A DNA stretch of 64,000 bases, from the IMG/VR virus record IMGVR_UViG_3300033072_001056, positions 3,710-67,709 of that record; one strand, 5' to 3'. A program made the translations under genes and the position numbers. The notes under the pieces were generated by a model. That model was not told the DNA's origin. It was given only the letters and a program-made list of their open reading frames with translations, and made no database searches. Of the stretch, positions 1 to 64,000 are shown one piece after another. Source of the stretch: a virus. Its lineage: Duplodnaviria > Caudoviricetes. How positions within the stretch are numbered: the stretch's first letter is position 1; every line of letters begins with the position of its first letter.

Positions 1-1
1 G

Positions 2-136
2 TTCAAAATTCTTTTTCAAAAATGACGTCGGCGCCAATTGGCAAACAGACTCAATTTCATTAAACTTTTCCAAGGCAACCATTTGTTGTTGCTCTATGAT
101 AGCTAATTTGTCGGTTTTGTAGTTATCGCTCTCCAT
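2..136 (-). CDS. N-terminal part of a gene downstream of the replication initiator (runs off the window)
   Basis: ATG at 136 overlaps the initiator stop; frame open to the window edge (MESDNYKTDKLAIIEQ...). Confidence 0.55.
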   Translation of the reverse strand, partial: MESDNYKTDKLAIIEQQQMVALEKFNEIESVCQLAPTSFLKKNFE

Positions 137-1019
137 CGGGTATTGAGTTTAAAAGTGTCATAAAATTTTTCTCTACGGTAGATTTTGGCATTCGTCCAAA
201 AACTTGCTCTTTAGGTTCTGATGGAGTCAAGATTTTGTTTTTGTAATTGTCTTCCAAAATTTTTATAAAATTATTAGGATTCATTACCCAGTCAAATGTA
301 GCCTTCCAATCTACCCCATTCTTTCTTCCGCTAAGATAATCACTTTCAGCGACTTTTTTAAATACCTCTCCCAATGTTTCAAGAGAGTATTCTTTTATTC
401 TTGCGGAAATAGCTTTTTTCCTAGAATCGGTTATTTTTTCAACTTTAGATAAATCACTACAAACAGAATTAAAAATTTGAATGATTTCGTCAAAAGGAAT
501 TTTTGGTTTTTCTCTCATACTCTCTTTTCCAAAATTATTTTCATTTTCACTTTTATATTCACTTTCATATTCAGAGTTTGCTTGAATGTTTGCTTGGCTT
601 TTTGCTTGAGCAAAATCACTTTCGTTTTTTCTCTTTTTTAAAGAGTTGTTTCCACCTTTAGAACCCGCCGAAGCTCTTTTGTCGCTGATTACTCCGTCTT
701 TTCTCATCCTTTTTTGAATAAGCAAATCACCTTCTATATGAATAACTTCTTCAGACAAAAGCTCTTCTAATCCTAATCTTATAGTTTGCAAATCCCAAGG
801 CAAAAACTTAGCTAATTTAAAAGCAAAATTTAAAATTTGCTTCTCGTTTTGCTTGTCTTTTTGCTTAAGCAAAATAGTTCCGTATTCTTCAGATTTGTGC
901 ATAATACACATTATTCTTATGTAAACTCCGGTCGCTAAAGCAGAACATTCAATAAGTTTTTCGTCTGTCAAAAAATCTTGAACGTAAAGAGGTATGTATG
1001 GTTGGTTTCTTAATGCCAT
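123..1019 (-). CDS. Phage replication initiator / replisome organiser (DUF1376/YdaU-like N-terminus)
   Basis: N-terminal PYIPLYVQDFLTD, low-complexity linker, C-terminal WKATFDWVMNPNNFIKILEDNY typical of phage initiators. Confidence 0.7.
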   Translation of the reverse strand: MALRNQPYIPLYVQDFLTDEKLIECSALATGVYIRIMCIMHKSEEYGTILLKQKDKQNEKQILNFAFKLAKFLPWDLQTIRLGLEELLSEEVIHIEGDLLIQKRMRKDGVISDKRASAGSKGGNNSLKKRKNESDFAQAKSQANIQANSEYESEYKSENENNFGKESMREKPKIPFDEIIQIFNSVCSDLSKVEKITDSRKKAISARIKEYSLETLGEVFKKVAESDYLSGRKNGVDWKATFDWVMNPNNFIKILEDNYKNKILTPSEPKEQVFGRMPKSTVEKNFMTLLNSIPDGER

Positions 1020-1052
1020 TTTACTTTTTTGTTACATTTAACACAAAAAAAA

Positions 1053-1211
1053 TCACCTTAGCAATTCTTTTAATCTTGATTCCACATCAAAAGGCATAGC
1101 TCTTATTCCCGATAAGTACGCGGATAATGTAGGTCTGCTTACTGAAATTTGCTGAGCTACCCAGTTTAATTTAAGCCCCTTTTGTTTTATTTTTCTCTTG
1201 TAGCTATTCAT
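1053..1211 (-). CDS. Small Cro/XRE-type HTH protein (52 aa, not in ORF track)
   Basis: Manual translation MNSYKRKIKQKGLKLNWVAQQISVSRPTLSAYLSGIRAMP...; HTH pattern. Confidence 0.7.
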   Translation of the reverse strand: MNSYKRKIKQKGLKLNWVAQQISVSRPTLSAYLSGIRAMPFDVESRLKELLR

Positions 1212-1319
1212 TTTTGTTACAATTTTTCGGTAAGAAAAGCGGTGAGAGTTTTAATCACCGCTTTATTGTCACAAATATAATGAAAATATGTGAATTGCAA
1301 ATTTTTATTTGAAAAAAAA

Positions 1320-1760
1320 TCAGAACGGCAATTCATCTTGATCTTCTTCACTTCCTCCATCAACAAAACTATTCGGCATAGCTGACTGAGGGTATTCTCT
1401 TGGGTTTGTTTGAGTGCTTGGCGCCGGAGTGGAATTTGAGTCTTCTTGTCTGCCTCCGATAAGTTGTATTTCAAAAGCGGTAATTCCATTTACTACTTGA
1501 GCGGTTCCGTCTTCTTTTACCCAAGCACGGTTGTTTACTTTTCCGGAAACAAAAATTTCATTTCCTTTTTTGATGTATTGCGCAACCGAAGTATTGTTTC
1601 CCCATTTGCTAATTTCGAACCAAATTGTATTGGTAACTTTCTCGTTGTTTTTCACGTATGTTTCCGATACGGCAACACTAAAATTTATGACTTGGTTAGT
1701 TCCTAAGTCTTTTACTTCTGCGTCTTGACCGATTCGACCAATGATAGATATGTACTGCAT
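1320..1760 (-). CDS. ssb: Single-stranded DNA-binding protein
   Basis: OB-fold motifs (IIGRIGQDAE, FSVAVSE, IKKG..V.V.G) and acidic C-terminal tail ending DELPF. Confidence 0.93.
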   Translation of the reverse strand: MQYISIIGRIGQDAEVKDLGTNQVINFSVAVSETYVKNNEKVTNTIWFEISKWGNNTSVAQYIKKGNEIFVSGKVNNRAWVKEDGTAQVVNGITAFEIQLIGGRQEDSNSTPAPSTQTNPREYPQSAMPNSFVDGGSEEDQDELPF

Positions 1761-1771
1761 AATTATTTTTT

Positions 1772-2158
1772 TTAAATTACTAAATCGCTTAAATCAACCG
1801 GAACAAAGTTCTCCGGCTTCAAGATTTTCCCGTCCGGATTTCTCAAGACCTTTCCGTCGGCTCCTACTTTGGTCATATTGTTTTCGTGAACTCGGTTAAA
1901 TGCTTCTTCGATTACTCCTTGCAATCCGTGAGTGTTAATTGTGCCGGCCAAGATGTAAAGCATATCAACAACCGCATCAAGTATTTCTACTTTGTCGTTT
2001 TCGGAGTATGCGGTTAGATATTCTGAATTTTCTTCGTTCATTAGCCTGTATCTAAGAACTACATCTTTGTCTTCCCCTATACTTGGCGAATCGGCTACCG
2101 GTTGGTCTGTTGCTTTTTGGAATACTGCAACCTTTTCTAAAATTTCTTGAATTTGCAT
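1772..2158 (-). CDS. MazG-like nucleotide pyrophosphohydrolase (all-alpha NTP-PPase)
   Basis: EENSEY...EILDAVVDMLY; VHENNMTK...RNPDGKILKP. Confidence 0.8.
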   Translation of the reverse strand: MQIQEILEKVAVFQKATDQPVADSPSIGEDKDVVLRYRLMNEENSEYLTAYSENDKVEILDAVVDMLYILAGTINTHGLQGVIEEAFNRVHENNMTKVGADGKVLRNPDGKILKPENFVPVDLSDLVI

Positions 2159-2159
2159 A

Positions 2160-2420
2160 CTATTCTATTGGTTTAAAATTATTTTTAAAATATTCCTCTG
2201 CTACTAACCATTGGTCGTTATGATTTTGCGGGTTTCTAGCTATCATATCACCTATCTTTGGAGAGCCGTTTTTTAAATCAGCATCTGAAATACTTACTTT
2301 AAATTGTGTGTCTATTAATGAATGAATCGCTTTATCACTTTCAAATGCTCTAATATCTGACTGTGTTACCTCTCTCATTTCTGAAATTTGTGTTCTTTGG
2401 TAATTTTTGAATTTGCTCAT
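2160..2420 (-). CDS. Hypothetical phage protein
   Basis: ORF coupled to both neighbours. Confidence 0.6.
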   Translation of the reverse strand: MSKFKNYQRTQISEMREVTQSDIRAFESDKAIHSLIDTQFKVSISDADLKNGSPKIGDMIARNPQNHNDQWLVAEEYFKNNFKPIE

Positions 2421-2761
2421 TATTTTTTTGGTTTTAAATTAAACTTCAACATTTTGTTTTCTTTGGTGTAGAAGTAAAGAACGTTTTCGCTTGTTAGTAG
2501 CATAGAATAAATATATGTTCCATCTGTTGTCGAGTATAAAGCTCCTTGTAAATTTCTTTTTTCGTCAAGCAATAATCTTTTGTTTGTGATTGATAGTACT
2601 TGGTCGAAAAGTTCAATTTGCGAATCGTTAATTTTGAATTTCCCTGATTTGCTAATTGAGAAAAATTCCCCAACCTCATCCCTAACAAAAATCTCTCTAT
2701 ACTCATATTCTTGCCCAAAAGCAAAACTACAAACAAGCAAAAACGTTATCAGCCACTTCAT
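2420..2761 (-). CDS. Hypothetical exported protein
   Basis: N-terminal signal-like MKWLITFLLVCSFAFGQ. Confidence 0.55.
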   Translation of the reverse strand: MKWLITFLLVCSFAFGQEYEYREIFVRDEVGEFFSISKSGKFKINDSQIELFDQVLSITNKRLLLDEKRNLQGALYSTTDGTYIYSMLLTSENVLYFYTKENKMLKFNLKPKK

Positions 2762-3708
2762 TACTTTTGATTAAGAGTTTTCATTTTTTCATACACCTCA
2801 ATCTCTTTTTTGCAAAGGTAAATTCTACACATTAAAACACGTCTTTTGATATGCTCAATGTCTTCTTCTGTGACGGTTACTTCAAATTTTTTCAATCTGA
2901 AAATTGCCGGAACGTCAAAATCGAGTATTTCGTTTTCAAATTGGTAATACGGATAATCTCTTTTGAAAATGTCAATGTCAAAAATCATATTACGCTCAAT
3001 TTGTCTTTTAACTTCTTTCCACTTTTCGTCTTCGTCACTTGGATTTCCGTGAGCGTAAAATTGGCGAGTTATTTCGTTTTTAATATGATGTTCGGGGTTA
3101 TTAACCAATCCGTACATTAATTCTCCTTGAGGATAGTGGTCAAGATTAAAAACGTCTTTGGCAATGAAAGAATATCCTTTGATTTGATAAGAATACAAAG
3201 AAGTAAGCTCTGCTTCGTCATAAGTTTTCATATCATAGTTGGCCTTGGCGTCACGAATTTTACCTTGAAAATTATCCCATTCTCCTTGAAGATAATCGTT
3301 TTCGTATCTGCTACCATTTTTAATGTAGAATTCTCCGTCTAATTGACTTGCCAAATCTAATATATCCTGTTCAACGAGCAGACCCTTGTCGAGATACTTA
3401 TTTGCCAAGTGTCGTCGTCTTCTCCAAAAAACAGCCCGAAAAACATCTTCTAAGTGAGTGATAATTCCCGAAGACAATTCGTCTTCTCCCTTTTCTTTCC
3501 GCTGTAAAGATTTTACTCTCGCTGCTTTAGTATCAGTCCACTTTGTTTTTCTGCCGTTTTCGTTTACACCGGTGTTACATTCTTGAAGCAAATTTGCCAA
3601 TTCAACTTTTTCTTCTTCGCTAATTGGAACTGGCAAATTAGTCATAATATTACCCAAACTAGAGCAACGAGGCTTCCAATTCTTAAATATCAAATTTGAA
3701 TCACTCAT
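2761..3708 (-). CDS. PD-(D/E)XK exonuclease (YqaJ/lambda-Exo-like), partner of RecT
   Basis: RCSSLGNIMT, G...E, GEWD...IRDAK, YQIKGY motifs; adjacent to recT. Confidence 0.7.
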   Translation of the reverse strand: MSDSNLIFKNWKPRCSSLGNIMTNLPVPISEEEKVELANLLQECNTGVNENGRKTKWTDTKAARVKSLQRKEKGEDELSSGIITHLEDVFRAVFWRRRRHLANKYLDKGLLVEQDILDLASQLDGEFYIKNGSRYENDYLQGEWDNFQGKIRDAKANYDMKTYDEAELTSLYSYQIKGYSFIAKDVFNLDHYPQGELMYGLVNNPEHHIKNEITRQFYAHGNPSDEDEKWKEVKRQIERNMIFDIDIFKRDYPYYQFENEILDFDVPAIFRLKKFEVTVTEEDIEHIKRRVLMCRIYLCKKEIEVYEKMKTLNQK

Positions 3709-3709
3709 T

Positions 3710-4690
3710 TTACTTCTTTTTAGGGGTTAGTTCGAGTTTTTTGTCAGCGTAAAGAATAATTAATTCTTCGTCGTCTTCAGATATAGCTGGTAAGCATTTT
3801 CCCAATTCCTCCATGCTTTTTGATTTTTCAATGTGATTTTTCACTCTTTCGCGTTCTTTCGTTTCGTTTACCGCTGTTACATCGAGAGCAACTTCTTCGT
3901 GGTCTACATATTCTGCTTCTACGTCTACCGATTCTCCATTGGTGAAATTGTCATTTTTGATTACCGCTTGGTCGGCCAATACCGCTCTTTGCATTTCAAT
4001 ACTTAACGGAGCGTTTTTAGACAAGTTCAATTTAGTAACTGTCTTCAACGCCATCGCAGAGAATTCGTCTTTCCAAAGCCCGGTTCCAAATTTTTTGTAA
4101 GTCTGAGAATATTTTTTTGCGTGAGCCTCTACTTCTTCGGTTGTCATATAAAAAGACGACTCGAATCCATTAAGCAATTTGAAATAACTCAAATACCCGA
4201 TTACCGGTTTTGATAATCTTTCTTTAGAGTCTTGAATCCATTCGAATTTCATTTCTCCGGACATGCGGTCAAAATACACTAATTCGCCTTGACGAACATC
4301 GGTGTCGTTCATTTTAAGGAATTGGCCGGAACGTTGCGCTAAATTCTTGAAGCCACGATACCCCAATTGAAACTGCGCCACATCTTTAAACGTTCCATCC
4401 GGCTGTTTTGTTTTGTAAGGAACAATGTAGGCAAGCCCTAAATTTGAGTTAATCGGCAAGTCCAAAGAAGCAGCTAAAAGCGCAGCGGTGTAAACAGAAT
4501 TTTGATCCGCTTTCTGTAACAAAGGATTTGAGTTTACGACTGATAGCACAGACGATATAAACCCCACTCCTTTTTGGCCGAGAATTTCGGTAAATTTATT
4601 TTTCACTCCTTCTGAATTCAAAAAAGTTGAAAGAGCTTTAACTCCGGTTGCCGGCGCTTGATTTTGATTTGTTGTCGTTACGTTTGACAT
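3710..4690 (-). CDS. recT: RecT-family single-strand annealing protein
   Basis: LGLAYIVPY, AQFQLGYRGFKNLAQRSGQ, W..EFSAMALKTV. Confidence 0.92.
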   Translation of the reverse strand: MSNVTTTNQNQAPATGVKALSTFLNSEGVKNKFTEILGQKGVGFISSVLSVVNSNPLLQKADQNSVYTAALLAASLDLPINSNLGLAYIVPYKTKQPDGTFKDVAQFQLGYRGFKNLAQRSGQFLKMNDTDVRQGELVYFDRMSGEMKFEWIQDSKERLSKPVIGYLSYFKLLNGFESSFYMTTEEVEAHAKKYSQTYKKFGTGLWKDEFSAMALKTVTKLNLSKNAPLSIEMQRAVLADQAVIKNDNFTNGESVDVEAEYVDHEEVALDVTAVNETKERERVKNHIEKSKSMEELGKCLPAISEDDEELIILYADKKLELTPKKK

Positions 4691-4693
4691 TTT

Positions 4694-4909
4694 CTAAAAT
4701 TTTAATTGGTTACTATTAATTTTTACTTTTCCGTTTTGGTCTTTTTTAGCGGTTATTTTGCCTTTTTCGATGTGAGAGTACACGGTGTTTCTTGACATCT
4801 TGTTTAACTTGGCAAATTCGCTAATTGTGAGCCATTCTTTCACGGCATCATCTGATTGTATGACAACCGTTTCGCCGGGTTTAATTTTGATTATTCTTTC
4901 GTTGCTCAT
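4694..4909 (-). CDS. Excisionase-like winged HTH DNA-binding protein
   Basis: WLTISEFAKLNKMSRNTVYSHIEKGKI pattern. Confidence 0.75.
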   Translation of the reverse strand: MSNERIIKIKPGETVVIQSDDAVKEWLTISEFAKLNKMSRNTVYSHIEKGKITAKKDQNGKVKINSNQLKF

Positions 4910-5084
4910 TTTCGTTTATTTTTTCGATTATACTTCTTTCGGCATTAGCAATAGCAAGAACTAATATTGCCATTATACAAAAATTATCGGGTTGTTCTTT
5001 GAAGAAAATGTATTTTGCCGAAACAATAAGTAACATAATAACAAAAAGGCAAAGTTCTAATATTGCATAAATTGATTTTTTCAT
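4881..5084 (-). CDS. Small two-TM membrane protein
   Basis: Two hydrophobic segments. Confidence 0.5.
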   Translation of the reverse strand: MKKSIYAILELCLFVIMLLIVSAKYIFFKEQPDNFCIMAILVLAIANAERSIIEKINENEQRKNNQN

Positions 5085-5088
5085 ATCC

Positions 5089-6351
5089 TTAAATTTTACG
5101 GGTTGGGCAATTGTAATTTTCTTTTAAAAAATCTAAAAAAACATTTACCTCGGCAGTTTCATTAATCGGAAATGGCTCTTTAAAAAAAGAATAAAATATA
5201 TCGTCCCAAGTCAATTCTTTTTCCGGCATTGGAGTATTTGCTTTTAGTCTTGTTGAAAGACCTTTAGGGTCAACGTCTGCTTCGTGGTAAATTTCAACTT
5301 CAACACCTGTAAGGTCAAAAACATTTTCATTGGCGGATTCATCGGATTCCGTTTCTTCGAATTCAACTTCTTGAGTTACCATCTCGGGTTCTTTTGCTTT
5401 TAAAACAGAATTTTTGAATTCTTCAAAAGATTGGTCGGTGTGATTGAGCAATTTTACTTTTGCGGTGCTTTCAGAATTGTTACACTCAGCCGTTAGATAA
5501 ATTCTCCAATAATCAACGTCAACTAAAAATTTCTTTCTCTCTTGAAACTTAGCTTCTGCTTGTTTTTCTTCGAACTCTCTTTTTTCTTTTTCAAACGCTT
5601 CCTTGGCAAGTCGGATTTTTTCTTCCTCGGCTTTTTGCTTTGCCTCGATAGCCTCACGTTCTTTTCTTTGTTCCTCGGCAATTCTATCGGCTTCGATACG
5701 TTGTTTTTCGCGTTCTTCGGCAAGTCTTATTTGTTCTAAGCGAATTTCTTCTTGCTCGGTAAGGGTTTTGATTCTTGCTTCAAGTAAATTTTGAAGATAA
5801 GAAGCACTGTCATCAAAAAGCACTTCAAACTCTTGATAAATACTTCTGTTGTGCTGATTCAAAACGGCTTTGAAATTTGTTTTTAAACTTTCAATGGTTT
5901 CAAAAGTAAGCATTGAAAACTTATCTTCCCAATATTGACGAAATTCGCCAATTTTCTTTTTGATATTGTCAACTCTCTCTTGCTCCAAGCGTAGCTTTTC
6001 CAATCGCTCGTTTTCTTTGATTTGCTCGTAGCGTTCTACTTCTTCTTGCTGGGTTTTTTCGTATGGTTCCGTAATTGCAATTAGCGAAGCACTCACTTCT
6101 CCAACTCTATTTTTAAAGTTGTTCAGTTTTGACTTAATCGCCTTGTCCGACTTCTCAACATCAGTCCTAAAAGTACGCAAGGCCGTTCTGTTCTTTTTTG
6201 CTAATTCATAAGAAGAATTGTCTTTGATTTCAACAAAAGAACACTCTTTTACAAGTTTCTCGCCTCTTTCTTTGAAATTCGCCAATTCAGGCAATTTGTT
6301 CACGTCGATTTTATCTAAATCGATTACTGCTAATTCTGATTTTTTTGTCAT
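5089..6351 (-). CDS. Long coiled-coil protein heading the recombination operon (DUF1351/Gam-like position)
   Basis: E/K/R-rich heptads; first gene after the leftward promoter. Confidence 0.55.
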   Translation of the reverse strand: MTKKSELAVIDLDKIDVNKLPELANFKERGEKLVKECSFVEIKDNSSYELAKKNRTALRTFRTDVEKSDKAIKSKLNNFKNRVGEVSASLIAITEPYEKTQQEEVERYEQIKENERLEKLRLEQERVDNIKKKIGEFRQYWEDKFSMLTFETIESLKTNFKAVLNQHNRSIYQEFEVLFDDSASYLQNLLEARIKTLTEQEEIRLEQIRLAEEREKQRIEADRIAEEQRKEREAIEAKQKAEEEKIRLAKEAFEKEKREFEEKQAEAKFQERKKFLVDVDYWRIYLTAECNNSESTAKVKLLNHTDQSFEEFKNSVLKAKEPEMVTQEVEFEETESDESANENVFDLTGVEVEIYHEADVDPKGLSTRLKANTPMPEKELTWDDIFYSFFKEPFPINETAEVNVFLDFLKENYNCPTRKI

Positions 6352-6416
6352 TGTATTTAGATTTGATTAATTTTTTGTTTGAAACGGACGTGTAGCCGTT
6401 TGCGTTATTCAATACA

Positions 6417-6448
6417 CAAATGTAATGATTATGTTTAAATTGAACAAA
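6417..6448 (-). promoter_or_regulatory. Bacteroidetes sigma70 promoter for the recombination/replication operon
   Basis: TTTG-N20-TACATTTG on the minus strand. Confidence 0.8.
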
Positions 6449-6458
6449 TATATGTTCA
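6441..6458. promoter_or_regulatory. Operator-like palindrome O1
   Basis: TGAACA-N6-TGTTCA overlapping the -33 box of the leftward promoter. Confidence 0.7.
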
Positions 6459-6565
6459 GAAAAGTGTCGGAATAAAAATTATTTGTTTTTGATTAAATAA
6501 TTGTAATTCAGTAAATTATTATTTGCGATACATAATCGTTTTAGGATTATGTTTTGAACAAATAT

Positions 6566-6583
6566 TGAACAAAAAAGTGTTCA
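6566..6583. promoter_or_regulatory. Operator-like palindrome O2
   Basis: TGAACA-N6-TGTTCA next to the -33 box of the rightward promoter. Confidence 0.7.
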
Positions 6584-6584
6584 G

Positions 6585-6614
6585 TTTGAATATTGATAAA
6601 ATTTTATAACTTTG
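6585..6614 (+). promoter_or_regulatory. Rightward promoter for 6631..6960
   Basis: TTTG-N18-TAACTTTG. Confidence 0.65.
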
Positions 6615-6630
6615 TTCAAACAATTACCGT

Positions 6631-6960
6631 ATGACTGACATCGGATTCTATCGTGCTAAAATAAAAATTTACGGAGCCATTCCAATAATTCAATTGCTTG
6701 AGTATTTTCAAGGCGTTGAAAACTACAGAGAATGTGTTCTGATTTGCCAAGTAATTGACGAAATCAACCACAAAAGCCCTCCTAATTATTTCAAGTTCCC
6801 TAAGCAAATGAGTGAAGAAATTTTTGATTTCGGCTTAATTGAAAGACGTAAAATTGATCCGGACTCAACAATGAGTGATTTGCTAGAGATTATCTCAGAC
6901 AGTTTCGACAAAATACTCAGCGATGTGGCTAAAGAGAATAAAACTCAGTCGCTCAATTAG
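6631..6960 (+). CDS. Hypothetical protein (lone rightward gene in a leftward region)
   Basis: Own promoter; ORF abuts the convergent 6957 gene. Confidence 0.65.
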   Translation: MTDIGFYRAKIKIYGAIPIIQLLEYFQGVENYRECVLICQVIDEINHKSPPNYFKFPKQMSEEIFDFGLIERRKIDPDSTMSDLLEIISDSFDKILSDVAKENKTQSLN

Positions 6961-7331
6961 TGTTGTTTTACGTTGTATTGACGACTTCCCATAAATGATT
7001 GGCAAGGCACGTTTTGATTTCGGAATTCTTTTCTTACTTCGTGGTTTTGAAATACGACTTCGTGAATTGTGTAAATTGGGAACCCGAGAAAATCGACTCC
7101 GACTTGAAACTGAACTTCCCTATGGTCAATTGTTTTTTTGATGTTTTCGTATTGGACGTTTTTGTTTTCCATATCCTTTACTTTTTCGTAGAGTCTTTGC
7201 TCTTTTCCTTGCCAAGTTTCGGATAATAGTTTCTTTCCGTTTTCGGTTATTGGAATTTGCGGATTTCGCAATTGGATTTGATGGGAATATCTATCGATTA
7301 ATTCCTCAAGTGATGGGAGTAGTTTTTTCAT
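6957..7331 (-). CDS. Hypothetical protein
   Basis: ORF track; tight packing. Confidence 0.55.
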   Translation of the reverse strand: MKKLLPSLEELIDRYSHQIQLRNPQIPITENGKKLLSETWQGKEQRLYEKVKDMENKNVQYENIKKTIDHREVQFQVGVDFLGFPIYTIHEVVFQNHEVRKEFRNQNVPCQSFMGSRQYNVKQH

Positions 7332-7334
7332 AGT

Positions 7335-7643
7335 TTAATAAATTATTTTTTGCCCACATTTAACCGATTTATAAAACCTCTCAGTAGTGTAAAGTTTTTT
7401 TTGATGATATTTGTTTGCTAAGAATAAAATGTAAGTAGCTTTTTCAGAATGATGCCGGTGAGGTTGCGGAACTACAACTGGTCTTACAGGGACAAATCCC
7501 GCTTCGCAAATTGTTTTTCTTGAATCGCAACACTCTCCTTTAGGTGTGTACTCTTTATGAATAATATACCAAGTTTCTTTTTGTCTTTCATCACAGCTTA
7601 AAATAAAGCTACATAATCCGATAATAAATAATAGTTTTTTCAT
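7335..7643 (-). CDS. Putative lipoprotein
   Basis: MKKLLFIIGLCSFILSC lipobox. Confidence 0.65.
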   Translation of the reverse strand: MKKLLFIIGLCSFILSCDERQKETWYIIHKEYTPKGECCDSRKTICEAGFVPVRPVVVPQPHRHHSEKATYILFLANKYHQKKLYTTERFYKSVKCGQKIIY

Positions 7644-7810
7644 TGTATTGAATTTAAGTTATTTGCGAATTTACAGATTTTTTTTGGTCAAAGTAGTTCA
7701 TCCAAAACTTTTTGAGTGAAAGCGGAATCGTTTTCCAAGTGTATTTGTGAGCGTCAGGCTCTTGGCCTTCGTTTAGCTTGTTTATTATTTGCTGTTTTCG
7801 GTTCATAATT

Positions 7811-8164
7811 TTAAAATTTGATTTGATAATCTCTTTCCAAGGCGTTTTTGGCGTTTTTAATGTTTAGCGCAGAAACGTAAACACAATTTGGTTTTTGAAT
7901 CACTTTTGTTTTTGAAATCGGATTAGGATTGTAGATGTCAACCGATGCTTTTTTCTTGTAATTTGCCAATGCTTCAAACCAATGAATTTCTTTTCTCGCC
8001 GGTTCGTATTCAGCTAAAGAAAGAACTCCTTTAACGTAATCGTATTCAAAAATAGAGTGATTTTCGTGAGGTATGATTTTCTTCTGAAGAATAAGCGTTT
8101 GCTTTTTCTGTTGCTGTTTTACGATTTCTATTTTGTCTTCTGATTTTGGTTGTAGTTCTTTCAT
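7811..8164 (-). CDS. Hypothetical protein
   Basis: ORF track. Confidence 0.6.
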   Translation of the reverse strand: MKELQPKSEDKIEIVKQQQKKQTLILQKKIIPHENHSIFEYDYVKGVLSLAEYEPARKEIHWFEALANYKKKASVDIYNPNPISKTKVIQKPNCVYVSALNIKNAKNALERDYQIKF

Positions 8165-8175
8165 ATCGATTGGTT

Positions 8176-8478
8176 TTAATTAGCGGATTCGTTGTTTTTT
8201 ATCCAAGAACTTTTTCCATTTTCGTCTATTTTACAGCCTATAAATTCGATTATTGGCGGATTTTCAAATATGACTGATTCGCCAAGTATCATCTCCTCCA
8301 AAATAGCAAGATTATACCCAAACACATTACCGGGAATAACTCCTGTTGATTTATGAACAATCAGCGCATTGGTCAAAAGTTCTCGGTTTTTACGTTTTAT
8401 AGCAAAGCTTTGTTGTATAGGATTTAGCGACTGAAACGCTTTTGTGTTTTCGATTTGGTTTATTGTTATGGTGTTCAT
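8176..8478 (-). CDS. Hypothetical protein
   Basis: ORF track. Confidence 0.55.
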   Translation of the reverse strand: MNTITINQIENTKAFQSLNPIQQSFAIKRKNRELLTNALIVHKSTGVIPGNVFGYNLAILEEMILGESVIFENPPIIEFIGCKIDENGKSSWIKNNESAN

Positions 8479-8484
8479 AGGGTT

Positions 8485-8652
8485 TTAATTGATAACTGAT
8501 TCAACAAATTTTCTGTATTTCGGGAACATCAATTTTATGAAATGCTTTCCGTTTTCTGTTCTATGGGCGATAATTCCTTCGCAAAAGGTTTTTGCTTTTT
8601 TGAATTGCTCAAGTGAAACTTCTACTTTTTGATTGTAAGGTGTTTGTGTCAT
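8485..8652 (-). CDS. Hypothetical protein (55 aa, not in ORF track)
   Basis: Manual translation MTQTPYNQKVEVSLEQFKK...; fills the gap between neighbours. Confidence 0.5.
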   Translation of the reverse strand: MTQTPYNQKVEVSLEQFKKAKTFCEGIIAHRTENGKHFIKLMFPKYRKFVESVIN

Positions 8653-8665
8653 AGGTTTTTAGTTT

Positions 8666-8899
8666 TTAGTTTGCCAAGAATAAATCCTTCAAAGAATATC
8701 CTAAAGCGATTAATAATTTATCGATTGTTTGAAATGTCACGTCTGGCATATTTGCTTTTTCAATTTCGCCAATTGCCGAAGCCCGATAAGGATTCCCAAA
8801 AGCTTTTGTTGATAGCTTGGCAAGAGATAGCTTTTGTTTCTTGCGCTCCTTGTGGATGAATTTGCCAATTGCTAAAATTGTTGTCATAACACAGCCCAA
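8666..8899 (-). CDS. XRE-family HTH transcription regulator
   Basis: IGKFIHKERKKQKLSLAKLS...IGEIEKA...TFQTIDKLLIALG. Confidence 0.8.
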   Translation of the reverse strand: MGCVMTTILAIGKFIHKERKKQKLSLAKLSTKAFGNPYRASAIGEIEKANMPDVTFQTIDKLLIALGYSLKDLFLAN

Positions 8900-8962
8900 A
8901 TTATAATTAATACTATCGCTGCCAAAAAATTATAAAACAGCCCTTCGTTTCTTTCGTTAAGT

Positions 8963-9151
8963 TTAAATCTCATTGATTAGATTTTTAAAATTAGACTTTT
9001 GTGATTGAGATAACTCTATGATTTGCTCATTGAACGCGTCATCGTGAGCGCACGTTGATTTTATCTCGTGGTTAGGTAGTTTCTTTATCGATTCTAATAA
9101 TCGTTGCTCTAAAGCCTTGTTTTTGTCTTTTGCAATTTCCGGAGTTGTCAT
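8963..9151 (-). CDS. Hypothetical protein
   Basis: ORF track. Confidence 0.5.
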   Translation of the reverse strand: MTTPEIAKDKNKALEQRLLESIKKLPNHEIKSTCAHDDAFNEQIIELSQSQKSNFKNLINEI

Positions 9152-9169
9152 TTTTGATCGGGATTAAGA

Positions 9170-9466
9170 TTATTTGTGCATAGGCTTATTGCAGTGTATG
9201 CAATTCCACTCAGCTATATGAGTGTGTTGATTTATTTTAACTGGTTCTGAGCGTTTGTACTCATGCAACCCTCTTCCGCATTTTTTTAACGTCGATTTTG
9301 ATGGTTGTTTTTCATTTAAAAGAGAAGGATAGTTTGTTATTTTAATAGGTTCTTGAAAATCATTTTTTATCATAACAACTTCTTCATCAATAACTTTTTG
9401 TAAAGCCGATGTTAAAGTTGATTTACCATGGTCAAGGTGTCCTACGATTATAATTTTCTCTTTCAT
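9170..9466 (-). CDS. Small protein with an EF-Tu-like G1 P-loop N-terminus and a C-terminal C/H zinc-binding motif
   Basis: IVGHLDHGKSTLTSAL; C...H...CxxC; no G3/G4 motifs. Confidence 0.6.
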   Translation of the reverse strand: MKEKIIIVGHLDHGKSTLTSALQKVIDEEVVMIKNDFQEPIKITNYPSLLNEKQPSKSTLKKCGRGLHEYKRSEPVKINQHTHIAEWNCIHCNKPMHK

Positions 9467-9744
9467 GACAAATGTAACTTCTTTTTAATTTCTTTGATTT
9501 CTTCTTCGGTCGGCGTTGCTTTCGCTGAAAGTATGCTGTTTAATCGATGTTGGTTAATGTAAGTAGCTTTTGATAGTTCAATTATTTCAACTTGCAATTC
9601 TTCCATTTGTTCCTTAACATCATTGGCAAATTCTTTTTTCGAGAAGTTTAAAGAGCTTTCGATAATTTCGAATTTTTCACGCTCTGAGTTAATCGAGCTT
9701 GTAAAGTAAATTTCTTTAAATCTTGGTTTTCTTTTTGTTTTCAT
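9463..9744 (-). CDS. Hypothetical protein
   Basis: ORF track; ATGA coupling. Confidence 0.55.
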   Translation of the reverse strand: MKTKRKPRFKEIYFTSSINSEREKFEIIESSLNFSKKEFANDVKEQMEELQVEIIELSKATYINQHRLNSILSAKATPTEEEIKEIKKKLHLS

Positions 9745-9889
9745 TTGAAATGATTTTAAAATAGCCTTTTAGCATCAAAAATAGCGAAATCGCCAATAGT
9801 AACAAAGCAAAAGGAGGATGTTTTTCAGTAGCACAAAGCCAAATGGAAACAGCAATTAAAAGCGCAGTTCCGGAAATTAGGTTTTTCAT
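9716..9889 (-). CDS. Small membrane protein (57 aa, not in ORF track)
   Basis: Manual translation with two hydrophobic segments. Confidence 0.45.
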   Translation of the reverse strand: MKNLISGTALLIAVSIWLCATEKHPPFALLLLAISLFLMLKGYFKIISNENKKKTKI

Positions 9890-9892
9890 ACT

Positions 9893-10054
9893 TTATTCTT
9901 CTTCAGGGTTGGCGTCTATCGTTGTCGGAAAACCAAACAACCAGCTAATTTCGTCTACAATACAATCTCCGTATTCAGGACAATCATATTTTACTAAAAT
10001 TTCTCTCAATTTTTCGTGAGTTTCTCTTGCTTTTTCTTCTGTTATCTGTGCCAT
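9893..10054 (-). CDS. Small acidic hypothetical protein (53 aa, not in ORF track)
   Basis: Manual translation MAQITEEKARETHEKL... Confidence 0.45.
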   Translation of the reverse strand: MAQITEEKARETHEKLREILVKYDCPEYGDCIVDEISWLFGFPTTIDANPEEE

Positions 10055-10059
10055 GTGGT

Positions 10060-10428
10060 TTAGTTTTTACGTTCAAAAATTAGGTTTTCAATATTCGGGT
10101 AATTTTCAATCGGGTTTTGTGTTTTAAATACGTGATTGAAGCGTTGTTTTATTTCGGAGGCGCGTTGCTTAAATGTGCTTTCTTGGCAAATCGGCAATTT
10201 TAACGCCTTCATCTTTACAAATTGGTCAAACAGATTTTGTTTTGCAATACTGCATAAGTATAGCGGTTTTTTATTGATTTGCCAATAACCGTTGTTTAAG
10301 TCAATGCTTATCGCTTCACTCTTTGCTTCTTCTGCTTCAAATCTTTGCAAATCAATTTCTTTTTGCGCCTCTTTTATTGCGTTTTGTATCAATGACAGTA
10401 CGCTGGATTTTCTTTTTGTCTTTTGCAT
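10060..10428 (-). CDS. Hypothetical early protein
   Basis: ORF track. Confidence 0.6.
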   Translation of the reverse strand: MQKTKRKSSVLSLIQNAIKEAQKEIDLQRFEAEEAKSEAISIDLNNGYWQINKKPLYLCSIAKQNLFDQFVKMKALKLPICQESTFKQRASEIKQRFNHVFKTQNPIENYPNIENLIFERKN

Positions 10429-10442
10429 CGCTTTTGTGTTTT

Positions 10443-10712
10443 TTAAGTTGTTATTATACTTCTAATTGGCAAATGCTTATATTTAAAATCGCTTAACATC
10501 ATTTGTCCGACCGCTTCCGCTTCGTTGATTGCAAAGCAAGTAAAATGAGGAGTGTCGATATTGCTATTGTGAGAGTTTGCTTTTGAGTTATCAACCACAA
10601 TACAAAAAACGCTGCTGACTAAATGACGAATTGTGTTGTAATTTTCGTGAAGTTTTTCAAGTCCTTCGCCTTGCATATATTCTTTTGGTTTAAAGTCTAA
10701 AATTGTACTCAT
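10443..10712 (-). CDS. Hypothetical early protein
   Basis: ORF track. Confidence 0.55.
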   Translation of the reverse strand: MSTILDFKPKEYMQGEGLEKLHENYNTIRHLVSSVFCIVVDNSKANSHNSNIDTPHFTCFAINEAEAVGQMMLSDFKYKHLPIRSIITT

Positions 10713-10725
10713 AGCCTTGTTTTTT

Positions 10726-11553
10726 TTAGTTAGTGTATAGCTCGATTATCTTTTGCGAGAAATTGCCGGAGTTTAAAAACTCTTTGAATTCAGCATTAAA
10801 TTTTGCGTTGTACTCGTCTAAAAATTTCGGGTTGTATTCGTTTTTATCGCGGTACTCGGTGCAAAATGTTTGAATTTTTAAGTGTTGAGTTTTTTCTTCT
10901 TCATCAATCAAACATTCATTGGCTATTTTGTTTCGATCGGCTTCGGTTATCCTTTTGCATTCGGCAGCAGTAATTTTTTCTAATTCGCCAATTGACAATT
11001 TTCGGAGTCCAAAAGGCACGGCATCCAAATCAAAGTCACAAGTATATCCAACACCATTTAAGGCGCGTACTAAGTTTTGACAGTCTTCGTAACTGTTTTC
11101 GCTTTTTTCAAATTTGCCAATTATCGTTTGTACTTCGTCCGGCAGCAAATTTTGGCATTGAAACAAATCAAAATCCGGATTAAATACCTCAAGGTCATAC
11201 CCTACTGAGTTTGTCAATTCAAAATACAAATCAATATATTTATTAAAATGTGCATTTGGACTGTTTAAAAAATCTTTGTGCGCTTGCGAATGTTGGCCAA
11301 TATGCGCATAAGACAAAATACAATTGTTGTTTTCGGGTATTTCAGGAAATAACGCAATCAACTCTTTTATTGGTTGTTCGTCCGCTTCAAATGGTGGGAA
11401 TGTGGCAATTTTGAATATTACTTTTGTTTTCATAGTGTTGTTTTCGAAAGGGTGACAATAAATACATAAATCACAATCTTTTTCTTCTATAAAATTAATT
11501 TCTGATTTTTTAAAGCCGCCGCCGCAGTTTTGACAGTTGTAAGATGTTTTCAT
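10726..11553 (-). CDS. Multi-domain early protein with N-terminal CxxC..CxxC zinc ribbon
   Basis: CQNC...CDLC; central ALFPE...SYAHIGQH segment. Confidence 0.6.
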   Translation of the reverse strand: MKTSYNCQNCGGGFKKSEINFIEEKDCDLCIYCHPFENNTMKTKVIFKIATFPPFEADEQPIKELIALFPEIPENNNCILSYAHIGQHSQAHKDFLNSPNAHFNKYIDLYFELTNSVGYDLEVFNPDFDLFQCQNLLPDEVQTIIGKFEKSENSYEDCQNLVRALNGVGYTCDFDLDAVPFGLRKLSIGELEKITAAECKRITEADRNKIANECLIDEEEKTQHLKIQTFCTEYRDKNEYNPKFLDEYNAKFNAEFKEFLNSGNFSQKIIELYTN

Positions 11554-11584
11554 AGTGTTGAGGTTTTAAATTTTTGCTTTTTTA

Positions 11585-11893
11585 TTAATTGTTTACTAAA
11601 AAACCTCTTTGCAAAGGTTCTTTGCTTTTGTTTTCGTGCGCAAATGGTACAAAGTTTAAAAACGAAGTTTTTTGTTTAACAACATCAAAATAAAATTGAT
11701 TTTTTGCCAATAAATAACCGGCTTTATTTAATTCGCATTTTACAGTTCTTTGAGTGCCTTGTTCATTTTCGTTTTTTGTGACTTCATACATTTTCATTTT
11801 CTTTTTTTCGTCAATTGAAACTAAAATATAATAGCCTTGTTTTTTTAGATTTTCGGCAACTTCTTTTTGTTCTTGAGTTATTTGCGTATTCAT
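11585..11893 (-). CDS. Hypothetical early protein
   Basis: ORF track. Confidence 0.55.
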   Translation of the reverse strand: MNTQITQEQKEVAENLKKQGYYILVSIDEKKKMKMYEVTKNENEQGTQRTVKCELNKAGYLLAKNQFYFDVVKQKTSFLNFVPFAHENKSKEPLQRGFLVNN

Positions 11894-11911
11894 TTTTATA
11901 AGGTTTTAAGA

Positions 11912-12274
11912 TTAAACTACTGTGTTTTCGTAAACTGTTTTTAAAGCTTCTTTTTGCGTATCATTTGCGGAAAGTAAAAGAAGTAAATATATATACTCGT
12001 CAAAATCTACAATACACTCGGACGGATCCGAATAGTAGCGGTTAAATTTACCGTTTAGCGGATTGAAACTAAAAAACGTTTCTTTTCTTATTCCGTCAAT
12101 ATCGCCTACAATACGGCTGTGAATATTTGCTACTTTTATGCTCGGAGTCCACTCGGCCGACAAATAAACAACACCAAAAGGCGTTTTTATTTCGGTGCGC
12201 AAATTGTCATCAAAGCCAACACCATAAGAAGTATATAAGGCTTTTATTTTATCGTTGAATTGCTTTGCGTTCAT
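11912..12274 (-). CDS. Hypothetical early protein
   Basis: ORF track. Confidence 0.55.
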   Translation of the reverse strand: MNAKQFNDKIKALYTSYGVGFDDNLRTEIKTPFGVVYLSAEWTPSIKVANIHSRIVGDIDGIRKETFFSFNPLNGKFNRYYSDPSECIVDFDEYIYLLLLLSANDTQKEALKTVYENTVV

Positions 12275-12382
12275 AACTGTAAATGTTAAATGTTGTTAAT
12301 TTGCTAATTGTTAAAAATCGTTCCCTTTGCCGGTTTTGCTCCGAATGAATTGCCAACTATGCAACAAATGGAATTTAAAAGG

Positions 12383-12577
12383 TTAGTTTTCTCGCCAATC
12401 TTTTGTGCAGCGTGACGAACGATAAACGTTCATTCCAGCCATTTGATATTCGTTAACCATTTGACGCACGTATTTTCTAAATTCTCGCCAATTTTGGTTA
12501 GGTTGCTGAGTAAATTCGTCAACGGTTTCAATACCTTGAGAAGTACGCATATTTAAATAAATTGTTTCGGGTTTCAT
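12383..12577 (-). CDS. Hypothetical early protein
   Basis: ORF track. Confidence 0.6.
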   Translation of the reverse strand: MKPETIYLNMRTSQGIETVDEFTQQPNQNWREFRKYVRQMVNEYQMAGMNVYRSSRCTKDWREN

Positions 12578-12598
12578 TTTCGTAATTTTTAAAGGTTA

Positions 12599-12817
12599 TT
12601 AAATAGGGTTATCGATTTGCTTTGCTAATAAAATCAAATCATATTCTTTGTTTGGTTTTATTCCATTGACTGAAATAATACTTATATGTTCGTGGGTGTC
12701 ATACAATTTATATTGCGCATTTTGGAAATTTTCCGCCTCAACTGTTAAAGTAAATTTTTGACGTTTGCCGATTGCACCGATTTTAACAGCTAATATTTTA
12801 AAGATATATTTTTTCAT
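12599..12817 (-). CDS. Hypothetical early protein
   Basis: ORF track. Confidence 0.55.
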   Translation of the reverse strand: MKKYIFKILAVKIGAIGKRQKFTLTVEAENFQNAQYKLYDTHEHISIISVNGIKPNKEYDLILLAKQIDNPI

Positions 12818-12819
12818 GA

Positions 12820-13053
12820 TTAATTGATTTTAAAGTTAATTTTGTGTACTTCGAACATTGAGTTTAAGTGCTTTTTAGAACATTTTTTTAGTTTGAAATT
12901 AAAAAGCTCCATTATATAAAAATCGTCGTTTTTTTCTAGTTCGTTAGTTAATATTTCCGGAATTGTTTCGAGGTTGCAAACGTATGAACGTGTAAAAAAT
13001 CCGGTTCTAACTATTACAAAAACCCTACATTTATTGTCAACTGTTGTTATCAT
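12820..13053 (-). CDS. Hypothetical early protein
   Basis: ORF track. Confidence 0.55.
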   Translation of the reverse strand: MITTVDNKCRVFVIVRTGFFTRSYVCNLETIPEILTNELEKNDDFYIMELFNFKLKKCSKKHLNSMFEVHKINFKIN

Positions 13054-13065
13054 AATTTTACCTTT

Positions 13066-13401
13066 TTAGCTGTTAATTGATTGGTTTGAAAATTCTAATA
13101 ATAACGCTTTTACTTTTTTCTCTTTTGTTTCGCGTTTGAAAAAATTACTTTCCATTATCTTTTTGGCTTTTGCTTCGAAATGTTTTTCTAGGTCTCTATT
13201 GCTTTTTTTGCCAATTGGCGAATCTCCCGAAGAAAGGCAAAAGTTGCCTATTTCGTAATAATCACACGCCCAACCTTCAACCCTTACGGAATAACCAAAA
13301 GCAGGCGTAAAATAAAGCAGGTTTTTTATTTCTTCGGCATGTACGTGTATAACGTTTAAAAATCTGTTATTGATTTCTTTTTTTGTAAATTTTACTTTCA
13401 T
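13066..13401 (-). CDS. Hypothetical early protein (GW.CDYY motif)
   Basis: ORF track. Confidence 0.6.
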   Translation of the reverse strand: MKVKFTKKEINNRFLNVIHVHAEEIKNLLYFTPAFGYSVRVEGWACDYYEIGNFCLSSGDSPIGKKSNRDLEKHFEAKAKKIMESNFFKRETKEKKVKALLLEFSNQSINS

Positions 13402-13438
13402 AAGTATAAAATGTTCGGTATTAAACCCGTCCCCGTTG

Positions 13439-13648
13439 TTATTGTAAATGAATAAAGTTGATTAAGTCTAAAATGATAAGGAAAACAGCGCAAAGGGCAA
13501 AAGTTAAAAACAAAAGTATTTTGCCCTCGTTTTTAATGTACCAAATTTTAACGGTTCGCCAATTGAAGGAAAACCACAAGGCAAGCCCAAGCCCAAACAC
13601 AAGTATAAAAACCCACAAGCCGACAAAAATAGTTTCGATAGTTCCCAT
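13439..13648 (-). CDS. Small two-TM membrane protein
   Basis: Two hydrophobic helices. Confidence 0.6.
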   Translation of the reverse strand: MGTIETIFVGLWVFILVFGLGLALWFSFNWRTVKIWYIKNEGKILLFLTFALCAVFLIILDLINFIHLQ

Positions 13649-13653
13649 AACTC

Positions 13654-13821
13654 TTAATTTGATAAAATAATAAATTCGACTTGCTCATAAGTGTAAAGAT
13701 CTGTTTCACCAAAACTTTTCGCCCTGTTAAGTGTTTCTTGCTTTTGGCAATTAGCACCCGCAAAAATGCCAAAGACAAAAACAAGGCAAAAACATAATAA
13801 TATTATAAGTGCGTTTTTCAT
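13654..13821 (-). CDS. Small exported/membrane protein, first gene after the early promoter (55 aa, not in ORF track)
   Basis: Manual translation MKNALIILLCFCLVFVFGIFAGANCQKQETL... Confidence 0.55.
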   Translation of the reverse strand: MKNALIILLCFCLVFVFGIFAGANCQKQETLNRAKSFGETDLYTYEQVEFIILSN

Positions 13822-13867
13822 ATAAATAAAGATTAAATTAATATCGTTTTTGTTGTTGTTTCTGTAG

Positions 13868-13897
13868 CAAATTTAGGTAAATGTATATTATACGCAA
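13868..13897 (-). promoter_or_regulatory. Leftward early promoter
   Basis: TTG-N19-TAAATTTG on the minus strand. Confidence 0.8.
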
Positions 13898-14836
13898 TAC
13901 GTTTTTAATCGTTTGTTTCTATTGTATATAATAAAGTATATAAATAAAACTTATACACCAATAAAATCAAGGCTTCGCAAAGGGTTGAAAATTGTAAAAA
14001 ATGAAATTATTTTCAAAAATTGTCGTTTTCAGCGTAAAAAATCAGAATAAAAAAGGGTAAAAATGACAGTTTCAACCGTTAAAAATAGGTTATGAAATGC
14101 CGTAAATGTTGGATTTTATCGATTTGCCAAGTATACAGGCACGGAAGGAACAAACAAAGCAGCGGAACTGCACCAACAAAATAAAATTAAACAGATCAAA
14201 AAAAATAACATTCCCACCCTGTTAACGTTGAATTATTGCAACGTCTAAAAATCAAGCTAAATAAAGACGTTTAAAAGCGGTTAATTAATATTAATAAGAT
14301 AAAGGTTTAAAAATTGCTAATTCGCCAAGAATAAAGGCAAAACAAACACAACAAAACACCAAACACCGGCAAAGCCGGATAAACGCAAACAATAAAAAAA
14401 AATAACACATTTATTATTTACCTAAATTTATAAGTTTCAGAATGTTTTGAAAGTTTAGAAGTAAGGAGATTATCTCTTACAAAAGCCTTAAACCCTTATA
14501 AATAAAGGCTTCAAAGCGTTTTAAAGCTAGATAAAAACAAAAATTTTCGGAATAAAATACAGTTGATGAAATATAAAATCCTAACAATCAATCATTTACA
14601 AATTGGTTTATATAATCATAGTAAGATTAACAATTGATTAAACTAAGCGCGATAAAATCATAAAATTGCCTATTGCTTTTGCGTAACATCCTAAAAATCA
14701 GTTTATTAAAGCCAAAATGTTTTCAGAATAAAATTGAAAAAACACACCCCACCGGATCGAAATTTTCGTTTCCTTTTTGGGCATCGACCGGCTGAGCGGT
14801 AGGAGAATCCCATCCCCTAACACACACTCACTAAAT

Positions 14837-14930
14837 CAAAACGACTGGTAAACAAACGGTAAACTTCTTGTATACTTCAGGTAAACTCAAAGAAAACTTA
14901 AAGTTTACTTGTGGTTTACTTAAAGTTTAC
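14837..14930. repeat. Array of GTWWAC hexamers phased at exactly 11 bp
   Basis: Hexamers at 14848, 14859, 14870, 14881, 14892, 14903, 14914, 14925. Confidence 0.85.
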
Positions 14931-14938
14931 TACATTTG
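14909..14938 (+). promoter_or_regulatory. Rightward promoter
   Basis: TTG-N19-TACATTTG. Confidence 0.8.
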
Positions 14939-14965
14939 CATTGTAATAATTAAAACATTAAAATT

Positions 14966-15274
14966 ATGTCAAGATTAAAAATTCAAAAGAACAAAGAGAA
15001 GATTGTAAAACTTCTAAACGAGAATATTGATTTGGAGTATAAGCTTCTTGTAAAAGGAATGGCGAAAACTTACGATAAGGAAGTGAATGTCGGAACCAAA
15101 AAAGAGCCTAAAATGGTAAATGTTACATTTGGTATGTGGTATGAGTGGTTTAAAGACGAAGACAAACCGAATGAAAAAGGCGTTAAGGTTGAAAGGAATA
15201 TGCCGATTGCAATTAACGGTAAACCATCAAATTATTACGCTCCATTGAGGTATTACACTGTAGAAGATATTTAA
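14966..15274 (+). CDS. Hypothetical protein
   Basis: First gene after the rightward promoter. Confidence 0.65.
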   Translation: MSRLKIQKNKEKIVKLLNENIDLEYKLLVKGMAKTYDKEVNVGTKKEPKMVNVTFGMWYEWFKDEDKPNEKGVKVERNMPIAINGKPSNYYAPLRYYTVEDI

Positions 15275-15286
15275 AATTTATAATTT

Positions 15287-15727
15287 ATGAAAACAAAGAG
15301 CATATTTTACATTTACGGAGAGCCGACGACTACAATATCATTTAAGGTTCCTGAGTCAAAGAGAAAGGAGATAATGGAAGATATTAGGGAGAATGTGCTT
15401 TCCAAGTATGAGAATCCGGCAAGGATTGATATTGAGGTCAAAAAGCGGAAAAATAGCAACGACATTGCTTCTGTGAAACCGGCAGAAAAAAAATCGACCG
15501 CAAGCGGTGATGATTTAAAAGAACAGGCGCCGGCGATTAGTTTCGAAAGGATAGCTAGTTTACCATTAGGAACAGAATTGGTTGAGGGATTCGGATCAAA
15601 AGGCGCGATTAGAAAAGACGAAAATGGCAATTATTACACCAAGCGTACTTATAATGGCAAATTGGAGATATTGAAGCATAATGATTATGATTGTGCGGTT
15701 GTTTATGCAAACGAAAACTTTAAATAG
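15287..15727 (+). CDS. Hypothetical protein with ribbon-helix-helix-like N-terminus
   Basis: TTTISFKVPESKRKEI. Confidence 0.5.
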   Translation: MKTKSIFYIYGEPTTTISFKVPESKRKEIMEDIRENVLSKYENPARIDIEVKKRKNSNDIASVKPAEKKSTASGDDLKEQAPAISFERIASLPLGTELVEGFGSKGAIRKDENGNYYTKRTYNGKLEILKHNDYDCAVVYANENFK

Positions 15728-15729
15728 CT

Positions 15730-15984
15730 ATGAGTATATTTTGCGAATTAGGATTTCACGACTATCAAGAAACGGGTCATGGAATAAGCTGGAGGCTTCA
15801 CGAGAAAAATCAATGGCAAAGATGTCATTTTGGATGGAAAGAATTCAGGAGATGTTCTCGATGCGGTAAAATGCAGTTTAGGGAAATTTCAACTTCTTAC
15901 AGTAGAATTACAAGCGTAAGCAATTGGCTAGAAATGAACAAATCGGCCAAGAAAACTTTGGAAATGTATCAAAACTTTAAATAA
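15730..15984 (+). CDS. Small zinc-ribbon protein
   Basis: FCELGFHDY...RRCSRCG. Confidence 0.55.
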   Translation: MSIFCELGFHDYQETGHGISWRLHEKNQWQRCHFGWKEFRRCSRCGKMQFREISTSYSRITSVSNWLEMNKSAKKTLEMYQNFK

Positions 15985-15991
15985 CAGTATT

Positions 15992-16336
15992 ATGGAATTA
16001 AAAGCTAACAAGTTAAGAATTGGCAATATTTTATTTTGTGCGGAAAGAGATATTCCATATAGAGTTACCGCAGAGGATATTTTAGTAATTGATGATGGAA
16101 GTTCTAAGTCAAGACCAGTGCCTTTGACAGATGAAATGCTTTTGAAGTTTGGATTTTTAAGAGAAGGTGATTTTTTAGAATTACCAATAAATGAAGATTT
16201 AAGTATTATTTGGGTAGGGTATTTAGGGGTTATGATTGGTGGTTATATAAGTTTTTTGATTGACCAAGACAAAATGCACCAACTCCAAAACCTTTACTTC
16301 GCACTAACCAACGCGGAACTAACCGTAAACTTATAG
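15992..16336 (+). CDS. Hypothetical phage protein
   Basis: LRIGN...PVPLTDEMLLKFGF...HQLQNLYFALT. Confidence 0.65.
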   Translation: MELKANKLRIGNILFCAERDIPYRVTAEDILVIDDGSSKSRPVPLTDEMLLKFGFLREGDFLELPINEDLSIIWVGYLGVMIGGYISFLIDQDKMHQLQNLYFALTNAELTVNL

Positions 16337-16339
16337 GCT

Positions 16340-16600
16340 ATGAAAACAGAAAAAAGAGAACACAAATACGAATTCAAGACTTACAACGGCCGAGTTAAAA
16401 TTTATGTAGACGGATATGTGATGTTTTGTTTTAATCAGATTGATTTTGCGGGTTACTACGCGTACAAAGATGATCAAAATTTGTATGGTCTTGATATTTA
16501 CATGAATCGAGAAGGAGCCGGGAAATGCTTAATGGAGATTTACTTTAAGACAAAAGAGAATTGGCTTGGTGTATTGAAGTTGTTAGATGAAAATATGTAG
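16340..16600 (+). CDS. Hypothetical protein
   Basis: ORF track. Confidence 0.6.
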   Translation: MKTEKREHKYEFKTYNGRVKIYVDGYVMFCFNQIDFAGYYAYKDDQNLYGLDIYMNREGAGKCLMEIYFKTKENWLGVLKLLDENM

Positions 16601-16641
16601 GCTATACTTGGCGAATTACTAAAATTTAAACTGAACGAAAT

Positions 16642-16974
16642 ATGAGAAACTATTTAGTAGTAAAAGACGGATTTCAGCAAGTTGTTTCTGCTGATTCAAT
16701 ACACAGGAACATAGAAACTGGGCAAACATACTTTTGCCGAGAAGAACACGACGCGATCATAGCTATATTCCCAAAAGAAGCAATAATTGTAGAGGTAGAA
16801 GACTTAACCGAGTACCAAAAACTTCTTCAAGAAGCAATTAGCTGGCTAGATCACGTTAATCACAATGATAAAGAGATGGATTTAGAAGAATATGGAACGC
16901 TTGATTTTTGGAAAAAACAATTTCAAAGGGATTGGCTAAAACGATTCGAATATCTCTACGAGAAAACCTTATAA
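16642..16974 (+). CDS. Hypothetical protein
   Basis: ORF track. Confidence 0.6.
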   Translation: MRNYLVVKDGFQQVVSADSIHRNIETGQTYFCREEHDAIIAIFPKEAIIVEVEDLTEYQKLLQEAISWLDHVNHNDKEMDLEEYGTLDFWKKQFQRDWLKRFEYLYEKTL

Positions 16975-17015
16975 ACAAATCTTATTGATTCGCAAATTAC
17001 CATAGAGAAATAGTA

Positions 17016-17048
17016 TTTGACTCAAATGGTTATTATAGTGTAGATTTG
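17016..17048 (+). promoter_or_regulatory. Promoter
   Basis: TTTG-N21-TAGATTTG. Confidence 0.6.
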
Positions 17049-17109
17049 TAGAAAATAAATGTGCATAGTGGCGGAGTTGGTAAAAGCACAATTAGCAAAT
17101 TGAAAAAAA

Positions 17110-17391
17110 ATGAAAATATCAAAAGAACTTTTCTGTAGTAGCATCGAAGCACTAAGAAAACAAAATCACGAAGACATAAAAAACGGGGAATTAATAAGAG
17201 AAGCTTTTGGTGCTGAAATAGGTTTGTTGTACAACAATGAGATTTTGATCTGCGCAATGATTGATTTGCTTTCTACTGAATTTGATAGAGAGGAACTTAC
17301 TCATTATTGTTTTTGTTTGAATTTTGGAAGAATTGGCGAAGAAGTAGAAACTACGGAGCAATTTTACGAAAGACTTGTAAACTCAAAATAA
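17110..17391 (+). CDS. Hypothetical protein
   Basis: ORF track. Confidence 0.6.
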   Translation: MKISKELFCSSIEALRKQNHEDIKNGELIREAFGAEIGLLYNNEILICAMIDLLSTEFDREELTHYCFCLNFGRIGEEVETTEQFYERLVNSK

Positions 17392-17397
17392 TCGAAA

Positions 17398-18240
17398 ATG
17401 GCTGAAAGAAAATCAAAAGCGTTCCCGGGAATGAAAAAGTCGCCTTATCCTAAAAGAAGTGTTGACAAACGTAAAAAAAACGGTAGAAAAAAAGGCAGTT
17501 CCAACAAGTTAAAGGGCGAGATAAAAGACAAAGTCAATTTGCCAAATAGCGCAAGAGCCGGATTCCGAAACGAATCAAACATTAACAGCGCTGAGTTTAT
17601 GAAAGTATTGCCCGGTGAAACGCAAGAGGAGTGGGAATTAAGAACGAGAAAGCGAAGAAACAACGTTCACTTTAATAAAAAAATCAAAGTGGCCAAGAAC
17701 GGTTCGCTTCTATTGATAGAAAAAAAACTATCAAAAGTTGGTAGGGATAGAAAAATATCGATGCAAGTAGAATTTATTGAAAGACCACACATTTTCTTGG
17801 AGAATTATGCGTTTGTTATGCGCTGGGCAACGGTCAAATACGATATTTTGAAAGATGATATTGAGTTAGGGATGGTATTTTACCGAAAAAAAACGTTCAC
17901 AAAAGAAGAATTTGATTATGTTTGTTCTCAATTAGGCGCCGTAAGAGGTGTTTGGAGCCGATTTAAGAAGAAAGAATACGTTGTGAATATGTCGATAATG
18001 AGTTCTGATGGCATTATTAAGGAAACCGAGCATTATTCACTTTCTTTGTGGTTTGCCAATGCAATTAAGCGAATTTACGGAATGATTACAAAGACTACTC
18101 CGATAATTCTAAACAAGCGATTGGACTATCCAAGAATGGAAGCCGAACTGATAGAGAAAATAGAGGAGATGAATCAAGAAATCTACGATATACTATCGGG
18201 AAACAAAAAGCCCGATACATTTAACTCATCTAAAATTTAA
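17398..18240 (+). CDS. Hypothetical protein with very basic N-terminus (possible nucleic-acid binder)
   Basis: K/R-rich first 110 aa. Confidence 0.55.
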   Translation: MAERKSKAFPGMKKSPYPKRSVDKRKKNGRKKGSSNKLKGEIKDKVNLPNSARAGFRNESNINSAEFMKVLPGETQEEWELRTRKRRNNVHFNKKIKVAKNGSLLLIEKKLSKVGRDRKISMQVEFIERPHIFLENYAFVMRWATVKYDILKDDIELGMVFYRKKTFTKEEFDYVCSQLGAVRGVWSRFKKKEYVVNMSIMSSDGIIKETEHYSLSLWFANAIKRIYGMITKTTPIILNKRLDYPRMEAELIEKIEEMNQEIYDILSGNKKPDTFNSSKI

Positions 18241-18277
18241 TTTAAACCCGATTGCAAGGTTAAATGCTACCAATAAA

Positions 18278-18457
18278 ATGGAAAAAATCGAACAATTAGA
18301 AGTGTTAGTTGCCGAGGCAAGAGTTGAAGCGACTAAATTTTACGAAAACGGAAACGCATCAGCAGGAACCCGTTTGAGAAAGAAAATGGCAGAAATTCAA
18401 GTTGTGACAAAACAAGTCCGAGTTGAAGTGTCAGAAATCAAAAACGCCGACAAGTAA
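18278..18457 (+). CDS. Histone H1-like Hc1-family protein (59 aa, not in ORF track)
   Basis: MEKIEQLEVLVAEARVEATKFYENGNASAGTRLRKKMAEIQ...; KFY..GN..AGTR.RK signature; TAATG overlap with the next gene. Confidence 0.75.
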   Translation: MEKIEQLEVLVAEARVEATKFYENGNASAGTRLRKKMAEIQVVTKQVRVEVSEIKNADK

Positions 18458-18771
18458 TGAGTAAGTCACTATCATTGGAATCTTTAGACGATTTACGTCA
18501 AGGAAAAGGAAATTTTGGCGACGCAATTTTAGCGGCCAAAGAAGGACACAAGGTGTCAAGAAAAGGTTGGAACGGAAGCGGAATGTTTGCGTACATTGTG
18601 CCGGCCAATAGTTATCCTGCGCAAACAAAAGTTGCTAAGTCTCATTTTGGAGAAAATGCAATGGTTCCGTATCGTGCGTATTGGGCATTAAAGACCGCGC
18701 AAGAAGATGTAGCTACTTGGGCGCCAAGCGGAAGCGATAGTTTAGCTGAAGATTGGTGTGTTATTGAGTAA
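18457..18771 (+). CDS. DUF2829 protein (Tad2-like Thoeris anti-defence sponge family)
   Basis: FGDAI.A.KEG.KVSRKGWNG.GMF...W.PS.SD.LAEDW signature. Confidence 0.8.
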   Translation: MSKSLSLESLDDLRQGKGNFGDAILAAKEGHKVSRKGWNGSGMFAYIVPANSYPAQTKVAKSHFGENAMVPYRAYWALKTAQEDVATWAPSGSDSLAEDWCVIE

Positions 18772-18792
18772 TACAACACCACAACTAAAAAG

Positions 18793-18824
18793 AAAACCCT
18801 CAATCGAAAGAAAGAGGGTTTTTT
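18793..18824. terminator. Bidirectional intrinsic terminator
   Basis: AAAACCCTC...GAGGGTTTT between convergent genes. Confidence 0.8.
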
Positions 18825-18842
18825 ATTTGATGAATTCGCCAA

Positions 18843-19142
18843 TTATAGAACGAGAAGCAAATCCGAATACACTACGCTTTTATACGTCACTCCGTCAATT
18901 GTAATGTCGCTTGATTTGTAGTTGTCGTACATAACGGTACTGCCTTCTTTTATTTTGCTATCAGAAAGCTCGGATTCTATCAAATTGCCAATTGACAAAA
19001 CCGTTCCTTTTCTGTACTTCTCATTCTTCTCAGTAGCAGACGAAAGGTCTAATCCGCCACTTGTCAAATTCTTTGTTTTTTCTTCTCTAATAATCACGTT
19101 GTAATTCAACGCTTGCCCCGGGAAATTATTGCTCGACTCCAT
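18843..19142 (-). CDS. groES: Co-chaperonin GroES
   Basis: VIIREE...TSGGL...KGTVLSIG...KEGSTVMY. Confidence 0.85.
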   Translation of the reverse strand: MESSNNFPGQALNYNVIIREEKTKNLTSGGLDLSSATEKNEKYRKGTVLSIGNLIESELSDSKIKEGSTVMYDNYKSSDITIDGVTYKSVVYSDLLLVL

Positions 19143-20703
19143 AGGTTCCTCTTTTGTTGTAAATGATGTTATCTGTCATAATCAATGTGTTGCTTGCGGA
19201 AACAGCATTAATCAATGCGTGTTTGATTGCTTTTGTAGAGTCTACGATTCCGGCTTCAATCATATCTACTTCTTTGTAGTTTTTAACGTCGTAGCCCATA
19301 GGGTATTTCCCTATTTTAATACTATTGTCTACAGATGCATTTGATAGTATTTTGTTTAAAGGAGCAATTATTGACTCACTTACAATTTTTGATTTGCATA
19401 CAAAAATACTAGAAGCTCTAAAAAGAGCAACTCCGCCTCCCGCTAAAACACCTTCTTCTCTTGCCGAACGAACAGCACAAACGGCATCATCAACGCGATC
19501 AATTTTCTCTTGCAATTCACTTTCGATAATACTGCCTACTTTTATGATGGAAACACCACCTGATAGTTTTGAAATACGTTCTTTGTTGTATTTCTTTTCC
19601 AATTGGCTTTTTGAAGAATTGGCTATTTGCTCAAGTTCGGCAATTTTAGACTTGATTTTGTCTAATACAGCATCAGTCAAATTAGGAGTTACAATAGTAT
19701 CGGTTTTGCCCGAAACAACTTTTTTACAAGTTCCCATAAACTTCGCTTCACGACCTTTAAAGTCGTCACCCGATAATGGTGTGATTAACTGAGTTTCGCA
19801 AATCATAGCAATATCGTTTAGGTAATCTCTGCGTTTGTTTCCGAAACTTGGCGCATTGACAAGCATACAACTTAGTTTTCCTGATATTACATTTTGCAAA
19901 ATCACATTTTTCACGGGGAAAGATTGAGAATCTGACCAATCGGCAATAACCACAATTTGTCTATTGTTTGCCAAGGCAAATTCTAAGAACGGTTGTATTT
20001 GTCTGAACGTTTTAAATGTGATGTTTGCGCAAACAATTAGCGGATTGTCTTCAAATTCGCAAGTTCTGTTCATAAAATTATTGATGAACAACTCATCTGC
20101 CAATGCTCCTTCTACAAGCGTACCGTCAACGTGGTCTAAATACGTTTCTTCATTTACGCTTCTCGAATAAGATACTGAACCGTACTCTCCCGCTTTAATA
20201 AAAGCATCAGCTACAATCTTGGCGATTTCTTCATCTGAATTTGCCGACGTGTGTGCGATGTCGTAGATTAATTTATCGGTAACGGGAATAGAGATTTCGT
20301 CTAAGTATTTAATGATTAAATCTCGGGATTTTTCAATTTCGTTCTTTACGTCAATTGGCGATTTTCCTTCTTTTATTGCCTTTAAAGAGTTTTCAAAAAA
20401 CGCTTGTAAAAGAACTATAGTACAAGTTGTAGAATCACCAGCGTAATCAACCGTTCTTTGGGACGCTTGTTTGGCAATTTCGCAAGCCATAGATTCAACG
20501 GGGTCGTCAAGAAAAATTGATTGAAGTGTTTTGTAGCCGTCTTTCGTAGGCTCAGGAATTCCAAATTGAGATTCGACAAGAACTGTTCTCCCTCTGTAGC
20601 CCATTGTCGAAGAAACGACTTTTGATAATTTAGTAAGACCGCTCAATAGTCTTTCTTTAGCATCTTCATCAGACGCAATAGTTTTGAGAATTCTTTCGCT
20701 CAT
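19126..20703 (-). CDS. groEL: Phage chaperonin GroEL
   Basis: TMGYRGR, TKDG, AGDSTT, ERISKLSGGVS, DDAVCAVRSAREEGVLAGGG, GIVDSTK; no GGM tail. Confidence 0.95.
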   Translation of the reverse strand: MSERILKTIASDEDAKERLLSGLTKLSKVVSSTMGYRGRTVLVESQFGIPEPTKDGYKTLQSIFLDDPVESMACEIAKQASQRTVDYAGDSTTCTIVLLQAFFENSLKAIKEGKSPIDVKNEIEKSRDLIIKYLDEISIPVTDKLIYDIAHTSANSDEEIAKIVADAFIKAGEYGSVSYSRSVNEETYLDHVDGTLVEGALADELFINNFMNRTCEFEDNPLIVCANITFKTFRQIQPFLEFALANNRQIVVIADWSDSQSFPVKNVILQNVISGKLSCMLVNAPSFGNKRRDYLNDIAMICETQLITPLSGDDFKGREAKFMGTCKKVVSGKTDTIVTPNLTDAVLDKIKSKIAELEQIANSSKSQLEKKYNKERISKLSGGVSIIKVGSIIESELQEKIDRVDDAVCAVRSAREEGVLAGGGVALFRASSIFVCKSKIVSESIIAPLNKILSNASVDNSIKIGKYPMGYDVKNYKEVDMIEAGIVDSTKAIKHALINAVSASNTLIMTDNIIYNKRGTYGVEQ

Positions 20704-20733
20704 TTTTATTAAAATTTAAGTTAAAATGTTAAG

Positions 20734-20765
20734 CAAAAGTACATTGAATTAAATTCATAAGCAAA
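20734..20765 (-). promoter_or_regulatory. groEL-groES promoter
   Basis: TTTG-N20-TACTTTTG on the minus strand. Confidence 0.75.
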
Positions 20766-20844
20766 TTTTTAAACACTATCAATTTATTTTATTACTTTTG
20801 TGACTAACATAGAAGAAATTTATAAACCCTAAAATATACACGAT

Positions 20845-21357
20845 ATGTCACAATGGGATTTTACCGCATCGGGCGGTTCATTAGTAAAGACTTTGGTTGA
20901 TTCGGCAAGTTATGTTGCTCCGAGAACAAAGTCATATACCGCTCCAAAATTCGATATGTCACTTGACAAAATCACCATTTTTGAGCAAGGGAAATACGAT
21001 TCTACGATAAAGTTTCACGAAATTAACGAAATCGACGGTGTTCCTCCGACGGATTTAGCTGATGCTTACACAAAATTACTTGCTTTAGTGCCAACAGCAG
21101 GAGGCGGAGGCGGTACTCAGTACAATAATGTTGATGCTTACGATGAAGACGCAACTTTACCACTCACTTTTGGAGCAGGAACAATTCACTCATTCTCAAT
21201 TGTAGCCAAAACAGGAGACACTACAATCACGATTAACGGAGAAGAAACTGTCGTGATTGAGGGGCAATCTGCAACAGTAACGGTAGACGGCTTAATCGCC
21301 GAAGAAATCTCTATTGATTCTACAACAGGAACATTCTTGGCAACAACTTTATCTTAG
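20845..21357 (+). CDS. Putative virion/tail-associated beta-rich protein
   Basis: T/G/D-rich composition; heads the fibre/lysis region. Confidence 0.45.
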   Translation: MSQWDFTASGGSLVKTLVDSASYVAPRTKSYTAPKFDMSLDKITIFEQGKYDSTIKFHEINEIDGVPPTDLADAYTKLLALVPTAGGGGGTQYNNVDAYDEDATLPLTFGAGTIHSFSIVAKTGDTTITINGEETVVIEGQSATVTVDGLIAEEISIDSTTGTFLATTLS

Positions 21358-21363
21358 TAGGTT

Positions 21364-21708
21364 ATGGGAGTTTCAAATCAAAAGTCTTATACAAGACCTT
21401 ATAAATCTTACGTTGCTTTTTTAAATCAGACAAGCACAAATGCTCCAATAGCAACAGTTTTAGAAAACAAAGATAATTTACAAGTTAATTTTTCGTATGA
21501 TTCTCAAGGTCAATATTCTTGTGAAGTAGCTGGGGCTACAAGCGTTTGTTGTTTTATAACAAATAATAATGGAAGTGTCTTTATTTGGGCTATAAACGAA
21601 GGCTCTTTTATTTATTTTAAGGTTTCTACTTTTACTGAGTTTCCTAATATTGATTATGTTGACGACCAACTTGTTGATACTCCTTTTGAAATTCGTGTTT
21701 ACTCATAA
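21364..21708 (+). CDS. Putative tail-fibre-associated protein
   Basis: YKSYVAFLNQTSTNAP..TVLEN motif. Confidence 0.45.
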   Translation: MGVSNQKSYTRPYKSYVAFLNQTSTNAPIATVLENKDNLQVNFSYDSQGQYSCEVAGATSVCCFITNNNGSVFIWAINEGSFIYFKVSTFTEFPNIDYVDDQLVDTPFEIRVYS

Positions 21709-21733
21709 ATTTTACTAATTTGCAAATTACAAT

Positions 21734-22990
21734 ATGTCAAGCGTACACAACTCAATAAATAGAGGCGGAGGAGGCGGAACATCAATTACTGTTGTTGCCA
21801 ATTATTCTGCATTACCCGACCCTACTACTGTATCGGGTCAATTTTATTGGTGTGAAAATAGCCAAGGTACTGCTTGGTTGCCTGGAAGTTTAGGAGGTAC
21901 TTATTACTCTGCCGGAATGTATTATTCTAACGGCGTATCTTGGTCTTTTATCGCTGTTCCTTATCAAGCAACACAAGACGAAGTAAACACGGGTACAAAT
22001 ACTGATAAATTTGTTACGCCAAGCACATTAAGTAATTCTAATTGGGCTTTTACAACAGCTAAAGTATTAGCGACTACACTTAGCGGACTATCTGTTTTAA
22101 CAGGTGGAACAATAGTTAGTACTGACACTGTTTTAGTGGCTTTTGGTAAATTACAAAATCAAATCAATTCACTTCAAAGTGCTTTGGCAGGTAAAGAAAA
22201 TACAATTACAGCGGGAACTACAGCACAATATTACAGAGGTGACAAGACGTTTCAAACGCTTAATGTAGGCGCGGTTAGTGGATTACAGACTGAACTTGAT
22301 TTAAAAGACGTTTTACCCGTTCTTTACGAGAAACACGCTAACGTTCCCGTTTTTGGGAGCGCATCTCTCAACAACTTAGAAGGTGTTGTGTTTGTTCAAT
22401 CGGGAGCAACTGCAAGAACATTTGCTGATACTAACGTTTACACTCGCAGACAAAGAATGGGGCTAACCGTTGCAGTAACAGGTAACTTAGCACAAGCACG
22501 ACAATCAATTACTTATTTCAATAGAAACTCAAACTTAGATATTATTATAGGTGTTGGATTCGCAGAAAACTGTACAAATGCTAACGTAAGGGCTTTTGCT
22601 GGTGTTACATCAAATACCGCTACATTTTCAAACATTGAGCCTACCGCATTAACTAACTGCATCGGTTTAGCAAAGTTAACCACTTCAAACAATTTGCATT
22701 TAATTCACAACGACAGTAGTGGAACGGCAACGGCTATTGATTTAGGTGCAAGTTTCCCAAGTAATACAGTTGAAACCGACTTCTACATTTTACGTTTAAA
22801 AACTAACGGTAGTAATATCGATTATACAGTTACAAGGGTAAACACAGGCGGTTCTACAAGCGGTACTTTAACAACTGATTTGCCAGCTACTACGCAAGCA
22901 TTGAATTTTGGCTATTATGTAGTTCAAAATACGGGGGCAAATACAACTACGGGAATAGATTATTTCGGAACTAACTTAATTAAATCATAA
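21734..22990 (+). CDS. Tail fibre / receptor-binding protein
   Basis: ATQDEVNTGT, DTVLVAFGKLQNQI and KENTITAGTTAQYYRGDKT fibre repeats. Confidence 0.75.
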   Translation: MSSVHNSINRGGGGGTSITVVANYSALPDPTTVSGQFYWCENSQGTAWLPGSLGGTYYSAGMYYSNGVSWSFIAVPYQATQDEVNTGTNTDKFVTPSTLSNSNWAFTTAKVLATTLSGLSVLTGGTIVSTDTVLVAFGKLQNQINSLQSALAGKENTITAGTTAQYYRGDKTFQTLNVGAVSGLQTELDLKDVLPVLYEKHANVPVFGSASLNNLEGVVFVQSGATARTFADTNVYTRRQRMGLTVAVTGNLAQARQSITYFNRNSNLDIIIGVGFAENCTNANVRAFAGVTSNTATFSNIEPTALTNCIGLAKLTTSNNLHLIHNDSSGTATAIDLGASFPSNTVETDFYILRLKTNGSNIDYTVTRVNTGGSTSGTLTTDLPATTQALNFGYYVVQNTGANTTTGIDYFGTNLIKS

Positions 22991-23352
22991 TGGACAAAAA
23001 AAGATTATTAGAAATTGCTCGTGATTTGTTTCACGGTTATTTAGGATTAGCGTTTGTATATTTTGTTTTTACGCTATCGGGAGCAATATTGTTTACTCAA
23101 GACTCAAAGGCTTTTGGCGTTATGTTGATGAGTGCTATTGGTGGATTAGTGCCAAATGTACCGTTTAATTTATTACAAGGCTTATTATTCGGTATTGATT
23201 CCAAAAGAGACGAGTATTATATTGCTGTAATTGGCGGATTAATGGGAGGTTGGGTGTCTTTATTTTACCCTAACAAAGCAGTAGCTATTGTTATGTTAAG
23301 CATCGGTGTTATTGTCGCTGTAATTGATTTAATTCGTACAAAAAAACAATAA
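22990..23352 (+). CDS. Four-TM membrane protein
   Basis: Four hydrophobic segments. Confidence 0.55.
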   Translation: MDKKRLLEIARDLFHGYLGLAFVYFVFTLSGAILFTQDSKAFGVMLMSAIGGLVPNVPFNLLQGLLFGIDSKRDEYYIAVIGGLMGGWVSLFYPNKAVAIVMLSIGVIVAVIDLIRTKKQ

Positions 23353-23837
23353 TGATAATCTACGGTTTAATAGGACTTGCAATTTTAGGTTTTGCGCTAT
23401 TCATTTACAATGGTGTGAAACAGAAAAAAACCGTTTATGTTGAGCCGAAATTTAGTTATCAGCCAATTGTAAAAACCGATTTAAACAAGCAAGAATTTGA
23501 GTTGTTGAATTTGATTAATTCGCATCGAGATTTTTTAGGATTGCCGGCATTGATTCCCGAAGTATTAGCGTGTCAAGTTTGCCGAGAAGCAATAATTGAA
23601 GATTTGAAATTAGGAGAGAAGCCGAGTCATTATCAATGGGAGCAAAGAAAATTGGCTTGCCAAGCGGCTGATGTGAAAGAAATATTAGCCTACAACATGA
23701 GTGACCCAAGAAGTGTTTTAGCAGGATATTTAAGAAGCCACGACCACCGAAGCGTAGTCGAAAACACCGAAAGTACTCATATAGGAATAAGCTACATCAA
23801 TAAAATAAATTACTGCATTTTTACGCGGTATGAATAA
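23352..23837 (+). CDS. Membrane-anchored CAP/SCP-domain protein
   Basis: LLNLINSHR..LGL..L; EILAYN; YLRSHDHR..V; THIGIS. Confidence 0.75.
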   Translation: MIIYGLIGLAILGFALFIYNGVKQKKTVYVEPKFSYQPIVKTDLNKQEFELLNLINSHRDFLGLPALIPEVLACQVCREAIIEDLKLGEKPSHYQWEQRKLACQAADVKEILAYNMSDPRSVLAGYLRSHDHRSVVENTESTHIGISYINKINYCIFTRYE

Positions 23838-23839
23838 AC

Positions 23840-24124
23840 TTGAACAAAATGAGTTTTTGGAGTGATACATTAAAGCCAAAAGGTAGATACGAATTAAAAA
23901 GAGCAATGGCGGTGAATGCGTTCAATTTTGGGACGCTTTACGCTTTTATGCCTTATTTTAAGCCTGAATTTGAAGTGAAAGAGTTTGTGGTATGGGCTTT
24001 TTTTGGATTTGCTGCGGGGTGCATAGGTATTGCGCTAAGCGAAAAAATTAAGTTCAGCAATAATGATGAATTTGCAAATAACAACAATCAACAGCCAATA
24101 GAACAAATACCACCGCAACAATGA
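23840..24124 (+). CDS. Holin-like two-TM protein
   Basis: Two TM segments directly upstream of the endolysin. Confidence 0.45.
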   Translation: MNKMSFWSDTLKPKGRYELKRAMAVNAFNFGTLYAFMPYFKPEFEVKEFVVWAFFGFAAGCIGIALSEKIKFSNNDEFANNNNQQPIEQIPPQQ

Positions 24125-24462
24125 GCACACACGACAACGAAAGACTTGACAGAATAGAGCATCATTTATCATTGCTTAAAAAAAATGACTCCGACCAAAT
24201 GACATTGCTACTAAATATAGAAAACGCATTAATTGGAAGCAAACAAAACGGACACAAAGGAATTGTTACAGACATAAAAGAAATTGAAGAACGAGTAGAC
24301 GACCTTGATGATTTTAAAAAAGAAGCAAGTGTGTATGTACGTCAATCAAAATTTGTTATTGGAGCAATAATTGTTGCGCTAATTGCGTTGCTTTTTAAAG
24401 CATATTCTCCTCAGCAAAAACAATTTCAAAACGATAATCAAGAACAATCTCAAAATAAATAA
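24121..24462 (+). CDS. Holin/antiholin-like protein (coiled coil plus one C-terminal TM)
   Basis: Topology and position before the endolysin. Confidence 0.5.
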   Translation: MSTHDNERLDRIEHHLSLLKKNDSDQMTLLLNIENALIGSKQNGHKGIVTDIKEIEERVDDLDDFKKEASVYVRQSKFVIGAIIVALIALLFKAYSPQQKQFQNDNQEQSQNK

Positions 24463-24464
24463 AA

Positions 24465-25001
24465 ATGGATCAAATATCTCTTGAAAGACTACAAGCATTA
24501 CATCCCAAGATTCGCCAAGAAGCGATAGAGGATTATACTCATATAAACAACAAATTATTTGGTAAAAGAGTAAGGCTTAGAATTGCGTACGCTCGCAGAA
24601 CAAAAGAGGAGCAAACTGCTCTATATGCGCAAGGAAGAACGGTCTTGTTTGATAAAAAAGGAAAGAGATTAGGCAAGGTTACAAACGCCCAATGGTGGCA
24701 AACAATGCATTTCTACTGTTTAGCGATTGACATTGTAGTTCTTTATGATATTGACGGGAACGGAACTTTTGAAGTAGCAAGTTGGGATTTAGTAAAAGAC
24801 ATGGACGCTGACGGACAATCGGATTGGATGGAGGCTGTAAATTATCTTAGAAGTCGAGGATGGGAATGGGGAGGTTCTTGGAAGTTTAAAGACGCGCCTC
24901 ACTTTCAAAAAACATTTGGACATACTTGGCAATCTCTATACAAAAAATGGCAAAATGGTGATACTTTTGTAGAAAATGGAATCACATACGTTAATATTTA
25001 A
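24465..25001 (+). CDS. Endolysin, M15-family (L-Ala-D-Glu-type) peptidase
   Basis: R..EQ..LYAQGRT; MH.Y.LAIDI; WGG.WK.KD.PHFQ. Confidence 0.88.
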   Translation: MDQISLERLQALHPKIRQEAIEDYTHINNKLFGKRVRLRIAYARRTKEEQTALYAQGRTVLFDKKGKRLGKVTNAQWWQTMHFYCLAIDIVVLYDIDGNGTFEVASWDLVKDMDADGQSDWMEAVNYLRSRGWEWGGSWKFKDAPHFQKTFGHTWQSLYKKWQNGDTFVENGITYVNI

Positions 25002-25013
25002 AATAAAATTACA

Positions 25014-25742
25014 ATGACACAAATCAATTTACTTTCAATTTACGAATTTGCCAAGAAATATTCGGGTTGGATTGTTGCTATAATCTTGTTTTTGACAATG
25101 TACACTTGTCAGCCGAATGTTTCTCACGCAGAAATAATTAAAGAACGAGATGCTCAAAACAAAGAGCTTTCAAATAAAATTGAAAATTTGCTAAATGCCA
25201 ATAAGGAAAAAGACAAGAAAATTGCCGAATCCGAAAATGTAATTTTGCAAAAAGAAAAAACCATCAAGAAATTAAATGACGAAATTGCCAAGGAAAAATC
25301 CAAGGGAGAAAAACAAATCGCCCAACAGAAAAAATACAACCTAAAAGATTGGCAAAAGTATTACGTCGAAAAAACGGGCTATACCGAAAAGGAAATATCA
25401 ATCGGGAATAACACGCTAAATATGACCCGAGAACCGCTTATTGCAATCGGTAATCAACTTGTTCAAGCCGACGTAGTAAAAGCTGAATTAAAAATTACAA
25501 ATCAGAAACTTTTAGAGACTCAAAATATTGTTGTTGAGAAAGACAAAATAATTGAAAATCAAGAACAAAAAATTGTAAATTTGCTAAGTGTTAATGAGTC
25601 AAATGACCAAATCAAAAAAAACTTAGTGAAGAACATTGATGATTTGCAAAGTGACTTAAACCGAGCAAAAAAACCAAAATTAGGAACAATAGCCATAAGT
25701 GCGCTCTTAGGTGGAATAGCCGGAGTAATTTTGGCAAAATAA
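25014..25742 (+). CDS. Spanin-like coiled-coil protein
   Basis: N-terminal hydrophobic segment ending MYTC, long coiled coil, C-terminal TM; follows the endolysin. Confidence 0.55.
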   Translation: MTQINLLSIYEFAKKYSGWIVAIILFLTMYTCQPNVSHAEIIKERDAQNKELSNKIENLLNANKEKDKKIAESENVILQKEKTIKKLNDEIAKEKSKGEKQIAQQKKYNLKDWQKYYVEKTGYTEKEISIGNNTLNMTREPLIAIGNQLVQADVVKAELKITNQKLLETQNIVVEKDKIIENQEQKIVNLLSVNESNDQIKKNLVKNIDDLQSDLNRAKKPKLGTIAISALLGGIAGVILAK

Positions 25743-25751
25743 CATATCAAG

Positions 25752-27731
25752 ATGACGAAGATTTCGAACAAAACAGCCTATCCGCAACAGTCACCATTAA
25801 CTCTTAATGACTACTTTCCTATTACGGACGCAAGCACTAGCGGAAAAGTTACAAAAACAACTACGCTTGAAGAAGTACAAAACTTGCTTTTTGCGGGTCT
25901 TTCGCCTGAAATTGGCGGAACTCTAAAAATAACTCCGGTCGATTACAATGGCGAATTAACTTCTCCGGCAGCGGTAGCAAATCAATTAACTCCGGCACTT
26001 ATTATTGCTCAGTATGAAGTTGTCATATTTTCTGTAAATGGCGATAAGTATGTTCTGAAACTTCAAGATTTGACAATTGGTATTGCGCAACCGGCTATTT
26101 CCGATTCTGATTTTATAATGATTTCCGGATTTGCAAAACTTGGAACCGGAATAAATGTTCTTAAAGGATTCAATTCGTCAACCGGTAAACAAGAATTTTA
26201 CGCTATAAAATCAACCGGCTTAGATGTTTCTATTGTTACCGGTGATATTGTGATAGAAAGTAAAGCAGGGGCAAATTTAGGAGTGTCAGGACAAGCAATA
26301 TACAAAGGCTTAAATTCCACTTCTAAAATTCACGAATTCTACAAGATTGATTCTTCTGACTTTACAATTACCTTGGAAGATAATATTGTAAAAATAAACA
26401 ATCCGGTTGTTGTAGACACGCCAAGATTCTATGTAAACAGCGGATATGACATTGGCGGAACTGCTCCGGAAACCGGTAGCCCATCAAAACCTTTCAAGAC
26501 AATACAAGGTGCTATCGATGCGTTTATTGGAGAGGGAACAGCACAAAACCCTGAGTTTGAAGGTTCTGAAATTATAATTCAAAAAGGAATAGGGTATACA
26601 TTTACCGGTGATTTCGTTCTTAACGGAGCCACGATAATTTTAGAAGAAGGTACAGAAGTGACTTCGAACCCCGGCACGGGTACTTGGTTATGTGACTACG
26701 ATACATTATCAACTACTCAATCTGCTGTTTTAAGCATTATTGTAAATCAAGGCGCTTCGCTAATTTTAAACAAGAATGGCTTTAGAAACAAGGGAACATC
26801 TATAAACAACAATGCTTTTGCAGATGTCAAGTTGATAAGAATTTCCGGAACCGGTACAATACTTCAAAATGTTGTAGACACATCTAATTTTAACTATACA
26901 ATTTTAGAATCAAATTACGTTACTACAAATACATTTAAAAACGATTCTTCCGGTGTTTTTGAGATTCAAGGAGTTTCTTTGTCTGCTTTGACACAACAAA
27001 TATACAAAGTGGGAGGAAATAGTTTGCTTGTTTTTGATGAAGTGAATTTCTTTTCCGGAAACGCGGTTCAAAACGTAAACGTAAACTTAAAGTGCTTTGA
27101 TGCAATAGGTGGTGAGGTGAGAAAAAGTTTTTGTTTGATAGGCGCTGCTAACCAAACCGCAAGAGACGTTTTGTACTCTTTGAGTAAATCTTCTTTAATA
27201 CCGTGTACTTTGCTTATAACCGATTCTGTTTTTTCGGCAAATGTAGACACGCTTTTAAAAAACGAGACTTCACTTCAATCAACGGTAAATATGAAGTCTT
27301 GTAAAACAACTCTTTCTTCTGTTGTAGATATTGCAAAATCTCCAAATACAAAATGGATAAACTTATTTGCTTACAATTGTATATTTGACAGCGGTAGCGT
27401 TGACTATAGCGAAGTTGATTTAACAGCAAACAATACCATTAGTTCGTCAAATATTTTTGGCGGTAAACTAACTGAGAGTTTGCAGATTTTTGGATCAAGA
27501 GCGTTAGCAGTTGCCGGAGGATTAGCAAAAGGAAATGTTTTTGTAAACAGAAAAACTGTTAATGCCGGAAGCTTTGTTGTTGGTGTTGAATACCAAATTT
27601 TAACCATTGGAACAACAGACTTTACCGCAATAGGCGCATCAGCAAATACTGTTGGAATAAATTTCACCGCTTCGGGCGTTGGAACAGGAACCGGAACCGC
27701 GTACGCTCACACACTAGACATTTTAATTTAA
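25752..27731 (+). CDS. Tail spike/fibre protein
   Basis: YVNSGY...TGS.SKPFKTIQGAID motif then beta-helix-like region. Confidence 0.7.
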   Translation: MTKISNKTAYPQQSPLTLNDYFPITDASTSGKVTKTTTLEEVQNLLFAGLSPEIGGTLKITPVDYNGELTSPAAVANQLTPALIIAQYEVVIFSVNGDKYVLKLQDLTIGIAQPAISDSDFIMISGFAKLGTGINVLKGFNSSTGKQEFYAIKSTGLDVSIVTGDIVIESKAGANLGVSGQAIYKGLNSTSKIHEFYKIDSSDFTITLEDNIVKINNPVVVDTPRFYVNSGYDIGGTAPETGSPSKPFKTIQGAIDAFIGEGTAQNPEFEGSEIIIQKGIGYTFTGDFVLNGATIILEEGTEVTSNPGTGTWLCDYDTLSTTQSAVLSIIVNQGASLILNKNGFRNKGTSINNNAFADVKLIRISGTGTILQNVVDTSNFNYTILESNYVTTNTFKNDSSGVFEIQGVSLSALTQQIYKVGGNSLLVFDEVNFFSGNAVQNVNVNLKCFDAIGGEVRKSFCLIGAANQTARDVLYSLSKSSLIPCTLLITDSVFSANVDTLLKNETSLQSTVNMKSCKTTLSSVVDIAKSPNTKWINLFAYNCIFDSGSVDYSEVDLTANNTISSSNIFGGKLTESLQIFGSRALAVAGGLAKGNVFVNRKTVNAGSFVVGVEYQILTIGTTDFTAIGASANTVGINFTASGVGTGTGTAYAHTLDILI

Positions 27732-27743
27732 AAAAAATCAAAT

Positions 27744-27986
27744 ATGACATTGCCAAACAAAATCAGAAGAATTTGCATAGGCGTAGAGCCTAAAAATCAA
27801 TTTGTGTATTCAGTAGGCGGAATTTTCCCTCTTACGGTAAATAAAACAAGAAAAGAGGTTGTAATTGAAAACATCGAAGATTCCGAAAAGTATTTCTTGA
27901 TTTATGTAAACACCGGTGGAGAAGTTCAATTGTGGAAGAAGATTCCAAAAAATGAGTTCACGACTATTGAATTTGAAATTGATTAA
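27744..27986 (+). CDS. Hypothetical phage protein
   Basis: IRRICIG...Y.VG...WKK.P; position upstream of the terminase. Confidence 0.6.
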   Translation: MTLPNKIRRICIGVEPKNQFVYSVGGIFPLTVNKTRKEVVIENIEDSEKYFLIYVNTGGEVQLWKKIPKNEFTTIEFEID

Positions 27987-27988
27987 TT

Positions 27989-28549
27989 ATGCAATCAGCG
28001 TTTAAATTTGTAGTAAGCCCGTATCAAGGCAAGCAATACAACGACACAAAAAAAGTCGGAGATGTAGAGCTTATAATTTGCAATTCAATAGAAGAAGCAA
28101 TCGATGTTTCGAGAGTCGCGGTTATTGAGTCTTTGCCACTAAATTACAAAGGAAACGTCAAAGTAGGAGATTTGGCAATTGTCAATCACAATATATTCAG
28201 AATCAATTTTGACCACAAAGGAATCCCTTTGCAATCTGAATGGTATATTTCAGAAAACAAGTTTGCTATTTCGTCAGATATGATTTATATGATTGTGCGA
28301 GAAGGAGAATTTATTCCTACCGACGACAATGTTTTTGTTTTGCCAATGAGAGAAAATGATTTTTGGCTAGGAGAAATAGAAAGCGAAAATGTTGGATTTG
28401 CCAAGTATGTAAATGACGATTTAAAATCAAAAGGCGTAACTCCCGGCTCAAGAATAGCATTCAAGCAAGGCTCAAAATACATCTTTGAAATATTTGGCGA
28501 GAAATTATTTATGATGAAAAGTAGAAGAATTGTAGCCAAGCTAAACTAA
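27989..28549 (+). CDS. Protein with two tandem GroES-like modules
   Basis: VKVGDLAIV and GVTPGSRIAF...IFGEKLFMM..RRIVAKL resemble Cpn10 strands. Confidence 0.5.
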   Translation: MQSAFKFVVSPYQGKQYNDTKKVGDVELIICNSIEEAIDVSRVAVIESLPLNYKGNVKVGDLAIVNHNIFRINFDHKGIPLQSEWYISENKFAISSDMIYMIVREGEFIPTDDNVFVLPMRENDFWLGEIESENVGFAKYVNDDLKSKGVTPGSRIAFKQGSKYIFEIFGEKLFMMKSRRIVAKLN

Positions 28550-28594
28550 AAATAACTACCTTTACACTTTATAAACCCTTTAAACCCTAAAATT

Positions 28595-29197
28595 ATGTCA
28601 CGTATTAAGACGGTCATTCAGACCACATCTAAAACGACAGCAGTAGAATGCAATGGCTACGACGCTATTATTCAAACAGTACCTTTAACTGATTCGGCAG
28701 ATGGCTCATTTAGTTTTACTGTAAACAACTCTTATGTTCAATCGGTTTCGACAATTTTGCTTACGCCGATTTATCCGCTTTTAACCGGTAACACATCGAG
28801 AGCAGTAACTTTAACCGGCACTTCCGGAACCGCAAACATTGTTGTTGGAGGAACAAACTATTTAGCAACATTTACAACAAACTTAACGACTTCAGCAAAC
28901 AACTTTGTGACTTCTCACTCAGCTACATTGTCAGCTTTGGGAATTACGGTTACCGCTAACTCCGGAGTTTTAACTTTTGTTGCCGACACAGACACATTCC
29001 CTACTATTACAGTAGCTAACGTATCAGGTGACTTAGCGGGGACTATTGCTGCTGCTTCCGCTATTTCAACTACCGGAAATGTTCACGTTAATCTTGTTTC
29101 TTCAACAAAAGGCTCTTTTGTGGTAAGAGTAACAAATATCGGAACAAGTGCTTTAAATCATTTTGCTTCTTTTGCATTTAAATTAACGCATAACTAA
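28595..29197 (+). CDS. Putative virion decoration/structural protein
   Basis: T/A/S-rich beta protein; FTVNNS.V...STILLT. Confidence 0.5.
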   Translation: MSRIKTVIQTTSKTTAVECNGYDAIIQTVPLTDSADGSFSFTVNNSYVQSVSTILLTPIYPLLTGNTSRAVTLTGTSGTANIVVGGTNYLATFTTNLTTSANNFVTSHSATLSALGITVTANSGVLTFVADTDTFPTITVANVSGDLAGTIAAASAISTTGNVHVNLVSSTKGSFVVRVTNIGTSALNHFASFAFKLTHN

Positions 29198-29216
29198 ACC
29201 TACAACACTTTTCATT

Positions 29217-29249
29217 AAAAACCGATTCGTAATTGAGTCGGTTTTTTTT
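29217..29249 (+). terminator. Intrinsic terminator (CGTAATTG loop)
   Basis: ACCGATTC-GTAATT-GAGTCGGT plus T8. Confidence 0.8.
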
Positions 29250-29290
29250 ATTGGTATAATTTGTATCTTTGACATTATATTTTAATTCAA

Positions 29291-31951
29291 ATGAAAAATT
29301 TATCAGCAGATATTGAGATTGCTATTAAAGACGCAATTTCCGGAATGAATTTAGACATTAACATCTTAGATGTTGATGATGACAAATTAGCTACATTGAT
29401 GTCTTCTCGATTAGAATCATTTTCAGCCACAAAGGAAATGATAAAGCTTTGGCAAGAATCACCTAACGCGCCAAGCCAAGCAAAACTTAGAAAAAACGCA
29501 GAGGAACTTATAAAATCGGGAGAAAATTCGATAGAAGTACTTCGTCAAGCGCTTAGAAAAAAAATAGCCTTTAGCGAATTAGACACAGAGAAGTACGGAA
29601 AGGCTATTAAGTCCAAGCCCGTAATTTTTAAGGCAATTAACGAGATTAATGCCGGAGTACTATCTTTGAAACTTCAGTTAGACGCAGACCAATTAGACTT
29701 CAAAGAACGCGAATTTCGACGTGGATTTCCCGAGAAATTTGCTTCGCAAGAATTTTTTCCCGCAAAAGATTATCACAAGGAATGGTATGACAAAGAAACC
29801 GATTCGGTAATGATTTGTCCGCTTGGCACAAAAGGGAAAGTGATTACTCTTGACGGATTAAACATTATGCTTCCGGCGCCACCAAAATCAAAAAAGAAAA
29901 TACTTTTCAGTAATTTACCAAAAGAAGAACAGTATTGGCGAAGAATCGAACCTCCTCAAGGGCTTACTCCGGAAAACGAAGATGTGTACTACGATTTTAT
30001 TATCGAGGAATTCCGTAAGCGTAGGGAGGGAGTTTGGTTTATGAATAACGGTGAACCGGTATATCTTACCCCGGCGCATTATATGGCGTTACAATGGGTG
30101 AAAATGTTAGATACCGGCTCGTTTATGGATTTCAGATATGCGCAAGCAGAAATGTTTTACTTCACGCGCGCGTGTGTTTTAGATCCGCGATGTTTAGGAG
30201 AGCTGTTTGTAAAGTCACGTCGTACCGGTTTTACCTATCAGATTATTTGCGAAATGATAAATGACGGAACCGGAACATCAAATGCCAAACTTGGTATGAT
30301 TTCAAAAACCGGTGATGATGCCCAAGAAGCATTTTTAAAAATGACTTATGGTATTCAAAACTTACCATTCTTTTTTATACCGGTAGTCAAAGGCAAAATT
30401 GACAGTAAAACAGAAGTTGAATTTGCCAAGCCTTCAGATTCTAGTAAGGTTGCCAAAAAGAAAAAAGACAATAGTACCGATGATTACTTGAATACTTTGA
30501 TGAATTGGAAAACGACTACTGAATCTGCTTATGACGGACAAAGAATGTATCGTTTGTTAATTGACGAGGCGTCAAAACCACTACCCCCATTTAATCTTGA
30601 AACTTATTGGGGACGTGTATCTCCAACCATTAATAACGGTGGTAGGATTGTAGGTAAAATATACGTTGGTTCAACGGTAAACCCTATGAAACTTGGTGGG
30701 GACAAATTCTTGAGAATGTACAAAGGCGCTATGGTTTCAAAAAGAGACAAGGACACTCAAAGAACACCAAACGGTCTGTACGCCTACTTCTTGCCAGCTC
30801 ATAAAAACATGGAATTATTTACCGATAAATACGGAGTTTGTCATACTGTTGTACAGCCGGGCGAATCGTTTACCAATGTTTACGGAACTGAAATATTTGA
30901 AGGGTCAATTCAATATTTGGAAAATATCCGTCGCCAAAAAAGAAAGCAATCGGACATTTTGTACAATGAGGAATTGCGCGCTAATCCAATGACTGTTGAA
31001 GAAGCATTTAGAGATGAAGCTAAGGCAAGTATGTTTAATCTCGAGAAGATAAATGACCAAATTGCTTATAATGATTCTCAAGATATTGAGCAAAAACAAC
31101 TTGTTCGCGGTAATTTCCAATGGAAAGACGGGCAAAAAGATTCTGTCGTAGAGTGGCATCCAAATCCAAGAGGTAGATTTTTACTAAGTTGGATTCCACC
31201 TAAAGAATTACAGAATAAATGGGAGATGAAAGTCAATATGTTTGGTGGAAGAAGCAAGCATCCGTCTAATGAAGATTTAGGATGTCTTGGTATTGACTCT
31301 TATGATATTAATTCGACAGTTGATTCTAAATTAGAAAACACAGAGAACGGAAGCGAATGGTCGGGAGGTTCTAAAGGAGCAATATCCGGAGTTACTTCTA
31401 AATTCACATTGAAAGATGCCCCGAGCAACTCTTTCTTTTTAGAGTATATTGCCCGACCGGAAACAGCCGAGATGTTTTTTGAAGATTGTTTAATGGCTTG
31501 TGTGTTTTATGGTATGCCGGCGCTTGTCGAAAATAACAAAGCACGATTGCTTTATCACTTTAAAAACAGAGGTTACCGAGGGTTTTGTCTTAGCCGATTT
31601 GACAAGCCTTCTAACAGATTAAGTCCTACCGAAAAAGAAATTGGCGGAATTCCTTCAAACTCCGCGGACGTTATTCAAATGCACTATACTGCAATTGAGG
31701 CTTATGTAGAAAAATACGTTGGGTATTATACTCAAGGAGATGATTTAGCTCCGGTAAGAGAAGAAAATGAAATTGGTTCAATGCCGTTTAACAGAACATT
31801 GCGCGATTGGGCAAGTTTTAATATTTCAGACAGAACAAAATCGGATATTTCAATTGCCTCGGGTTATGCCTTAATGGGTGTAAACAGACATAGTTACAAG
31901 TTTCAAAACGAAGCACCGGCGCCAATTGCTTTTAAAATTCGTTATAATTAG
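29291..31951 (+). CDS. terL: Terminase large subunit with an ~150 aa N-terminal extension
   Basis: Walker A KSRRTGFT, Walker B LLIDEASK, nuclease GIDSYD, C-terminal D..IASGYALM. Confidence 0.9.
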   Translation: MKNLSADIEIAIKDAISGMNLDINILDVDDDKLATLMSSRLESFSATKEMIKLWQESPNAPSQAKLRKNAEELIKSGENSIEVLRQALRKKIAFSELDTEKYGKAIKSKPVIFKAINEINAGVLSLKLQLDADQLDFKEREFRRGFPEKFASQEFFPAKDYHKEWYDKETDSVMICPLGTKGKVITLDGLNIMLPAPPKSKKKILFSNLPKEEQYWRRIEPPQGLTPENEDVYYDFIIEEFRKRREGVWFMNNGEPVYLTPAHYMALQWVKMLDTGSFMDFRYAQAEMFYFTRACVLDPRCLGELFVKSRRTGFTYQIICEMINDGTGTSNAKLGMISKTGDDAQEAFLKMTYGIQNLPFFFIPVVKGKIDSKTEVEFAKPSDSSKVAKKKKDNSTDDYLNTLMNWKTTTESAYDGQRMYRLLIDEASKPLPPFNLETYWGRVSPTINNGGRIVGKIYVGSTVNPMKLGGDKFLRMYKGAMVSKRDKDTQRTPNGLYAYFLPAHKNMELFTDKYGVCHTVVQPGESFTNVYGTEIFEGSIQYLENIRRQKRKQSDILYNEELRANPMTVEEAFRDEAKASMFNLEKINDQIAYNDSQDIEQKQLVRGNFQWKDGQKDSVVEWHPNPRGRFLLSWIPPKELQNKWEMKVNMFGGRSKHPSNEDLGCLGIDSYDINSTVDSKLENTENGSEWSGGSKGAISGVTSKFTLKDAPSNSFFLEYIARPETAEMFFEDCLMACVFYGMPALVENNKARLLYHFKNRGYRGFCLSRFDKPSNRLSPTEKEIGGIPSNSADVIQMHYTAIEAYVEKYVGYYTQGDDLAPVREENEIGSMPFNRTLRDWASFNISDRTKSDISIASGYALMGVNRHSYKFQNEAPAPIAFKIRYN

Positions 31952-31952
31952 T

Positions 31953-31983
31953 TTTGGTAGATTAAAAAATATTACTATATTTG
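31953..31983 (+). promoter_or_regulatory. Promoter of tRNA array 1
   Basis: TTTG-N19-TATATTTG. Confidence 0.85.
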
Positions 31984-32000
31984 CCTCAAATAAAGAAGAA

Positions 32001-32075
32001 ATGAAAAAAATGATTACCATAAAAACGATTGCAAGAGTTGGGGATAATTTTCCAAGCAAGGGGACTATGGTGTAA
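32001..32075 (+). CDS. Leader peptide 1 (MKKMITIKTIARVGDNFPSKGTMV)
   Basis: Short ORF between promoter and terminator; codons 2-16 match the array-1 tRNAs. Confidence 0.8.
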   Translation: MKKMITIKTIARVGDNFPSKGTMV

Positions 32076-32099
32076 ATTTTGTTTAGTTTTAACACATAA

Positions 32100-32137
32100 A
32101 AAATCCCCTAATAACATTAGGGGATTTTTATTTTTTT
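32100..32137 (+). terminator. Attenuator terminator 1
   Basis: ATCCCCTAAT-AAC-ATTAGGGGAT plus T-tract; left arm also pairs with leader AGGGGA (32059-64). Confidence 0.85.
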
Positions 32138-32211
32138 GGGGGCGTATGTTTCAAGGCTGACGACTTTGATTTGCAATCAGAGTGAGGTGATTTCGATTAT
32201 CACCGTCTCCA
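32138..32211 (+). tRNA. tRNA-Ala(UGC)
   Basis: Cloverleaf, loop TT-TGC-AA, G3:U70. Confidence 0.85.
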
Positions 32212-32226
32212 CAACAATAAGACAAT

Positions 32227-32256
32227 ATGAAAACAAGTAAAAAGTTTAAGAAGTAA
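32227..32256 (+). promoter_or_regulatory. Lys-rich minigene MKTSKKFKK upstream of tRNA-Lys
   Basis: 5 of 9 codons are Lys; followed by mutually exclusive hairpins at 32257-32292. Confidence 0.65.
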
Positions 32257-32288
32257 TCTGCTCTCAATGATTGGGAGTAGAAATCTAT

Positions 32289-32361
32289 TCCCTCTAAACA
32301 TTATTGGTGGATGTACCAAACTTTTAATTTGGGAAGCCGTGTTCGAATCACGGAGGGGGAA
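32289..32361 (+). tRNA. tRNA-Lys(UUU)
   Basis: Cloverleaf, loop CT-TTT-AA. Confidence 0.9.
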
Positions 32362-32366
32362 CGAAA

Positions 32367-32439
32367 CGGAATATAGCTCAATTGGTGGAGCAATCGCCTG
32401 ATACGCGAGAGGTTATAGGTTCAAGTCCTTTTATTCCGA
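32367..32439 (+). tRNA. tRNA-Ile(GAU)
   Basis: Cloverleaf, loop CT-GAT-AC. Confidence 0.92.
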
Positions 32440-32445
32440 CAAAAC

Positions 32446-32518
32446 GCGAGTATGGTGTCAATGGTTAACATTAGAGACTTCCAATCTCAAGATGTCAGTT
32501 CGATTCTGACTACTCGCT
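32446..32518 (+). tRNA. tRNA-Gly(UCC)
   Basis: Cloverleaf, loop CT-TCC-AA, U73. Confidence 0.92.
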
Positions 32519-32523
32519 CAAAA

Positions 32524-32596
32524 GGTCTATAGGTCAAATGGGTAAGATGTCCGGCTGTCGCCCGGTACGGAGAGGGTTCGAATCCCTCATAGACCG
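32524..32596 (+). tRNA. tRNA-Asp(GUC)
   Basis: Cloverleaf, loop CT-GTC-GC, G73. Confidence 0.9.
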
Positions 32597-32602
32597 CTAA
32601 AT

Positions 32603-32675
32603 GCTTCTGTAATTCAATTGGTAGAAACCCGCATTTGTAACGCGGAAGTTGCAGGTTCGACTCCTGTCAGAAGCT
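32603..32675 (+). tRNA. tRNA-Thr(UGU)
   Basis: Cloverleaf, loop TT-TGT-AA; A31-C39 mismatch. Confidence 0.88.
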
Positions 32676-32680
32676 CAATT

Positions 32681-32751
32681 GCCCAATTTGCATAACGGAA
32701 GTGCCGTTGTTTTACACGCAACAGCAGGGTGTTCGATTCACTCATTGGGTA
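32681..32751 (+). tRNA. tRNA-Val(UAC)
   Basis: Cloverleaf, loop TT-TAC-AC. Confidence 0.88.
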
Positions 32752-32756
32752 CAAAT

Positions 32757-32827
32757 GTCGGTATAGTTCAACGGAAGAATAAGACCCTTCTAAGGTTTTG
32801 ATGAGAGTTCGAGTCTCTCTACCGATT
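32757..32827 (+). tRNA. tRNA-Arg(UCU)
   Basis: Cloverleaf, loop CT-TCT-AA. Confidence 0.9.
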
Positions 32828-32832
32828 CAATA

Positions 32833-32909
32833 GGGCTTGTATCGCCTCTGACTCATAATCAGTAGAAAGCGTAATCGGTCACACGGCGGTTCAATTCCGT
32901 CCAAGCCCA
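32833..32909 (+). tRNA. Atypical CAU tRNA (Ile2-like) with the D-arm-like hairpin 3' of the anticodon arm
   Basis: Perfect acceptor and T arms; anticodon arm CTGA-CTCATAA-TCAG starts 9 nt after the acceptor strand. Confidence 0.7.
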
Positions 32910-32913
32910 CAAA

Positions 32914-32985
32914 GGAAGTATGGTGAAATGGTATCACGACAGACTGTTAATCTGTTAGTTTCAAGTTCGAGTCTTGATATTTCCG
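32914..32985 (+). tRNA. tRNA-Asn(GUU)
   Basis: Cloverleaf, loop CT-GTT-AA, G73. Confidence 0.92.
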
Positions 32986-32992
32986 CTAAAAA

Positions 32993-33023
32993 TTTGATAA
33001 TTTGAATTTTATTTTTACATTTG
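32993..33023 (+). promoter_or_regulatory. Promoter of tRNA-Met and array 2
   Basis: TTTG-N19-TACATTTG. Confidence 0.85.
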
Positions 33024-33026
33024 CAG

Positions 33027-33098
33027 GGCGTGAAGGTGTAATCGGTTGCATTGGAGTCTCATAAACTCTACGGGGTGGTTCGAATCCACGACACGCTA
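33027..33098 (+). tRNA. tRNA-Met(CAU), elongator type (Ile2 not excluded)
   Basis: Loop CT-CAT-AA, G2:C71 and C3:G70; lacks the initiator GGG/CCC stem. Confidence 0.75.
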
Positions 33099-33112
33099 CA
33101 AAGACATATATT

Positions 33113-33184
33113 ATGAGAAATTTAAGTTTATGTTCGTTTTATTGGTTGTCGTTTAAAAACGACACGGGATATAGCGCGCATTAA
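33113..33184 (+). CDS. Leader peptide 2 (MRNLSLCSFYWLSFKNDTGYSAH)
   Basis: Codons 4-14 match the array-2 tRNAs. Confidence 0.8.
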   Translation: MRNLSLCSFYWLSFKNDTGYSAH

Positions 33185-33210
33185 ATTTACCTTGTAATTA
33201 TTTAAAAGCT

Positions 33211-33239
33211 AATCCCGTTCGAAAGTTCGGGATTTTTTT
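33211..33239 (+). terminator. Attenuator terminator 2
   Basis: AATCCCG...CGGGATT plus T5; left arm pairs alternatively with leader CGGGATATAGC (33165-75). Confidence 0.85.
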
Positions 33240-33242
33240 ATT

Positions 33243-33326
33243 GGGAGTAACGCTCGAATTGGTTAGGCGCTTGACTGTAAATCAGGTAATCTGCATAGAT
33301 AGGTGGTTCGAATCCATCTGCTCCCA
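33243..33326 (+). tRNA. tRNA-Tyr(GUA)
   Basis: Loop CT-GTA-AA, long variable arm. Confidence 0.9.
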
Positions 33327-33332
33327 CAAAAT

Positions 33333-33406
33333 AGCTGTATGGCGGAACGGTAGACGCATCAGACTTAAAATCTGTACAACTGTGGGTTCGACTCCCACTA
33401 CAGCCA
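33333..33406 (+). tRNA. tRNA-Leu(UAA) lacking the long variable arm
   Basis: Loop CT-TAA-AA; 6-nt variable region; A1-C72 mismatch. Confidence 0.85.
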
Positions 33407-33414
33407 CAAAAAAA

Positions 33415-33501
33415 GGAGGTATAACCCAAGTTGGTCTAAGGGGCGCTGTCTTGAAAACAGTTGGTCGTAATGGCGTGTAAGTTCGAGTCTTACTGCCTCC
33501 G
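33415..33501 (+). tRNA. tRNA-Ser(UGA)
   Basis: Loop CT-TGA-AA, long variable arm, G73. Confidence 0.92.
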
Positions 33502-33507
33502 CAAAAT

Positions 33508-33591
33508 GGAGAGTAAACTAATCAGGTGGTTAGACTTGTTTGCTAAACAATGGGTGGGTAAAACCTTGGGAATCGTGTTCTCTGCTCTCCG
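33508..33591 (+). tRNA. tRNA-Ser(GCU)
   Basis: Loop TT-GCT-AA, long variable arm, non-canonical T-loop ATCGTGT. Confidence 0.85.
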
Positions 33592-33600
33592 CTATAAATT

Positions 33601-33671
33601 GCTTCTCAGCGTAGGTTGTGCCAATCGGTCTCCAAAACCGTATTGTAAAGGTTCGAATCCTTTGAGTCGCG
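33601..33671 (+). tRNA. tRNA-Trp(CCA), degenerate acceptor and short D arm
   Basis: Loop CT-CCA-AA, canonical T arm, two acceptor mismatches. Confidence 0.72.
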
Positions 33672-33676
33672 CAAAA

Positions 33677-33749
33677 GGAAATTTGGCAGATAAGGTTATT
33701 GCGCTCGACTGAAAATCGAGAGGGCTCGGATCGTTACCGAGAATTTCCA
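33677..33749 (+). tRNA. tRNA-Phe(GAA)
   Basis: Loop CT-GAA-AA; T-loop ATCGTTA. Confidence 0.88.
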
Positions 33750-33754
33750 CAAAC

Positions 33755-33825
33755 GACAAGAAGCCTGACGGAGAAGGGTGCGGTCTGCAAAACCAAACAT
33801 CGCGGTTCGATTCCGCGTCTTGTCT
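33755..33825 (+). tRNA. tRNA-Cys(GCA)
   Basis: Loop CT-GCA-AA, U73. Confidence 0.88.
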
Positions 33826-33833
33826 CAAATTAG

Positions 33834-33905
33834 AACGCAATGCAAGATTCGAACTTGCGTCTTTTGGTTCGTAGCCAAAGATTTTTCCAATTAAACTAAT
33901 CGCGC
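33834..33905 (-). tRNA. tRNA-Arg(ACG)
   Basis: Loop CT-ACG-AA on the minus strand. Confidence 0.9.
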
Positions 33906-33910
33906 ATTTG

Positions 33911-33991
33911 TACGGACGAGAGGACTTGAACCTCCAAAGCTAACGGGTCTAAACCGCCAAGATGTGCCATTCTCAATAAAGCCACGTCCGC
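33911..33991 (-). tRNA. Atypical tRNA-Leu(UAG): enlarged D region, no long variable arm
   Basis: Acceptor and T arms intact; loop TT-TAG-AC; ~26-nt D region. Confidence 0.72.
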
Positions 33992-33996
33992 AATTG

Positions 33997-34068
33997 GGTG
34001 TTTTCGGGTCTCGAACCCTGTTCTCCGGATTCACAGTCCGGCACTTTACCTGTTAAGCTAAAAACACC
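33997..34068 (-). tRNA. tRNA-His(GUG)
   Basis: Loop CT-GTG-AA; encoded G-1:C73. Confidence 0.88.
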
Positions 34069-34074
34069 ATATAG

Positions 34075-34147
34075 TTTCTTTGTCAAGACTCGAACTTGAA
34101 CAACGAGAGTCAAAGTCTCGTATGCTAACCAATTACATCACAAAGAA
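34075..34147 (-). tRNA. tRNA-Gln(UUG)
   Basis: Loop CT-TTG-AC; U1:A72. Confidence 0.9.
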
Positions 34148-34153
34148 TTTTAG

Positions 34154-34225
34154 TAACGCATACGGGATTCGAACCCGTGATTAGAAATAGAAAGTTTCTT
34201 GTGCTGACCACTACACTAATGCGTC
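34154..34225 (-). tRNA. tRNA-Glu(UUC)
   Basis: Loop CT-TTC-TA (U at position 37). Confidence 0.88.
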
Positions 34226-34230
34226 TTTTG

Positions 34231-34307
34231 TCTAGTTGGCAGGAATCGAACCTGCGTAACTCCCGCTTCCAAGGCGGGCGAGTATATCCATCTGCTCCGA
34301 CAACTAG
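34231..34307 (-). tRNA. tRNA-Pro(UGG)
   Basis: Loop CT-TGG-AA; C1:G72, A73. Confidence 0.9.
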
Positions 34308-34311
34308 AAAT

Positions 34312-34340
34312 AAAAAAAGCCTCCCAATTACGGAAGGCTT
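34312..34340 (-). terminator. Attenuator terminator 3
   Basis: AAGCCTTCCG-TAAT-TGGGAGGCTT plus T-tract; left arm pairs alternatively with leader CGGGAGG (34379-85). Confidence 0.85.
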
Positions 34341-34365
34341 TAGCTAATATATTTTATTTACATAT

Positions 34366-34440
34366 TTACACGCTTGTTCCTCCCGATAAAATATCCGGCT
34401 CTTGAAGACGTTGTTCAGTATGTAATTTTAATCTTTTCAT
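34366..34440 (-). CDS. Leader peptide 3 (MKRLKLHTEQRLQEPDILSGGTSV)
   Basis: Codons 7-15 match the array-3 tRNAs; near-leaderless ATG. Confidence 0.8.
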   Translation of the reverse strand: MKRLKLHTEQRLQEPDILSGGTSV

Positions 34441-34444
34441 ATTG

Positions 34445-34474
34445 CAAATATATGAATACTTTTTAAGTCTGCAA
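34445..34474 (-). promoter_or_regulatory. Promoter of tRNA array 3
   Basis: TTG-N19-TATATTTG on the minus strand. Confidence 0.85.
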
Positions 34475-34484
34475 GTATTTATAG

Positions 34485-34531
34485 AAAAATAATATGAATT
34501 CTACAACTTATATAAAGTTTTTCTATCTTTG
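34485..34531 (+). promoter_or_regulatory. Late-class promoter (portal)
   Basis: AAAAATAATAT box starting 39 nt before TATCTTTG. Confidence 0.65.
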
Positions 34532-34554
34532 TTGTGTAAATATTTATCAGACAA

Positions 34555-36984
34555 ATGGATAATAGTAAGAACGGCAATTTCAATATAAGCCCAATGGTTA
34601 GTTTTCCAAGTCAATTGGAGCCATTCGAAGTAAAAAAAACTAAAGAGTGGGGGCTAAGATTGGCTCAGTCAATACAAAGCGATTGGTTTTACGGGATGAA
34701 TACCGGAAACTTTTTGTCTTCTCAATTCAATTTGCAAAGACGTGATTTTTTACAAAGACGTTTATACGCAAAAGGATTGCAGTCAATGGACAAATACATA
34801 GAGCAATTCAAATCAGACGGAGACAAGTCGTTCTTAAACCTTCCAACTAAACCGATTAGTATTATCCCTAAATTAGTTGATGTGGTTGTTAATGGGATGG
34901 CCGACAGAGGTTATTCTATTCGTGCTACTTCAATTGACCCGATTGGTCACAAAGAAAGAGTAGCTTACAGAGAGCAGATTGAAACCGACGTTCTTTCAAA
35001 AGACATAATTGTTCAAGCAAAAGAAAAATTAGGCGTAGATGTGGCTAGTATGCCACTAGAACAACTTCCGGAGACCGACGAAGAATTGAACTTGCACATG
35101 GAACTTGAGTACAAGCAATCTATCGAGCTTTCTCAAGAATTGGCAATTGAGCAAGTAATGAATGACAACCGGTACAACGACAAAATAGACAGAATGGTTA
35201 AAAAAGACCTAACTATTTTGGGAGTTTCTTGGGTTAAACATCGTTTTGTTCCGGACAAAGGAATTGTAATCGAGTATGTAAATCCGGAAAACAAAGTGCA
35301 ATCATATACCGACGACCCTTATTTTGAAGATTGCTATTACCACGGAGAATTTAAGACGGTTCCGCTAACTCAAATTTATACGGATTACCAATGGCTTAAT
35401 CTTCCGGAAAACGCAGATATAAAAGCGCAAGTTGAATATTCAGCAAACGGATGGTGGGAATACAATTTGATTGCAAGCAACGACAGAATTAAAGGAGTTG
35501 CCAATTTGCTTTATTTTACATACAAAACCACAAGACCAAAGCAAAGAAAGATAAAACTCAAAGCCACCGGTGAGAAAAGAATTATCCCAATGGAATACAA
35601 AGGGAATCCGGACAAAAACCCAAACATTAAAATAACAACCGTAGAGGAAGAAGTTTTAATGGAAGGAGTTTATGTTTTAGGAACAGACATAATGCTTAAA
35701 TGGGAAGTTGCCGAATCTATGGTTAGACCAAAGTCTAACAGACAAAAGGTAATTGACCAATACATAGGTGTTGCTCCTAATATGGAAAGAGGTTATATTG
35801 ATTCGCCGGTTGCTAGAATGATACCTGTAGAAGACCAATTAAACATACTCGAATTAAAAGGCGCTCAAATCATTCAGAAAATACAACCTGACGGGTTTAT
35901 GATTGATGTGGATGCAATTGCCGAGTTAGATTTAGGAAACGGCTCCAAATTAACCGTTCAAAATGTTGTAGATATGTTTTGGCAAACCGGTAGTATTTTC
36001 ACTAGAAGTTTCGGAGCAAGTGGCGACCCAATGTATTCTAAGCCTATTACTGAATTAAGAACCGGAGACTCTATAACTAAACTACAAGCACTTACCGCTC
36101 AAAAAGCGCAGTATATGGATCAGATGCGTGACGTTATCGGATTAAACAAAGTTTCCGATGCTTCAACACCTGATAAAGATTCTTTAGTAGGAGTTCAAAA
36201 GCTTGCTTCTTTAAATTCAAATATTGCGACTCGTCATATTTTAGATGGGGCTTCTGACATAACAAAAAGAATTGCATTAGCTATTACATATCGAATTCAC
36301 GACTTATTAAAGTTCACCGAATTAAAAGAAGATTTTTCAAGAAAAATAGGTTCGACATCGGTTAAGACGTTAGAGTCTGTAAAAGATTTGCATTTGCACG
36401 ATTTCGCAATTTACTTAGATTTACATTTAGACGATGAGGAACGCGCGAAATTAGAACAAGATATGTCATTGGCAATTGACAAAGGGATGATGAGCATTCA
36501 AGATAAATACAAGGTTTTGAATATTAAAAACTTCAAACTTGCGTTGTCTTATATGACAATTTTGGTCAATAAATATCAGAAAAAACAACAAGAGCAAAAA
36601 GCCCAAGAGTACAAGATACAAGCCGATGAGAACATACGTGCTGCACAAAGCGCAGAGCAAGCTCGTCAGCAAACGGCTCAAATGATTAGTCAATTTGATA
36701 TGGCCAAGCAACAATTGGTTAATGACGGATTGATACAAAAAGAGCAAGTCAAAGGACAGGAAGACCGTTCTACATTGGAAATTAAAATCGAAGGAGATTT
36801 GATGGTTGCCCAAGCACAATCAGGTGTTAAAATGCAGATTCAAGAAGAAATGGAAAACCGTAAGGATGAAAGAGAGAATCTTAGATACACCAATCAAAGC
36901 AAGGAAAACTACAAAAAAGAAACCGGCGGTGCGCCAATTGACTTCACTCAAAACGATGAAATAAACGAAGTGTTTAAAATGTAA
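34555..36984 (+). CDS. Portal protein (crAss/phi14:2-like)
   Basis: Size and position after terL; FPSQ...K...EWG, RRLYAKG.Q, PISIIPK.VDVVVNGM motifs. Confidence 0.85.
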   Translation: MDNSKNGNFNISPMVSFPSQLEPFEVKKTKEWGLRLAQSIQSDWFYGMNTGNFLSSQFNLQRRDFLQRRLYAKGLQSMDKYIEQFKSDGDKSFLNLPTKPISIIPKLVDVVVNGMADRGYSIRATSIDPIGHKERVAYREQIETDVLSKDIIVQAKEKLGVDVASMPLEQLPETDEELNLHMELEYKQSIELSQELAIEQVMNDNRYNDKIDRMVKKDLTILGVSWVKHRFVPDKGIVIEYVNPENKVQSYTDDPYFEDCYYHGEFKTVPLTQIYTDYQWLNLPENADIKAQVEYSANGWWEYNLIASNDRIKGVANLLYFTYKTTRPKQRKIKLKATGEKRIIPMEYKGNPDKNPNIKITTVEEEVLMEGVYVLGTDIMLKWEVAESMVRPKSNRQKVIDQYIGVAPNMERGYIDSPVARMIPVEDQLNILELKGAQIIQKIQPDGFMIDVDAIAELDLGNGSKLTVQNVVDMFWQTGSIFTRSFGASGDPMYSKPITELRTGDSITKLQALTAQKAQYMDQMRDVIGLNKVSDASTPDKDSLVGVQKLASLNSNIATRHILDGASDITKRIALAITYRIHDLLKFTELKEDFSRKIGSTSVKTLESVKDLHLHDFAIYLDLHLDDEERAKLEQDMSLAIDKGMMSIQDKYKVLNIKNFKLALSYMTILVNKYQKKQQEQKAQEYKIQADENIRAAQSAEQARQQTAQMISQFDMAKQQLVNDGLIQKEQVKGQEDRSTLEIKIEGDLMVAQAQSGVKMQIQEEMENRKDERENLRYTNQSKENYKKETGGAPIDFTQNDEINEVFKM

Positions 36985-37001
36985 CAAAATATTTTCTTGA
37001 G

Positions 37002-37044
37002 AAAAAGCCGATTTCGAGTCTAAGCGACTGACTTCGGCTTTTTT
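37002..37044 (+). terminator. Intrinsic terminator after the portal gene
   Basis: AAAAAGCCGA...TCGGCTTTTT. Confidence 0.75.
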
Positions 37045-37150
37045 GTTATAACAAAAATCTATAACTTTCTAAATAACAACACTTTTTACTTATACTGCAT
37101 ACAAGTTACAATAGAATTGCCTACTTTTGAATAACTTTAAATAAATCTTT

Positions 37151-38356
37151 ATGGCTTCTATTTGGCGTCCTTACGACAAAATCATAAAAGAACTTCTTTT
37201 AAAACACCAAAACGACAATCCTAAACCTCCTTACACTTTTTACGCAAAAATAATTCTCGGAACCCGAGACGGCTCTACTATCGACAATAGAGTCGCAGAG
37301 TTGGCGAGGTACATTGGTAGAAACGAAAAGGCTATTCTCGATATGCACGAGGGGATATTTTTAGCCACTGAAAATTTAGACGTGGCAAATCAGAACGTAA
37401 AGCATATGTGGATTAAAGACAAAGGCGCTTCGTTGTTTATTAAAAATCCGAATTACACAGACCCAGAGCAAGATGTAAAAGAAATTGATTTTTTATCAAT
37501 TTTCAAAGAAAGCATAACTCCGGTAGAAGTTAATAAAAAGCAAAATCAATTTGGGGGCGCTATTTTTGATAGATTAGTGATAGCTGATGTTCATATTGGC
37601 ATGGACGTAAACAAGGACGGTTACGCTCTTTATGATGGTAAATGGGACGAAGTGACACTATTCGAAAGACTAGACGCTTTAGTAAACCACACCTTGCAAC
37701 ATCAAAAATCAAGAACATTAATCATTCACGACTTAGGAGATTATCTTGACGGATTCGACGGACTCACCACAAGGGGCGGGCATCAATTGCCTCAGAATAT
37801 GGATAACCAAATGATGTTTGATGTCGGTTTAAAATTCAAAGTGAAATTAGTAGATTCGCTAATTCCGTATTTTGATAAAATTCAGTTTGTAAATATTTGT
37901 AACGATAATCACGCCGGAAGTTTTGGGTACATAGTAAATTCAGCATTTAAAGCCTACATAGAGTTAAAGTATAAATCCGGAATAGAGGTGATTAATCAAA
38001 GAAAGTTTATAGACCACTATATTTTTGAAAACCGGTGCTTCATTTTAACTCACGGTAAGGACGATAAAAGTTTGAAGTTTGGATTTAAGCCAATTCTTGA
38101 TAGTTCGCAAATTGAAAAAATCAAAAACTACATTGACGAACATAAAATACACTCTCATAAAATTGAATTCAGCAAAGGAGATAGCCATCAATTAATATTA
38201 GACTTTACAAGTTCGACAAGTTTTGAATATCAAAATTTTGGAGCATTTAGTCCTCCGTCGGATTGGGTGAAAACAAATTTTAAAAACAGCATTAGTTGTT
38301 TCACTCACTTTAATTATTACGCGGATCAAAAATCAATAAACAATTACATATTTTAA
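37151..38356 (+). CDS. Calcineurin-like metallophosphoesterase
   Basis: ADVHIG, GDYLDG, NDNH, THG motifs. Confidence 0.8.
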   Translation: MASIWRPYDKIIKELLLKHQNDNPKPPYTFYAKIILGTRDGSTIDNRVAELARYIGRNEKAILDMHEGIFLATENLDVANQNVKHMWIKDKGASLFIKNPNYTDPEQDVKEIDFLSIFKESITPVEVNKKQNQFGGAIFDRLVIADVHIGMDVNKDGYALYDGKWDEVTLFERLDALVNHTLQHQKSRTLIIHDLGDYLDGFDGLTTRGGHQLPQNMDNQMMFDVGLKFKVKLVDSLIPYFDKIQFVNICNDNHAGSFGYIVNSAFKAYIELKYKSGIEVINQRKFIDHYIFENRCFILTHGKDDKSLKFGFKPILDSSQIEKIKNYIDEHKIHSHKIEFSKGDSHQLILDFTSSTSFEYQNFGAFSPPSDWVKTNFKNSISCFTHFNYYADQKSINNYIF

Positions 38357-38371
38357 TCAAATTAATCAATT

Positions 38372-38713
38372 ATGACAAAAGAAGACCAAGAGAAGCATTT
38401 TAACCAAATGACAGAACAAATGCGTACAATCCTTTTATCGAAAGGAGATGATTACGCGAACACAGACCGTTTGAGCAATTTTAAATTAGCCGGTAGTATA
38501 TCAGGGCTAAATGCTGAATTAAATTGCTTGTCGCTTATCTCTACAAAGGTGGCTAGGTTAGGAGTATTGTTAAACTCGGATAAAACGCCGAATAACGAAA
38601 GTGTTTTGGATAGCGTTTTAGACTTGGCGAATTACTCGATTCTGCTGAGTATGATTTTGAAAGACAAAAACAAGCAGATTCACGAAGAATATTTTGCAGA
38701 ACACAATGGATAG
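38372..38713 (+). CDS. Nucleotide-modification-associated domain (DUF1599/Nmad1-like) protein
   Basis: KGDDYA...NF...K..RL...NES..DS..DLANYS. Confidence 0.55.
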   Translation: MTKEDQEKHFNQMTEQMRTILLSKGDDYANTDRLSNFKLAGSISGLNAELNCLSLISTKVARLGVLLNSDKTPNNESVLDSVLDLANYSILLSMILKDKNKQIHEEYFAEHNG

Positions 38714-38954
38714 ACTAAAATTATTCATAACCGGCTTTACGCAAGTGTTTTTCGTAGCAATCAACACGTATTTTTTAAGCAAAGAATATTACGTAGGAGT
38801 ATTTATTTGTGGAACAATTATTTCTCTCATTTGGTCATGGAATGTTAAGAAAGTAGCTTTTGGCACTTTGCAAGACAGATTGTTTTACGCTTTTGGAGCC
38901 GGATTCGGAAGTCTGTTCGGGTTAATTGTATCAATTTTATTTTTCAAATTATGA
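38694..38954 (+). CDS. Small three-TM membrane protein
   Basis: Hydrophobic segments. Confidence 0.6.
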   Translation: MQNTMDRLKLFITGFTQVFFVAINTYFLSKEYYVGVFICGTIISLIWSWNVKKVAFGTLQDRLFYAFGAGFGSLFGLIVSILFFKL

Positions 38955-39097
38955 GACCGCTTGAAGAAAGAATAGCCGAGATTCAAAAGAAAATGGACAA
39001 GAAACTTGATTGCGGATGTAATGATGAACGTTTAAATAGCCGATACAGAGAGTTGCTTAAGCAGAAATTTGTAAATTACCCAACTAGTCAAAAGTAA
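38951..39097 (+). CDS. Small hypothetical protein (48 aa, not in ORF track)
   Basis: MRPLEERIAEIQKKMDKK...; overlaps the previous stop. Confidence 0.5.
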   Translation: MRPLEERIAEIQKKMDKKLDCGCNDERLNSRYRELLKQKFVNYPTSQK

Positions 39098-39123
39098 CTT
39101 ATAAGTTACCAATATTTAATAAC

Positions 39124-39153
39124 AAAACCCGTAGCAATTAAGTTACGGGTTTT
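39124..39153 (+). terminator. Intrinsic terminator
   Basis: AAAACCCGTAGC...GTTACGGGTTTT. Confidence 0.75.
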
Positions 39154-39199
39154 GTTTTGCTTAAAACTTTGAAATACAAAGTTCTTTCAAATACTATAA

Positions 39200-39246
39200 A
39201 AAAATAATATCATTTTGCAAAGCGTAATAGATTTTTTCTATCTTTG
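39200..39246 (+). promoter_or_regulatory. Late-class promoter (scaffold-capsid)
   Basis: AAAAATAATAT starting 39 nt before TATCTTTG. Confidence 0.65.
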
Positions 39247-39282
39247 CGTATAATTACTATTTTAAATCTAAATCAAAATACA

Positions 39283-40425
39283 ATGAACACAGAATTAGAA
39301 AATCCCGAAGAAACAGCGGAAGACTTGCAGGGCAAGATTGAAAACGCTGAATCTCAAGAGCAAGAACAAGTTGTAAGATGGAATATTGTAGACGAAAATC
39401 AAGTTGAAAAACCATTTGTTCCTGCTACTGAAGAAGCACCGAAAGAGGAAGAAGAAAAGCCGGAAGAAACCGTAGAAACTGTTGAGGCTGAAAAAGAGGT
39501 TGTTGAAACCGTTGAAGTTGTAGAAGAAAAAAATGTCGTTCCGCAAATTGACGAGCAATCAGTAATCAACTTCTTAAAGGAAAACGGAATAAACGCAAAC
39601 ACTCTTGACGAATTAAAGCCAAAAGAGCAAGAAGCGTTAGACCCTGAAACAGAGGCTTATTTAAAGTTTCGAAAAGAAACCGGCAGAGGTTACCAAGATT
39701 TTATGCAAACGCAAAAAGATTGGAGCCAAGAAGCCCAAGAAGAAGTTCTTAAACAAGTTTTGAAAATGAAATATCCTGACTTGGATGAAGACGAAATCGA
39801 ATTCAAGTTCAAGAAACAATATAGTTTTGACCCTGACTTTGACGACGAAGATGTCGTTATGGAAAAGAAGATTAACTTAAAAACCGATTATCGAGAAGGT
39901 TTAAAGCTTTTAGAAAGTCAAAAAGAACAGTATATGACTCGCAGAAGTTCTGATGAGTTTGTTCCGGAAGACTACAAGAAAGCAAAAGAATTCTTGGATA
40001 ATTACAATAAACAATTAGAAGAAAATCAAACTGTTCACGAACAGCTAAGGTCAGACTTCGAGCAAAAAACAAATGAATTGTTCTCTGAAAAATTTGAAGG
40101 TTTCAAATTTAAAGTAGGTGACCAAGAGTTTGTAGTAAAGCCCGAAGATGTGCAGCAAGCAAAAACCTTATTGTCTGACGTAAGCAATTTTGACAAAAAG
40201 TTCTTTGAAGAAACAGGAAAGTTAAAAGACCCACAAGGTTACTATAAGGCGTTGTACTTAGGTATGAACGCTGATAAAATGGCAGAGCATTTCATTAATT
40301 TAGGAATGGCAATGCAAGCCGAAAAAGAGGAGCGAGAATCTAAAAATATTCCTTTACCGGGAACGAAGCAGGTTCAATCTCCACTTAGTAATTCGTCTAA
40401 ACCTTGGACTGTTGTAAAAGACTAA
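39283..40425 (+). CDS. Acidic scaffolding-like capsid assembly protein
   Basis: E-rich; directly upstream of the MCP; ATG at 39283 preferred over the TTG start in the ORF track. Confidence 0.65.
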   Translation: MNTELENPEETAEDLQGKIENAESQEQEQVVRWNIVDENQVEKPFVPATEEAPKEEEEKPEETVETVEAEKEVVETVEVVEEKNVVPQIDEQSVINFLKENGINANTLDELKPKEQEALDPETEAYLKFRKETGRGYQDFMQTQKDWSQEAQEEVLKQVLKMKYPDLDEDEIEFKFKKQYSFDPDFDDEDVVMEKKINLKTDYREGLKLLESQKEQYMTRRSSDEFVPEDYKKAKEFLDNYNKQLEENQTVHEQLRSDFEQKTNELFSEKFEGFKFKVGDQEFVVKPEDVQQAKTLLSDVSNFDKKFFEETGKLKDPQGYYKALYLGMNADKMAEHFINLGMAMQAEKEERESKNIPLPGTKQVQSPLSNSSKPWTVVKD

Positions 40426-40483
40426 TTTTTCTTCTAGTTGTGTGAGAACAAAAAGAATAACACAACCCTAAAAATTAGAAACA

Positions 40484-41788
40484 ATGAGCGTACAAGTCTC
40501 TCCGGGCGTATTACTTACCCCGACACCAACAAAAACCCCTACTCCTACGAATTACATTAGTGATTCCGAGTACAACTTGCTTACTCAGTACATTCCTGAG
40601 TTAGAAGAAAGAATTGTAGACCGTTTCGGTACACAAAACATTACCGGTATGCTTGAGGCATTAGGTAAAGAATCTCCATTCCAAGCGGATTTAATCAAAT
40701 GGAATGAAGAAGGAAGATTGACACAATTAGCAGAAGGAGTTACTCGTTCTTCTAACGTGTTTACGTCAAACTCTCACACTTTCCGTGTTGGAGAAACGAT
40801 TGTGGTTAGAACTGCCAATGGTGCAGATTTACGTCAAGGACAAATTACCGCTGTAACAACCAACACCTTTACTGCTTTATGTGGTAACGCTGCTGGATGG
40901 ACAGGAACAAGCGGATTAACCGTTTATGCTGACTCTAACGAATTCCAAAAAGGAACAACCGGTCTTGAAGTAGGATTGAATTCTCAAGTTCAACAATTTA
41001 CTCAAAAACCGATTATCATCAAAGAATTCCTTGAAGAAACAGGCTCTAACTTAGCGTTAAGAACTTGGGTTGATACCGGTGAAGGTTTCTTGTGGTATTT
41101 CAAAAACTTGAAAGATACCAAAATGCGTTTCAACAATGCTATCGAGAACAAATTAATTATGGGTAAACTTTGGGAAGGTGACTTAGCTGGCGCCGGAGTT
41201 CAAGGTACTCAAGGTTTATTCTCTGCTGCTGAAGAAGGAAATATTTTCTCCGGCCAAGCAACTGACTTAGACGATTTTGATGAAATCATCGATAGAATGA
41301 ACGCTCAAGGTGGTATTTCTGAAAACTATTTGTATATCACATCTGCTCAAAGTAGAGTTATTGACAGAATGTTAAAAGCGGAAAACGTTACTGGTGTATC
41401 TTGGGGAGAATTCTCTAATGAAGCAGAAATGTTGAAATTAGGATTCGAAGCTTTCAAATACGGTGGTTACCAATTCAAAAAATCGCTTTGGAGATTCTTG
41501 GACAATCCTACAACTGAAGGTTCTGCTACCGGAGCAACTAAGTATCACGGAATTATGATTCCTATGGGGTCTAAAAAAGTGTACGACGTTATGACTGGTA
41601 ATACAGCGACTAACCCTATCTTACACGTGAAATATCGTGCTAGCCAAGCTACTAACCGTAAGTACAAAATGGCTATCAGAGATTGGGATAACGGAACCAA
41701 CGCTGAAGACGCTCGTATTACAGAGTTCATCACAGAAAGAGCTTTGTGTTTAGCAGCGAGAAATAACGTGATGGTATTCAAAGGGTAA
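40484..41788 (+). CDS. Major capsid protein (crAss-like HK97 fold)
   Basis: 434 aa; QY.PEL, W.EEGRL, GTQGLF.A.E..GN, ERALC motifs; position. Confidence 0.85.
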   Translation: MSVQVSPGVLLTPTPTKTPTPTNYISDSEYNLLTQYIPELEERIVDRFGTQNITGMLEALGKESPFQADLIKWNEEGRLTQLAEGVTRSSNVFTSNSHTFRVGETIVVRTANGADLRQGQITAVTTNTFTALCGNAAGWTGTSGLTVYADSNEFQKGTTGLEVGLNSQVQQFTQKPIIIKEFLEETGSNLALRTWVDTGEGFLWYFKNLKDTKMRFNNAIENKLIMGKLWEGDLAGAGVQGTQGLFSAAEEGNIFSGQATDLDDFDEIIDRMNAQGGISENYLYITSAQSRVIDRMLKAENVTGVSWGEFSNEAEMLKLGFEAFKYGGYQFKKSLWRFLDNPTTEGSATGATKYHGIMIPMGSKKVYDVMTGNTATNPILHVKYRASQATNRKYKMAIRDWDNGTNAEDARITEFITERALCLAARNNVMVFKG

Positions 41789-41814
41789 TCCTTAGAAGAA
41801 ATCACAAACAAGTT

Positions 41815-41847
41815 AAAGGGCTTGGATTTATTTCAAGCCCTTTTTTT
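41815..41847 (+). terminator. Intrinsic terminator after the MCP gene
   Basis: AAAGGGCTTG...CAAGCCCTTTTTTT. Confidence 0.8.
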
Positions 41848-41877
41848 AAATAAAATCTAACTTTAAATTGAATAAAA

Positions 41878-42876
41878 ATGGGAAACAACAATTGGAAGCC
41901 GTTCGGGAGCAATAATTCCGGACAGCAAAAAAATGAAAATCAGTCAAAAGAAAGTCAAGAAGTTGATGAAAAAACAACGACTGAAGAACCAAAAATCCTT
42001 ATGACACCTTCTGAAATAGAAGCGTTGTTAGAAAAAAAGCTTGAAGAAAAACTTCAGAACACTTCAAAGCCTGAGCCGGTACAAGAGAAAGTTATTACTC
42101 AGATCAAAAACACAAATACCGACGAAATTCCCGAATTGAGAAATTTTGTTCCTAAAGAACGTATTTACGTTTTAACCAATGGAACTAAACCTATTTCTCA
42201 CGGATTACAAACAAGACACAAGCCGGGAAGTCCGCTTCAGTACATTAATCCGGAAACAAAAGAAGTACACGCTTTATTTTATTCATTGACCGAGACGTCT
42301 TTTTTCAAAGACAAACATAAGGGCGATGCAAGAGTAGAACACGTTCACTTCAAAGACGGTATGCTAAAGACTTATGAGCAAGACATCAAATTGCAAAAGT
42401 TCTTAGCTATTCACCCGGGCAACAAAGCAATGGGTGGTACTTTATTTGAGGAGTACAATCCTTCAAAAGAAGCAGAAACCACATTAGAGCAAGAAGAATT
42501 ATTATTCAAGGCAATGGAAGTTTCAAGAAGCATCAGCTTTGTTAAGTTAGACGCAGTAGCGAGATTATTGTGTTCTGATTACAAAGAAACTTGGGAGCCG
42601 GCAGAAGTTAAAAAAGCAGTTTACTTGGAGGTTAAAAAACAACCGACAAATTTCCTTAAATTGGCAAATGACCCAGTTTTAGAGATGAAAGGAATTGCAA
42701 AAACCGCTGTTGACAGAGGATTGATTACTTACAAAAACTACCGATTCTTAAACGATAAAGGAGAAGTAATTTGCGAAGTATCAAGAAACCAAGACGAGTA
42801 CGATGCTATTTGTGAGTATTTCTTAACCGGTAATGGAAGAACAACATACGAGTTTCTTCGTAACGCAATCAGTTAA
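41878..42876 (+). CDS. Virion structural protein following the MCP
   Basis: R.Y.L...PL.Y...F..G.L...LQKFL..HP pattern. Confidence 0.6.
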   Translation: MGNNNWKPFGSNNSGQQKNENQSKESQEVDEKTTTEEPKILMTPSEIEALLEKKLEEKLQNTSKPEPVQEKVITQIKNTNTDEIPELRNFVPKERIYVLTNGTKPISHGLQTRHKPGSPLQYINPETKEVHALFYSLTETSFFKDKHKGDARVEHVHFKDGMLKTYEQDIKLQKFLAIHPGNKAMGGTLFEEYNPSKEAETTLEQEELLFKAMEVSRSISFVKLDAVARLLCSDYKETWEPAEVKKAVYLEVKKQPTNFLKLANDPVLEMKGIAKTAVDRGLITYKNYRFLNDKGEVICEVSRNQDEYDAICEYFLTGNGRTTYEFLRNAIS

Positions 42877-42895
42877 TACTGTTTGATTATAAATT

Positions 42896-42924
42896 AAAAG
42901 CGCTTCAATCGAGGCGCTTTTTTT
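42896..42924 (+). terminator. Intrinsic terminator
   Basis: AAAAGCGCTTC-AATC-GAGGCGCTTTT. Confidence 0.75.
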
Positions 42925-42974
42925 ATTAAATGTATTGTAAAAATATTTATCTTTGCTATGTAAATTAGCAAGTT

Positions 42975-43712
42975 ATGATTTCTGTAAATCAGGTTAGAAA
43001 TGTTGTGATGTTTTTTTTAGCGAAGAACAACCGCGGTTATCTTGGTGTAGACGAATTTAATTCGTTTTGCCAATTAGCGCAATTGGATATTTTTGAGAAC
43101 TTATTCTACCAATACAACCAATTTCTAAATAAAGAAAACAAAAGGTTGACCGGTACTGAATACGCAAACATTCCTAAAAACTTACGCGAACAAATTGACA
43201 TTTTTGCCGAGTACACTACAGAATCAAACTTTACATACGACGGAGCAACTAATCTTTGGACTTACACGGGTAATGATTTATACAGAGCAGAGAACTTGTC
43301 ATTAGTAGAAACTGCTACTCAGAAAAAGATTGACATTCAAGAGGTTCAAAAAAGAGATTTGAATATTTTGAAGAATTCGCCAATGACGGCGCCAAGTTTA
43401 TTATTCCCTTACTATGTTCGTAAAGGAGTTGGATTTGAGATTTCGCCAATTGTTCCGAGCGATTATTATGCGGAGCTTTTCTACATTAGAACGCCTAAAG
43501 CGCCGAAGTGGACTTATGTGCTTGTTCAAGGCAATCCGCAATATAACGGCTCCGCAAGTGATTTGCAAAACATCGAACTTCACGAAAGTTTATTTGAAAA
43601 AGTTGTAGCCAAGGTATTGTCTTACGCTGGCTTGTCAATTCGTGAGGCAGAAGTGATTCAAGCAGCGAATTCAGAAGAAATGAATACTTGGCAAATGCAA
43701 AATCAACCATAA
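42975..43712 (+). CDS. Tail ring / head-tail adaptor protein
   Basis: V...V...L.KNNRGYL...EFN...AQLDIFE; YIR.PK.PKW.Y. Confidence 0.7.
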   Translation: MISVNQVRNVVMFFLAKNNRGYLGVDEFNSFCQLAQLDIFENLFYQYNQFLNKENKRLTGTEYANIPKNLREQIDIFAEYTTESNFTYDGATNLWTYTGNDLYRAENLSLVETATQKKIDIQEVQKRDLNILKNSPMTAPSLLFPYYVRKGVGFEISPIVPSDYYAELFYIRTPKAPKWTYVLVQGNPQYNGSASDLQNIELHESLFEKVVAKVLSYAGLSIREAEVIQAANSEEMNTWQMQNQP

Positions 43713-43723
43713 AAATTTAAGAG

Positions 43724-44617
43724 ATGCCATTAAGTCAAACCGACCAACAATATTACGAAAACGATGATTTGCACGGAAATTACCAATTTATCGGCATAGA
43801 AGACCTTGTGAATAATTTTCTTCAAAACTACACTGGTGACGAAACACTTCTTGGTTACGTGCCAAGACAAAAAGTTGTTTATCAAGTAAAGCAAGCAATT
43901 CGCGAATTTTCAATAGGATTTTTAAACCAAGTCCGAGTAGTTGAATTAGAATTAAACGATGCCAACAATATTATTTTGCCGCCGGATTATGTCAACTACG
44001 TCAGAATATCTTGGGTAAACAAAAAAACGGGCAGAATTCAACCGATGTCTCAAAACAAACATCATCCGCTAGGAATCGCTTATTTGCAAGATAACACCGG
44101 AGACATACTTTTTGACAACAACAGAGAAATCTTAGAAGGCACGACAGCTATAGAAGCGATAAACGACGCAATAGATGTTCCTTCAATAGAAAGTTTTGAT
44201 GCGAGTTTGTTTCCTAATTTTCCTTATGGATATTTTGGAGGTTACACAAGGTATCAAATCAACCCTATTTACAATTACGACACTACAATTAATACCAACG
44301 GGACTTTCGATATAAACGACAAAAGAATACATTTTGGTTCGGATAGTGTAGAAAGAATAATCCTTTTAGAATACATTTCTGACGGTCTTCAAGTAGCGGA
44401 ATCAGAAATGAAAGTTCACAAATTTGCCGAGCAATCGGTTTATGATTATGTTCACTACAATTTGGCAAGAACGTCAATCAGGGTTGCGGATTACGAAAAA
44501 AGAAATCTTAAAAAAGCATACGACACATCCTCTCGAAACGCAAAAGTAAGAATGTTGGGCATAAAACCTCAAGAGTTTTTGCAGTTATGGAAACAAGGGA
44601 AAACGACAATACGATAG
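43724..44617 (+). CDS. Tail ring / structural protein
   Basis: LP.DYVNYVRISW; I.LEYISDG; VHKFAE..VY.Y. Confidence 0.7.
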   Translation: MPLSQTDQQYYENDDLHGNYQFIGIEDLVNNFLQNYTGDETLLGYVPRQKVVYQVKQAIREFSIGFLNQVRVVELELNDANNIILPPDYVNYVRISWVNKKTGRIQPMSQNKHHPLGIAYLQDNTGDILFDNNREILEGTTAIEAINDAIDVPSIESFDASLFPNFPYGYFGGYTRYQINPIYNYDTTINTNGTFDINDKRIHFGSDSVERIILLEYISDGLQVAESEMKVHKFAEQSVYDYVHYNLARTSIRVADYEKRNLKKAYDTSSRNAKVRMLGIKPQEFLQLWKQGKTTIR

Positions 44618-44620
44618 TCA

Positions 44621-47600
44621 ATGAAAATTCAAAATAATTTTACGCAAGCAGTAATTGATAATGATAGAGATGAGCGCTTTACAAACGGCGCTCTTGTTGG
44701 TACGCCTAAAAACGTTACCATTTTTACGTCAAATGGAAATGACTCCGGCGTTTTAAAAAATGTTCCGGGCAACATCAAAAAATCCAATTACGCAAACGAC
44801 GTAAATTATTCTTATGCCGGCGCAAGAACTATTGGCGTGGGAAGAAACGACGCAAACAACAAACTTTATCATTTTGTAAAAGCTACCGGTTTTGATTATG
44901 TTATTGAGTTTGATACTTTGACATTTCAATCTACAAGAATTCTTGGCGCAACGACCGGCGGTATTTTAAATTTTCAAGACAGAATACCAAACGTTGACAT
45001 TTTCATTGATGCAGTTTCGCAAGATGTGATATTGTTTTGGTCGGGAGATAACAATCCGCCAAGATGTGTAAACGTAGAAACCGCTAAAACTTGGACAATT
45101 GACGGATTTACAAATGATGAAATATCAGTAATGAAGCCTTCTCCAATATTCGCTCCGTCAATAAACCTTACTACAAGCGTAGAAGGAGTTCAAAATAATT
45201 TTATCGAAGACAAAATGCTTTGTTTTGCTTATCGATACAAATACAGCGATGGTTATTATTCGGCGCCAAGTTCTTGGTCAAAAGTTGCTTTTACGCCAAG
45301 GGCATTTAATTTAGACTATCAGACCTATGAAAATTTAGGTATGCTTAATTTATCGAACGCGGTTGATGTTAATTTCAATACGGGCGCTAGAGATGTTAAG
45401 CAAATAGATTTGCTTTTTAGAAAAAGTGATTCCACGATTATTTATGTAATTGAGGAATTCGTAAAAGAAGAAGAAGGTTGGGCGGACAACACAACACAAA
45501 CTTTTCAATTTAGCAAATCAAAAATATACACGACATTAACCGACGATCAATTTTTCAGAAACTTTGATAACGTTCCGTTAATCGCTCGTGCGCAAACAAT
45601 TATCGGAAACAGAATTGCTTATGCTAATTTTGTTGAGGGTAGAGATTTAGGAGTTGTTGTAGATTTTGAAGTAGATATTTTAACTGAAGAACCTTTCTCT
45701 AGTGAGATTGAAGGAGAATCTGCAAATTACGATGGAAGTGTTGACTACTCTAACGTCGTGGATTTTGAACAAGGCACAAAAACTCAAGGTTCTGTTCTTG
45801 GCGACCAAATGGATTTTGCGACAAATACTGTTGAAATAGATTTAGCTGTCTTAAGCGCCGACCAAGCGGATTTTTTAGTAACAATTACTCCTAAAGCAGG
45901 ATTTTCAACTGTGCCATATACGGTTACTTTTAAGGAAGGCGCCACGGTGTTACAACAAACTACGGGATTAGTAGGTACGGAGCAAGTCATTTATCAAGTA
46001 GGTTCGGATAAAGACGTTCAGATTTACGTAACGTCTGACGAAGGATTGATTTATGATTGTGATTTAATATACAGACTTGAACTTCTCGGAGGCGATTTAT
46101 CGACTTATTTGTATCAAGGATTTCATCAATTAGCATTTCCAAAACAAGGAGGATATGGCTCTACTCTTGTTGGAGACATTGTAATTGACCAATTGGCGGA
46201 ATTTGATATGACGGGATATGAGTTTTTGGCGGGCAGTCAAATAAGAATCAATTTAGACCTGCAATCTTCTTTAGTTGAAGACCATACTCCGTCAGTAACT
46301 TTTTTCTATAATTTAACGGCTAACTATACTGATTTAACTGATTTCTTGACGAATTCGGGATTTTCATATCAGCTAGAAACCGTTTTTACAGAAACTTTCA
46401 AAAACAATTTTCAAAGTGGCGCGGGAACATTTGTGTCTATAACCAATTTTGATGTTTCTCAAAGTGGCGACACATTAATTGTTAGAACACCAATCATTGT
46501 TTACAATGTAACCGAGCCAAGCGGTGTTACAGAAAACAAAAACGAATTTTACTTAGTCGTTTCTTCTAATTTGCAAACTGTTGACCAAAACGCGTTTACA
46601 TCATTACATTCAAACAGAGATTATGAAGTAGGGCTTATTTATATGGACGAGCAAGGAAGAAAAACCACAATCCTTAATTGTCCAAACAATACGGTTCACA
46701 TACCTGCTGACAATTCAGATTTAACAAATAGGCTTGGCGTAACAATTAATAACGCTCCGCCGACTTGGGCTAAGTATTACAAATTTGCAATTAAGCAAGT
46801 CAAAAAAGAATACGACATAATCTACGGAAACAAGGTTTACACCGATGGAATTTATCGATGGATAAAACTTGAAGGACAAAGCAAAAACAAAGTGAAAGAA
46901 GGCGATTTGCTTACTTTGAAATCTGATTATTCAGGTGTTTTGTCGGAGGTTAGAAAGGTTGAAGTTTTAGAAGTTGTAAATCAAGACAAAAACTTTATAT
47001 CTGGCAATTTGCTTGCTAATGGTGACGAGCTTTTAGAAGAAGCGGGATTATACTTTAAGATTAAACAAGGTAATTTCAATATCAATGTTGTAGAGCAAGG
47101 ATTTCAGACTTATGAAGGACAAGCGGGTTATAATAGATTTGCTGAAACAAAACCTAAATTCGGAGAATATGATGGCGCTACTTGGATTCCTACTGCTTTA
47201 AATGCGGGTGCGCAAGTTACTATTACTATACTCGTTAGAGCTACTGCACTTAGCCAATCAAACGAAACTTACGTTGGAGTGTTCAACTTGCAAGATGACT
47301 ATCCTGATGTAGAAACTTGGTTTGCCGCAGAAGTAGAAAACGACCCTGAATTTTCATTGTTTGCTTCAAACTATTTAATTTCTTGGGAATTCACAACCGA
47401 CGGAGCTACTTTTAGAGCAAAAGGAGATACACTTCCTGTTTTATCAGCTAATTTAGCGACAAAAATTACTTTTGACATTAATTTCTCGGGCGGATTATTG
47501 ATTTTTGAAACAGAGCCAATTGAGCAATTAGAATCTCCATTTTTTGAAACGCCTGAAACATTTACTATTACCGCTGGCGCACACGAATTCACTCAGCACG

Positions 47601-48985
47601 TTTTAACCGACGCGTTCAATTGTTTTTCATTTGGAAACGGGGTAGAAAGTTACAAGGTAAGAGATTCGGCAACGGGTGACAGTTTCAGCATTGATTCAAA
47701 CCCGTCCGACATTAACAAAGAAGGCTATCGTCAATTAAACCGATTTGCGGATATTACTTATTCAGAAATTTACAATTCAAACACGAACGTAAACAGACTG
47801 AATGAATTTAACTTGTCGCTTGCAAATTACAAAGATGACGTAGAGAAGATTTACGGTTCTATTCAAAAAATAAAAGGAAAAGACACCAATCTCGATGTGT
47901 ACCAAGAAGACAAGGTGAGTATTGTTTATTATGGAAAAGACTTGTTGTTTAATGCCGATGGAACAACAAACCTTACAGGTGTACCTCAAGTTCTTGGCCA
48001 ACAAAAAACATACAATTCCGAATATGGAATTTCAGAAAATCCGCAAAGTTTAGACTACTACGCCACCAATGCCTATTTTACAGATGTAAAAAGAGGTGTG
48101 GTACTAAAGAAGAACGAAAGCAACGGATTGTTTGAAATATCAAACCAAGGAATGAGAAGTTATTTCAAAGAGTTATTCCGAGATAACGCGATCAATTTTA
48201 TCCGCGGACAATACGACCAATATTACGACATTTTCATTTTGAATATCCAAATGAACGATGACGAGTATGTAACGTGGATTTATAGCGACAAAGATAACGG
48301 TTGGTTAAGCTCTCAAACTTTTAATCCCGAAGAAATGATTAGAGTGAACGGAAACCTATTCTCGTTTAAAAACGGAGAAGTTTACATTCATAATCAAGAA
48401 TTCGATGGCTCAAATACTAATTACAACATCTTCTACGGAGAAAGTTTTCCTAGCGAGGCAAGTTTTAACTATAGCCAAGAAGCAAGCGTTCGTAAAAACT
48501 ACAAGACAATCGAAATAGAAGGCAGTACAGCGGTTCAAATCGGATTAACAACAGATTTAGACCGAGGATATGTAAACTTGGCGGATTTCGATAAAAAAGA
48601 AGGTGTGTTCGTGGCATACACAAGATACGACAATGGAGTTGTAAACACAGAGTTGTTGTCTTATCAAGGAATTGGCCAAGCAACAATATCCGGACTTACT
48701 TTAAATTTTGGATTTGAAATCGACCCTATTATTTCTGTTGGGGATTTGATTTTAAATTCGAATTTGCAAATTGTCGGAACTATTGTTTCAAAAACAGCGA
48801 ATTCGTTAACATTGAATACGGTAAACAACTTGTCCTCGGGAGATTTTGTATTGGCAAGCAAACCTAAAAGTGTACAACAACAAGGATTGACAGGTTATTA
48901 TATGCGAGTAGATATGTCTTTTGAAAGTAATAGGCGAGAGGAAATTTATGCGGTATCAAGCCAAGTTTTCAAATCTTTTATGTAA
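44621..48985 (+). CDS. Tail stabilization / muzzle protein (P22 gp10-like)
   Basis: 1454 aa; FAYRYKY.DG.YSA.S.WS, LHSNRDYEVG..Y.D..GR, YF.D..RG.VL. Confidence 0.75.
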   Translation: MKIQNNFTQAVIDNDRDERFTNGALVGTPKNVTIFTSNGNDSGVLKNVPGNIKKSNYANDVNYSYAGARTIGVGRNDANNKLYHFVKATGFDYVIEFDTLTFQSTRILGATTGGILNFQDRIPNVDIFIDAVSQDVILFWSGDNNPPRCVNVETAKTWTIDGFTNDEISVMKPSPIFAPSINLTTSVEGVQNNFIEDKMLCFAYRYKYSDGYYSAPSSWSKVAFTPRAFNLDYQTYENLGMLNLSNAVDVNFNTGARDVKQIDLLFRKSDSTIIYVIEEFVKEEEGWADNTTQTFQFSKSKIYTTLTDDQFFRNFDNVPLIARAQTIIGNRIAYANFVEGRDLGVVVDFEVDILTEEPFSSEIEGESANYDGSVDYSNVVDFEQGTKTQGSVLGDQMDFATNTVEIDLAVLSADQADFLVTITPKAGFSTVPYTVTFKEGATVLQQTTGLVGTEQVIYQVGSDKDVQIYVTSDEGLIYDCDLIYRLELLGGDLSTYLYQGFHQLAFPKQGGYGSTLVGDIVIDQLAEFDMTGYEFLAGSQIRINLDLQSSLVEDHTPSVTFFYNLTANYTDLTDFLTNSGFSYQLETVFTETFKNNFQSGAGTFVSITNFDVSQSGDTLIVRTPIIVYNVTEPSGVTENKNEFYLVVSSNLQTVDQNAFTSLHSNRDYEVGLIYMDEQGRKTTILNCPNNTVHIPADNSDLTNRLGVTINNAPPTWAKYYKFAIKQVKKEYDIIYGNKVYTDGIYRWIKLEGQSKNKVKEGDLLTLKSDYSGVLSEVRKVEVLEVVNQDKNFISGNLLANGDELLEEAGLYFKIKQGNFNINVVEQGFQTYEGQAGYNRFAETKPKFGEYDGATWIPTALNAGAQVTITILVRATALSQSNETYVGVFNLQDDYPDVETWFAAEVENDPEFSLFASNYLISWEFTTDGATFRAKGDTLPVLSANLATKITFDINFSGGLLIFETEPIEQLESPFFETPETFTITAGAHEFTQHVLTDAFNCFSFGNGVESYKVRDSATGDSFSIDSNPSDINKEGYRQLNRFADITYSEIYNSNTNVNRLNEFNLSLANYKDDVEKIYGSIQKIKGKDTNLDVYQEDKVSIVYYGKDLLFNADGTTNLTGVPQVLGQQKTYNSEYGISENPQSLDYYATNAYFTDVKRGVVLKKNESNGLFEISNQGMRSYFKELFRDNAINFIRGQYDQYYDIFILNIQMNDDEYVTWIYSDKDNGWLSSQTFNPEEMIRVNGNLFSFKNGEVYIHNQEFDGSNTNYNIFYGESFPSEASFNYSQEASVRKNYKTIEIEGSTAVQIGLTTDLDRGYVNLADFDKKEGVFVAYTRYDNGVVNTELLSYQGIGQATISGLTLNFGFEIDPIISVGDLILNSNLQIVGTIVSKTANSLTLNTVNNLSSGDFVLASKPKSVQQQGLTGYYMRVDMSFESNRREEIYAVSSQVFKSFM

Positions 48986-48986
48986 T

Positions 48987-49017
48987 AAAAAGCCTCTCGT
49001 AATTGAGAGGCTTTTTT
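48987..49017. terminator. Bidirectional terminator (CGTAATTG loop)
   Basis: AAAAAGCCTCTC-GTAATT-GAGAGGCTTTTT. Confidence 0.85.
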
Positions 49018-49027
49018 ATTTAAAACG

Positions 49028-49354
49028 CTAATAAATTGTCTCGTTGCATTTTTTGCATCTATACCAACTTCCATCTAAATAGATTTCTTTGTGTTCGCAC
49101 TTGTTTTTTACATCATCATTTGTTTCTTTTTTTAAATAAATTTTTTCTGTCTCAAACACCGTTCTTTTGCCTCCAAAATGACAACAGGTTTCAGGATGAC
49201 ATCCGCAATATACTTCTTTGGTTATGTTTTTTATTTTGTATTTGCCATTTTCATCCTCATATATTTTTCTTGAAGTGCTTGATTTATAATAACAACTGTC
49301 AATTGCATCATTTAATTCAAATTGATTTTCTAATATTCTAAAAACGCTATTCAT
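49028..49354 (-). CDS. Hypothetical Cys-rich protein (antisense moron)
   Basis: CGCHPETCCH and C-terminal CxxC. Confidence 0.55.
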   Translation of the reverse strand: MNSVFRILENQFELNDAIDSCYYKSSTSRKIYEDENGKYKIKNITKEVYCGCHPETCCHFGGKRTVFETEKIYLKKETNDDVKNKCEHKEIYLDGSWYRCKKCNETIY

Positions 49355-49420
49355 AATATTTATATGTTATAAATTTTAAGCCAAAATAAAACTTTTTTCC
49401 TATTCCGCAATACAGCATAG

Positions 49421-49467
49421 AAAAATAATATCAATTCGCCAAGTGTTATCAAAATTTTCTATCTTTG
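49421..49467 (+). promoter_or_regulatory. Late-class promoter (ejection-protein operon)
   Basis: AAAAATAATAT starting 39 nt before TATCTTTG. Confidence 0.65.
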
Positions 49468-49485
49468 CTAATAAATTGAATCAAA

Positions 49486-49884
49486 ATGCAATACACAGTA
49501 AAGAAACATTCAAAAGATGAGTTTTACGAAACTTTTTGCAAATGGTTAATTTCTCAGAAATTCCCTTTGCTGAACAAAGAAGTATTACCCGAGAATGTTT
49601 TTGTGATGTATGCAGATGAAATCCCATCATATTGTATTTGGGTTTATTTTACAGATTCGAAATTAGCGTGGATAGCGTTTCCTGCTTCTAATAAAAATGT
49701 TTCTTACGCAAAGAAAAAAGGCGGATTGAGATTTTTGATAAATTACGTTTGCGATTACTTGAAGAAAAAAGGAATTTTGACAGTCTTCACAACAAGCGGA
49801 ACTGAAAATGTAGAAGAAGCATTATTGAGTAACGATTTTCAAATTGGCGACCAAAACACGTCGCATTATATTAAAAAACTATAA
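49486..49884 (+). CDS. GNAT-like protein preceding the ejection proteins
   Basis: CIWVYFTDSKLAW...LINYVCDYLKKKG...FTT; position. Confidence 0.5.
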   Translation: MQYTVKKHSKDEFYETFCKWLISQKFPLLNKEVLPENVFVMYADEIPSYCIWVYFTDSKLAWIAFPASNKNVSYAKKKGGLRFLINYVCDYLKKKGILTVFTTSGTENVEEALLSNDFQIGDQNTSHYIKKL

Positions 49885-49886
49885 CA

Positions 49887-50555
49887 ATGGGAGTAGCAAG
49901 TGCAGTAGCAGGAGGTCTTGGTGTAATTGGGGGTATCAGTAATATCATTTCTGGCGCCAAACAATCAAATGATGCAAAAAGAGCATTGGAAGATTACCAA
50001 AGACAAGACCTAAACAATGTTGCAGAAGGTCTTCAAGTATCAACTTTAGGTTCTGATTTGCAAAGAGAAGAACAATCAAGATTAGCTTCAAACCAAGTTC
50101 AAGCATTGCGAGAAGGAGGTACTAGAGGAATGGTCGGAGGATTAGGTCGTGTAACGCAAGGAAATCAAATGGTGAATCGCCAAATTGCAGCAGATTTAGA
50201 CGCTCAACAAAAGGCTATTGACCAAATGAGAGCGGAAGATGAAGCAAGAATACGTGCTATTCGAGAAAACCGAGAAATTGCCGACGTAGGCGCTTTGTCA
50301 AGTCAAATAAACGCAGGAGAGCAAACAAGAGTTAACGGAATCTCTCAAGGTATTCAGGGCTTGTCAACTCTTGGCAACACATTTACTCCTAGATACGGAG
50401 GAGAAACGCCTCAAGTTGAAGAATTAGAAAATCAATTAACTCCTCAAGGAACCGTTTCTGTGCCTAATTATGGTGCTAGAATAACAAGCACATTGCCTTT
50501 AAGTTATTACGGAGGTTTAAATAGAAATAACTATATTCAACCAACAAAAAGATAA
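49887..50555 (+). CDS. Small ejection (cargo) protein
   Basis: G/A/Q-rich with hydrophobic glycine-rich N-terminus. Confidence 0.6.
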   Translation: MGVASAVAGGLGVIGGISNIISGAKQSNDAKRALEDYQRQDLNNVAEGLQVSTLGSDLQREEQSRLASNQVQALREGGTRGMVGGLGRVTQGNQMVNRQIAADLDAQQKAIDQMRAEDEARIRAIRENREIADVGALSSQINAGEQTRVNGISQGIQGLSTLGNTFTPRYGGETPQVEELENQLTPQGTVSVPNYGARITSTLPLSYYGGLNRNNYIQPTKR

Positions 50556-50557
50556 TT

Positions 50558-52114
50558 ATGGCTATTGGAAATCGCGGAACATACGCAACACTACAAGCAC
50601 CAAATGACCCTTTGTTGGGTACGCTTCAAAATATTGAGCAAGTTGGCTTTCAAAAAAGAGCCGAAGATAGGCTTATTGCCGACAAGAAAAAAGCCGAAGA
50701 AGCTAAACAATTAGCCGAAGACGTTGCTTGGGATGGTAAATTTGACCCTACAATTGTCGGAAACAGCAAAATTGACGACCCAATGCTATCTATGGCTTTT
50801 CAAGCAAAAGACCAAGTTGGGAAAATCAGACGTGAGTTAAAAAACCCTAATTTATCTTATGATGAAAAAGTAAGACTTAATTCAAAACTAAATCGTATTT
50901 CTCAATCTTTTGACGTAGCAAATCAAACTCCTAAAATCATATTGGAAAAAGCCAAGGAAATCGCCAAGAATATTGATAAGTACGACCCTGATAGCGTAAA
51001 TCTTATTGAAGGAATTGCAAAGCAACTTGAAACCGGAAAGTACGAAGCTTATTATGATGAAAATGGAACAGCAAGAGTTAAAATTTATAATACTGACGAA
51101 TCCGGAAAACCGATCGGGATTTTAAAAGAAACCACAATTGCTGATTTAGCTAACGAGTTTCAGCCAAGACAAAAGTCAAAATATACTGATTTGCTTGAAG
51201 ACGCCGTTAAAAACACAGCGGTTAGCGATATTACGACTCAAAAAGGGGCAAGAATATTGCAAACAAAAGGTGTTAAACCTGAGATAGCGGAAGCAAAAGG
51301 AGATGCTTTAGCAAGATTAATTGTGTCTAATCCTGATGAGGTTTACGCTGTTGCTAAACGTTTCCAAATCGACCAAAATGATAAAGAGGCTATTTACAAA
51401 GCGGTAAAAGAAGATTATAAAAACTCGCTTGACAAATTAGTTAAGGAAGATATTGATTCTGCATTGCTTGCCGAACAAAGACAAGCAAGAAAACAAGCTA
51501 AAGAAGACTCTGAAAAAGAAATAATAATAGGTCGCCCAACTGAAATTAAAGATGATGAAAAATATGCTTCTGGTGTTAAAATGCAAAAAGGAACCAAATC
51601 TCACCCATTAGGAAATGTCATCATTGATTCCGGCCAAGGTAAAAAACAAAAAGCCACCAATGTTTATGTTTCTCCGGGCGGTAAAATGTATTTGAGAGTT
51701 GAAGAAACGGGATTTGAAGGGAAAAGCGAAAATCAAAAAGTTCCAAACGAATCAGGTATAAGAAAATTAAACTCAATAAATCCAAAAACCAAAAAGAAAT
51801 ATACGGAAGACGAATTGTTTGCTGAAGACTTTAAAACTGTAACCGTTTCGGACAAAAAACCTGTTGTAAAAATGCTTGATTTTGGTAAAGACCAAAATGA
51901 AATCGGTAGATTTGCATTGAAAATGGGTTATGATGGAGCCAAGTCATTAATGATGGATTTCATTGAGCGCTCAGGTGGTGATGATTTTATTGTTACGCCT
52001 GATGAAAGAAAAAATAAAAAATACTCGACTCGCCAAGAACAAGCGATACAAGCTGCTATAAAAGCAAATCCGGGATATTCAAGAGAAGAAATTATTAAAG
52101 CACTAGGACTATAA
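50558..52114 (+). CDS. Ejection (cargo) protein
   Basis: Helical, K/E-rich; position. Confidence 0.5.
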   Translation: MAIGNRGTYATLQAPNDPLLGTLQNIEQVGFQKRAEDRLIADKKKAEEAKQLAEDVAWDGKFDPTIVGNSKIDDPMLSMAFQAKDQVGKIRRELKNPNLSYDEKVRLNSKLNRISQSFDVANQTPKIILEKAKEIAKNIDKYDPDSVNLIEGIAKQLETGKYEAYYDENGTARVKIYNTDESGKPIGILKETTIADLANEFQPRQKSKYTDLLEDAVKNTAVSDITTQKGARILQTKGVKPEIAEAKGDALARLIVSNPDEVYAVAKRFQIDQNDKEAIYKAVKEDYKNSLDKLVKEDIDSALLAEQRQARKQAKEDSEKEIIIGRPTEIKDDEKYASGVKMQKGTKSHPLGNVIIDSGQGKKQKATNVYVSPGGKMYLRVEETGFEGKSENQKVPNESGIRKLNSINPKTKKKYTEDELFAEDFKTVTVSDKKPVVKMLDFGKDQNEIGRFALKMGYDGAKSLMMDFIERSGGDDFIVTPDERKNKKYSTRQEQAIQAAIKANPGYSREEIIKALGL

Positions 52115-52115
52115 T

Positions 52116-54524
52116 ATGTTACAACCAAAAAGACCTTTAGATTTAACTTCTGCAAAGCAAATTTTAGAAGAAGACCAAAGAAAGCCATTGGACTTATCTT
52201 CTGCTGAAGCTATCTTAAAAAAAAAAGATGGTACGAAACCTCAGTCACCATCTACTACTCCTTCGGTAAATACGGAATCGGTACAGACGAGTGGTTCTTT
52301 GGGTATATTTCCAAAACCGAAAATAAATAACGAAAGAGAAGAAGCATCGGTTAAAAAGGATGTTGTAGAATTTAAACAACCTAGAAAAATAACTACTACT
52401 GAAAAAGACCTGATTAAAGAGGGAGAAGCTTTCCGCCAATTAGCAAATCAAAAAGTAAAAAATTATCGACAAGCCACAAAGGTAACGCCTCAAGAAAAAG
52501 AAGCGGTTGTCCTTGATTTGGAATCAAAAAAAGAAAAACAAGGTGTTTTAAACGGAATAAAATCCGGACTTAAAGAAGGCTGGAACGCTTTTGTTGATGT
52601 TATCGGTGTTGGAGGTAGCGAAGAAACTAAAAACGCTTGGAAATCAGACATAGAACCTTTGCAAGAAGAAAAAAAAGAAGCTATTGACTTTTTTAAATCT
52701 CAAAAGATAAAACCTACTCCTGAGCAAATTGACAAAAAAGCAGATGAGCTTTACGTCAATAAGAAAACTTTACAAATAAAGCAAGATAAAATAAATGATT
52801 ATTTATCGTCTTTAGACGAACAAGAAAAAACTTATTTAGAAGTAGACGCTCAAAATCGATTGAAAAAAGTTTCGAAAGAAAGACAAGACGCTTTTAATAG
52901 AATTTCTTTAAACGAAAAGTATTTGTTAAGTCTTTTGGATGAACAAAATAAGGCTATGACCTTAGAAGATAAGAAATTAATTTCTTCTGAAATTGACAAA
53001 ATTGCCAAATATCTTGACGAAGACCAAAAACTAATCAATAAATCAGAAAGCGGATTAGGAACTGCTGAAGAAGAATTAGAAATTTTCAAGAAAAACTACA
53101 ATGTTATTGATAATATAGGTGCAAGAATAGCGTCTTCAATCGGTGAAGGAGCCGTTTCTTTTTTTGAAGGTTTAGAGTACTTAGGTACTCTTGGAGGAAA
53201 TTTAGACCCTACAAATAACGTTGAAAAAGTTCTTGCTCAAACAGGCAAAGCAAAACAAGGTATTCAAGAATTTAGACAAGAATTCAGACCTGAAAACGAA
53301 GAAATAACATTGGACAACTTTCTTCAGTATTCTGCCGATTTGCTTTCGAACCAATCAGGCACTTTACTAACTATGGCATCTGCCGGTTCTACCGGCGGGG
53401 CATCTATATTGGGGCTTGGACAAGCTGGGCAGACTTACTCTGAAATGTATAAAGAAAACAAGAAGTCGGCAAAGTACACTCCCGCTCAAATGGCACTGGC
53501 TCCTTTCGTTAGTGGTGTTTCTACCGGAGTTTTAAGCGCATCTCCTACTTTTGAAACTTTGAAAAATGCCGGAAATGTTTGGAAAGCAACATTAAAAGGC
53601 TCTGCCACAAAAGAATTGGCCGACCAAGCAATAAAAAACACTACTAAAAAAGTTTTGTCTCAAATAGGGAAAGATACTCAAAAAGAAGTTGCGACAGAAT
53701 TGCTTGACAATACAATTCAAAATGCAGTAAAAAGAGATATTTTAGGAGATAAGTCTGTTGGCTATTTTGATAATTCTTGGAAAGTAATCAAAGATACTGC
53801 GTTACTCACAGGATTGTTAAACTCGGGCGCTTTGCCTCAAGTTACAATGTCGGCCGTAAAAATGTTTACGCCTTCAGAAATGAATAAAATTTTAGATTCA
53901 AACGGATCAAAAATAATCGAGCTTTCAAAACAACTTGACAACATAAATTTGGACGATAATGCTAAAAAATTGGTTGAAAATCAAATCTCTGAATTAACGA
54001 AATCAAGTGAGAAAATAATTGACAACACAATTAAAAAAATTGATGGCTTGACAGAAGAAGAGGTTAAGAAAGTCGTTCAATACGAAAGCAGAAAGCAAAA
54101 GATTTTAAATCAAGCGGAAGAAATTAAAGAAAATCCTGAATTGAGTATAAAAAGTAAAAAAACTGTGCTTGACGGATCGTCTGAAGAATATAAAAACGTA
54201 GTAGAAAAATCAAATGAAATTATAGATGCGGAAATCAAAAAACCAATTGTTCAAGAGAAACAAGAATCACAACCACAAGCCGAAGAACAAGCGCAAGTCA
54301 CAGAAGTAGAATTATCTGTGCCGGATAAATTCAAAAAATCCGTAGATTTGTTTAATCAAATAAATGAAGCGGATGGGGGTTCTAAAAAACGAGAATTGGC
54401 AAGACAGAGAAAAGAGTTTTTAGAGCAGAATCCGACCATTAAATTTGTTGATGACAACATTAGAGAAATAACAAGACAGCTTGAAGAACGAGGCGAATTA
54501 CAAAAAAAAGGCGATTGCCCATAA
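52116..54524 (+). CDS. Large ejection (cargo) protein
   Basis: Helical with central G/A-rich hydrophobic segments. Confidence 0.5.
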   Translation: MLQPKRPLDLTSAKQILEEDQRKPLDLSSAEAILKKKDGTKPQSPSTTPSVNTESVQTSGSLGIFPKPKINNEREEASVKKDVVEFKQPRKITTTEKDLIKEGEAFRQLANQKVKNYRQATKVTPQEKEAVVLDLESKKEKQGVLNGIKSGLKEGWNAFVDVIGVGGSEETKNAWKSDIEPLQEEKKEAIDFFKSQKIKPTPEQIDKKADELYVNKKTLQIKQDKINDYLSSLDEQEKTYLEVDAQNRLKKVSKERQDAFNRISLNEKYLLSLLDEQNKAMTLEDKKLISSEIDKIAKYLDEDQKLINKSESGLGTAEEELEIFKKNYNVIDNIGARIASSIGEGAVSFFEGLEYLGTLGGNLDPTNNVEKVLAQTGKAKQGIQEFRQEFRPENEEITLDNFLQYSADLLSNQSGTLLTMASAGSTGGASILGLGQAGQTYSEMYKENKKSAKYTPAQMALAPFVSGVSTGVLSASPTFETLKNAGNVWKATLKGSATKELADQAIKNTTKKVLSQIGKDTQKEVATELLDNTIQNAVKRDILGDKSVGYFDNSWKVIKDTALLTGLLNSGALPQVTMSAVKMFTPSEMNKILDSNGSKIIELSKQLDNINLDDNAKKLVENQISELTKSSEKIIDNTIKKIDGLTEEEVKKVVQYESRKQKILNQAEEIKENPELSIKSKKTVLDGSSEEYKNVVEKSNEIIDAEIKKPIVQEKQESQPQAEEQAQVTEVELSVPDKFKKSVDLFNQINEADGGSKKRELARQRKEFLEQNPTIKFVDDNIREITRQLEERGELQKKGDCP

Positions 54525-54536
54525 AACTTAGAAACC

Positions 54537-55037
54537 ATGATTACATTAAAAAAATTACCGAAAGAAGTAGTTGAATTGTTTTTAGCGAGGCTAAAAGACG
54601 AATTGAAAGCATTTCACTTTTACAAAAACGCTAGAAATTGGTGCGCAAACGAAGGTTATTTGATTGCTTCAAAATACTTTGAGAACGAGTCGAATGACGA
54701 ACTTAGCCACGGACAGATACTTGAAGATTTCTTGAACGATTGGAATGAGTTTTATGACGTTCCGCAAATTGACAAAAATCCGTTGACTTTTAAAAACTTG
54801 GCAGACGTGATACAGCAAGCTTATGTTATGGAGTACAAGCTGTATGAAGAATACGAAGATACTTCTGTAAAAGTGTTTAAAATGGGTGATATTTGCGCGT
54901 TTGACATTCTTAAATTCCACAGAGAGGTTCAAAATAAATCGGTAGCTGAATATGCTACTATGGTTAATAAATTGACAGGAGTTGATTTAAGCGACAAATG
55001 CGCTATGCTTTTGTTGGAACCGACATTATTTCAATAA
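54537..55037 (+). CDS. Ferritin-like protein (non-haem ferritin type)
   Basis: ELKAFHFY...W...GY...YF..ESNDELSH; QAY.ME; F..EVQ..S..E. Confidence 0.85.
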   Translation: MITLKKLPKEVVELFLARLKDELKAFHFYKNARNWCANEGYLIASKYFENESNDELSHGQILEDFLNDWNEFYDVPQIDKNPLTFKNLADVIQQAYVMEYKLYEEYEDTSVKVFKMGDICAFDILKFHREVQNKSVAEYATMVNKLTGVDLSDKCAMLLLEPTLFQ

Positions 55038-55050
55038 CAAAATTTAAGCT

Positions 55051-58000
55051 ATGGCAAATCCTTGTGTTTATACCTATAAAGGTAAAGATTATACTTATGA
55101 TGAATTTGCGACATTGATGCACGATGGAGAATTGGCAAATTTGTCAAATTCAGGTGCTATAAAAGGCGATTTTCTTAATTCTATGCCAAAAGAATTGACA
55201 TCTGTTAAAGAAACTGTTTCTGATACGCCTATTGCGCCAAAAGAAAACGACGAGGTTATTTTAGATTTAAAAATAGCAAAAAAAACACCAGAAAAGTTTG
55301 TTGTTGATAAAATTTCTGAATTAAAAAAAGAAATTTCTTCTGTTAAAAGATATATTTCAAACGCAAAAAAAACAGGCAAAAATTTAGATTTTATTCAAGT
55401 TTGGGAATCATCAATTGCTGATGCTAATTCTAAAATAGAATTTCTTAAAAACGAAAAACAAGCCTCTATAGACAAATCTATGTATTCATCAGAAAAAGAT
55501 GAAAACGGAAATAATTTATCAAAAAAATACTCTAAAGAATTAAAAGACACTAAAGTTAGAAATGAAAAAGGGCAAATAATTCCTGTTTATCACGGGACAA
55601 ATTCCGAATTTGATGTTTTTGATAAAACAAAAAGAAGCAATTATTCAAGCGGAGCCTTTGACATTGGAAACTATGGGTACAACTTCAGTTCGAATATTGA
55701 AGTGGCAAAATCTTTTCAAGGAGGAGTTAAAGGTCAAGTAAAAGAAGTTTATCTTGATATTAAAAACCCGTTAATTTTAAATTATAAAGAATTAATAGGT
55801 AAGCGTCAATCAGAAGTAAAGGATATGGTTGACAAAAAATTAAAAGAAGGAGAATACGACGGAATTATAATTAAAAATGCTAACGAAAAAGGGTTTTTAG
55901 GAGATAATTATATTGTTTTTGATTCAAAACAAATTAGAAATTCTTTTGATGATTCTACAATTGAACAAATAAATGAAACACAAACGCAAGGAGATGTTGT
56001 TGCTGATGGAAACATTCGACCTACAACTGAGCAAGTCGGAGAAGTGGCTGTTACAGAACAACCAACCGCAAAAGTTACTGAAACAAAAGTTGTGGAACCC
56101 ACCGTTGAACCTAGAGCAAGTAAAGGATTTACTGATGCAAAAGTAATCAATAGAGATTACGCTAAAATAAAGGCAAAATTAGGAGACAAAAAAGCAAAGC
56201 AGTATTTTGACCAAGTAGATAAACTTTTTGACCCAAACAATACAGAGGTTGTTGAATATAGGACAAACGGTGTTGTCACTAAACAAGGTGAAGACTTTGT
56301 TTTTAATGCTTTATCAGGAATGGACACTAAAAATTGGCGAATTGCTTTTTCTTCAAACATAAACGAGCAATTTACTGAACCAACCCGCAAAGAAATCCGA
56401 ATAAAAGCAACCGAGGCTAAAATTGACGAAATCGCCAATTCAATAAAAGGACTTGAAAGCGTATTCGGAATTAAAATAAAAGCCGATACAAACGGAGAAA
56501 ACATTCAAGGAACATCTCGTGACCAATTAATTGATTTCATTGCTAAAACCGCCAAGGAAATTGCAAAAACAGGAATCACAATTGACGAGGCTATTCGTTC
56601 TGTAATTTCCGAATTGAAAAAATCATACGACGTCGATATAGAAATTGACGAGGTAAAAAAAGTTGCTGAGCCGGCGCAAGAACCAAGAGAAACTTTTATC
56701 GCTGAAAAAGGCAAACATTCGGTGCTATTGAGATTATCTAAAGGGGATAATCCGCAAAGAGAAATTGACGCTATCAATCGTGCTGATTTTGATTACGATG
56801 TAAGAAATCAAGAAAAGGTAAACAGAGAGGCAGAAAACTTCGTAAAAGACGTTGGTATTTCTCAAGCTTACAAAGCGCTTAAAGAAGGCAAGATTGAAAA
56901 GTTTGATACGGTAGCGTTAATTTACAACGCAATACTTCAGCAAATGCCAAAAGACCACGATGCGCTAATTTCAGAAATGACAAATGAAGACGATATTATG
57001 AGAGCAGAAGAAGCGTATGCTAATGAATTTGCTCAAGTAAGTAAAGATTTTTCTGTTTTTGAAACAAGAATGGGTCAAGGTATTTCAGTAATGAATTACA
57101 TCTACAACAAAAACGAAAACATTCGATACGAATTGTCTCGTCAAAAAGAAGCCTACAAAGCATCAAACAACGGTGTGATTCCGCAAGATGTTTTGGAGAA
57201 ATACGATAAAGCTTCAAAAAGACTTGAAGAAGTAAACAAACTCATCAAGGAAAAAGAAGTGGAACTTGCTGAAATTGAAAATACTGTTTTGGTTCAAGAG
57301 ATTGAAAAATCAATAAAACGTCAAAAACAAACGGCTCAGAAATCAAAAACTTCTTTAAGCGAAACGGAATTAAAAAGAAAAAGACAATTGTCTAAGAAGT
57401 TTTTTAGAGCCAACGACATAACTTCTTTTGCTACAATACTTTTAGACCCAGAGTTTAGAGAATATCTTGGATTAAGTTTTAAAGAAGCTAAGGGAGATTT
57501 AGAAGCTTTTACTAAAAGGGTTTTAAAAGAGATAGGAAATGCTTACAAACCACACATTTCTGAAATGTTTGATGTTGCTAATGAAGCAAACGAACAATCA
57601 CAAGCAAATAGCATAAAACTTTCAAAAGATGGAAGAATAACTGTTCCGAAATCGGTTGTAGAAAACTTAATCGAAAGAGGTTTTGATAACATTAATTCCA
57701 TATCCGAAGAAGTATTGAGGATTATGAAAGAAAAACATCCGGAACTTACTTTAAGACAGGTTAAGGAGTCTATTGTAGGTTACGGGCGTGATGTTTCTAA
57801 GACAAGAACGGATATTGAAATTGAAATTGGCAGATTGAAAAGAATCGGTCAATTGGAATTGGAGATAGAAGATTTGGAAAATGGAATCGTTAAAGTTAAA
57901 AACGAAAAAAAGCAAATCCAGCAATCTTCAAAAATTCAAGATTTAAGAGCAAGAAAACGACAATTGGAAGATGAGTTAGGTATAACCGAAGAAAAGCGAA

Positions 58001-59643
58001 CTGAGCGAACAAAAGGATATGCCAAAAGAAGAATAGCCGAATTAAAGAAACGTATTTCTGAAGGAGATTTTGCCAAGAAAGAAGTTAAGCCAGTAAAACA
58101 AGACGCAGAGCTTAGAAGACTTCGTATGGAAAAAATTGAACTCCAAGAAATCTTTGATAAAGAAAGATACAAGTTGGAGTTGAAAAACAGAAGCAAGGCA
58201 AGAAAGTTGTTTGACAGTATGTTTGATATTTTAAACATAAAAAGAGTTGGTCTTACCACGGGGGAGTTTTCACCAATGTTTGTTCAAGGTGGAGCGCTTA
58301 CGGTTAGAAATATACTTAGAAACCCAAAACAATTCTTGGCAGATTTAAAAACAATGATGAAGTCAATTGCTAGTACTGAATACTACAAACAGACGGAGCA
58401 AGACATTAAATCATCTGATATTTTTGATATTATCCGAGATGCGAAATTAGGAATAGTAGAAACCGACACTAAGCAATCCGCCAAGGAAGAATTGTTCCAA
58501 CATCAAATATTAGAAAGCGTTTTTGATTACGGCGCCGAGCAAGTAGTCAAGTTAATAAAGCCTCAGCTAACCGAAAAATACGGAGAGAAAAGAGCAGAGG
58601 AAATTGCCAATAATATTGAAAAGATAACCAAAGAATACGTTTTAATACTTAGACCATTTGAAAGAGCTAACAACGCTTATATGAACAGTCTTCGTTACAA
58701 CAGATTCAAAGAGGGTGTAGAAATGTTACAAGCAGAAGGCAAAAACCCTATTGATAACTTAGAAGACTATAAAAGAGTTGCAAGTGCAATTAATACCTTG
58801 ACCGGGCGTTCTAATTTAGGCGCGCTTGAACAATACAAACAAGGTCTTGGATTAATATTCTTCTCCGCAAAACTAATGGCTTCTACTTGGCAAAAAGTAA
58901 ATCCTATGCACTATTGGGCGCTTCGTGATTCTGAGAATTGGAAAAAACCAAGTGTTGCTCAGAAAATGCTTTTTGTTGACGCTTTAACTCATTATGCTTT
59001 TATGGCAAGCGTAACGTTATTAATGAAAGCAGCTTACAATGCTATTAAAGACGATGATGAAGAAGAAGCAACAGTAGAAATTGATCCGCGAAGTTCTGAT
59101 TTTATGAAATTCAAAGTTGGAAATGCGAGATTGGATTATTTTGGTACGGGATTAGCGCCATTTGTTTTGTTTTCAAGATTATACACAGAAGAAGTGATGA
59201 AAGCCGATGGCCAAGTATATAAAATGGGCGAATCAGGAACAAAGTCAAGAGGAGAATATGTTGGAAATTACTTCGTAAATAAGTTAAATCCTCTTACGGC
59301 CGGCGTTTACAAATATGCAAACACTACCAAAAAAGAATTCGAAGGAGAAACCTTCAGAGAAGATGATTGGGGCAGAGATTTTGATTACGTTGATTATATG
59401 ACTGATATTATGCCTATCATTTACGGAACTGGGAAAGAAGTGTTAGAAGAACAGCCAAATTTATTTGGCGGGCTAATTATGCTTCAAGCAGCATTTGGAG
59501 TTAACCCTAGTGTCTATGGAAATGAAGACAAAGGAATAAAAAACGAGCCTGATTTAGACGAGCAAGGAAACCCAAGAGAAAAAAGTAATTTTCGACAAAG
59601 ACCAACTCGCCCAAGTATGCCGAAAAGACCTGAAAGACCATAA
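55051..59643 (+). CDS. Large polyvalent ejection protein with an ART-PolyVal-like ADP-ribosyltransferase domain
   Basis: VYHGT...F..FD...GYNFS...VAKSF...EVYL.IKNP...YDGIII.N; C-terminal DPRSSDF.K motif. Confidence 0.65.
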   Translation: MANPCVYTYKGKDYTYDEFATLMHDGELANLSNSGAIKGDFLNSMPKELTSVKETVSDTPIAPKENDEVILDLKIAKKTPEKFVVDKISELKKEISSVKRYISNAKKTGKNLDFIQVWESSIADANSKIEFLKNEKQASIDKSMYSSEKDENGNNLSKKYSKELKDTKVRNEKGQIIPVYHGTNSEFDVFDKTKRSNYSSGAFDIGNYGYNFSSNIEVAKSFQGGVKGQVKEVYLDIKNPLILNYKELIGKRQSEVKDMVDKKLKEGEYDGIIIKNANEKGFLGDNYIVFDSKQIRNSFDDSTIEQINETQTQGDVVADGNIRPTTEQVGEVAVTEQPTAKVTETKVVEPTVEPRASKGFTDAKVINRDYAKIKAKLGDKKAKQYFDQVDKLFDPNNTEVVEYRTNGVVTKQGEDFVFNALSGMDTKNWRIAFSSNINEQFTEPTRKEIRIKATEAKIDEIANSIKGLESVFGIKIKADTNGENIQGTSRDQLIDFIAKTAKEIAKTGITIDEAIRSVISELKKSYDVDIEIDEVKKVAEPAQEPRETFIAEKGKHSVLLRLSKGDNPQREIDAINRADFDYDVRNQEKVNREAENFVKDVGISQAYKALKEGKIEKFDTVALIYNAILQQMPKDHDALISEMTNEDDIMRAEEAYANEFAQVSKDFSVFETRMGQGISVMNYIYNKNENIRYELSRQKEAYKASNNGVIPQDVLEKYDKASKRLEEVNKLIKEKEVELAEIENTVLVQEIEKSIKRQKQTAQKSKTSLSETELKRKRQLSKKFFRANDITSFATILLDPEFREYLGLSFKEAKGDLEAFTKRVLKEIGNAYKPHISEMFDVANEANEQSQANSIKLSKDGRITVPKSVVENLIERGFDNINSISEEVLRIMKEKHPELTLRQVKESIVGYGRDVSKTRTDIEIEIGRLKRIGQLELEIEDLENGIVKVKNEKKQIQQSSKIQDLRARKRQLEDELGITEEKRTERTKGYAKRRIAELKKRISEGDFAKKEVKPVKQDAELRRLRMEKIELQEIFDKERYKLELKNRSKARKLFDSMFDILNIKRVGLTTGEFSPMFVQGGALTVRNILRNPKQFLADLKTMMKSIASTEYYKQTEQDIKSSDIFDIIRDAKLGIVETDTKQSAKEELFQHQILESVFDYGAEQVVKLIKPQLTEKYGEKRAEEIANNIEKITKEYVLILRPFERANNAYMNSLRYNRFKEGVEMLQAEGKNPIDNLEDYKRVASAINTLTGRSNLGALEQYKQGLGLIFFSAKLMASTWQKVNPMHYWALRDSENWKKPSVAQKMLFVDALTHYAFMASVTLLMKAAYNAIKDDDEEEATVEIDPRSSDFMKFKVGNARLDYFGTGLAPFVLFSRLYTEEVMKADGQVYKMGESGTKSRGEYVGNYFVNKLNPLTAGVYKYANTTKKEFEGETFREDDWGRDFDYVDYMTDIMPIIYGTGKEVLEEQPNLFGGLIMLQAAFGVNPSVYGNEDKGIKNEPDLDEQGNPREKSNFRQRPTRPSMPKRPERP

Positions 59644-59646
59644 AAA

Positions 59647-59675
59647 CAAAACCCTCATATTACTGAGGGTTTTTT
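59647..59675. terminator. Bidirectional terminator
   Basis: AAAACCCTCA-TATTAC-TGAGGGTTTT. Confidence 0.8.
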
Positions 59676-59727
59676 GGTGTTACTACTTCGGGGTCTAATA
59701 CTTCGATTTCTTCAATTGGCGGGTTTG

Positions 59728-60246
59728 TCATTTTTCAACTGTTTTAGAATTGGCGGATTCGTTAGATTTTAACTGAGGAAACATTTTTTCAATAAATTCT
59801 ATCTTGTCTTTCGTCTTGTAAAAGTAAAGTTTTTGAAAAAGCAAAAGATAATTACTTAACATTGGCGCCGGATTTTCTTTCATTAAAACGCATTTTACCG
59901 CCATTTGATGAAATTCCAATAACGAATCTACTAATGCATCTGCTTTTTTATCTTCCAACATATCAAATTTCAGAAGTTCGTCTTTGTTTTGTAATTGCTC
60001 AAACGTTCTTGGCGCAGTGGTGTTTGTAAAAGAAGGGTTTAGCCTTTGTATTTGCTCCATTTCGTGAGGAAACAGGTATCTTGGCGAATCAGCATCTTTT
60101 AAGAAATCAAAATTTCCAAAAATAATTTTCTCTGATTCGCCAATTACATTTTCCACCAAGCAATCAAGCAAAAACTCTCTACGCTTTTCTTTTGAGTCAA
60201 GTCCTTTTAAATAAGCAATTTGCTCGGTATTAAGATTTAAGTTCAT
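59728..60246 (-). CDS. Hypothetical protein
   Basis: ORF track. Confidence 0.55.
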   Translation of the reverse strand: MNLNLNTEQIAYLKGLDSKEKRREFLLDCLVENVIGESEKIIFGNFDFLKDADSPRYLFPHEMEQIQRLNPSFTNTTAPRTFEQLQNKDELLKFDMLEDKKADALVDSLLEFHQMAVKCVLMKENPAPMLSNYLLLFQKLYFYKTKDKIEFIEKMFPQLKSNESANSKTVEK

Positions 60247-60261
60247 AATATTCGATTTAAG

Positions 60262-60462
60262 TTAATTTTTCTTTACTGACGTGTGTTCTAAAAATTTAGA
60301 AAGAGTGAAATTTTCATAATGTTCTCGAATTCTTTTTCCAATAGCCGATTCTTTAACTTTAAATATAAATTCTCTGCTAATGCACGGAGTTTCAAGTATG
60401 AATTGTTTTTGAGCAATTTCACGCTTAAAATCCTCTAATTCATTTACATTCTTACTTTCCAT
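60262..60462 (-). CDS. Hypothetical protein
   Basis: ORF coupled to the integrase stop. Confidence 0.5.
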   Translation of the reverse strand: MESKNVNELEDFKREIAQKQFILETPCISREFIFKVKESAIGKRIREHYENFTLSKFLEHTSVKKN

Positions 60463-61705
60463 TTTCCCAATATTTTTGAAGTTTGTCAGCGTGTTCTTTT
60501 TTCGTTGTCTGAACGTATTTTAGTAGCATTGACGGATTTGACCATCCAAGTACTGCCATTATAGAATTATCCGGTATTTTACCGTATAAATTAGACGCCA
60601 TTGAGCGACGGCAAATATGCGTGGTGAATAATTCATATCTCTTGTAATACCCGATTTCTTTTCTTTTAGTTTTGGAATTCCACTTTTTACCATAGACTAA
60701 ATTGTCAAATCCGCAAATCATCCCAATAGTCTTTATTGCTTTCCCAAATTCATACTCATTCATCTTAGGCGGTAATTGACCAAATCGACTTGCTATAATC
60801 TCCTTTACAATTCTGTGCAATGGTATCACTACTTTAGTCTTTGTTTTTTGAGTAGTAATGGTAATGTAGTCATCTTTGATATTCGACAAGTCTAATCTCG
60901 TTAAGTAATCAGACACACGAAGCCCAGTAAATATACCTATCAATAAATTGTCTTTGGCAACTTGAAGTTTTTCGTCAAAACTAAAATCGGTAGTGTAAAT
61001 AACTTCTACTTCTTTTTCATTCAAATAAACACCGTCAATATCTTCTTCTTTTTCAAGGTAGATTCTTTTGTTGTAAGCTGATGATATTTTGATTCCTTTT
61101 TCACTTGCACGGTTGCAAAAGAATTTCAATCTGCCGATAATTCTGTCAATGGTAGAAACGTTGTAGTCAAGATGTTCTTGGAGATAATTGACAAATTCGT
61201 AAAAATCGTCAACATCAATATCCTTCATCAAAATTTTTCGATTTGTAAATCGTTCAAATTCAACAAGCAAACCCACGGCATTTTGATATTGACCAAGCAT
61301 TGTTTTACCGATTACTTTGTTATGAGATACCTTCCAAGCCTTACCATCTGTTTTTAACCATTCATTTGCAAATGCGGATAAGTAAATATTTGCGTCAGAA
61401 TTGACTAATTTCTTTTCTCCCGACGGTCTGTCAAAAACATCTGAGATAATCGATTGTAGCCAACGTTTGCCAATGATTTGTCCTGTCACATAGCTATTGT
61501 TGTATTCTGATAGTATGGTTTTCTTTAATTCGAGAAGTTTCTCGTTCACAATTGGCGAATTCGTCAATAATTGCAGTTCAGAATCCCAACCATCAGCCTC
61601 CACAAATATCTCAAGCGCACAAGAAATATCCAAGTCTTTTTTCTGACATCGGACAATAACTCTCGATTGCTTTTTGGTTTGGTAAAGTTTGAAAGATACA
61701 TTCAT
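60452..61705 (-). CDS. int: Tyrosine recombinase / phage integrase (Bacteroidetes type)
   Basis: TGLRVSD, QKT, THICRRS, LGWSNPSMLLKY catalytic motifs; ATG at 61705. Confidence 0.9.
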   Translation of the reverse strand: MNVSFKLYQTKKQSRVIVRCQKKDLDISCALEIFVEADGWDSELQLLTNSPIVNEKLLELKKTILSEYNNSYVTGQIIGKRWLQSIISDVFDRPSGEKKLVNSDANIYLSAFANEWLKTDGKAWKVSHNKVIGKTMLGQYQNAVGLLVEFERFTNRKILMKDIDVDDFYEFVNYLQEHLDYNVSTIDRIIGRLKFFCNRASEKGIKISSAYNKRIYLEKEEDIDGVYLNEKEVEVIYTTDFSFDEKLQVAKDNLLIGIFTGLRVSDYLTRLDLSNIKDDYITITTQKTKTKVVIPLHRIVKEIIASRFGQLPPKMNEYEFGKAIKTIGMICGFDNLVYGKKWNSKTKRKEIGYYKRYELFTTHICRRSMASNLYGKIPDNSIMAVLGWSNPSMLLKYVQTTKKEHADKLQKYWENGK

Positions 61706-61715
61706 AATTACTGAT

Positions 61716-61889
61716 TTACTTTTTGATTTCAAATTGTTTTCTCATAGCAAGAATTACCTGCTTGAAATTTTCTTTTTGTTTGCTTGGAACTTGAATAGAT
61801 AAAATCACACCAAAATCGTCAATATAAATTGTTGGTCGGCCGGCATTTGATTTTTTTTCAGCTCCTTTATTCGTGAGTTGTTTGCCCAT
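61716..61889 (-). CDS. Small basic protein with AGRP motif (57 aa, not in ORF track)
   Basis: MGKQLTNKGAEKKSNAGRPTIY...LSIQVPSKQKENFK. Confidence 0.5.
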   Translation of the reverse strand: MGKQLTNKGAEKKSNAGRPTIYIDDFGVILSIQVPSKQKENFKQVILAMRKQFEIKK

Positions 61890-62580
61890 TGTTAAATTCT
61901 TTTATTAGTTTATCCAATCCTTTTTTCTTCAATACAAATCGTTTTGTTTTAATATCTCTGCGATTTATGGTGATTATTTCGTAAATTGTCTTGGCATATC
62001 CCATTTCTTCTGCATAGCGAGTTGATGATGTTCCATTGGTTTCTTTCACGGTCTTCCATTTCTTTCTTTCCAATAATCCGCAAAGAGTTGTTCTGCCGAT
62101 ATTTAAAATATCACTTACCGAATCAAGAGTGTAAGTGTTGGCCGAATCAATTACATTTTCAAAAGCGATTACCTTTGGCGCTTGTTCAGAAATCAATAAA
62201 GATTGTCTTTCGATTTGCTCCGCTTGCTCACTTGCTAATCTTAGCGCTTCGGAATAAGTTTGGGGTATTCTCGGTGTTTTTGACTCTAATTCATTTAATC
62301 GATTTAAAACACCCTTACGGACTGTTCTGCTTTCGCTCATCAGCATTAACATACATTCGTCTTTTGGCAAATTGTAGCATTTATATACCTGATTATTAGA
62401 CGCTTTGTATTCACTACGAAATTTTTCACAGTCATCATCAAGCTCTTTTTCTATTTTCGCCATAAAGTCGATGTGGCGAACCATAGTAGAGTTACCTTCA
62501 AATCTTCGATATTCATTAATAACATCTACTAATTGAACACTACTCATAGTCGTTTCCTGCTTCGGAATTAAATTATTCAT
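61867..62580 (-). CDS. Rha-like / antirepressor protein with KilAC domain
   Basis: TMSSVQL...H.DF..KI; PQTYSEALRLA...QAPKV. Confidence 0.8.
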   Translation of the reverse strand: MNNLIPKQETTMSSVQLVDVINEYRRFEGNSTMVRHIDFMAKIEKELDDDCEKFRSEYKASNNQVYKCYNLPKDECMLMLMSESRTVRKGVLNRLNELESKTPRIPQTYSEALRLASEQAEQIERQSLLISEQAPKVIAFENVIDSANTYTLDSVSDILNIGRTTLCGLLERKKWKTVKETNGTSSTRYAEEMGYAKTIYEIITINRRDIKTKRFVLKKKGLDKLIKEFNNGQTTHE

Positions 62581-62655
62581 ATTGTTTATATTTAAAATTC
62601 TCTACAAAGATATAAATAATTATAACAAATACAAATAAATTATAAAAAAATGTTT

Positions 62656-63027
62656 TTAAGCTATTTTAATAGTGAATTCTATTCTCGGATTTTCTTTGTC
62701 GATAAACTTACGGGCGTGGATTAGTGAGCAATTATTATCGTTCTTGATGACTTTTGACTTCTGTAAGCAGTCTAAAACGACTTTGAAACTATTGTCTAAA
62801 TCAGACCTTTTTGATGGGTAAAATACGTCAATATAAAACTCAAAAGGCACGTCAATCATTAAATCTCTTAATGAGCCGACTTGCCAAAAAAATGATTCTT
62901 CGTATTTTTTGAGTGTTGTAGTCTTTGCTAATGATGCGTGTTTGCCAAGTGTTATAATCTTATAGCAATTGCTTTTTGAAGGAGTATTGCCTAGTATCTT
63001 GGCCGAATATTCTTTTTTCTGTTCCAT
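62656..63027 (-). CDS. rusA: RusA-family Holliday junction resolvase
   Basis: PSKSN; DLDNSFKVVLDCLQ..VIKNDN; NPRIEF. Confidence 0.85.
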   Translation of the reverse strand: MEQKKEYSAKILGNTPSKSNCYKIITLGKHASLAKTTTLKKYEESFFWQVGSLRDLMIDVPFEFYIDVFYPSKRSDLDNSFKVVLDCLQKSKVIKNDNNCSLIHARKFIDKENPRIEFTIKIA

Positions 63028-63470
63028 TATTTTTGATTGTTTCTAATTGAATATCCGAGCTTATAAGATTCTTCCGGATTGTCTTCTATCCACAAATGTC
63101 CTTCGTGGCTTACAGCGAGCCAAAAACGAGTATCAAGGTACAATGTTATTCCGCTGTCTCTTGCCCAATCGTCGGCATAGCCTCTGCGTTTTCTTTTATG
63201 GTGTATTTCTGTTGTCGGCCAACCGGTTATAGGGCAAATTTTATTTTCCGGCCGAGACAAAAATTCTTCGCGCAAAACTCTATACTGAGCGTCTTCTTTT
63301 TCTCTTTTGGCCGAAACTTTATTTATCGGCCGGAGCGATTTTAATCTCAAATCAATCTTCTTCAAAGCCTTGTGACATTCTTGACTACAAGCGCGCGGGT
63401 ATTTACTGTTTGATTCGATGTATTCGTCACCACAATTTTTGCAATTGGCAAATTTAATTTCGGCCGACAT
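63027..63470 (-). CDS. NinG-like / HNH-type recombination endonuclease
   Basis: CxxC...C...C zinc motif; CPITG...EIHHKR...WLAVSHEGH. Confidence 0.65.
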   Translation of the reverse strand: MSAEIKFANCKNCGDEYIESNSKYPRACSQECHKALKKIDLRLKSLRPINKVSAKREKEDAQYRVLREEFLSRPENKICPITGWPTTEIHHKRKRRGYADDWARDSGITLYLDTRFWLAVSHEGHLWIEDNPEESYKLGYSIRNNQK

Positions 63471-63642
63471 AAGGAACTTTTGATTTTATTTCTGTTTTGT
63501 AGATGTTTCGACGAGTTTCCTTGGCAAGTTGCTCGGCTTTTTCGTCAGATTCCGCAATGACAGTAGTTGTCATAAATTCTTTTTCGTCATTACCATGCCT
63601 AAACCAGCATTCAATGGTGTAAGTAAATAATTTTGTTTTCAT
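63454..63642 (-). CDS. Hypothetical protein
   Basis: ORF track. Confidence 0.55.
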   Translation of the reverse strand: MKTKLFTYTIECWFRHGNDEKEFMTTTVIAESDEKAEQLAKETRRNIYKTEIKSKVPYVGRN

Positions 63643-63998
63643 AAGTTTTCGTTTTCTAATAAGTCAAATATACTTACTTGGCTTTGTTTTGATTGATTGC
63701 TTATTTCTAAGGCTATTTGAAATATTGTTTTACCGGCTTCGTAATCTACTAAATTTCGAGCTATTTTTACTTTTGGTTGTTTTCCTTGGTAATTTTTAAA
63801 ATCGTAATCATGAAAATCACATAAGTTTTTAAATTCATTTTTGCCCCTTTCAATAGCTACATCATGTCTATTGCTTAAAGTATTTGGCAATAAAAAATTT
63901 GCCCAATATAAATGACGTCCTCTTTTATTTGCATAAATTAATGTTTCGTAATATCCTGATACGTTTTCAACAACAAATTTACCCTTATAAAAATTTTG
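63639..63998 (-). CDS. C-terminal part of a DNA (cytosine-5) methyltransferase (5' end outside the window)
   Basis: Frame open to the window edge: KGKFVVENVSGYYETLI...RGRHLYWANF...RNLVDYEAG (motif VI ENV). Confidence 0.65.
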   Translation of the reverse strand, partial: QNFYKGKFVVENVSGYYETLIYANKRGRHLYWANFLLPNTLSNRHDVAIERGKNEFKNLCDFHDYDFKNYQGKQPKVKIARNLVDYEAGKTIFQIALEISNQSKQSQVSIFDLLENENL

Positions 63999-64000
63999 AA

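Follow-up and report, generated by a model that had tools for sequence, protein, structure and literature searches.

A mini-gene and two alternative hairpins preceding a phage tRNA-Lys(UUU) gene: a candidate attenuator-like switch of tRNA maturation

Introduction

Leader-peptide attenuators, such as those known as trpL, hisL, pheL and ilv, combine a short open reading frame (ORF), the codons of which are tied to the product under regulation, with four RNA segments that pair either as 1:2 and 3:4 or, to the exclusion of both, as 2:3. The position of the ribosome decides which fold is adopted, and the output is the termination of transcription. The translational attenuators of ermC and cat/cmlA are post-transcriptional: a ribosome on segment 1, held there by a drug-dependent arrest peptide, frees segment 2 for segment 3, and segment 4 is exposed, which uncovers a ribosome-binding site. 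In T-box riboswitches, too, alternative RNA helices link expression to the status of a specific tRNA, in this case by direct binding of uncharged tRNA and in control of aminoacyl-tRNA synthetase or amino-acid genes.

Very short ORFs are linked to tRNAs in other ways as well. The bar mini-genes of phage lambda (two to three codons with a strong Shine-Dalgarno [SD] sequence) act through tRNA pools, by drop-off of peptidyl-tRNA, and small basic ORFs occur in tRNA operons, as in the tyrT operon of Escherichia coli, where tpr is co-transcribed with tRNA genes and lies downstream of the tRNAs in repeat units. Phage tRNA genes themselves are usually taken to be constitutively expressed cargo. One of the tRNAs attacked by bacterial defences is tRNA-Lys(UUU), which is cleaved by the nuclease PrrC. 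PARIS AriB likewise targets tRNA-Lys in E. coli, and the tRNA-Lys of phage T5 rescues (PMC11464382).

Here, we describe a module that lies directly upstream of a tRNA-Lys(UUU) gene in the tRNA array of a phage and that consists of a mini-gene, a hairpin (A) adjoining its stop codon and an alternative hairpin (B) that takes in the first bases of the tRNA. We consider the odds a little short of even that this module represents ribosome-mediated attenuation with a new output, tRNA maturation; the case is built on predicted folds and on their comparison among relatives. Literature searches for leader-peptide or mini-gene control of tRNA genes yielded no relevant account, and we know of no earlier case of a tRNA that is feedback-controlled by its own decoding activity. 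Should the reading be correct, attenuation would have RNA maturation as an output in place of termination or the exposure of a ribosome-binding site, and this tRNA would be the first known to us that is under feedback from its own decoding. Because tRNA-Lys(UUU) is an anticodon-nuclease target, it would then be possible to test directly whether a phage senses tRNA depletion and supplies a replacement tRNA. With about 65 nt plus the tRNA, the element is small and could be transferred to reporter systems.

The window and its relatives

The window, i.e. the whole stretch of DNA that was analysed (64,000 nt), makes up nearly all of a virus record of 67.7 kb in IMG/VR and belongs to a phage; near-identical DNA is present in freshwater, aquatic and wastewater metagenomes. 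Twenty related viral loci were retrieved by way of a neighbouring 886-aa protein, and additional copies of this type of tRNA-Lys were retrieved with search patterns based on the body of tRNA-Lys, independently of the hairpin and the ORF. Collections of viruses, metagenomes and MAGs together yielded at least 10 distinct sequences with the module. Of these ten, about six are closely related to one another, and the lineages, of which there are about four, share ancestry. The first lineage is the window group, consisting of the window, L024, L007, L025, L146 and L179, the relatives in which encode the peptides MKTSKKYKR, MKTIKKYKR and MISTSKKYKR. The second is L083, which is identical to L125 (MKTIIKNRQ), the third is L177 (MKKEFKKYKQI), and the fourth comprises L092 (MKTKRKHIKK) and L171 (MKAKRKHIKK).

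Every copy of tRNA-Lys found with an exact 19-mer of its anticodon arm carries the module (8 distinct sequences among the matches listed). A looser pattern also recovered related tRNA-Lys genes without the module, in L173 and L176, where they lie directly behind a terminator, and in L174, where the gene lies behind another tRNA. Although frequent in this family of tRNA-Lys genes, the module is therefore dispensable. Since L083 lacks tRNA-Ala, the upstream neighbour in the window, and L024 has a tRNA-Ala truncated at the anticodon loop, and both retain the module, the module travels with tRNA-Lys and not with tRNA-Ala.

Wider searches were less productive. Megablast of the cassette that contains the array against cultured and deposited phages gave no match, and distant blastn gave generic tRNA-Ile matches and one tRNA-Ala-like match, in an uncultured 635-kb phage, in which the next feature is an ordinary long ORF and not the module. 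A hairpin-based pattern had 41 matches in viral contigs, all of them due to chance except for the known relatives, and a pattern based on the first leader ORF of the array (Table 1) revealed no new loci. Pfam assigned no families to five flanking proteins.

Genomic setting

Table 1. Window coordinates of the module, its neighbours and the cassette in which they lie
Feature	Position	Strand	Remarks
tRNA cassette	31951-34478		Leader ORFs, terminators and ~23 tRNA genes; roughly 2.5 kb
Promoter box (TAnnTTTG)	31976-31983	+	Sole + strand box within 31976-33016
First leader ORF and terminator	31992-32137		24-codon ORF, then strong terminator, directly before tRNA-Ala
Intrinsic terminator	32099-32137	+	14-bp stem, then T run; directly 5' of tRNA-Ala
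tRNA array	32138-34307		18 tRNA genes (ARAGORN)
tRNA-Ala(UGC)	32138-32212	+	G3:U70; upstream neighbour of the module (ARAGORN)
A-rich mini-gene leader	32213-32226	+	Without SD sequence
Mini-gene	32227-32256	+	ATG, 8 sense codons (5 Lys), TAA (32254-32256); peptide MKTSKKFKK
Hairpin A (segments 1 and 2)	32257-32281	+	32257-32267 with 32271-32281; starts at the first base after the stop codon
Hairpin B (segments 2 and 3)	32273-32292	+	32273-32280 with 32285-32292 (last 4 leader bases and tRNA-Lys bases 1-4)
tRNA-Lys(UUU)	32289-32362	+	ARAGORN; Rfam tRNA model, 46.8 bits
tRNA-Lys acceptor stem	32289-32295 with 32354-32360		
Additional tRNA-like genes (Rfam)	32833-32909, 33243-33326, 33601-33671, 33755-33825, 33911-33991 (- strand)		Occupy most of the array's long gaps
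Second leader ORF and terminator	33113-33239		Precedes the Leu, Ser, Phe, Tyr, Cys, Trp tRNA block

Most tRNA genes of the array are spaced by 4-5 nt, and a gap of 76 nt separates tRNA-Ala from tRNA-Lys(UUU), the latter being placed by both ARAGORN and Rfam where the initial annotation had put it. The Rfam tRNA model adds five tRNA-like genes (24-37 bits) that ARAGORN missed. The D region of tRNA-Ala(UGC) is odd, and its best Rfam model after clan competition is that of tmRNA (20.7 bits), not that of tRNA. The gap being tRNA-sized, the spacer could on these grounds be regarded as a decayed tRNA or as the mRNA-like part of a tmRNA-like pair with tRNA-Ala. Either idea is highly implausible, and both were rejected on the covariance-model search and on L083: RF00005 has no match within 32213-32288 at E-values up to 1 although the same search found the five cryptic tRNAs elsewhere; the tmRNA score is far below the gathering threshold of 47 bits and covers tRNA-Ala only; the module of L083 is present without tRNA-Ala; and the ATG is conserved and the would-be tag is basic, not Ala-rich.

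The array would be transcribed by read-through from the promoter box listed in Table 1, and the terminator in front of tRNA-Ala is context only. This terminator was the single terminator-like site (32099-32129) in a scan of 31900-32450. TAnnTTTG boxes are over-represented in the window (123 vs ~94 expected). An internal promoter in the spacer was rejected because the + strand has no such box within 31984-33015.

Two further ORFs in the cassette resemble leader peptides. The first, conserved in L007, L025, L146 and L083, has the core IKTIARVGDN, which is made up of the amino acids of the downstream tRNAs (Lys, Ile, Thr, Ala, Arg, Val, Gly, Asp and Asn). The second, conserved in L024, L025, L146 and L083, is rich in Phe, Ser, Cys, Leu, Tyr and Trp. 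Both array-level leader ORFs are conserved and match, in their amino acids, the tRNAs downstream, so that codon sensing would fit the cassette.

Alternative hairpins

Hairpin A was confirmed directly after the stop codon, as initially annotated. It has 11 bp (including two G-U pairs), a 3-nt loop and a folding energy of -13.5 kcal/mol, and its equivalent is present in all homologues. The complementarity of its 3' arm to 32284-32292, a stretch that includes bases 1-4 of tRNA-Lys, is equally real, but sterically, the hairpin B first drawn from it (9 bp with a 2-nt loop) could not form; when folded, B has 8 bp, a 4-nt loop and -11.5 kcal/mol instead. A role of hairpin A as a terminator was rejected, as it has no T run and was not flagged by the terminator scan.

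Free RNA from the stop codon to the 3' end of the tRNA has a minimum-free-energy structure that consists of hairpin A and a normal cloverleaf in all nine sequences folded. When the first 14 nt from the stop codon are held single-stranded, the minimum in the same nine sequences becomes hairpin B and the acceptor stem is lost. In ensembles calculated for eight sequences, masking of at least 8 nt lowers the probability that acceptor bases 2-5 are paired with the 3' strand of the stem from 0.73-1.00 to 0.00-0.36. These 8 nt are the stop codon plus 5 nt, which according to published footprints is the least that a terminating ribosome unwinds. The ensembles of two further sequences show the same loss of the acceptor stem upon masking. 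Spacers of three lineages were also shuffled, and in each lineage the switch behaviour was reproduced by at most 1 of 300 shuffles and an equally stable hairpin by none of 300. The three-way pairing module is not due to chance.

The pairing is also specific to the adjoining tRNA. The 3' arm of hairpin A binds the 5' region of its own tRNA-Lys with -8 to -14 kcal/mol, and of 120 other tRNA 5' regions taken from these arrays, none binds it as well (for L083, 1 of the 120 does). The arm of L092 pairs with its own target at -12.5 kcal/mol and with the targets of other lineages at only -5.3 to -7.7 kcal/mol; because it fits only its own target, arm and target have changed together at least once. 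The pairing of helix A survives G-U to A-U and C-G to U-G changes and one double change from U-A to G-C. Column-wise covariation in a MAFFT alignment was not significant, with just one double change in A, none in B and shuffles performing equally; the sequences are few, and the register of the helix differs from lineage to lineage. Support for a switch is thus thermodynamic and comparative, obtained by folding each sequence separately with a model of RNA energies, and is not classical covariation.

The initial annotation held that a ribosome at the stop codon causes hairpin B to form. The predicted fold does flip upon masking in every sequence tested, but B would be at best a transient kinetic block, because A with the cloverleaf is lower in energy by 1-8 kcal/mol. 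Precisely, A with the cloverleaf is the global minimum and the best folds containing B lie 1.3-7.6 kcal/mol above it in secondary-structure energies; tRNA tertiary structure would further favour the native fold. In the window group, the best of these folds add a pairing of the 5' arm of A with the 3' acceptor strand of the tRNA. Hairpin B can therefore only be kinetic, co-transcriptional or maintained by the ribosome, and is possibly short-lived.

The mini-gene

The Lys-rich mini-gene was confirmed with the start and stop codons first assigned to it, Lys being specified by five of the eight sense codons after the ATG. An ORF of 9-11 codons that begins with ATG and ends with TAA is kept in all ten distinct homologous sequences, the other two frames being closed. 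Its length is 30, 33 or 36 nt, so that every change in length is a multiple of three, and its stop codon lies 0-2 nt from hairpin A in all ten, although the interior of the ORF diverges. The differences include third-position changes (AAA/AAG, TAT/TAC and ACA/ACT) and conservative ones (Phe/Tyr and Lys/Arg). Upstream of the ATG, length and sequence vary freely, with A-richness being retained.

These properties of the ORF bear on the possibility of a bistable leader made of RNA only, which would serve the processing of the pre-tRNA without any ribosome, an A-rich spacer having given rise to the ORF as a by-product that was then inherited; hairpins A and B might order the cuts of RNase P, E or Z, shield the released spacer from 3' exonucleases or provide a folding checkpoint. 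Such a leader would be in keeping with the conservation of A and B, which is the strongest signal at the locus, and with the L092/L171 lineage, in which B-containing folds come within 1.3-1.9 kcal/mol of the minimum without a ribosome. Nor is an open frame of 8-10 codons improbable, its chance in this composition being 0.4-0.5 per lineage. It would not account for an ATG and a TAA that are invariant in 10 of 10 sequences, for length steps of three, for a stop codon that stays beside the hairpin while the interior diverges, or for the third-position and conservative codon changes next to a freely varying region 5' of the ATG, and we regard it as unlikely.

Judged from these sequence features, the mini-gene is likely translated. 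The lack of an SD sequence does not speak against translation, since SD sequences are all but absent from the phage's own genes (found in 1 of 43), whose upstream regions, like that of the mini-gene, are rich in A; in these genes, the A-rich positions are -11 to -13 and -3. Together with the TAnnTTTG boxes, SD-less genes with A-rich upstream regions are what we take to be the expression style of Bacteroidota. A programmed -1 frameshift on AAAAAG was rejected, as the corresponding sequence is AAGAAG in L007 and L025 and the hairpin is too far downstream.

The encoded peptides are all basic, and a start with MK and a core of KKY/F-K are common to two lineages. It might therefore be supposed that the peptide or its translation is the point of the module, be it as a basic micro-peptide of 9-11 residues or as a bar-like mini-gene that ties up host tRNA via peptidyl-tRNA drop-off, hairpin A being merely a 3' stabiliser of a tiny mRNA; tyrT-tpr and the bar mini-genes would be the precedents. 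We deem this very improbable. Between lineages the peptide sequence is poorly conserved, and the bar mini-genes have two to three codons and a strong SD sequence, whereas the mini-gene here has none. The specific match of the 3' arm to the leader and acceptor of tRNA-Lys, and the co-variation seen in L092/L171, would also be left unexplained.

Lys content

Lys accounts for 2-5 of the 8-10 sense codons, which in most sequences is about 1.3-2 times the expectation from composition. In L083, it accounts for 2 of 8, among codons for Thr, Ile, Asn, Arg and Gln, which is about the expectation and no enrichment. The Lys specificity asserted in the initial annotation is weak, and it is the weakest link of the switch reading.

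A mechanism that is coupled to translation but not to Lys has also to be considered, in which any ribosome that passes the mini-gene would transiently open hairpin A. What is sensed would in that case be general translation capacity or the availability of ribosomes, or else the module would simply time the folding of tRNA-Lys relative to transcription, and the Lys codons would reflect the A-rich, unstructured sequence needed for SD-less initiation. The structural evidence for this is identical to that for a Lys-dependent switch, Lys content is near the expectation from composition (with only two Lys in L083), and this phage uses A-rich upstream regions as its initiation signal. A need for A-richness would not, however, explain why AAN codons in the ORFs that represent the lineages comprise 21 AAR versus 1 AAY, why every sequence keeps a Lys codon four or five positions before the stop codon and a basic residue at -2, or why the regulated gene is always tRNA-Lys; on balance, we consider a mechanism indifferent to Lys unlikely.

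Proposed mechanism

The reading that we favour, with a probability of roughly 0.45, is that of an attenuator-like 1:2 / 2:3 / 3:4 switch in which the acceptor stem of the tRNA takes the place of the terminator and in which the maturation of tRNA-Lys is controlled in a decoding-dependent manner. Four elements of this model are inferred: that the ORF is translated, when this happens with respect to transcription, how RNase P is affected and that Lys is the sensed codon. The transcript would contain, in order, tRNA-Ala, the short A-rich leader, the Lys/Arg-rich mini-gene of 9-11 codons, hairpin A (1:2) and tRNA-Lys. Segment 3 would be formed by the leader and the 5' acceptor strand of tRNA-Lys and segment 4 by its 3' acceptor strand.

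In the absence of a ribosome, hairpin A would form and tRNA-Lys would take up its normal fold as a substrate for RNase P. If a ribosome stalls at the Lys codons four to five positions before the stop codon, A would, going by known ribosome footprints, stay intact and tRNA-Lys native. By contrast, a ribosome at the TAA would unwind segment 1, so that segment 2 could pair with segment 3 to form hairpin B, and there would be no acceptor stem while tRNA-Lys is being made. Efficient decoding of Lys codons would delay or lower the maturation of tRNA-Lys, and poor decoding would release it, the net effect being a negative-feedback gate for one tRNA within a multi-tRNA array. Negative feedback is the reading that needs the fewest assumptions, and it is in line with the initial annotation. 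Going by the modelled folds, ribosome traffic probably controls how much tRNA-Lys matures. That a phage would withhold its own tRNA-Lys offers no obvious benefit, and this counts against the switch reading.

A more far-reaching version is possible but doubtful. According to it, tRNA-Lys would regulate its own maturation via the ribosome, its acceptor stem being helix 3:4 of an attenuator with a leader composed mostly of Lys codons, and would form, together with the codon-matched leader peptides of the array, a two-tier, codon-resolved sensor that replaces a failing tRNA, for instance after attack by an anticodon nuclease that targets tRNA-Lys.

Comparison with described systems

Among the systems outlined above, the leader-peptide attenuators come closest. 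The locus has a short ORF with codons that may be tied to the regulated product, and its predicted folds comprise four segments with the mutually exclusive helices 1:2 / 3:4 and 2:3, between which the position of the ribosome would decide. Unlike in attenuators, helix 3:4 is the acceptor stem of tRNA-Lys, which is followed by no U tract and is not a terminator, and the codons of the ORF do not overlap segment 1, as the last base of the ORF is 32256 and segment 1 begins with the next one, 32257. Because the ORF ends just before segment 1, a stalled ribosome would favour 1:2 and 3:4, which is the ON state, and only a terminating ribosome would mask segment 1. The proposed output also differs, being the folding and maturation of an RNA and not the termination of transcription, and the regulated gene is that of a tRNA.

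With ermC and cat/cmlA, the locus would share post-transcriptional action and the freeing of segment 2 by a ribosome on segment 1. In those systems, however, drug-dependent arrest peptides uncover a ribosome-binding site, whereas here the 3' acceptor strand of a tRNA would be left unpaired; no ribosome-binding site of a next gene is uncovered, the next gene being a tRNA gene and the phage not being SD-using. In the mini-gene peptides, no known arrest motif can be recognised by eye. As in T-box riboswitches, the status of a specific tRNA would be coupled to expression through alternative helices, but sensing here would proceed via the ribosome and not by direct binding of uncharged tRNA. Neither specifier nor T-box motifs are present at the module, and Rfam found no T-box.

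The bar mini-genes are likewise very short phage ORFs with an effect through tRNA pools, but the ORF described here has 9-11 codons and no SD sequence and is joined to a conserved pair of hairpins by a tRNA gene. The tpr ORF resembles the mini-gene in being short, basic and co-transcribed with tRNA genes; unlike the mini-gene, it has no known switch and is not adjacent to a hairpin with complementarity to a tRNA. As with PrrC and in the PARIS AriB/T5 case (PMC11464382), the phage carries its own copy of tRNA-Lys(UUU), the isoacceptor depleted by these defences. Those cases concern nuclease-resistant tRNA variants, with no regulation of phage tRNAs described, and the initial annotation of this tRNA as an established nuclease target holds, through PARIS, for E. 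coli only.

Cassette mobility and sequence variants

In L003, a phage that is otherwise 97% identical, the entire cassette is absent and replaced by 16 nt, and in L007 it is inverted relative to the same flanking gene. Going by these sequence comparisons, the cassette behaves as a mobile or indel module.

In L024 (9972-10030, - strand), a protein-coding frame enters the anticodon loop of tRNA-Ala and replaces the 5' half of this tRNA. The first leader ORF and its terminator are absent, and the mini-gene, the hairpin and tRNA-Lys are intact. Either recombination or a chimeric assembly could account for this joint. L180 (3880-3945) has a related tRNA-Lys with a different acceptor stem, and a 6-nt stretch upstream of it, situated within an ATG-started frame that runs into the tRNA, is complementary to the 5' acceptor strand. 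This may be a different anti-acceptor arrangement, or chance.

Near-identical DNA contigs from four metagenome runs contain three single-base variants, and no informative RNA coverage was obtained from these runs. Among the changes seen in metagenome contigs, 32280 G>A, present in one contig of low depth, would weaken a single pair in each of the two hairpins, and 32316 C>T lies in the anticodon stem of tRNA-Lys and corresponds to the state found in L025.

What the first reader, a model, noticed from the sequence alone, without database searches (positions are those of the whole stretch)
32833..32909. tRNA with re-ordered arms: anticodon arm first, D-loop-like hairpin in the variable position
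Acceptor (GGGCTTG/CAAGCCC, A73) and T arm (GGCGG-TTCAATT-CCGTC) are perfect. There is no D arm after position 9: the anticodon hairpin CTGA-CTCATAA-TCAG follows almost directly. A D-like hairpin GCGT-AATCGGTC-ACAC, with the GG dinucleotide and the same GTAATCGGT as the D loop of the tRNA-Met at 33027, sits between the anticodon and T arms. The acceptor is Ile-like, so it may be an Ile2 (lysidine) tRNA for AUA, and leader 1 contains an ATA codon (inference). The topology could evade nucleases that recognise the canonical L-shape.
Basis: partly seen in the sequence, partly recalled or inferred. Interest (0 to 1): 0.75.

Follow-up and report, generated by a model that had tools for sequence, protein, structure and literature searches.

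The report
Rewired non-cloverleaf phage tRNA (CAU)
This 77-base phage gene is a conserved transfer RNA whose D-arm is not missing: it forms by pairing two strands on either side of the anticodon arm. I found no paper describing this non-cloverleaf layout, and this copy most likely reads the isoleucine codon AUA.

Summary
The element at 32833-32909 is real. Rfam scores it as tRNA (33.7 bits) only by deleting the D-arm; ARAGORN misses it.

It belongs to a large, mostly viral family. I collected 125 distinct sequences, about 160 viral loci in all.

In every member a 3-bp helix (here CGC 32843-45 with GCG 32869-71) encloses the anticodon hairpin. This helix is paired in 100% of sequences, with compensatory changes at all three pairs. 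A true D-loop (A14, R15, G18G19) follows its 3' strand. R15 covaries with the base before the T-stem (Levitt pair).

Members carry only Ile (GAU, UAU, CAU) or Arg anticodons. They replace the matching canonical tRNA in phage tRNA sets.

The window's CAU copy shows published tRNA-Ile2 marks (G3-C70, C4-G69). It sits beside a Met-type canonical CAU tRNA and an Ile(GAU) tRNA, with no UAU tRNA. AUA makes up 27% of Ile codons. So a lysidine-dependent AUA reader is the best guess (about 0.7); Met is the rival.

No expression or charging data exist. No paper describing this layout was found. This scan has already met the same family on other DNA, for example Felix O1 Arg-UCU.

The parts
32833..32839 (+). 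Acceptor stem, 5' strand (GGGCTTG); includes G3 and C4
   Evidence: Pairs 7/7 with 32902-32908. Acceptor pairs covary across the family.
32840..32842 (+). U8, A9 and an invariant U that faces U32872 (a U-U at the 13:22-like layer)
   Evidence: Invariant in 125 sequences, though partly fixed by my search patterns. One variant has an A-U pair here (L113).
32843..32845 (+). 5' strand (CGC) of the long-range D-stem; runs on into the anticodon stem, so it takes the place of canonical 23-25
   Evidence: 100% paired with 32869-32871 across 125 sequences; both-sided changes 37/69/43. Also RNAalifold and MI.
32846..32847 (+). C (26-like, pairs with G32865) and U (27-like, U-U with U32863)
   Evidence: C-G in 124/125. 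These positions were fixed by my patterns, so their conservation is not independent.
32848..32862 (+). Anticodon hairpin: stem CTGA/TCAG, 7-nt loop CTCATAA, anticodon CAT at 32854-32856
   Evidence: Stem pairs covary (72, 58 and 88 both-sided changes). U33 and A37 are present.
32863..32868 (+). Connector U-A-G-AAA: G pairs with C32846; AAA is a conserved 3-nt bulge between the anticodon stem and the D-stem
   Evidence: Invariant in the alignment, but GAAA was part of my search patterns. Felix O1 has a different connector.
32869..32872 (+). 3' strand (GCG) of the long-range D-stem plus U; takes the place of canonical 10-13
32873..32881 (+). D-loop placed after the anticodon arm: A14 (32873), R15 (32874), G18G19 (32877-78), U20 (32879), A21-like (32881)
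   Evidence: T40/A41 are invariant and GG is over 96% conserved; these were not fixed by pattern 2. Position 20 is T in Ile-type members and A in Arg-type members (MI col 23:48).
32882..32884 (+). Short connector C-A-Y to the T stem; the last base is the Y48 partner of R15
   Evidence: Columns 42:54 are AU in 68 and GC in 39 of 125 (87% paired; MI rank 15). In this window it is A:C.
32885..32901 (+). T arm GGCGG-TTCAATT-CCGTC
32902..32909 (+). Acceptor stem 3' strand (CAAGCCC) and discriminator A73; no encoded CCA
   Evidence: There are 4-nt spacers to tRNA-Arg (ends 32828) and tRNA-Asn (starts 32914), as elsewhere in the array.

Best explanation
The gene encodes a working elongator tRNA with a rewired core. 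After U8-A9 the chain runs straight down one strand of the D-stem into the anticodon stem, and returns up the other side. A conserved AAA bulges out there, and the chain then forms the second D-stem strand. Only after that does it make the D-loop, whose G18G19 meet the T-loop, before a 3-nt connector leads into the T stem.

Compared with a cloverleaf, the block '10-21' (one D-stem strand plus the D-loop) has moved from before the anticodon arm to after it. The stack of D-stem on anticodon stem becomes one continuous hairpin of about 10 layers. The L-shape, elbow and core contacts are probably kept (inferred).

Like its neighbours in the array, it would be cut out by host RNase P and 3' nucleases and receive CCA from the host. 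For this CAU member I propose that host TilS converts C34 to lysidine, IleRS charges it, and it reads AUA. AUA is frequent in this AT-rich Flavobacteriaceae-type phage.

Shown: the conserved secondary structure, the tertiary-pair covariation, and the way family members stand in for missing canonical tRNAs.

Inferred: the 3D fold, processing, lysidine formation, Ile charging and decoding.
For: Structure:
- The long-range helix is 100% paired with compensatory change at all 3 pairs in 125 distinct sequences; the whole structure is 97.6% paired against 35-43% for slid controls.
- RNAalifold gives the same structure, and the top MI pairs are the same.
- R15:Y48 covaries (AU 68, GC 39).
- Position 20 is A in Arg-type and U in Ile-type members. 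A20 is the classic ArgRS identity element (established knowledge).

Function:
- Phage tRNA clusters with a rewired GAU member have a canonical GAU tRNA in 1/17 cases, against 30/33 for the others (p 3e-9).
- Clusters with a rewired ACG member have a canonical ACG tRNA in 0/11, against 10/39.
- Kehishuvirus tikkala and Streptomyces phage Jay2Jay carry a canonical Ile(UAU) tRNA plus a rewired Ile(GAU) and no canonical GAU.
- The gene sits in the array with the same 4-nt spacers as its neighbours.
- Close relatives keep it with doubly compensated stem changes.

Ile2 identity:
- It has G3-C70 and C4-G69. Silva et al. 2006 (PMC1635315) report G3/A3 with C70/T70 as excluding Met and fMet, and C4-G69 as frequent in Ile(CAU).
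- The CAU class has C4-G69 in 34/38, against 24/62 in the GAU and UAU classes (p 3e-7).
- The canonical CAU tRNA at 33027 has C3-G70 and G4-C69, which is Met-like.
- Clusters with a rewired CAU member have a canonical UAU tRNA in 2/18, against 15/30 (p 0.011), and all 18 have a canonical GAU.
- AUA is 18.6 per 1000 codons, 27% of Ile codons.
- With the anticodon masked, the CAU class forms a near-single clade.
Against: No RNA, processing, modification or charging data exist for any member.

The 3D fold is inferred from conserved nucleotides only.

C5-G68, the second E. coli TilS determinant, is absent here (U5-A68). Silva et al. say Met/Ile discrimination is profile-like and clade-dependent.

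8/38 CAU members have C3-G70. 7 of 18 rewired-CAU clusters show no canonical CAU tRNA within the stretch I hold, so in those phages the rewired gene could be the only Met reader.

The cluster counts come from partial, phylogenetically related loci, so the p-values overstate independence.

Several 'invariant' positions were fixed by my search patterns.

The phage has no TilS of its own.
Confidence: 0.62

Rival explanations
1. Same rewired fold and a working tRNA, but an elongator tRNA-Met that reads AUG. C34 stays unmodified (or becomes ac4C) and MetRS charges it.
For: CAU is the Met anticodon, and MetRS relies mainly on it (established knowledge). 7/18 rewired-CAU clusters show no canonical CAU tRNA in the held stretch. 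8/38 CAU members have C3-G70. C5-G68 is absent here.
Against: The window already has a Met-type canonical CAU tRNA at 33027 (C3-G70) and no other AUA reader. G3-C70 is reported as a negative discriminator for Met and fMet (PMC1635315). C4-G69 is specifically enriched in the CAU class. All other family members are Ile or Arg, never another amino acid. Canonical UAU tRNAs are depleted where the rewired CAU is present.
Confidence: 0.2
2. A tRNA-like element that does not decode. Possible roles include an RNase P/RNase Z processing signal in the array transcript, or a decoy that soaks up a host tRNA-targeting nuclease or a modification enzyme.
For: No evidence of charging exists. Phage tRNA arrays hold other odd tRNA-like elements, for example 33601-33671.
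Against: The anticodon loop (U33, A37, A38) and a 7-nt loop are conserved. Anticodons are restricted to two amino acids, with matching identity nucleotides (A20 for Arg, A73 for Ile). Members stand in for exactly the canonical isoacceptor that is missing. A mere processing signal would need none of this.
Confidence: 0.08
3. One reading: no D stem at all, and a local D-like hairpin GCGT-loop-ACAC in the variable position.
For: In this one sequence 3 of 4 pairs can form.
Against: Only 55% of cells are paired across 125 relatives. The second pair forms in 3/125, and there is no compensatory pattern. The G of GCGT covaries with the upstream strand instead.
Confidence: 0.02
4. A decayed or scrambled tRNA pseudogene.
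For: ARAGORN misses it, and the Rfam score is only just above threshold.
Against: More than 125 distinct relatives occur in phages of Bacteroidota, Actinomycetota and Proteobacteria hosts, with compensatory changes in all four helices.
Confidence: 0.02

Closest known systems
Canonical bacterial tRNA-Ile2 (CAU, lysidine; e.g. E. coli ileX), as classified by Silva et al. 2006 (PMC1635315)
   Same: CUCAUAA anticodon loop, A73, G3-C70 and C4-G69, standard T arm, D-loop nucleotides A14, R15 and G18G19. It is co-resident with separate Ile(GAU) and Met(CAU) tRNAs.
   Different: The D-stem is not a local hairpin. Its two strands lie on either side of the anticodon arm, and the D-loop follows the anticodon arm. 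C5-G68 is absent. Modification and charging are untested.
Metazoan mitochondrial D-armless tRNAs, e.g. mt-tRNA-Ser(AGY) (reviewed in PMC7609411)
   Same: No D hairpin between the acceptor and anticodon stems; missed by standard finders.
   Different: Those have lost the D stem and the D-loop/T-loop elbow contact, and need adapted partner proteins. This RNA keeps a D stem, a full D-loop with GG and the Levitt pair, and would use ordinary bacterial machinery.
allo-tRNAs and (8/4) tRNAs of bacteria and phages (Mukai et al., PMC5389517)
   Same: Natural non-standard tRNA architectures found by metagenome mining, some of them in phage tRNA clusters.
   Different: Those change stem lengths (8/4, 9/3) but keep the cloverleaf order of arms. 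Here the order of strands in the core is changed.
Circularly permuted tRNA genes of the red alga Cyanidioschyzon merolae (from my own knowledge; not checked here)
   Same: The order of tRNA segments in the gene differs from the textbook order.
   Different: There the permutation is undone by circularisation and cutting, so the mature tRNA is a normal cloverleaf. Here acceptor 5' and 3' ends are in the normal places, no such processing is plausible, and the mature RNA itself would be non-cloverleaf.
Other members of the same rewired family, seen here and in earlier notes of this scan
   Same: Same long-range D-stem around the anticodon arm and a D-loop after it. Examples: Ile(GAU) in Kehishuvirus tikkala and about 77 Streptomyces phages, and Arg(UCU) in Felix O1 at 25951-26029.
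   Different: This one carries CAU and belongs to a separate CAU clade with C4-G69. No cultured phage with a CAU member was found.

Membership tests
tRNA (Rfam RF00005) | Score at or above the curated gathering threshold | tested here: met
   33.7 bits against 29, reached with the D-arm deleted and an 18-nt insertion.
tRNA (Rfam RF00005) | 7-bp acceptor stem with discriminator; 5-bp T stem with a T-loop of the TTCRAnn type | tested here: met
tRNA (Rfam RF00005) | Anticodon arm with a 7-nt loop, U33 and purine 37 | tested here: met
   CTGA/TCAG plus a U-U layer; loop CTCATAA.
tRNA (Rfam RF00005) | Local D-arm hairpin between position 9 and the anticodon stem (cloverleaf order) | tested here: not met
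   Only 6 nt lie there. The D-stem partner and the D-loop lie 3' of the anticodon arm.
tRNA (Rfam RF00005) | Processed, CCA-tailed, aminoacylated and used by the ribosome | not testable with these tools
   No RNA run on record holds it.
   93 bits, E 3.6e-22. The window sequence is in the training set, but canonical tRNAs score under 20 bits.
tRNA-Ile2 (lysidine, AUA) | CAU anticodon with G3/A3 and C70/T70 (excludes Met and fMet per PMC1635315) | tested here: met
   G3-C70.
tRNA-Ile2 (lysidine, AUA) | C4-G69 and C5-G68 (E. coli TilS determinants; frequent in Ile(CAU)) | tested here: inconclusive
   C4-G69 is present; 5-68 is U-A. The determinants are known to differ between clades (PMC1635315).
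tRNA-Ile2 (lysidine, AUA) | A separate Met tRNA and Ile(GAU) tRNA in the same set, and no other AUA reader | tested here: met
   Ile(GAT) at 32367, Met-type CAT at 33027, no TAT tRNA.
tRNA-Ile2 (lysidine, AUA) | C34 converted to lysidine by TilS; charged by IleRS | not testable with these tools
   No TilS in the phage; the host enzyme would be needed.
Initiator tRNA-fMet | 1-72 mismatch, three G-C pairs at 29-31:39-41, A11-U24 | tested here: not met
   G1-C72; anticodon stem CTGA/TCAG.
Mitochondrial-type D-armless tRNA | Loss of the D stem and of the D-loop/T-loop interaction nucleotides | tested here: not met
   D stem and G18G19 are conserved.

The most novel reading that the evidence does not exclude
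These are fully functional, natural topological isomers of tRNA. They would be the first non-cloverleaf elongator tRNAs working with ordinary bacterial synthetases, EF-Tu and ribosomes. On this reading the rewiring is kept in phages of several bacterial phyla because it makes their Ile and Arg tRNAs poor substrates for tRNA-targeting nucleases. Those nucleases could be host defence enzymes or the phage's own host-tRNA-depleting enzymes, reading the D-arm or its connectivity.
Probability: 0.2. Interest if true: 0.95.

Novelty: new variant of a known kind. Interest (0 to 1): 0.8.

Why it matters
[quoted passage not shown] A widespread natural family that keeps the L-shape contacts but threads the chain differently would have several consequences:
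- The cloverleaf order would not be required for bacterial-type translation.
- Engineers would gain a naturally tested non-canonical scaffold.
- tRNAs "missing" from phage tRNA sets would be explained. Such genes are currently unannotated or mislabelled, for example as tRNA-Leu, Val or Phe in Streptomyces phages.
- A blind spot in tRNA finders would be exposed.

For this phage it would supply the AUA reader that its AT-rich genes need.

Cultured carriers make the idea directly testable: Kehishuvirus tikkala, Streptomyces BE-cluster phages and Felix O1.

Tried and rejected
- Megablast of the tRNA region against cultured phages found nothing.
- The first pattern scan was mostly chance hits; 5 of 51 were true.
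- Expression: no RNA holder is listed. The runs I laid were contigs, probably DNA, and say nothing on transcription or RNA ends.
- The phage has no TilS of its own (PF01171).
- Comparing the acceptor stem with the phage's own canonical Ile(GAU) tRNA showed no similarity, so it was uninformative.
- The nearest cultured relatives by terminase (Flavobacterium Elemovirus, Cellulophaga phages; 56% identity) have terminase and portal adjacent, with no tRNA array between them. They give no cultured CAU member.
- A CAU-type query against cultured phages returned only GAU-type members.
- An Arg(UCU) family query did not reach Felix O1 by BLAST. The covariance model did.
- The Chryseobacterium and other isolate hits of the genome scan were coding-sequence false positives.
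- I considered and rejected a permuted gene restored by circularisation, and an intron. The acceptor ends are in normal positions, three junctions would have to be recut, and nothing resembling a splicing motif is present.
- Literature searches for a prior description found none.

Full report
WHAT IS THERE

The window is a 67.7-kb IMG/VR phage record. About 22 tRNA genes lie between the large terminase (29291-31951) and the portal gene (34555-36984).

The element at 32833-32909 lies 4 nt after tRNA-Arg(UCU) and 4 nt before tRNA-Asn. ARAGORN does not call it. Rfam's tRNA model reaches 33.7 bits (gathering 29), but only by replacing the 15 D-arm positions with 4 nt and inserting 18 nt in the variable region.

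A LARGE FAMILY

Three pattern scans of IMG/VR were run. Together they gave about 160 loci and 128 distinct sequences of the same 75-79-nt architecture.

The anticodons are CAT, GAT and TAT (all but two with A73) and ACG, TCT, CCT and TCG (mostly G73). A scan of 185,579 species genomes added CCG. It gave only about 32 true members, mostly in MAG contigs.

No other amino acid appears, although the loop pattern CTNNNAA would also fit Lys, Asn or Thr.

A covariance model built from 125 members scores the window element at 93 bits and the window's canonical tRNAs below 20 bits. The window therefore holds exactly one member.

STRUCTURE

The three bases after U8-A9-U (CGC, 32843-45) pair with the three bases that precede the D-loop motif (GCG, 32869-71), and this helix encloses the anticodon hairpin.
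- Across 125 distinct sequences the helix is paired in 100% of cells, with both-sided changes in 37, 69 and 43 sequences.
- The whole proposed structure is 97.6% paired, against 35-43% when partners are slid by 1-3 columns.
- RNAalifold predicts the same helix without my input.
- The top mutual-information pairs are exactly the four helices.

I reject it.

Two further signals show that the segment after the helix is a genuine D-loop:
- The purine after the invariant U-A (R15) covaries with the pyrimidine just before the T stem (A:U 68, G:C 39 of 125). This is the Levitt 15:48 pair.
- The base after GG is A in Arg-type and U in Ile-type members, and it is coupled to the middle anticodon base. 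A20 is the classic ArgRS identity element (established knowledge).

HOW IT IS WIRED (INFERENCE FROM THE ABOVE)

The 5' strand of the long-range helix is continuous with the 5' strand of the anticodon stem. It therefore occupies the place of canonical 22-25, followed by C as position 26.

The 3' strand of the anticodon stem continues through G (pairs with C26, so 44-like) and a conserved AAA bulge. It then enters the other D-stem strand (the place of 10-13), followed by A14, R15, G18G19, 20 and an A21-like A. A connector C-A-Y48 then leads to the T stem.

The D-stem/anticodon-stem stack becomes one hairpin of about 10 layers (4 + U-U + C-G + 3 + U-U). This is the same count as 5 + 26:44 + 4 in a cloverleaf.

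In effect the block 10-21 has moved behind the anticodon arm. The three canonical core junctions (9 to 10, 21 to 22, 45 to 46) are replaced by 9 to 22, 45 to 10 and 21 to 46.

U8, A14, A21, R15:Y48, G18G19 and the T-loop are all retained, so an L-shape with a normal elbow is likely. No 3D evidence exists.

ARE THEY WORKING tRNAs?

The strongest evidence is complementarity within phage tRNA clusters. Counts use ARAGORN calls in the loci held, restricted to clusters with at least 10 canonical tRNAs:
- A canonical Ile(GAU) tRNA is present in 1 of 17 clusters with a rewired GAU member, against 30 of 33 others (p 3e-9).
- A canonical Arg(ACG) tRNA is present in 0 of 11 clusters with a rewired ACG member, against 10 of 39 others.

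In the cultured crAss-like phage Kehishuvirus tikkala and in Streptomyces phage Jay2Jay, the annotated sets contain Ile(UAU) but no Ile(GAU). An unannotated rewired GAU gene fills that gap (87 and 92 bits).

The loci are partial and related to one another, so the p-values are optimistic. The direction of the effect is consistent, however.

Close relatives of the window phage keep the gene with doubly compensated changes in the anticodon and T stems.

WHICH AMINO ACID HERE?

Silva et al. 2006 report that G3/A3 with C70/T70 excludes Met and fMet, and that C4-G69 is frequent in Ile(CAU) (PMC1635315).
- The window element has G3-C70 and C4-G69.
- The canonical CAU tRNA at 33027 has C3-G70 and G4-C69.
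- Among rewired CAU members, C4-G69 occurs in 34 of 38, against 24 of 62 rewired GAU/UAU members (p 3e-7) and 11 of 68 canonical CAU tRNAs in the same loci.
- G3 or A3 occurs in 29 of 38 rewired CAU members.
- Clusters with a rewired CAU member all have a canonical GAU tRNA (18/18) and rarely a canonical UAU tRNA (2/18, against 15/30 elsewhere; p 0.011).
- With the anticodon masked, the CAU members form an almost single clade; the window's copy sits in a supported set of 27 sequences, all CAU.
- The phage is 35% G+C. It uses AUA for 27% of its Ile codons and has no other AUA reader.

I therefore favour tRNA-Ile2, which depends on host TilS because the phage has none of its own. Met remains a live rival: 5-68 is U-A, 8 of 38 CAU members have C3-G70, and some clusters show no other CAU tRNA.

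HOST AND CONTEXT

The terminase is 56% identical to those of Flavobacterium Elemovirus and Cellulophaga phages. In those phages terminase and portal are adjacent, so the tRNA array is an insertion here. A Flavobacteriaceae-type host is likely.

KNOWN OR NEW?

Full-text searches found no description of this layout.
- The review of non-canonical tRNAs does not mention phages.
- Mukai et al. describe 8/4 and 9/3 cloverleaves, not rewired cores.
- A 2024 NAR abstract states that all known bacterial tRNAs are canonical.

Earlier notes of this scan describe the same family on other DNA: Arg-UCU in Felix O1-type phages and Ile-UAU/GAU in many uncultured phages. I confirmed the Felix O1 member with my own model: 25951-26029, 45 bits, unannotated, and overlapped by the start of an annotated HNH gene.

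What this report adds is the analysis of the CAU class.

LIMITS

There are no expression, processing, modification or charging data. Positions fixed by my search patterns (GTAT, CTC, CT..AA, GT.GAAA) cannot be counted as independently conserved. nhmmer did find variants outside those patterns, including an A-U pair in place of the U-U layer and a subfamily with a 2-bp long-range helix.

Noticed in passing
window 33601-33671 (+): A tRNA-like gene with a CTCCAAA loop (anticodon CCA, Trp). ARAGORN misses it and it falls below Rfam's threshold (24.1 bits). Its acceptor stem has two internal mismatches and the D region is odd. It would be the only Trp tRNA of the set.
   Followed up: partly
window 33243-33326 and 33755-33825 (+): Rfam finds tRNA-Tyr(GTA, long variable arm, 36.6 bits) and tRNA-Cys(GCA, 33.6 bits), but ARAGORN does not. 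With these the array covers all 20 amino acids.
   Followed up: no
window 32002-32076 and 32101-32131 (+): A 24-codon ORF just upstream of the first tRNA array uses codons for most of the tRNAs that follow (ATT, ATA, AAA, ACG, GCA, AGA, GTT, GGG, GAT, AAT). A terminator-like hairpin with a T run follows it. This looks like a leader-peptide control element.
   Followed up: no
window 31952-34554: The whole tRNA array sits between the terminase and portal genes, which are adjacent in the nearest cultured relatives (Flavobacterium Elemovirus; L301). It appears to be an inserted module.
   Followed up: partly
window 19126-20703 (-): A phage-encoded GroEL-type chaperonin (phrog_5725, E 5e-103). Cultured relatives annotate a co-chaperonin GroES next to the terminase.
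   Followed up: no
L208:3995-4071 (Streptomyces phage Jay2Jay KM652554) and relatives: Rewired Ile(GAU) genes are unannotated in about 77 Streptomyces phage records. A second rewired gene in some of these records is labelled tRNA-Leu, tRNA-Val or tRNA-Phe.
   Followed up: partly
L300:25951-26029 (Felix O1 NC_005282): A divergent rewired Arg(UCU) gene is unannotated. Its 3' part overlaps the annotated start of an HNH endonuclease CDS (26003-26395), so that start may be wrong.
   Followed up: partly
L076, L155, L111, L184: Some phages carry two or three rewired genes: two CAU in L076; two ACG in L155; ACG plus UCU in L111; two GAU-type matches in L184, one with a poor acceptor, plus a UAU type with a CTTATAC loop.
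   Followed up: no
L121:8852-8921, L143:3299-3367: A sub-family of Arg(UCU/UCG) genes has a 5-bp anticodon stem and only a 2-bp GC/GC long-range helix. It shows that the layout tolerates shifting one layer between the two stacked helices.
   Followed up: no

Follow-up and report, generated by a model that had tools for sequence, protein, structure and literature searches.

The short open reading frame that stands ahead of seven tRNA genes in this phage genome, Leader 2, is very probably, to judge by its sequence and those of its relatives, a ribosome-mediated transcription attenuator—a device that would sense tRNA supply and gate the array behind it (array 2). The leader-peptide attenuator proposed in the original prediction draws its support from a roster of codons beyond the reach of chance, from folds that depend on where the ribosome stands, from co-variation between an antiterminator arm and the terminator, and from leader codons that track the tRNA content of relatives. 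From these we infer that Leader 2 is translated, that ribosomes stall on it, and that termination is regulated in vivo.

The window (by which we mean the whole 64,000-nucleotide stretch that was analyzed) belongs to a 67.7-kb podophage, read as flavobacterial, and every tRNA gene of that genome sits inside one self-contained cassette of 2.5 kb (31952–34481), located between the genes for the terminase large subunit (TerL) and portal and holding three promoters, three leader ORFs, three terminators, and 24 tRNA genes. The whole control system is a presence/absence cassette: in a phage whose TerL and portal are 99–100% identical (L004/L025), 17 nt stand in its place; in cultured relatives, TerL directly adjoins portal with no cassette between; and in L008 and L035, the cassette is inverted. 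This genome and IMGVR_UViG_3300033068_001724 make up a natural pair whose one difference is the cassette. Array 1 (32138–32986, plus strand) encodes Ala, Lys, Ile(GAT), Gly, Asp, Thr, Val, Arg(TCT), an odd CAT tRNA, and Asn, and continues into a Met-type tRNA at 33027–33099. Array 2 (33243–33826, plus strand) runs from Tyr to Cys: Tyr-GTA (33243–33326), Leu-TAA (33333–33407), Ser-TGA (33415–33502), Ser-GCT (33508–33592), Trp-CCA (33601–33672), Phe-GAA (33677–33750), and Cys-GCA (33755–33826). Array 3 (33833–34307, minus strand) holds Pro(TGG), Glu(TTC), Gln(TTG), His(GTG), Leu(TAG), and Arg(ACG). The calls in all three arrays come from ARAGORN, the Rfam tRNA model, and a direct reading of the anticodon arms. 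That reading by hand also disposed of several calls made by ARAGORN in relaxed mode: “Phe-aaa” in L035 and “Glu” at the end of L023 are spurious, and “Pro-tgg” in the window and “Ala-ggc” in L051 are miscalled Leu-TAG. Within array 1, a Lys mini-ORF (32227–32256) is followed by a conserved hairpin that has no T-run.

In a pattern scan, the leaders are preceded by canonical host-type promoters, and Bacteroidetes-type promoter patterns occur at nine sites in the window against 2.8 expected. That of Leader 1 lies at 31953–31983 on the plus strand (TTTG, 19 nt, TATATTTG); ahead of Leader 3, the motif TATATTTG ends 4 nt upstream of the ATG, a spacing that explains why a scan for TAnnTTTG-N5-ATGAAA gave no match. 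Leader 2 appears to have no promoter of its own, and the sequence points instead to cotranscription behind the Met-type tRNA from a promoter at 32993–33023 on the plus strand (TTTG, 19 nt, TACATTTG), whose motif is kept upstream of the same CAT tRNA in L008 and L056. This tRNA (33027–33099, plus strand; called by ARAGORN, 30.8 bits with the Rfam tRNA model) holds the same position in L008, L035, L051, L056, L062, and L064. Transcribed as it is ahead of Leader 2, it should fall outside the control of attenuator 2, and it is probably not an initiator, because the three G-C pairs are missing from its anticodon stem.

Leader 2 itself occupies 33113–33184 on the plus strand, 13 nt after the tRNA-Met and 58 nt before the tRNA-Tyr, so that promoter and first structural gene have a short ORF with a start codon between them. 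It opens with ATG at 33113, closes with TAA at 33182–33184, and spells a peptide of 23 codons (MRNLSLCSFYWLSFKNDTGYSAH). What makes it more than a small ORF is the stretch from codon 4 to codon 14 (33122–33154), TTA AGT TTA TGT TCG TTT TAT TGG TTG TCG TTT: 11 consecutive codons in which all seven tRNAs of array 2 are represented and no codon of any other tRNA intrudes. The claim that this roster is read by exactly the seven downstream tRNAs is borne out by the tRNA calls and by its improbability, and its codons and frame hold in every coordinate and letter. By exact calculation with the window’s own trinucleotide frequencies, on which all of our roster chance figures rest, the probability that 22 random codons contain an uninterrupted run with all seven tRNAs represented is 1.4e-5. 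Elsewhere in the window, none of 39,106 open 23-codon control windows matches the run, and none matches any of the three rosters. The cognate regulatory codons are, in other words, enriched beyond chance.

The other two leaders obey the same rule. Leader 1 (32001–32075, plus strand; MKKMITIKTIARVGDNFPSKGTMV) has codons 2–16 all read by array 1, and these 15 codons name 11 of 11 array 1 tRNAs, including ATA for the second CAT tRNA (chance, 6.8e-7). Its antiterminator arm AGGGGA (32059–32064, plus strand) pairs with TCCCCT at 32104–32109 in terminator 1 (32099–32137, plus strand), a 14-bp stem and then a T-run. Leader 3 (34366–34440, minus strand; MKRLKLHTEQRLQEPDILSGGTSV) carries the roster CAT ACT GAA CAA CGT CTT CAA GAG CCG (34422–34396), which covers six of six array 3 tRNAs in nine codons with one interruption (chance, ∼3.5e-5); its arm CGGGAGG (34379–34385, minus strand) pairs with CCTTCCG in the 5′ arm of terminator 3 (34309–34341, minus strand), an 11-bp stem and then a T-run. 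Taken together, the rosters partition the full set of 61 sense codons among the three arrays.

How could a ribosome on Leader 2 be heard by the polymerase ahead of it? The intrinsic terminator reported at 33211–33239 (plus strand) is indeed there: AATCCCG (33211–33217) pairs with CGGGATT (33228–33234) around a GAAA-capped loop, at −10.6 kcal/mol in RNAfold, and seven T follow to 33239. A simple terminator scan detected the terminators of Leaders 1 and 3 and overlooked this one because its loop is 10 nt; an identical hairpin and T-run closes an ordinary ORF on an unrelated contig, L055. The competing antiterminator pairs a 5′ arm (R2) within codons 18–21 (33164–33175, plus strand; ACGGGATATAGC, ACGGGAT(A)TAGC) with 33208–33218 (plus strand; GCTAATCCCGT), which overlaps the terminator’s 5′ arm. 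The original prediction had this pairing right but described it as 10 bp, one pair too few: the duplex has 11 bp with one bulge, at −16.0 kcal/mol and z = −4.8 against shuffles (RNAduplex). Since 33211–33218 is common to both structures, antiterminator and terminator are mutually exclusive. R2 lies 7 nt upstream of the stop codon and 9 nt upstream of the ORF end, where the modeled footprint of a ribosome on the stop codon would cover it. Directly 5′ of it is a small hairpin, P1 (33148–33163, plus strand; GTCGTT-TAAA-AACGAC), which RNAfold lengthens to 7 bp at −7.0 kcal/mol and which persists in nine of nine leaders of this type, where substitutions in the stem leave the pairing intact. It had been taken for the 1:2 helix of an attenuator; the hairpin is real, but alone it does not sequester the antiterminator arm, and our models make it a likely pause or spacer hairpin.

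Ribosome positions were represented by constrained folds with a modeled footprint. In the minimum-energy fold of full-length Leader 2 RNA, an A-site at codons 5–13 gives the antiterminator, and from codon 14 on, the terminator returns; when the RNA is cut before the terminator’s 3′ arm, all three leaders keep the antiterminator with the A-site up to codons 14–16 and lose it beyond. In silico, then, a stall on the roster yields read-through, and arrival at the stop codon yields termination. Free of ribosomes, full-length Leader 2 RNA pairs 33135–33143 with 33168–33176, covers part of the antiterminator arm, and terminates, and the RNA cut before the terminator’s 3′ arm forms the antiterminator by itself. 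The design seems to lack a strong anti-antiterminator, and because truncated folds give the antiterminator in untranslated RNA too, the default when no ribosome translates may be read-through, unlike that of trpL. For Leaders 1 and 3, equilibrium favors the terminator over the antiterminator, so their switch must be kinetic, which is beyond folding to prove.

Relatives of these leaders preserve the layout. In each of the 18 homologous leaders, an intrinsic terminator lies 19–28 nt past the stop codon, bar one measuring artefact, and in all 18, the antiterminator arm ends 3–13 nt before the ORF end, therefore within the footprint of a terminating ribosome. We judged co-variation by duplex energies with swap and shuffle controls and by reading compensatory positions directly; automatic covariation counts were set aside because the MAFFT alignments of the leader–terminator regions (A1, A2, and A4) put divergent members one column off the structural register. 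Cognate arm/terminator duplexes sum to −211.9 kcal/mol against −140.5 ± 11.7 kcal/mol when permuted, with none of 20,000 permutations as low, and the same pairing tests inside each leader family give p = 0.05, 0.03, and 0.014. Individual changes tell the same story. In L064 and L007, one position is altered three times over (arm C to A, terminator 5′ arm G to T, and 3′ arm C to A); the counterpart of the Leader 1 arm in L008 is AGAGGGT paired with ATCCTCT, a compensatory change; and relatives of Leader 3 with other terminators have the matching arms GGAGG/CCTCC, GGGTGG/CCACTC, and GAGTGG/CCACTT. Two degenerate pattern scans returned mostly chance matches: 22 of 26 loci had no tRNA arrays, and both loci of the other scan were unrelated.

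The leaders also know, so to speak, what follows them. Of 160 array tRNAs behind 21 leaders, those of the cultured Cellulophaga phage phi38:1 included, 159 are matched by a codon in the leader of their own array; these relatives are phylogenetically nonindependent, so a Fisher p-value for the match exaggerates its support. In six cases, a tRNA gained, lost, or moved has its counterpart in the leader codons. L051 lacks tRNA-Lys, and its roster lacks a Lys codon; L023 lacks tRNA-Glu, and its leader lacks a Glu codon; L054 has Leu-TAG in place of Trp, and its leader has CTA and no TGG; L007 has Leu-TAG, and its leader has a CTA codon. In phi38:1, tRNA-Asn belongs to array B, and five codons for Asn (AAT four times, AAC once) stand in leader B; the three TTA codons of the same phage’s leader C led us to predict Leu-TAA in array C, where it was then found. 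The T-runs behind leaders A, B, and C of phi38:1 (NC_021796) lie near 35.40, 36.92, and 38.13 kb. Noncognate positions in the rosters are ACT in Leader 3 and AAC in leader A of phi38:1. ORFs homologous to Leader 2 occur in nine relatives, with permutations confined to the same codon set, and a codon order that is permuted among relatives while the set is kept favors selection on codon identity over selection on peptide sequence. The time-course RNA-seq paper on phi38:1 in its host Cellulophaga baltica does not discuss the tRNA leaders of that phage (PMC5335546). Leader A of phi38:1 falls within a CDS annotated as a hypothetical protein.

Put together as an attenuator, the parts suggest the following sequence of events. 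Host RNA polymerase would start at the 32993–33023 promoter, or read through from array 1, and would make the tRNA-Met and then the 23-codon ORF, on which a ribosome would set to work while the polymerase advances (we assume that transcription and translation are coupled in Flavobacteriia hosts). Were the roster decoded fast, the ribosome would reach the 3′ end of the ORF and cover 33164–33175, the terminator at 33211–33239 would fold, and transcription would end 3 nt upstream of the tRNA-Tyr. Were any one of the seven aminoacyl-tRNAs scarce, the ribosome would stall within 33122–33154, and pairing of 33164–33175 with 33208–33218 would tie up the terminator’s 5′ arm and allow read-through into array 2. 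The products of the array would relieve the stall, and the circuit would therefore feed back negatively on the supply of tRNAs. The same scheme would apply to Leaders 1 and 3 and the arrays behind them. Each roster offers only one to three codons per tRNA, and its sensitivity to any single tRNA is unproven. Candidate natural triggers would be the loss of host tRNAs at the time of infection, tRNA-cleaving defense nucleases, amino acid starvation, and a mismatch in codon usage.

Might the same parts be read in some other way? One could grant that the leader senses decoding speed and suppose that its output is Rho access, RNase processing, or the stability of tRNA precursors, with the hairpin and T-run acting as a constitutive partial terminator or a processing site. 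Such an output would sit well with terminators 1 and 3, which always win at equilibrium, with tRNA precursors, which need processing anyway, and with the Lys mini-ORF, a similar unit of ORF and hairpin that lacks a canonical terminator. We nonetheless consider it unlikely: a canonical hairpin and T-run stands at a fixed distance from the stop codon in 18 of 18 leaders, and the 3′ part of the ORF co-varies specifically with the terminator’s 5′ arm, as an antiterminator would. One could also dispense with the ribosome altogether and imagine a translation-independent, broadly T-box–like RNA switch, in which the triplets of the roster pair with the anticodons of free tRNAs. T-box riboswitches are attenuators that, like our leaders, read the status of a tRNA through a codon-like specifier and a choice between terminator and antiterminator, and complementarity between roster codons and array anticodons would be expected here too. 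Unlike our leaders, however, a T-box binds one uncharged tRNA directly, no ribosome being involved, and is marked by two conserved elements, stem I and the T-box sequence; the T-box model had no match at E ≤ 1 within 30000–36000, and no other riboswitch family matched. The triplets of the rosters, moreover, are translatable: all sit in the same reading frame, which opens with a conserved ATG (usually ATG AAA) and closes with a stop codon whose distance from the terminator is conserved, and seven to eleven adjacent triplets are too crowded to hold one tRNA each. The geometry suits a ribosome’s footprint, and we hold a switch of this kind to be very unlikely.

A reader who looks at the peptides might prefer to see functional micropeptides, with the terminators as ordinary insulators between transcription units; Leader 2 is short, its LSLCSFYWLSF stretch is hydrophobic, and the position of leader A in phi38:1, within an annotated CDS, could be cited to the same effect. 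It is hard to see why a peptide should tolerate permutation of its residues among relatives that keep the codon set, or why its composition should shift in exact step with the tRNAs of the array behind it. The peptides of Leaders 1 and 3 are not hydrophobic, and what is conserved in the 3′ parts is their pairing with the terminators, all of which leaves the micropeptides highly improbable. There is, finally, the deflating thought that T-rich spacers of an AT-rich phage simply read as Leu, Ser, Phe, Tyr, Cys, and Trp codons, and the codons of set 2 do make up 31% of the window’s trinucleotides. The exact probability of full and unbroken coverage, the empty control windows, and the recurrence of the rule in two other leaders of quite different composition, and in 21 leaders overall, refute this reading, to which we assign practically no probability.

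Ribosome-mediated attenuation is, of course, familiar from enterobacteria, where leaders such as trpL, hisL, pheL, and leuL are joined by multivalent ones, those of ilvGMEDA (with Ile, Leu, and Val codons) and thr (with Thr and Ile codons). The resemblance to our leaders is close: promoter and first gene are separated by a short ORF whose regulatory codons stand for two or more amino acids, the intrinsic terminator competes with an antiterminator that overlaps its 5′ arm, and the signal, known or proposed, is the position of a ribosome. The differences are just as plain. Enterobacterial leaders have runs of one or two codon types (long ones in hisL and pheL), whereas the rosters list 6–11 tRNA species with one to three codons each; what the cassette leaders control are not biosynthetic enzymes but tRNAs, the sensed molecules themselves; and the device is phage borne, in a mobile cassette, with an anti-antiterminator that is apparently weak or absent. 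The two groups are unrelated in sequence: no Rfam leader family (Trp, His, Leu, Thr, or Phe) matched at its gathering score, and the sole leader match, Phe_leader, scored 27.8 bits where the threshold is 55, at 34310–34364 on the Leader 3 terminator. The nearest precedent in kind is the pheM leader peptide attenuator of the Escherichia coli pheST operon, which encodes phenylalanyl-tRNA synthetase; there, too, leader-peptide attenuation governs translation machinery and not amino acid synthesis, but pheM controls a synthetase through the codons of one amino acid and leaves tRNA genes ungated. Full-text literature searches found no published description of leader-peptide control of tRNA genes.

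What are phage tRNA genes for? The question has been debated for some 50 y, between compensation for codon usage and making good the host tRNAs that degradation or defense nucleases remove, and to our knowledge, little is established about how these genes are regulated. We offer, as a tentative idea that may well prove wrong, that the cassette is a portable and self-regulating unit of tRNA supply, a counterdefense sensor of host tRNA loss that could move between phages as a single 2.5-kb module; each roster would sense the host tRNAs that were being lost in the course of infection (for example, to anticodon nucleases or to other defenses that target tRNAs) and switch on only the matching block. 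If the attenuation reading is true, the phage gauges decoding speed codon by codon and resupplies only the tRNAs that are scarce, and its leaders would amount to direct feedback on tRNA pools by the logic of trp- and his-type attenuation, apparently new for tRNA genes. They would also be evidence for leader-peptide attenuation and for transcription–translation coupling in Flavobacteriia, and they would constitute a compact natural sensor for the supply of up to 11 tRNAs. The rule that roster equals array is one by which regulation may be predicted from sequence, and because phi38:1, a cultured Cellulophaga phage, has this design too, the proposal can be taken to the bench now.

The short ORF ahead of tRNA array 2, Leader 2 (33113-33184, + strand; MRNLSLCSFYWLSFKNDTGYSAH), carries in its codons 4-14 the run TTA AGT TTA TGT TCG TTT TAT TGG TTG TCG TTT, every codon of which is read by a tRNA of that array, with all seven tRNAs represented; this observation of the original prediction is confirmed, coordinates included. 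In an exact calculation from the window's trinucleotide frequencies, an unbroken and complete array 2 run in 22 random codons has p = 1.4e-5, and among 39,106 open stretches of 23 codons in the rest of the window, none holds such a run for any of the three tRNA sets, which excludes chance as the source of these rosters (the leader codons read by array tRNAs).

The virus record (67,709 bp, rated 100% complete, most of it in the window) is related, by terminase similarity, to podophages of Flavobacteriia, with amino-acid identities of 56% to Flavobacterium phage elemo, 52% to Maribacter phage Panino and 41% to Cellulophaga phage phi38:1. Its entire set of 24 tRNA genes lies between the genes for the terminase large subunit (29291-31951) and the portal (34555-36984), in array 1 (+ strand; Ala, Lys, Ile-GAT, Gly, Asp, Thr, Val, Arg-TCT, a CAT tRNA, Asn and a second CAT tRNA), array 2 (+ strand; Tyr, Leu-TAA, Ser-TGA, Ser-GCT, Trp, Phe, Cys) and array 3 (- strand; Pro, Glu, Gln, His, Leu-TAG, Arg-ACG), which together, counted in codon boxes, partition all 61 sense codons. 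Arrays 2 and 3 meet head-on at 33826-33833, where 6 nt and no terminator separate tRNA-Cys (+) from tRNA-Arg-ACG (-).

Leader 2 has two sister units. Leader 1 (32001-32075, + strand; MKKMITIKTIARVGDNFPSKGTMV) covers all 11 array 1 tRNAs in 15 consecutive codons (chance 6.8e-7), among them ATA, which would be read by a lysidine-modified CAT tRNA, and Leader 3 (34440-34366, - strand; MKRLKLHTEQRLQEPDILSGGTSV) covers all six array 3 tRNAs with the roster CAT ACT GAA CAA CGT CTT CAA GAG CCG, one codon of which is foreign. Each leader is followed, 22-26 nt past its stop codon, by a hairpin and T-run, and ahead of every leader stands a Bacteroidetes-type promoter, TTTG-N19-TAnnTTTG, with CTTG as the -33 element in Leader 3. 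The promoter that serves Leader 2 (32993-33023) is not its own: it sits upstream of tRNA-Met (33027-33099), which ends 13 nt before the leader, so that this tRNA escapes attenuator 2. In leaders of types 2 and 3 with a promoter of their own, 4-5 nt separate the end of the -7 motif, TAnnTTTG (TAnnTTTA in phi38:1), from the ATG, as at 34441-34456 (- strand) in the window and, elsewhere, at L007 7690-7704, in L054 and at L059 2430-2447 and 3672-3690; from this short distance, their mRNAs are probably leaderless or nearly so.

Could such a leader work as a switch? The predicted terminator at 33211-39 is present (-10.6 kcal/mol, seven T), and its exact sequence, AATCCCGTTCGAAAGTTCGGGATTTTTTT, recurs at the end of an ordinary protein-coding ORF in an unrelated metagenome contig (L055 1171-1200), where it is therefore used as a plain terminator. 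The antiterminator pairing is also there (33164-75 with 33208-18, -16.0 kcal/mol), as 11 bp with one bulge rather than the 10 bp claimed. The hairpin at 33148-63 exists, but it leaves the antiterminator arm uncovered; since it is kept directly 5' of that arm in all nine leaders of type 2, with compensatory stem changes, it would suit a pause or spacer hairpin.

We modelled the ribosome as a blocked 29-nt footprint, moved it from one A-site position to the next and folded the leaders each time. Full-length Leader 2 has the terminator as its minimum-energy structure when free, the antiterminator with the A-site at codons 5-13 and the terminator again from codon 14 to the stop. When the RNA is cut just 5' of the terminator's 3' arm, as it stands when the choice is made, the antiterminator persists in all three leaders with the A-site up to and including codons 14-16 and is lost once the ribosome advances to the stop codon; in each of the 18 homologous leaders, the antiterminator arm ends 3-13 nt upstream of the ORF end, where the footprint of a terminating ribosome covers it. 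The cut, untranslated RNA also folds into the antiterminator, a departure from the trp model, which suggests that the default without translation may be read-through.

Relatives supply two further kinds of evidence, one of them from the helices. Terminase, portal and pattern searches gave cassettes from ten other contigs (L007, L008, L023, L035, L051, L054, L056, L062, L063 and L064). When the 3' part of each leader is paired with the 5' arm of its own terminator, the duplex energies add up to -211.9 kcal/mol, against -140.5 +/- 11.7 kcal/mol for randomly reassigned pairs, and 0 of 20,000 permutations came as low (p = 0.05, 0.03 and 0.014 when permuted inside each leader family). The Leader 3 terminator types GCCTTCC, ACCTCC, CCACTC and CCACTT face the arms CGGGAGG/CGGAAGG, GGAGG, GGGTGG and GAGTGG, respectively. 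In L064 and L007, the Leader 2 terminator reads CCCT.../...AGGG instead of CCCG.../...CGGG, and the arm reads AAGGG instead of ACGGG: one position is altered in the antiterminator arm and in both terminator arms together, as expected if both helices matter.

The strongest evidence for an attenuator, as far as comparison of sequences can speak, is that the composition of the roster tracks that of the array. No tRNA-Lys is present in L051, and no Lys codon in its Leader 1 roster, INTINMIARVGDN; the leaders of the four cassettes with tRNA-Lys contain between one and three such codons. From L023 tRNA-Glu is missing, and Glu from its leader, QHLPQR. The array of L054 (Tyr, Phe, Leu-TAA, Ser-TGA, Ser-GCT, Leu-TAG, Cys) is without Trp, and its leader, AGT TTA TAT CTA TCG TTT TGT TAT TCG, has gained CTA and lost TGG; L007 has Leu-TAG behind Ser-GCT and a CTA codon within a roster of Ser, Leu and Tyr only. 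In the cultured phage phi38:1, the arrays lie at another genome position and distribute the tRNAs differently: array B holds tRNA-Asn and no Leu tRNA, and leader B, besides Tyr, Phe, Ser, Trp and Cys codons, has five for Asn (AAT four times, AAC once) and none for Leu. From the three TTA codons of leader C, which also has CTA and CTT, we predicted a Leu-TAA tRNA in array C, and on fetching the region found it (Pro, Glu, Gln, His, Leu-TAG, Leu-TAA, Arg-ACG). Across 21 leaders, codons 2-17 of the leader include a cognate codon for 159 of the 160 tRNAs in the arrays behind them (odds ratio 551), and since these leaders are kin, a p-value for the match is not to be taken literally. Codons without a cognate array tRNA are mostly found among the first two to four (AAA, ACA, AAT), as efficient initiation would lead one to expect, and in the helix-forming 3' part.

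What, then, would these leaders do? The attenuator interpretation of the original prediction is supported, and the best-supported mechanism is ribosome-mediated transcription attenuation, in which each leader would sense how fast the codons of its own array are decoded and the outcome would be negative feedback on tRNA supply, separate for each of the three arrays. One might imagine that the ORFs encode functional peptides, which is unlikely because the codon set is conserved although residue order is not (L056 and L064 permute the order and keep the set). A ribosome-free, T-box-like switch is also unlikely, because the triplets are all in frame with one another, between a start and a stop that are both conserved, and a T-box was not detected. 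That the ribosome governs some other output, such as Rho access or processing, instead of regulated intrinsic termination, we consider quite improbable.

Array 1 holds two unusual elements. Between tRNA-Ala and tRNA-Lys (32227-32256) is a nested mini-ORF, MKTSKKFKK, with five Lys codons in nine, and 3' of it a conserved hairpin, CTCTCAA/TTGGGAG (32261-32277), without a T-run. The mini-ORF is kept in L008, L035 and L062 (MKTSKKYKR), L056 (MTNKLKYKR) and L064 (MKKEFKKYKQI), the last with a compensatory variant of the hairpin, CACCTTCAA/TTGAGGGTG; L051 is missing both the mini-ORF and tRNA-Lys. Together, mini-ORF and hairpin may form a Lys-specific sub-switch that works by another mechanism. The second element is an odd CAT-anticodon tRNA (32833-32909), its D-arm cut down to 4 nt and its variable region bearing an 18-nt insert with the D-loop-like sequence GCGTAATCGGTCAC; it scores 33.7 bits with the Rfam tRNA model and was missed by ARAGORN. 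It is conserved in L008, with compensatory anticodon-stem changes, and there the Arg-TCT tRNA is of the same build; at its position, L035, L051 and L056 carry a tRNA of normal cloverleaf form.

The cassette is compact, a module of 2.53 kb, and has promoters of its own at each end. In IMGVR_UViG_3300033068_001724 (L004 8650-8690), 17 nt replace it between terminase and portal genes that are 99-100% identical, a presence/absence difference that sets its boundaries in the window at 31951/31952 and 34481/34482; in cultured relatives, nothing separates the two genes. Its orientation is inverted in L008 and L035, and in L008 a 194-aa ORF (8661-9242, - strand) lies between it and the terminase gene, with a NUMOD4 motif (PF07463, E = 4e-9), which is typical of homing endonucleases. 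Given presence and absence, inversion and compactness with its own promoters, the regulated tRNA set appears to travel as one unit. At L063 ~3730-3800, a portal-gene fragment stands in place of the 5' half of leader 3, with CCGGAA shared at the joint, and at L062 ~9990-10300, an internal terminase fragment stands in place of leader 1 and the 5' half of tRNA-Ala; such junctions reflect genuine rearrangement or else chimeric assembly.

The units follow the same logic as the multivalent ilv and thr leaders and the pheM leader of pheST, but here tRNA genes would be the controlled targets. The leader unit is a member of none of the curated leader families, our full-text literature search found no description of leader-peptide-type control of tRNA genes, and the phi38:1 transcriptome paper (PMC5335546) leaves such control unmentioned. 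Judged by their sequences, these leaders would turn a known kind of regulation, attenuation, upon tRNA genes, and the attenuator reading is directly testable in a cultured phage-host pair.

Follow-up and report, generated by a model that had tools for sequence, protein, structure and literature searches.

A putative leader-peptide attenuator whose codons match the tRNA genes that follow it in an accessory phage tRNA cassette

The window analyzed here, that is, the whole 64-kb stretch of DNA that forms the bulk of a 67.7-kb phage record, carries all tRNA genes of the record between the large terminase and portal genes, both of which were assigned by PHROGs matches. The tRNAs number 24, one per codon box, cover 20/20 amino acids and lie in three blocks (arrays 1 to 3), and the leader studied here (leader 3) fills the interval from the right edge of the tRNA cassette up to the first tRNA of array 3. 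The main features of the locus are as follows:

29291-31951, plus strand: large terminase gene.
31951-34478 (2,528 bp): whole tRNA cassette with three leaders and 24 tRNAs, an accessory insertion in the interval between large terminase and portal.
34307-33833, minus strand: tRNA array 3 (Pro-UGG, Glu-UUC, Gln-UUG, His-GUG, Leu-UAG and Arg-ACG), the genes proposed to be regulated.
34555-36984, plus strand: portal gene.

Relatives found through the portal gene (L001-L005) contained neither tRNAs nor a homologous leader and served to place the cassette boundaries only. One of them (L003) has 16 bp in place of window positions 31951-34478, with flanks that are 96.5-97.4% identical, and another (L001) carries a different gene, on the minus strand, at the same site; thus, the tRNA block is an accessory cassette that behaves as a discrete indel. 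The site itself looks like a hot spot for accessory modules. Pfam searches with the proteins neighbouring the cassette returned no match.

The Leu-UAG gene of array 3 was missed or mis-called by ARAGORN; its 7-nt anticodon loop, U-U-UAG-A-C, was read from folding and from alignment with the Leu-TAG genes that ARAGORN called in relatives. The 24 tRNAs at 32138-34307 constitute a complete, non-redundant decoding set, with U34 in the four-codon boxes, ACG for Arg-CGN and two CAU tRNAs. At 32833-32909 lies a tRNA-like gene with a CAU anticodon (Rfam, 33.7 bits) that ARAGORN did not call even at relaxed settings and in which the D-arm region is seemingly truncated and a long insert stands ahead of the T arm; because an ATA codon is present in leader 1, this gene may be an ATA-reading Ile tRNA.

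Within leader 3 we read the following elements in the direction of transcription:

34472-34475, minus strand: -33-like element CTTG, read from the sequence, 19 nt upstream of the -7 box.
34452-34445, minus strand: -7 box TATATTTG, followed by CAAT and then by the ATG (34440-34438).
34440-34366, minus strand: leader ORF of 24 codons plus stop codon (34368-34366).
34422-34396, minus strand: putative regulatory codon run, codons 7-15.
34398-34382, minus strand: small hairpin (-4.9 kcal/mol, with a G/G mismatch) that reaches into the 5' part of the antiterminator; candidate 1:2 or pause element.
34389-34379, minus strand: antiterminator segment at codons 19-21, with the core CGGGAGG (34385-34379).
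34341-34308, minus strand: intrinsic terminator (-15.2 kcal/mol, 11 pairs) with its hairpin at 34341-34316, left arm at 34339-34331, right arm at 34325-34319 and U-tract at 34318-34308.

Bacteroidota promoters follow the consensus TTTG-N19-21-TAnnTTTG, and the spacing between CTTG and the -7 box fits such a promoter, with CTTG as its plausible -33 element. The homologous leaders in L020 and L133, two IMG/VR contigs of uncultured phages, have a perfect TTTG at 20 nt. A preliminary description of the locus, made from the sequence alone, had placed the ATG 4 nt from the -7 box, and this holds, as CAAT is what separates TATATTTG from the ATG. The same 4-nt distance recurs in five leaders, including leaders B and C of the cultured Cellulophaga phage phi38:1 and those of L020 and L133, which suggests that the mRNA is leaderless or near-leaderless.

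Codons 7-15 read CAT ACT GAA CAA CGT CTT CAA GAG CCG, exactly as had been described, and specify His, Thr, Glu, Gln, Arg-CGU, Leu-CUU, Gln, Glu and Pro. Comparison with the gene list of array 3 bore out the further claims that 8/9 of these codons are cognate and that all six array tRNAs are represented, the sole non-cognate codon being ACT (Thr). Each array 3 tRNA receives one or two codons in the leader, so that sensitivity to any single species is perhaps modest. A codon-by-codon reading also agreed with the described change of codon boxes at the borders of the run: AGA (codon 3) and TTA (codons 4, 6 and 18) are used outside it, whereas CGT and CTT are used inside. Across the long ORFs of the phage, Arg is encoded by CGN in only 37% of cases and Leu by CTN in only 33%; the choice of CGT and CTT inside the run therefore opposes the phage's own preference.

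Chance occurrence was assessed for a 9-codon window holding at least 8 cognate codons and 6/6 tRNAs. Such a run was found in 17 of 2,000,000 random 23-codon ORFs drawn with phage codon usage (~8.5e-6) and at 3 of the 127,948 six-frame positions of the 64-kb window, leader 3 being one of the three. When the 1,180 small ORFs of the window were ranked by best-segment score against array 3, the leader 3 ORF came 4th, its score being equalled or exceeded by three others. Taken alone, the codon match is no more than suggestive. Chance is nevertheless unlikely given that the run is placed in a slot of ~130 nt between promoter and terminator, and its position and the comparative data set out below together make the match, on our reading of the sequences, compelling.

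The U-tract of the terminator consists of 7 U followed by AUUU and ends at the first base of tRNA-Pro. The region and the portal gene diverge, so that no upstream gene on the same strand calls for a terminator here. Of all segments of the leader, CGGGAGG was the best complement to the terminator left arm (CCTTCCG), with a duplex energy of -11.2 kcal/mol (z -2.46, shuffle p 0.027), and the antiterminator structure in context reached -14.3 kcal/mol; the pairing of these two segments, which the preliminary description had proposed, is thus confirmed as a predicted structure. Its companion proposal, that a hairpin CCGGATA-TTT-TATCGG sequesters the antiterminator, stood in part: the hairpin exists at 34398-34382, but at -4.9 kcal/mol it is weak, and the antiterminator is favoured over it when no ribosome is present. 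The small hairpin forms the apex of a larger structure in which codons 6-12 are paired with the stop-codon region, and this larger 1:2 structure was estimated at ~-14 kcal/mol versus -16.0 kcal/mol for the ribosome-free antiterminator state. With the hairpin weak and the ribosome-free antiterminator slightly favoured, the classical three-state logic is not established. Moreover, as the antiterminator wins in ribosome-free equilibrium snapshots, the untranslated default of leader 3 may be read-through rather than termination.

The effect of ribosome position was modelled with snapshot folds, for which the transcript was cut before the terminator right arm and only RNA 3' of the modelled ribosome was folded. 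When the A site was placed at any of codons 2-16 of leader 3, the antiterminator formed (-14.3 kcal/mol); when it was placed at codons 17-25, stop codon included, the antiterminator was absent. The codon run at 7-15 falls within the zone that permits the antiterminator. The same two-state pattern was obtained by snapshot folding in 14/14 leaders, in most of which the cognate run ends ~1-4 codons from the boundary between the two states. Two other folding schemes were discarded. Equilibrium folds of the full leader returned the terminator always, under any ribosome mask, and were uninformative on a kinetic switch; snapshots that permitted pairing across the ribosome gave late "antiterminators" that were spurious, and the 3'-only snapshots were used instead.

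The 14 leaders analyzed comprised three from the window, three from phi38:1, one each from the phages phi19:1 and phi10:1, two each from L020 and L133, and one each from L123 and L053, the last four being IMG/VR contigs of uncultured phages. The other two leaders of the window are:

Start at 32001: leader 1, with a terminator at 32099-32129 and then tRNA-Ala; 15 consecutive cognate codons, 11/11 array 1 classes.
Start at 33113: leader 2, with 11 consecutive cognate codons and 7/7 array 2 tRNAs, including Trp and Cys.

Scoring the three leaders against the three arrays of the window produced a cleanly diagonal matrix. In the window interval 33013-33112, a promoter-like box, TACATTTG, stands 6 nt before tRNA-Met (33027-33099), and the leader 2 ATG follows only 13 nt after that tRNA; in view of this box and this short gap, leader 2 may be transcribed as a 3' extension of the tRNA-Met precursor.

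The layout of leader 3 was found in cultured Cellulophaga phages of two families, namely phi38:1 (three leaders), phi19:1 (one) and phi10:1 (one), and is shared by the metagenome contigs L150 and L173, the L173 leader being the closest to leader 3. A degenerate search of IMG/VR for the exact codon run of leader 3 gave no match. An intrinsic terminator lies 47-85 nt past the stop codon in 14/14 leaders; 12/14 have the best complement to its left arm within the 3' third of the ORF, 11/14 have a shuffle p <=0.04, and a clear antiterminator complement was looked for in the L123 leader and not found. Compensatory pairs of antiterminator and terminator arm were observed, GAAGGCTGC/GCAGCCTTC in L020 corresponding to GAAGGGT/ACCCTTC in L133, and a second co-variation of antiterminator and terminator left arm set GGCTCCGGG/CCCGGAGCC against GGCTCTGG/CCAGAGCC. 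This recurrence bears on an alternative in which the small ORF is there by accident and the terminator ahead of the tRNAs serves as a constitutive insulator or as a leaky stop that sets dosage. Such an account could draw on the high frequency of intrinsic terminators in the AT-rich intergenic DNA of phages, and on the three other small ORFs of the window that score as high as or higher than leader 3 against array 3. It conflicts, however, with the divergent arrangement noted above, which leaves no upstream gene on the same strand in need of a terminator, and with the recurrence of ORF, codon run and antiterminator, with co-variation, at the 14 arrays examined, and we regard it as very improbable.

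To what extent leader content follows array content was determined for 12 leader/array pairs, with array lists taken from ARAGORN and Rfam calls and a few anticodons read by eye. With the leader core defined as the first 17 codons, a definition chosen after the data had been seen, own-array tRNA classes were present in the leader in 96/96 cases versus 45/180 for non-array classes (Fisher 1.5e-39). Cognate codons amounted to 174/233, compared with a mean of 81.9 (sd 14.9, maximum 158) for permuted pairings. Where a tRNA sits in a different array, the matching codon is found in the leader of that array: in phi38:1, Leu-UAA belongs to array C (the Pro/Glu/Gln/His array) and TTA occurs three times in the run of that leader, while in the window Leu-UAA belongs to array 2 and TTA/TTG occur in the run of leader 2; likewise, Asn in phi38:1 is part of array B (the Tyr/Ser/Trp/Phe/Cys array), and Asn codons are part of the leader B run. 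The leader of phi19:1, which is without a Glu tRNA, is without a Glu codon in its run. The L020 and L133 arrays hold Pro, Thr, Cys, Phe, Trp, Gln, His and Arg-ACG, and the leader runs spell exactly these, and the 47-codon leader of L123 specifies 19 amino acids but no Leu, its array of 23 tRNAs lacking Leu only. Inside the runs of the leaders read, the Arg codons follow the isoacceptor of the array, CGN going with Arg-ACG and AGA with Arg-UCU. Codons without an array tRNA were also seen (Tyr in L150, Asn in phi38:1 leader A and Ser-AGY in phi10:1).

The peptide sequences themselves differ between homologous leaders, and what stays conserved is composition relative to the array. Between the runs of L020 and L133 there are five synonymous third-position changes, an insertion of one whole codon in frame and one exchange of a cognate Gln codon for a cognate His codon, a pattern that argues for constraint at the level of codons and reading frame. 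These comparisons also weigh on the possibility that the switch is real but codon-unspecific, a gauge of translation capacity or of transcription-translation coupling that would allow read-through whenever a ribosome is slow or absent and would leave the codon run as a by-product. Ribosome-free folds predict the antiterminator and there are only 1-2 codons per tRNA, both of which would suit a general gauge; yet leader content follows the array (96/96 classes), the choice of isoacceptor box is opposite to phage codon preference, and three differently composed leaders serve three arrays within one cassette, so that we judge a general gauge unlikely.

The preliminary description had read leader 3 as a codon run matched to array 3 and coupled to an antiterminator/terminator switch, and the analysis supports this: all parts of a leader-peptide attenuator are present in the correct order, and the backing comes chiefly from other loci. 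On the strength of the sequence comparisons and modelled folds, we consider it likely that leader 3 acts as a ribosome-mediated (leader-peptide) transcription attenuator responsive to how well array 3's own tRNAs are supplied, and it probably lets the phage make these tRNAs only during slow decoding of the corresponding codons. Translation of the leader ORF, control of read-through in vivo and the nature of the physiological trigger are inferred. In the proposed sequence of events, the Bacteroidota-type promoter would start transcription of an mRNA that begins at or beside the AUG, and a ribosome would load on this leaderless mRNA once its 5' end emerges and would then trail RNA polymerase along the 24-codon ORF. 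If codons 7-15 are decoded without delay, the ribosome would move on into the final third of the ORF and up to its stop codon and would cover the G-rich antiterminator at codons 19-21; the terminator hairpin could then form, and the transcript would end in the U-tract before tRNA-Pro. Scarcity of any of the Pro, Glu, Gln, His, Leu-UAG or Arg-ACG tRNAs, or of same-box host equivalents, would instead stall the ribosome in the run, in which case the antiterminator would pair with the terminator left arm and polymerase would enter array 3. The fresh phage tRNAs would in turn relieve the stall, giving negative feedback. Candidate triggers are tRNA-targeting host defences, a poorly matched host tRNA pool and phage tRNA homeostasis.

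RNA-library contigs from phi38:1 infection, available from two studies, cover leaders B and C with their arrays, and one of them spans leader B, its terminator and array B; contigs of this kind carry neither transcript ends nor transcript levels. Breaks between the phi38:1 contigs coincide with repeated promoter sequence. One contig skips 34 nt at the leader C terminator (L017, 5657-5692), amounting to most of the hairpin, which may mean that reverse transcriptase jumped a stable stem or that the contig was misassembled there.

Leader-peptide attenuators govern the trp, his, phe and leu operons, and multivalent leaders such as those of thr and ilvGMEDA mix codons for several amino acids. Leader 3 as modelled would share with the amino-acid operon attenuators a short leader ORF with regulatory codons, a mutually exclusive antiterminator and terminator, and a decision made by ribosome position. 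It differs from them in preceding tRNA genes rather than biosynthetic enzymes, in listing every array isoacceptor once or twice with no repeated single codon, and in having a leaderless or near-leaderless mRNA, in a phage with Bacteroidota-type promoters, and a weak anti-antiterminator. When the Rfam leader families were run on leader 3, the sole hit was Phe_leader (RF01859) at 27.8 bits, below the threshold of 55 and confined to the terminator part. In E. coli the pheM leader controls the pheST (Phe-tRNA synthetase) operon through the decoding speed of its own codons, and it resembles leader 3 as modelled in being an attenuator for a component of the decoding machinery; unlike leader 3, it is chromosomal, serves a synthetase for one amino acid and has no tRNA genes.

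T-box leaders likewise sense tRNA status through a terminator/antiterminator switch ahead of translation-related genes, but they bind uncharged tRNA directly, using a specifier codon together with the T-box motif, and need no translation. A translation-free mechanism could be envisaged for leader 3 as well, in which the triplets of the run bind tRNA anticodons in a T-box-like manner, or else the micropeptide could itself be the functional product. The run does offer one triplet per tRNA, as direct binding would use. The T-box covariance model, however, gave no match at E up to 1 in 31000-36000, and no other riboswitch family matched; furthermore, the ATG, the frame and the stop codon are conserved, with homologues differing by third-position changes and whole-codon indels. 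A functional peptide is made less likely by the fact that composition relative to the array is conserved and peptide sequence is not. Taken as one class, direct binding and a functional micropeptide appear extremely improbable.

Among published systems in which an accessory tRNA array is expressed conditionally, the trn operon of Anabaena sp. PCC 7120 comes nearest; it is a long tRNA array that is induced under translational stress (PMC8421152) and controlled by the repressor TrcR acting at direct repeats in the promoter (PMC10272220). Like array 3 it is an accessory tRNA array, and it stays silent until translation is impaired; it differs from array 3 as modelled in being governed by a protein repressor and in residing on a bacterial megaplasmid, not in a phage. 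The main texts of PMC8421152 and PMC10272220 contain none of the terms "leader peptide", "attenuat..." and "terminator", and in the full-text literature searched we found no account of leader-peptide (trp-operon-style) control of tRNA genes.

If the attenuator reading of leader 3 is extended to the other leaders, each may act as a "barcode" of the isoacceptors in its array, so that the cassette would be a portable, self-regulating counter-measure to host tRNA loss or to a poorly matched new host, each array being switched on only when one of its own tRNA species is missing and each leader evolving with its array during tRNA shuffling. We put this forward tentatively, as a reading that may well hold but that we would stop short of calling probable. 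The causes of such tRNA loss could include anticodon nucleases, PARIS, and Schlafen-type or CRISPR-linked tRNases. Why phages carry tRNAs is a matter of long-standing debate, with codon compensation and evasion of defences that target tRNAs as the leading proposals (PMC10264068, PMC11464382). Should the attenuator be real, these phages would gauge how specific codons are being decoded and answer with tRNAs; since both phi38:1 and its host, Cellulophaga baltica, are cultured, the debate would be directly testable. It would also extend leader-peptide attenuation from amino-acid metabolism to tRNA genes, with a multi-isoacceptor design of one codon each, and would provide a sequence-only rule by which leader content predicts array content. 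Such a rule could be of use in annotating arrays, in finding tRNA genes missed by standard tools and in building synthetic sensors of tRNA availability.

Several further observations were made in the course of reading these arrays. In several GenBank records, the first tRNA of such arrays is unannotated or lies under a spurious CDS. Unannotated tRNA genes were located in phi38:1 (L015; 1907-1985, 3408-3598, 3775-3850, 4005-4078, 4628-4783 and 5030-5110), in phi19:1 (L006; 3218-3291) and in phi10:1 (L016; 2528-2600 and 2682-2842). The phi38:1 CDS gp071 overlaps tRNA-Pro and tRNA-Glu and is probably spurious, and the small annotated CDS gp066 of the same phage overlaps leader A.

The IMG/VR contigs contain additional elements within or beside the arrays. 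In L123 a GOLLD RNA (4799-5223, minus strand; Rfam, 271.9 bits) lies between the Leu and Met tRNAs, directly upstream of the 47-codon leader and the 23-tRNA array. L020 has ORFs resembling HNH-type homing endonucleases, recognized by eye, inside its tRNA arrays at ~2190-1780 and ~700-390 (minus strand), each with its own promoter box and one of them following an apparent 5' half of tRNA-Arg(ACG). A tiny ORF with a run of Gly and Cys codons (~3428-3368, minus strand, in L020; ~6770-6815 in L133) closely precedes, in both contigs, the promoter that serves the Pro/Thr/Cys/Phe/Trp/Gln/His leader. Finally, L020 carries at 2994-3078 (minus strand), directly after a normal Pro-UGG gene, an 85-nt class-II-like tRNA with a long variable arm, which ARAGORN also called as Pro-UGG.
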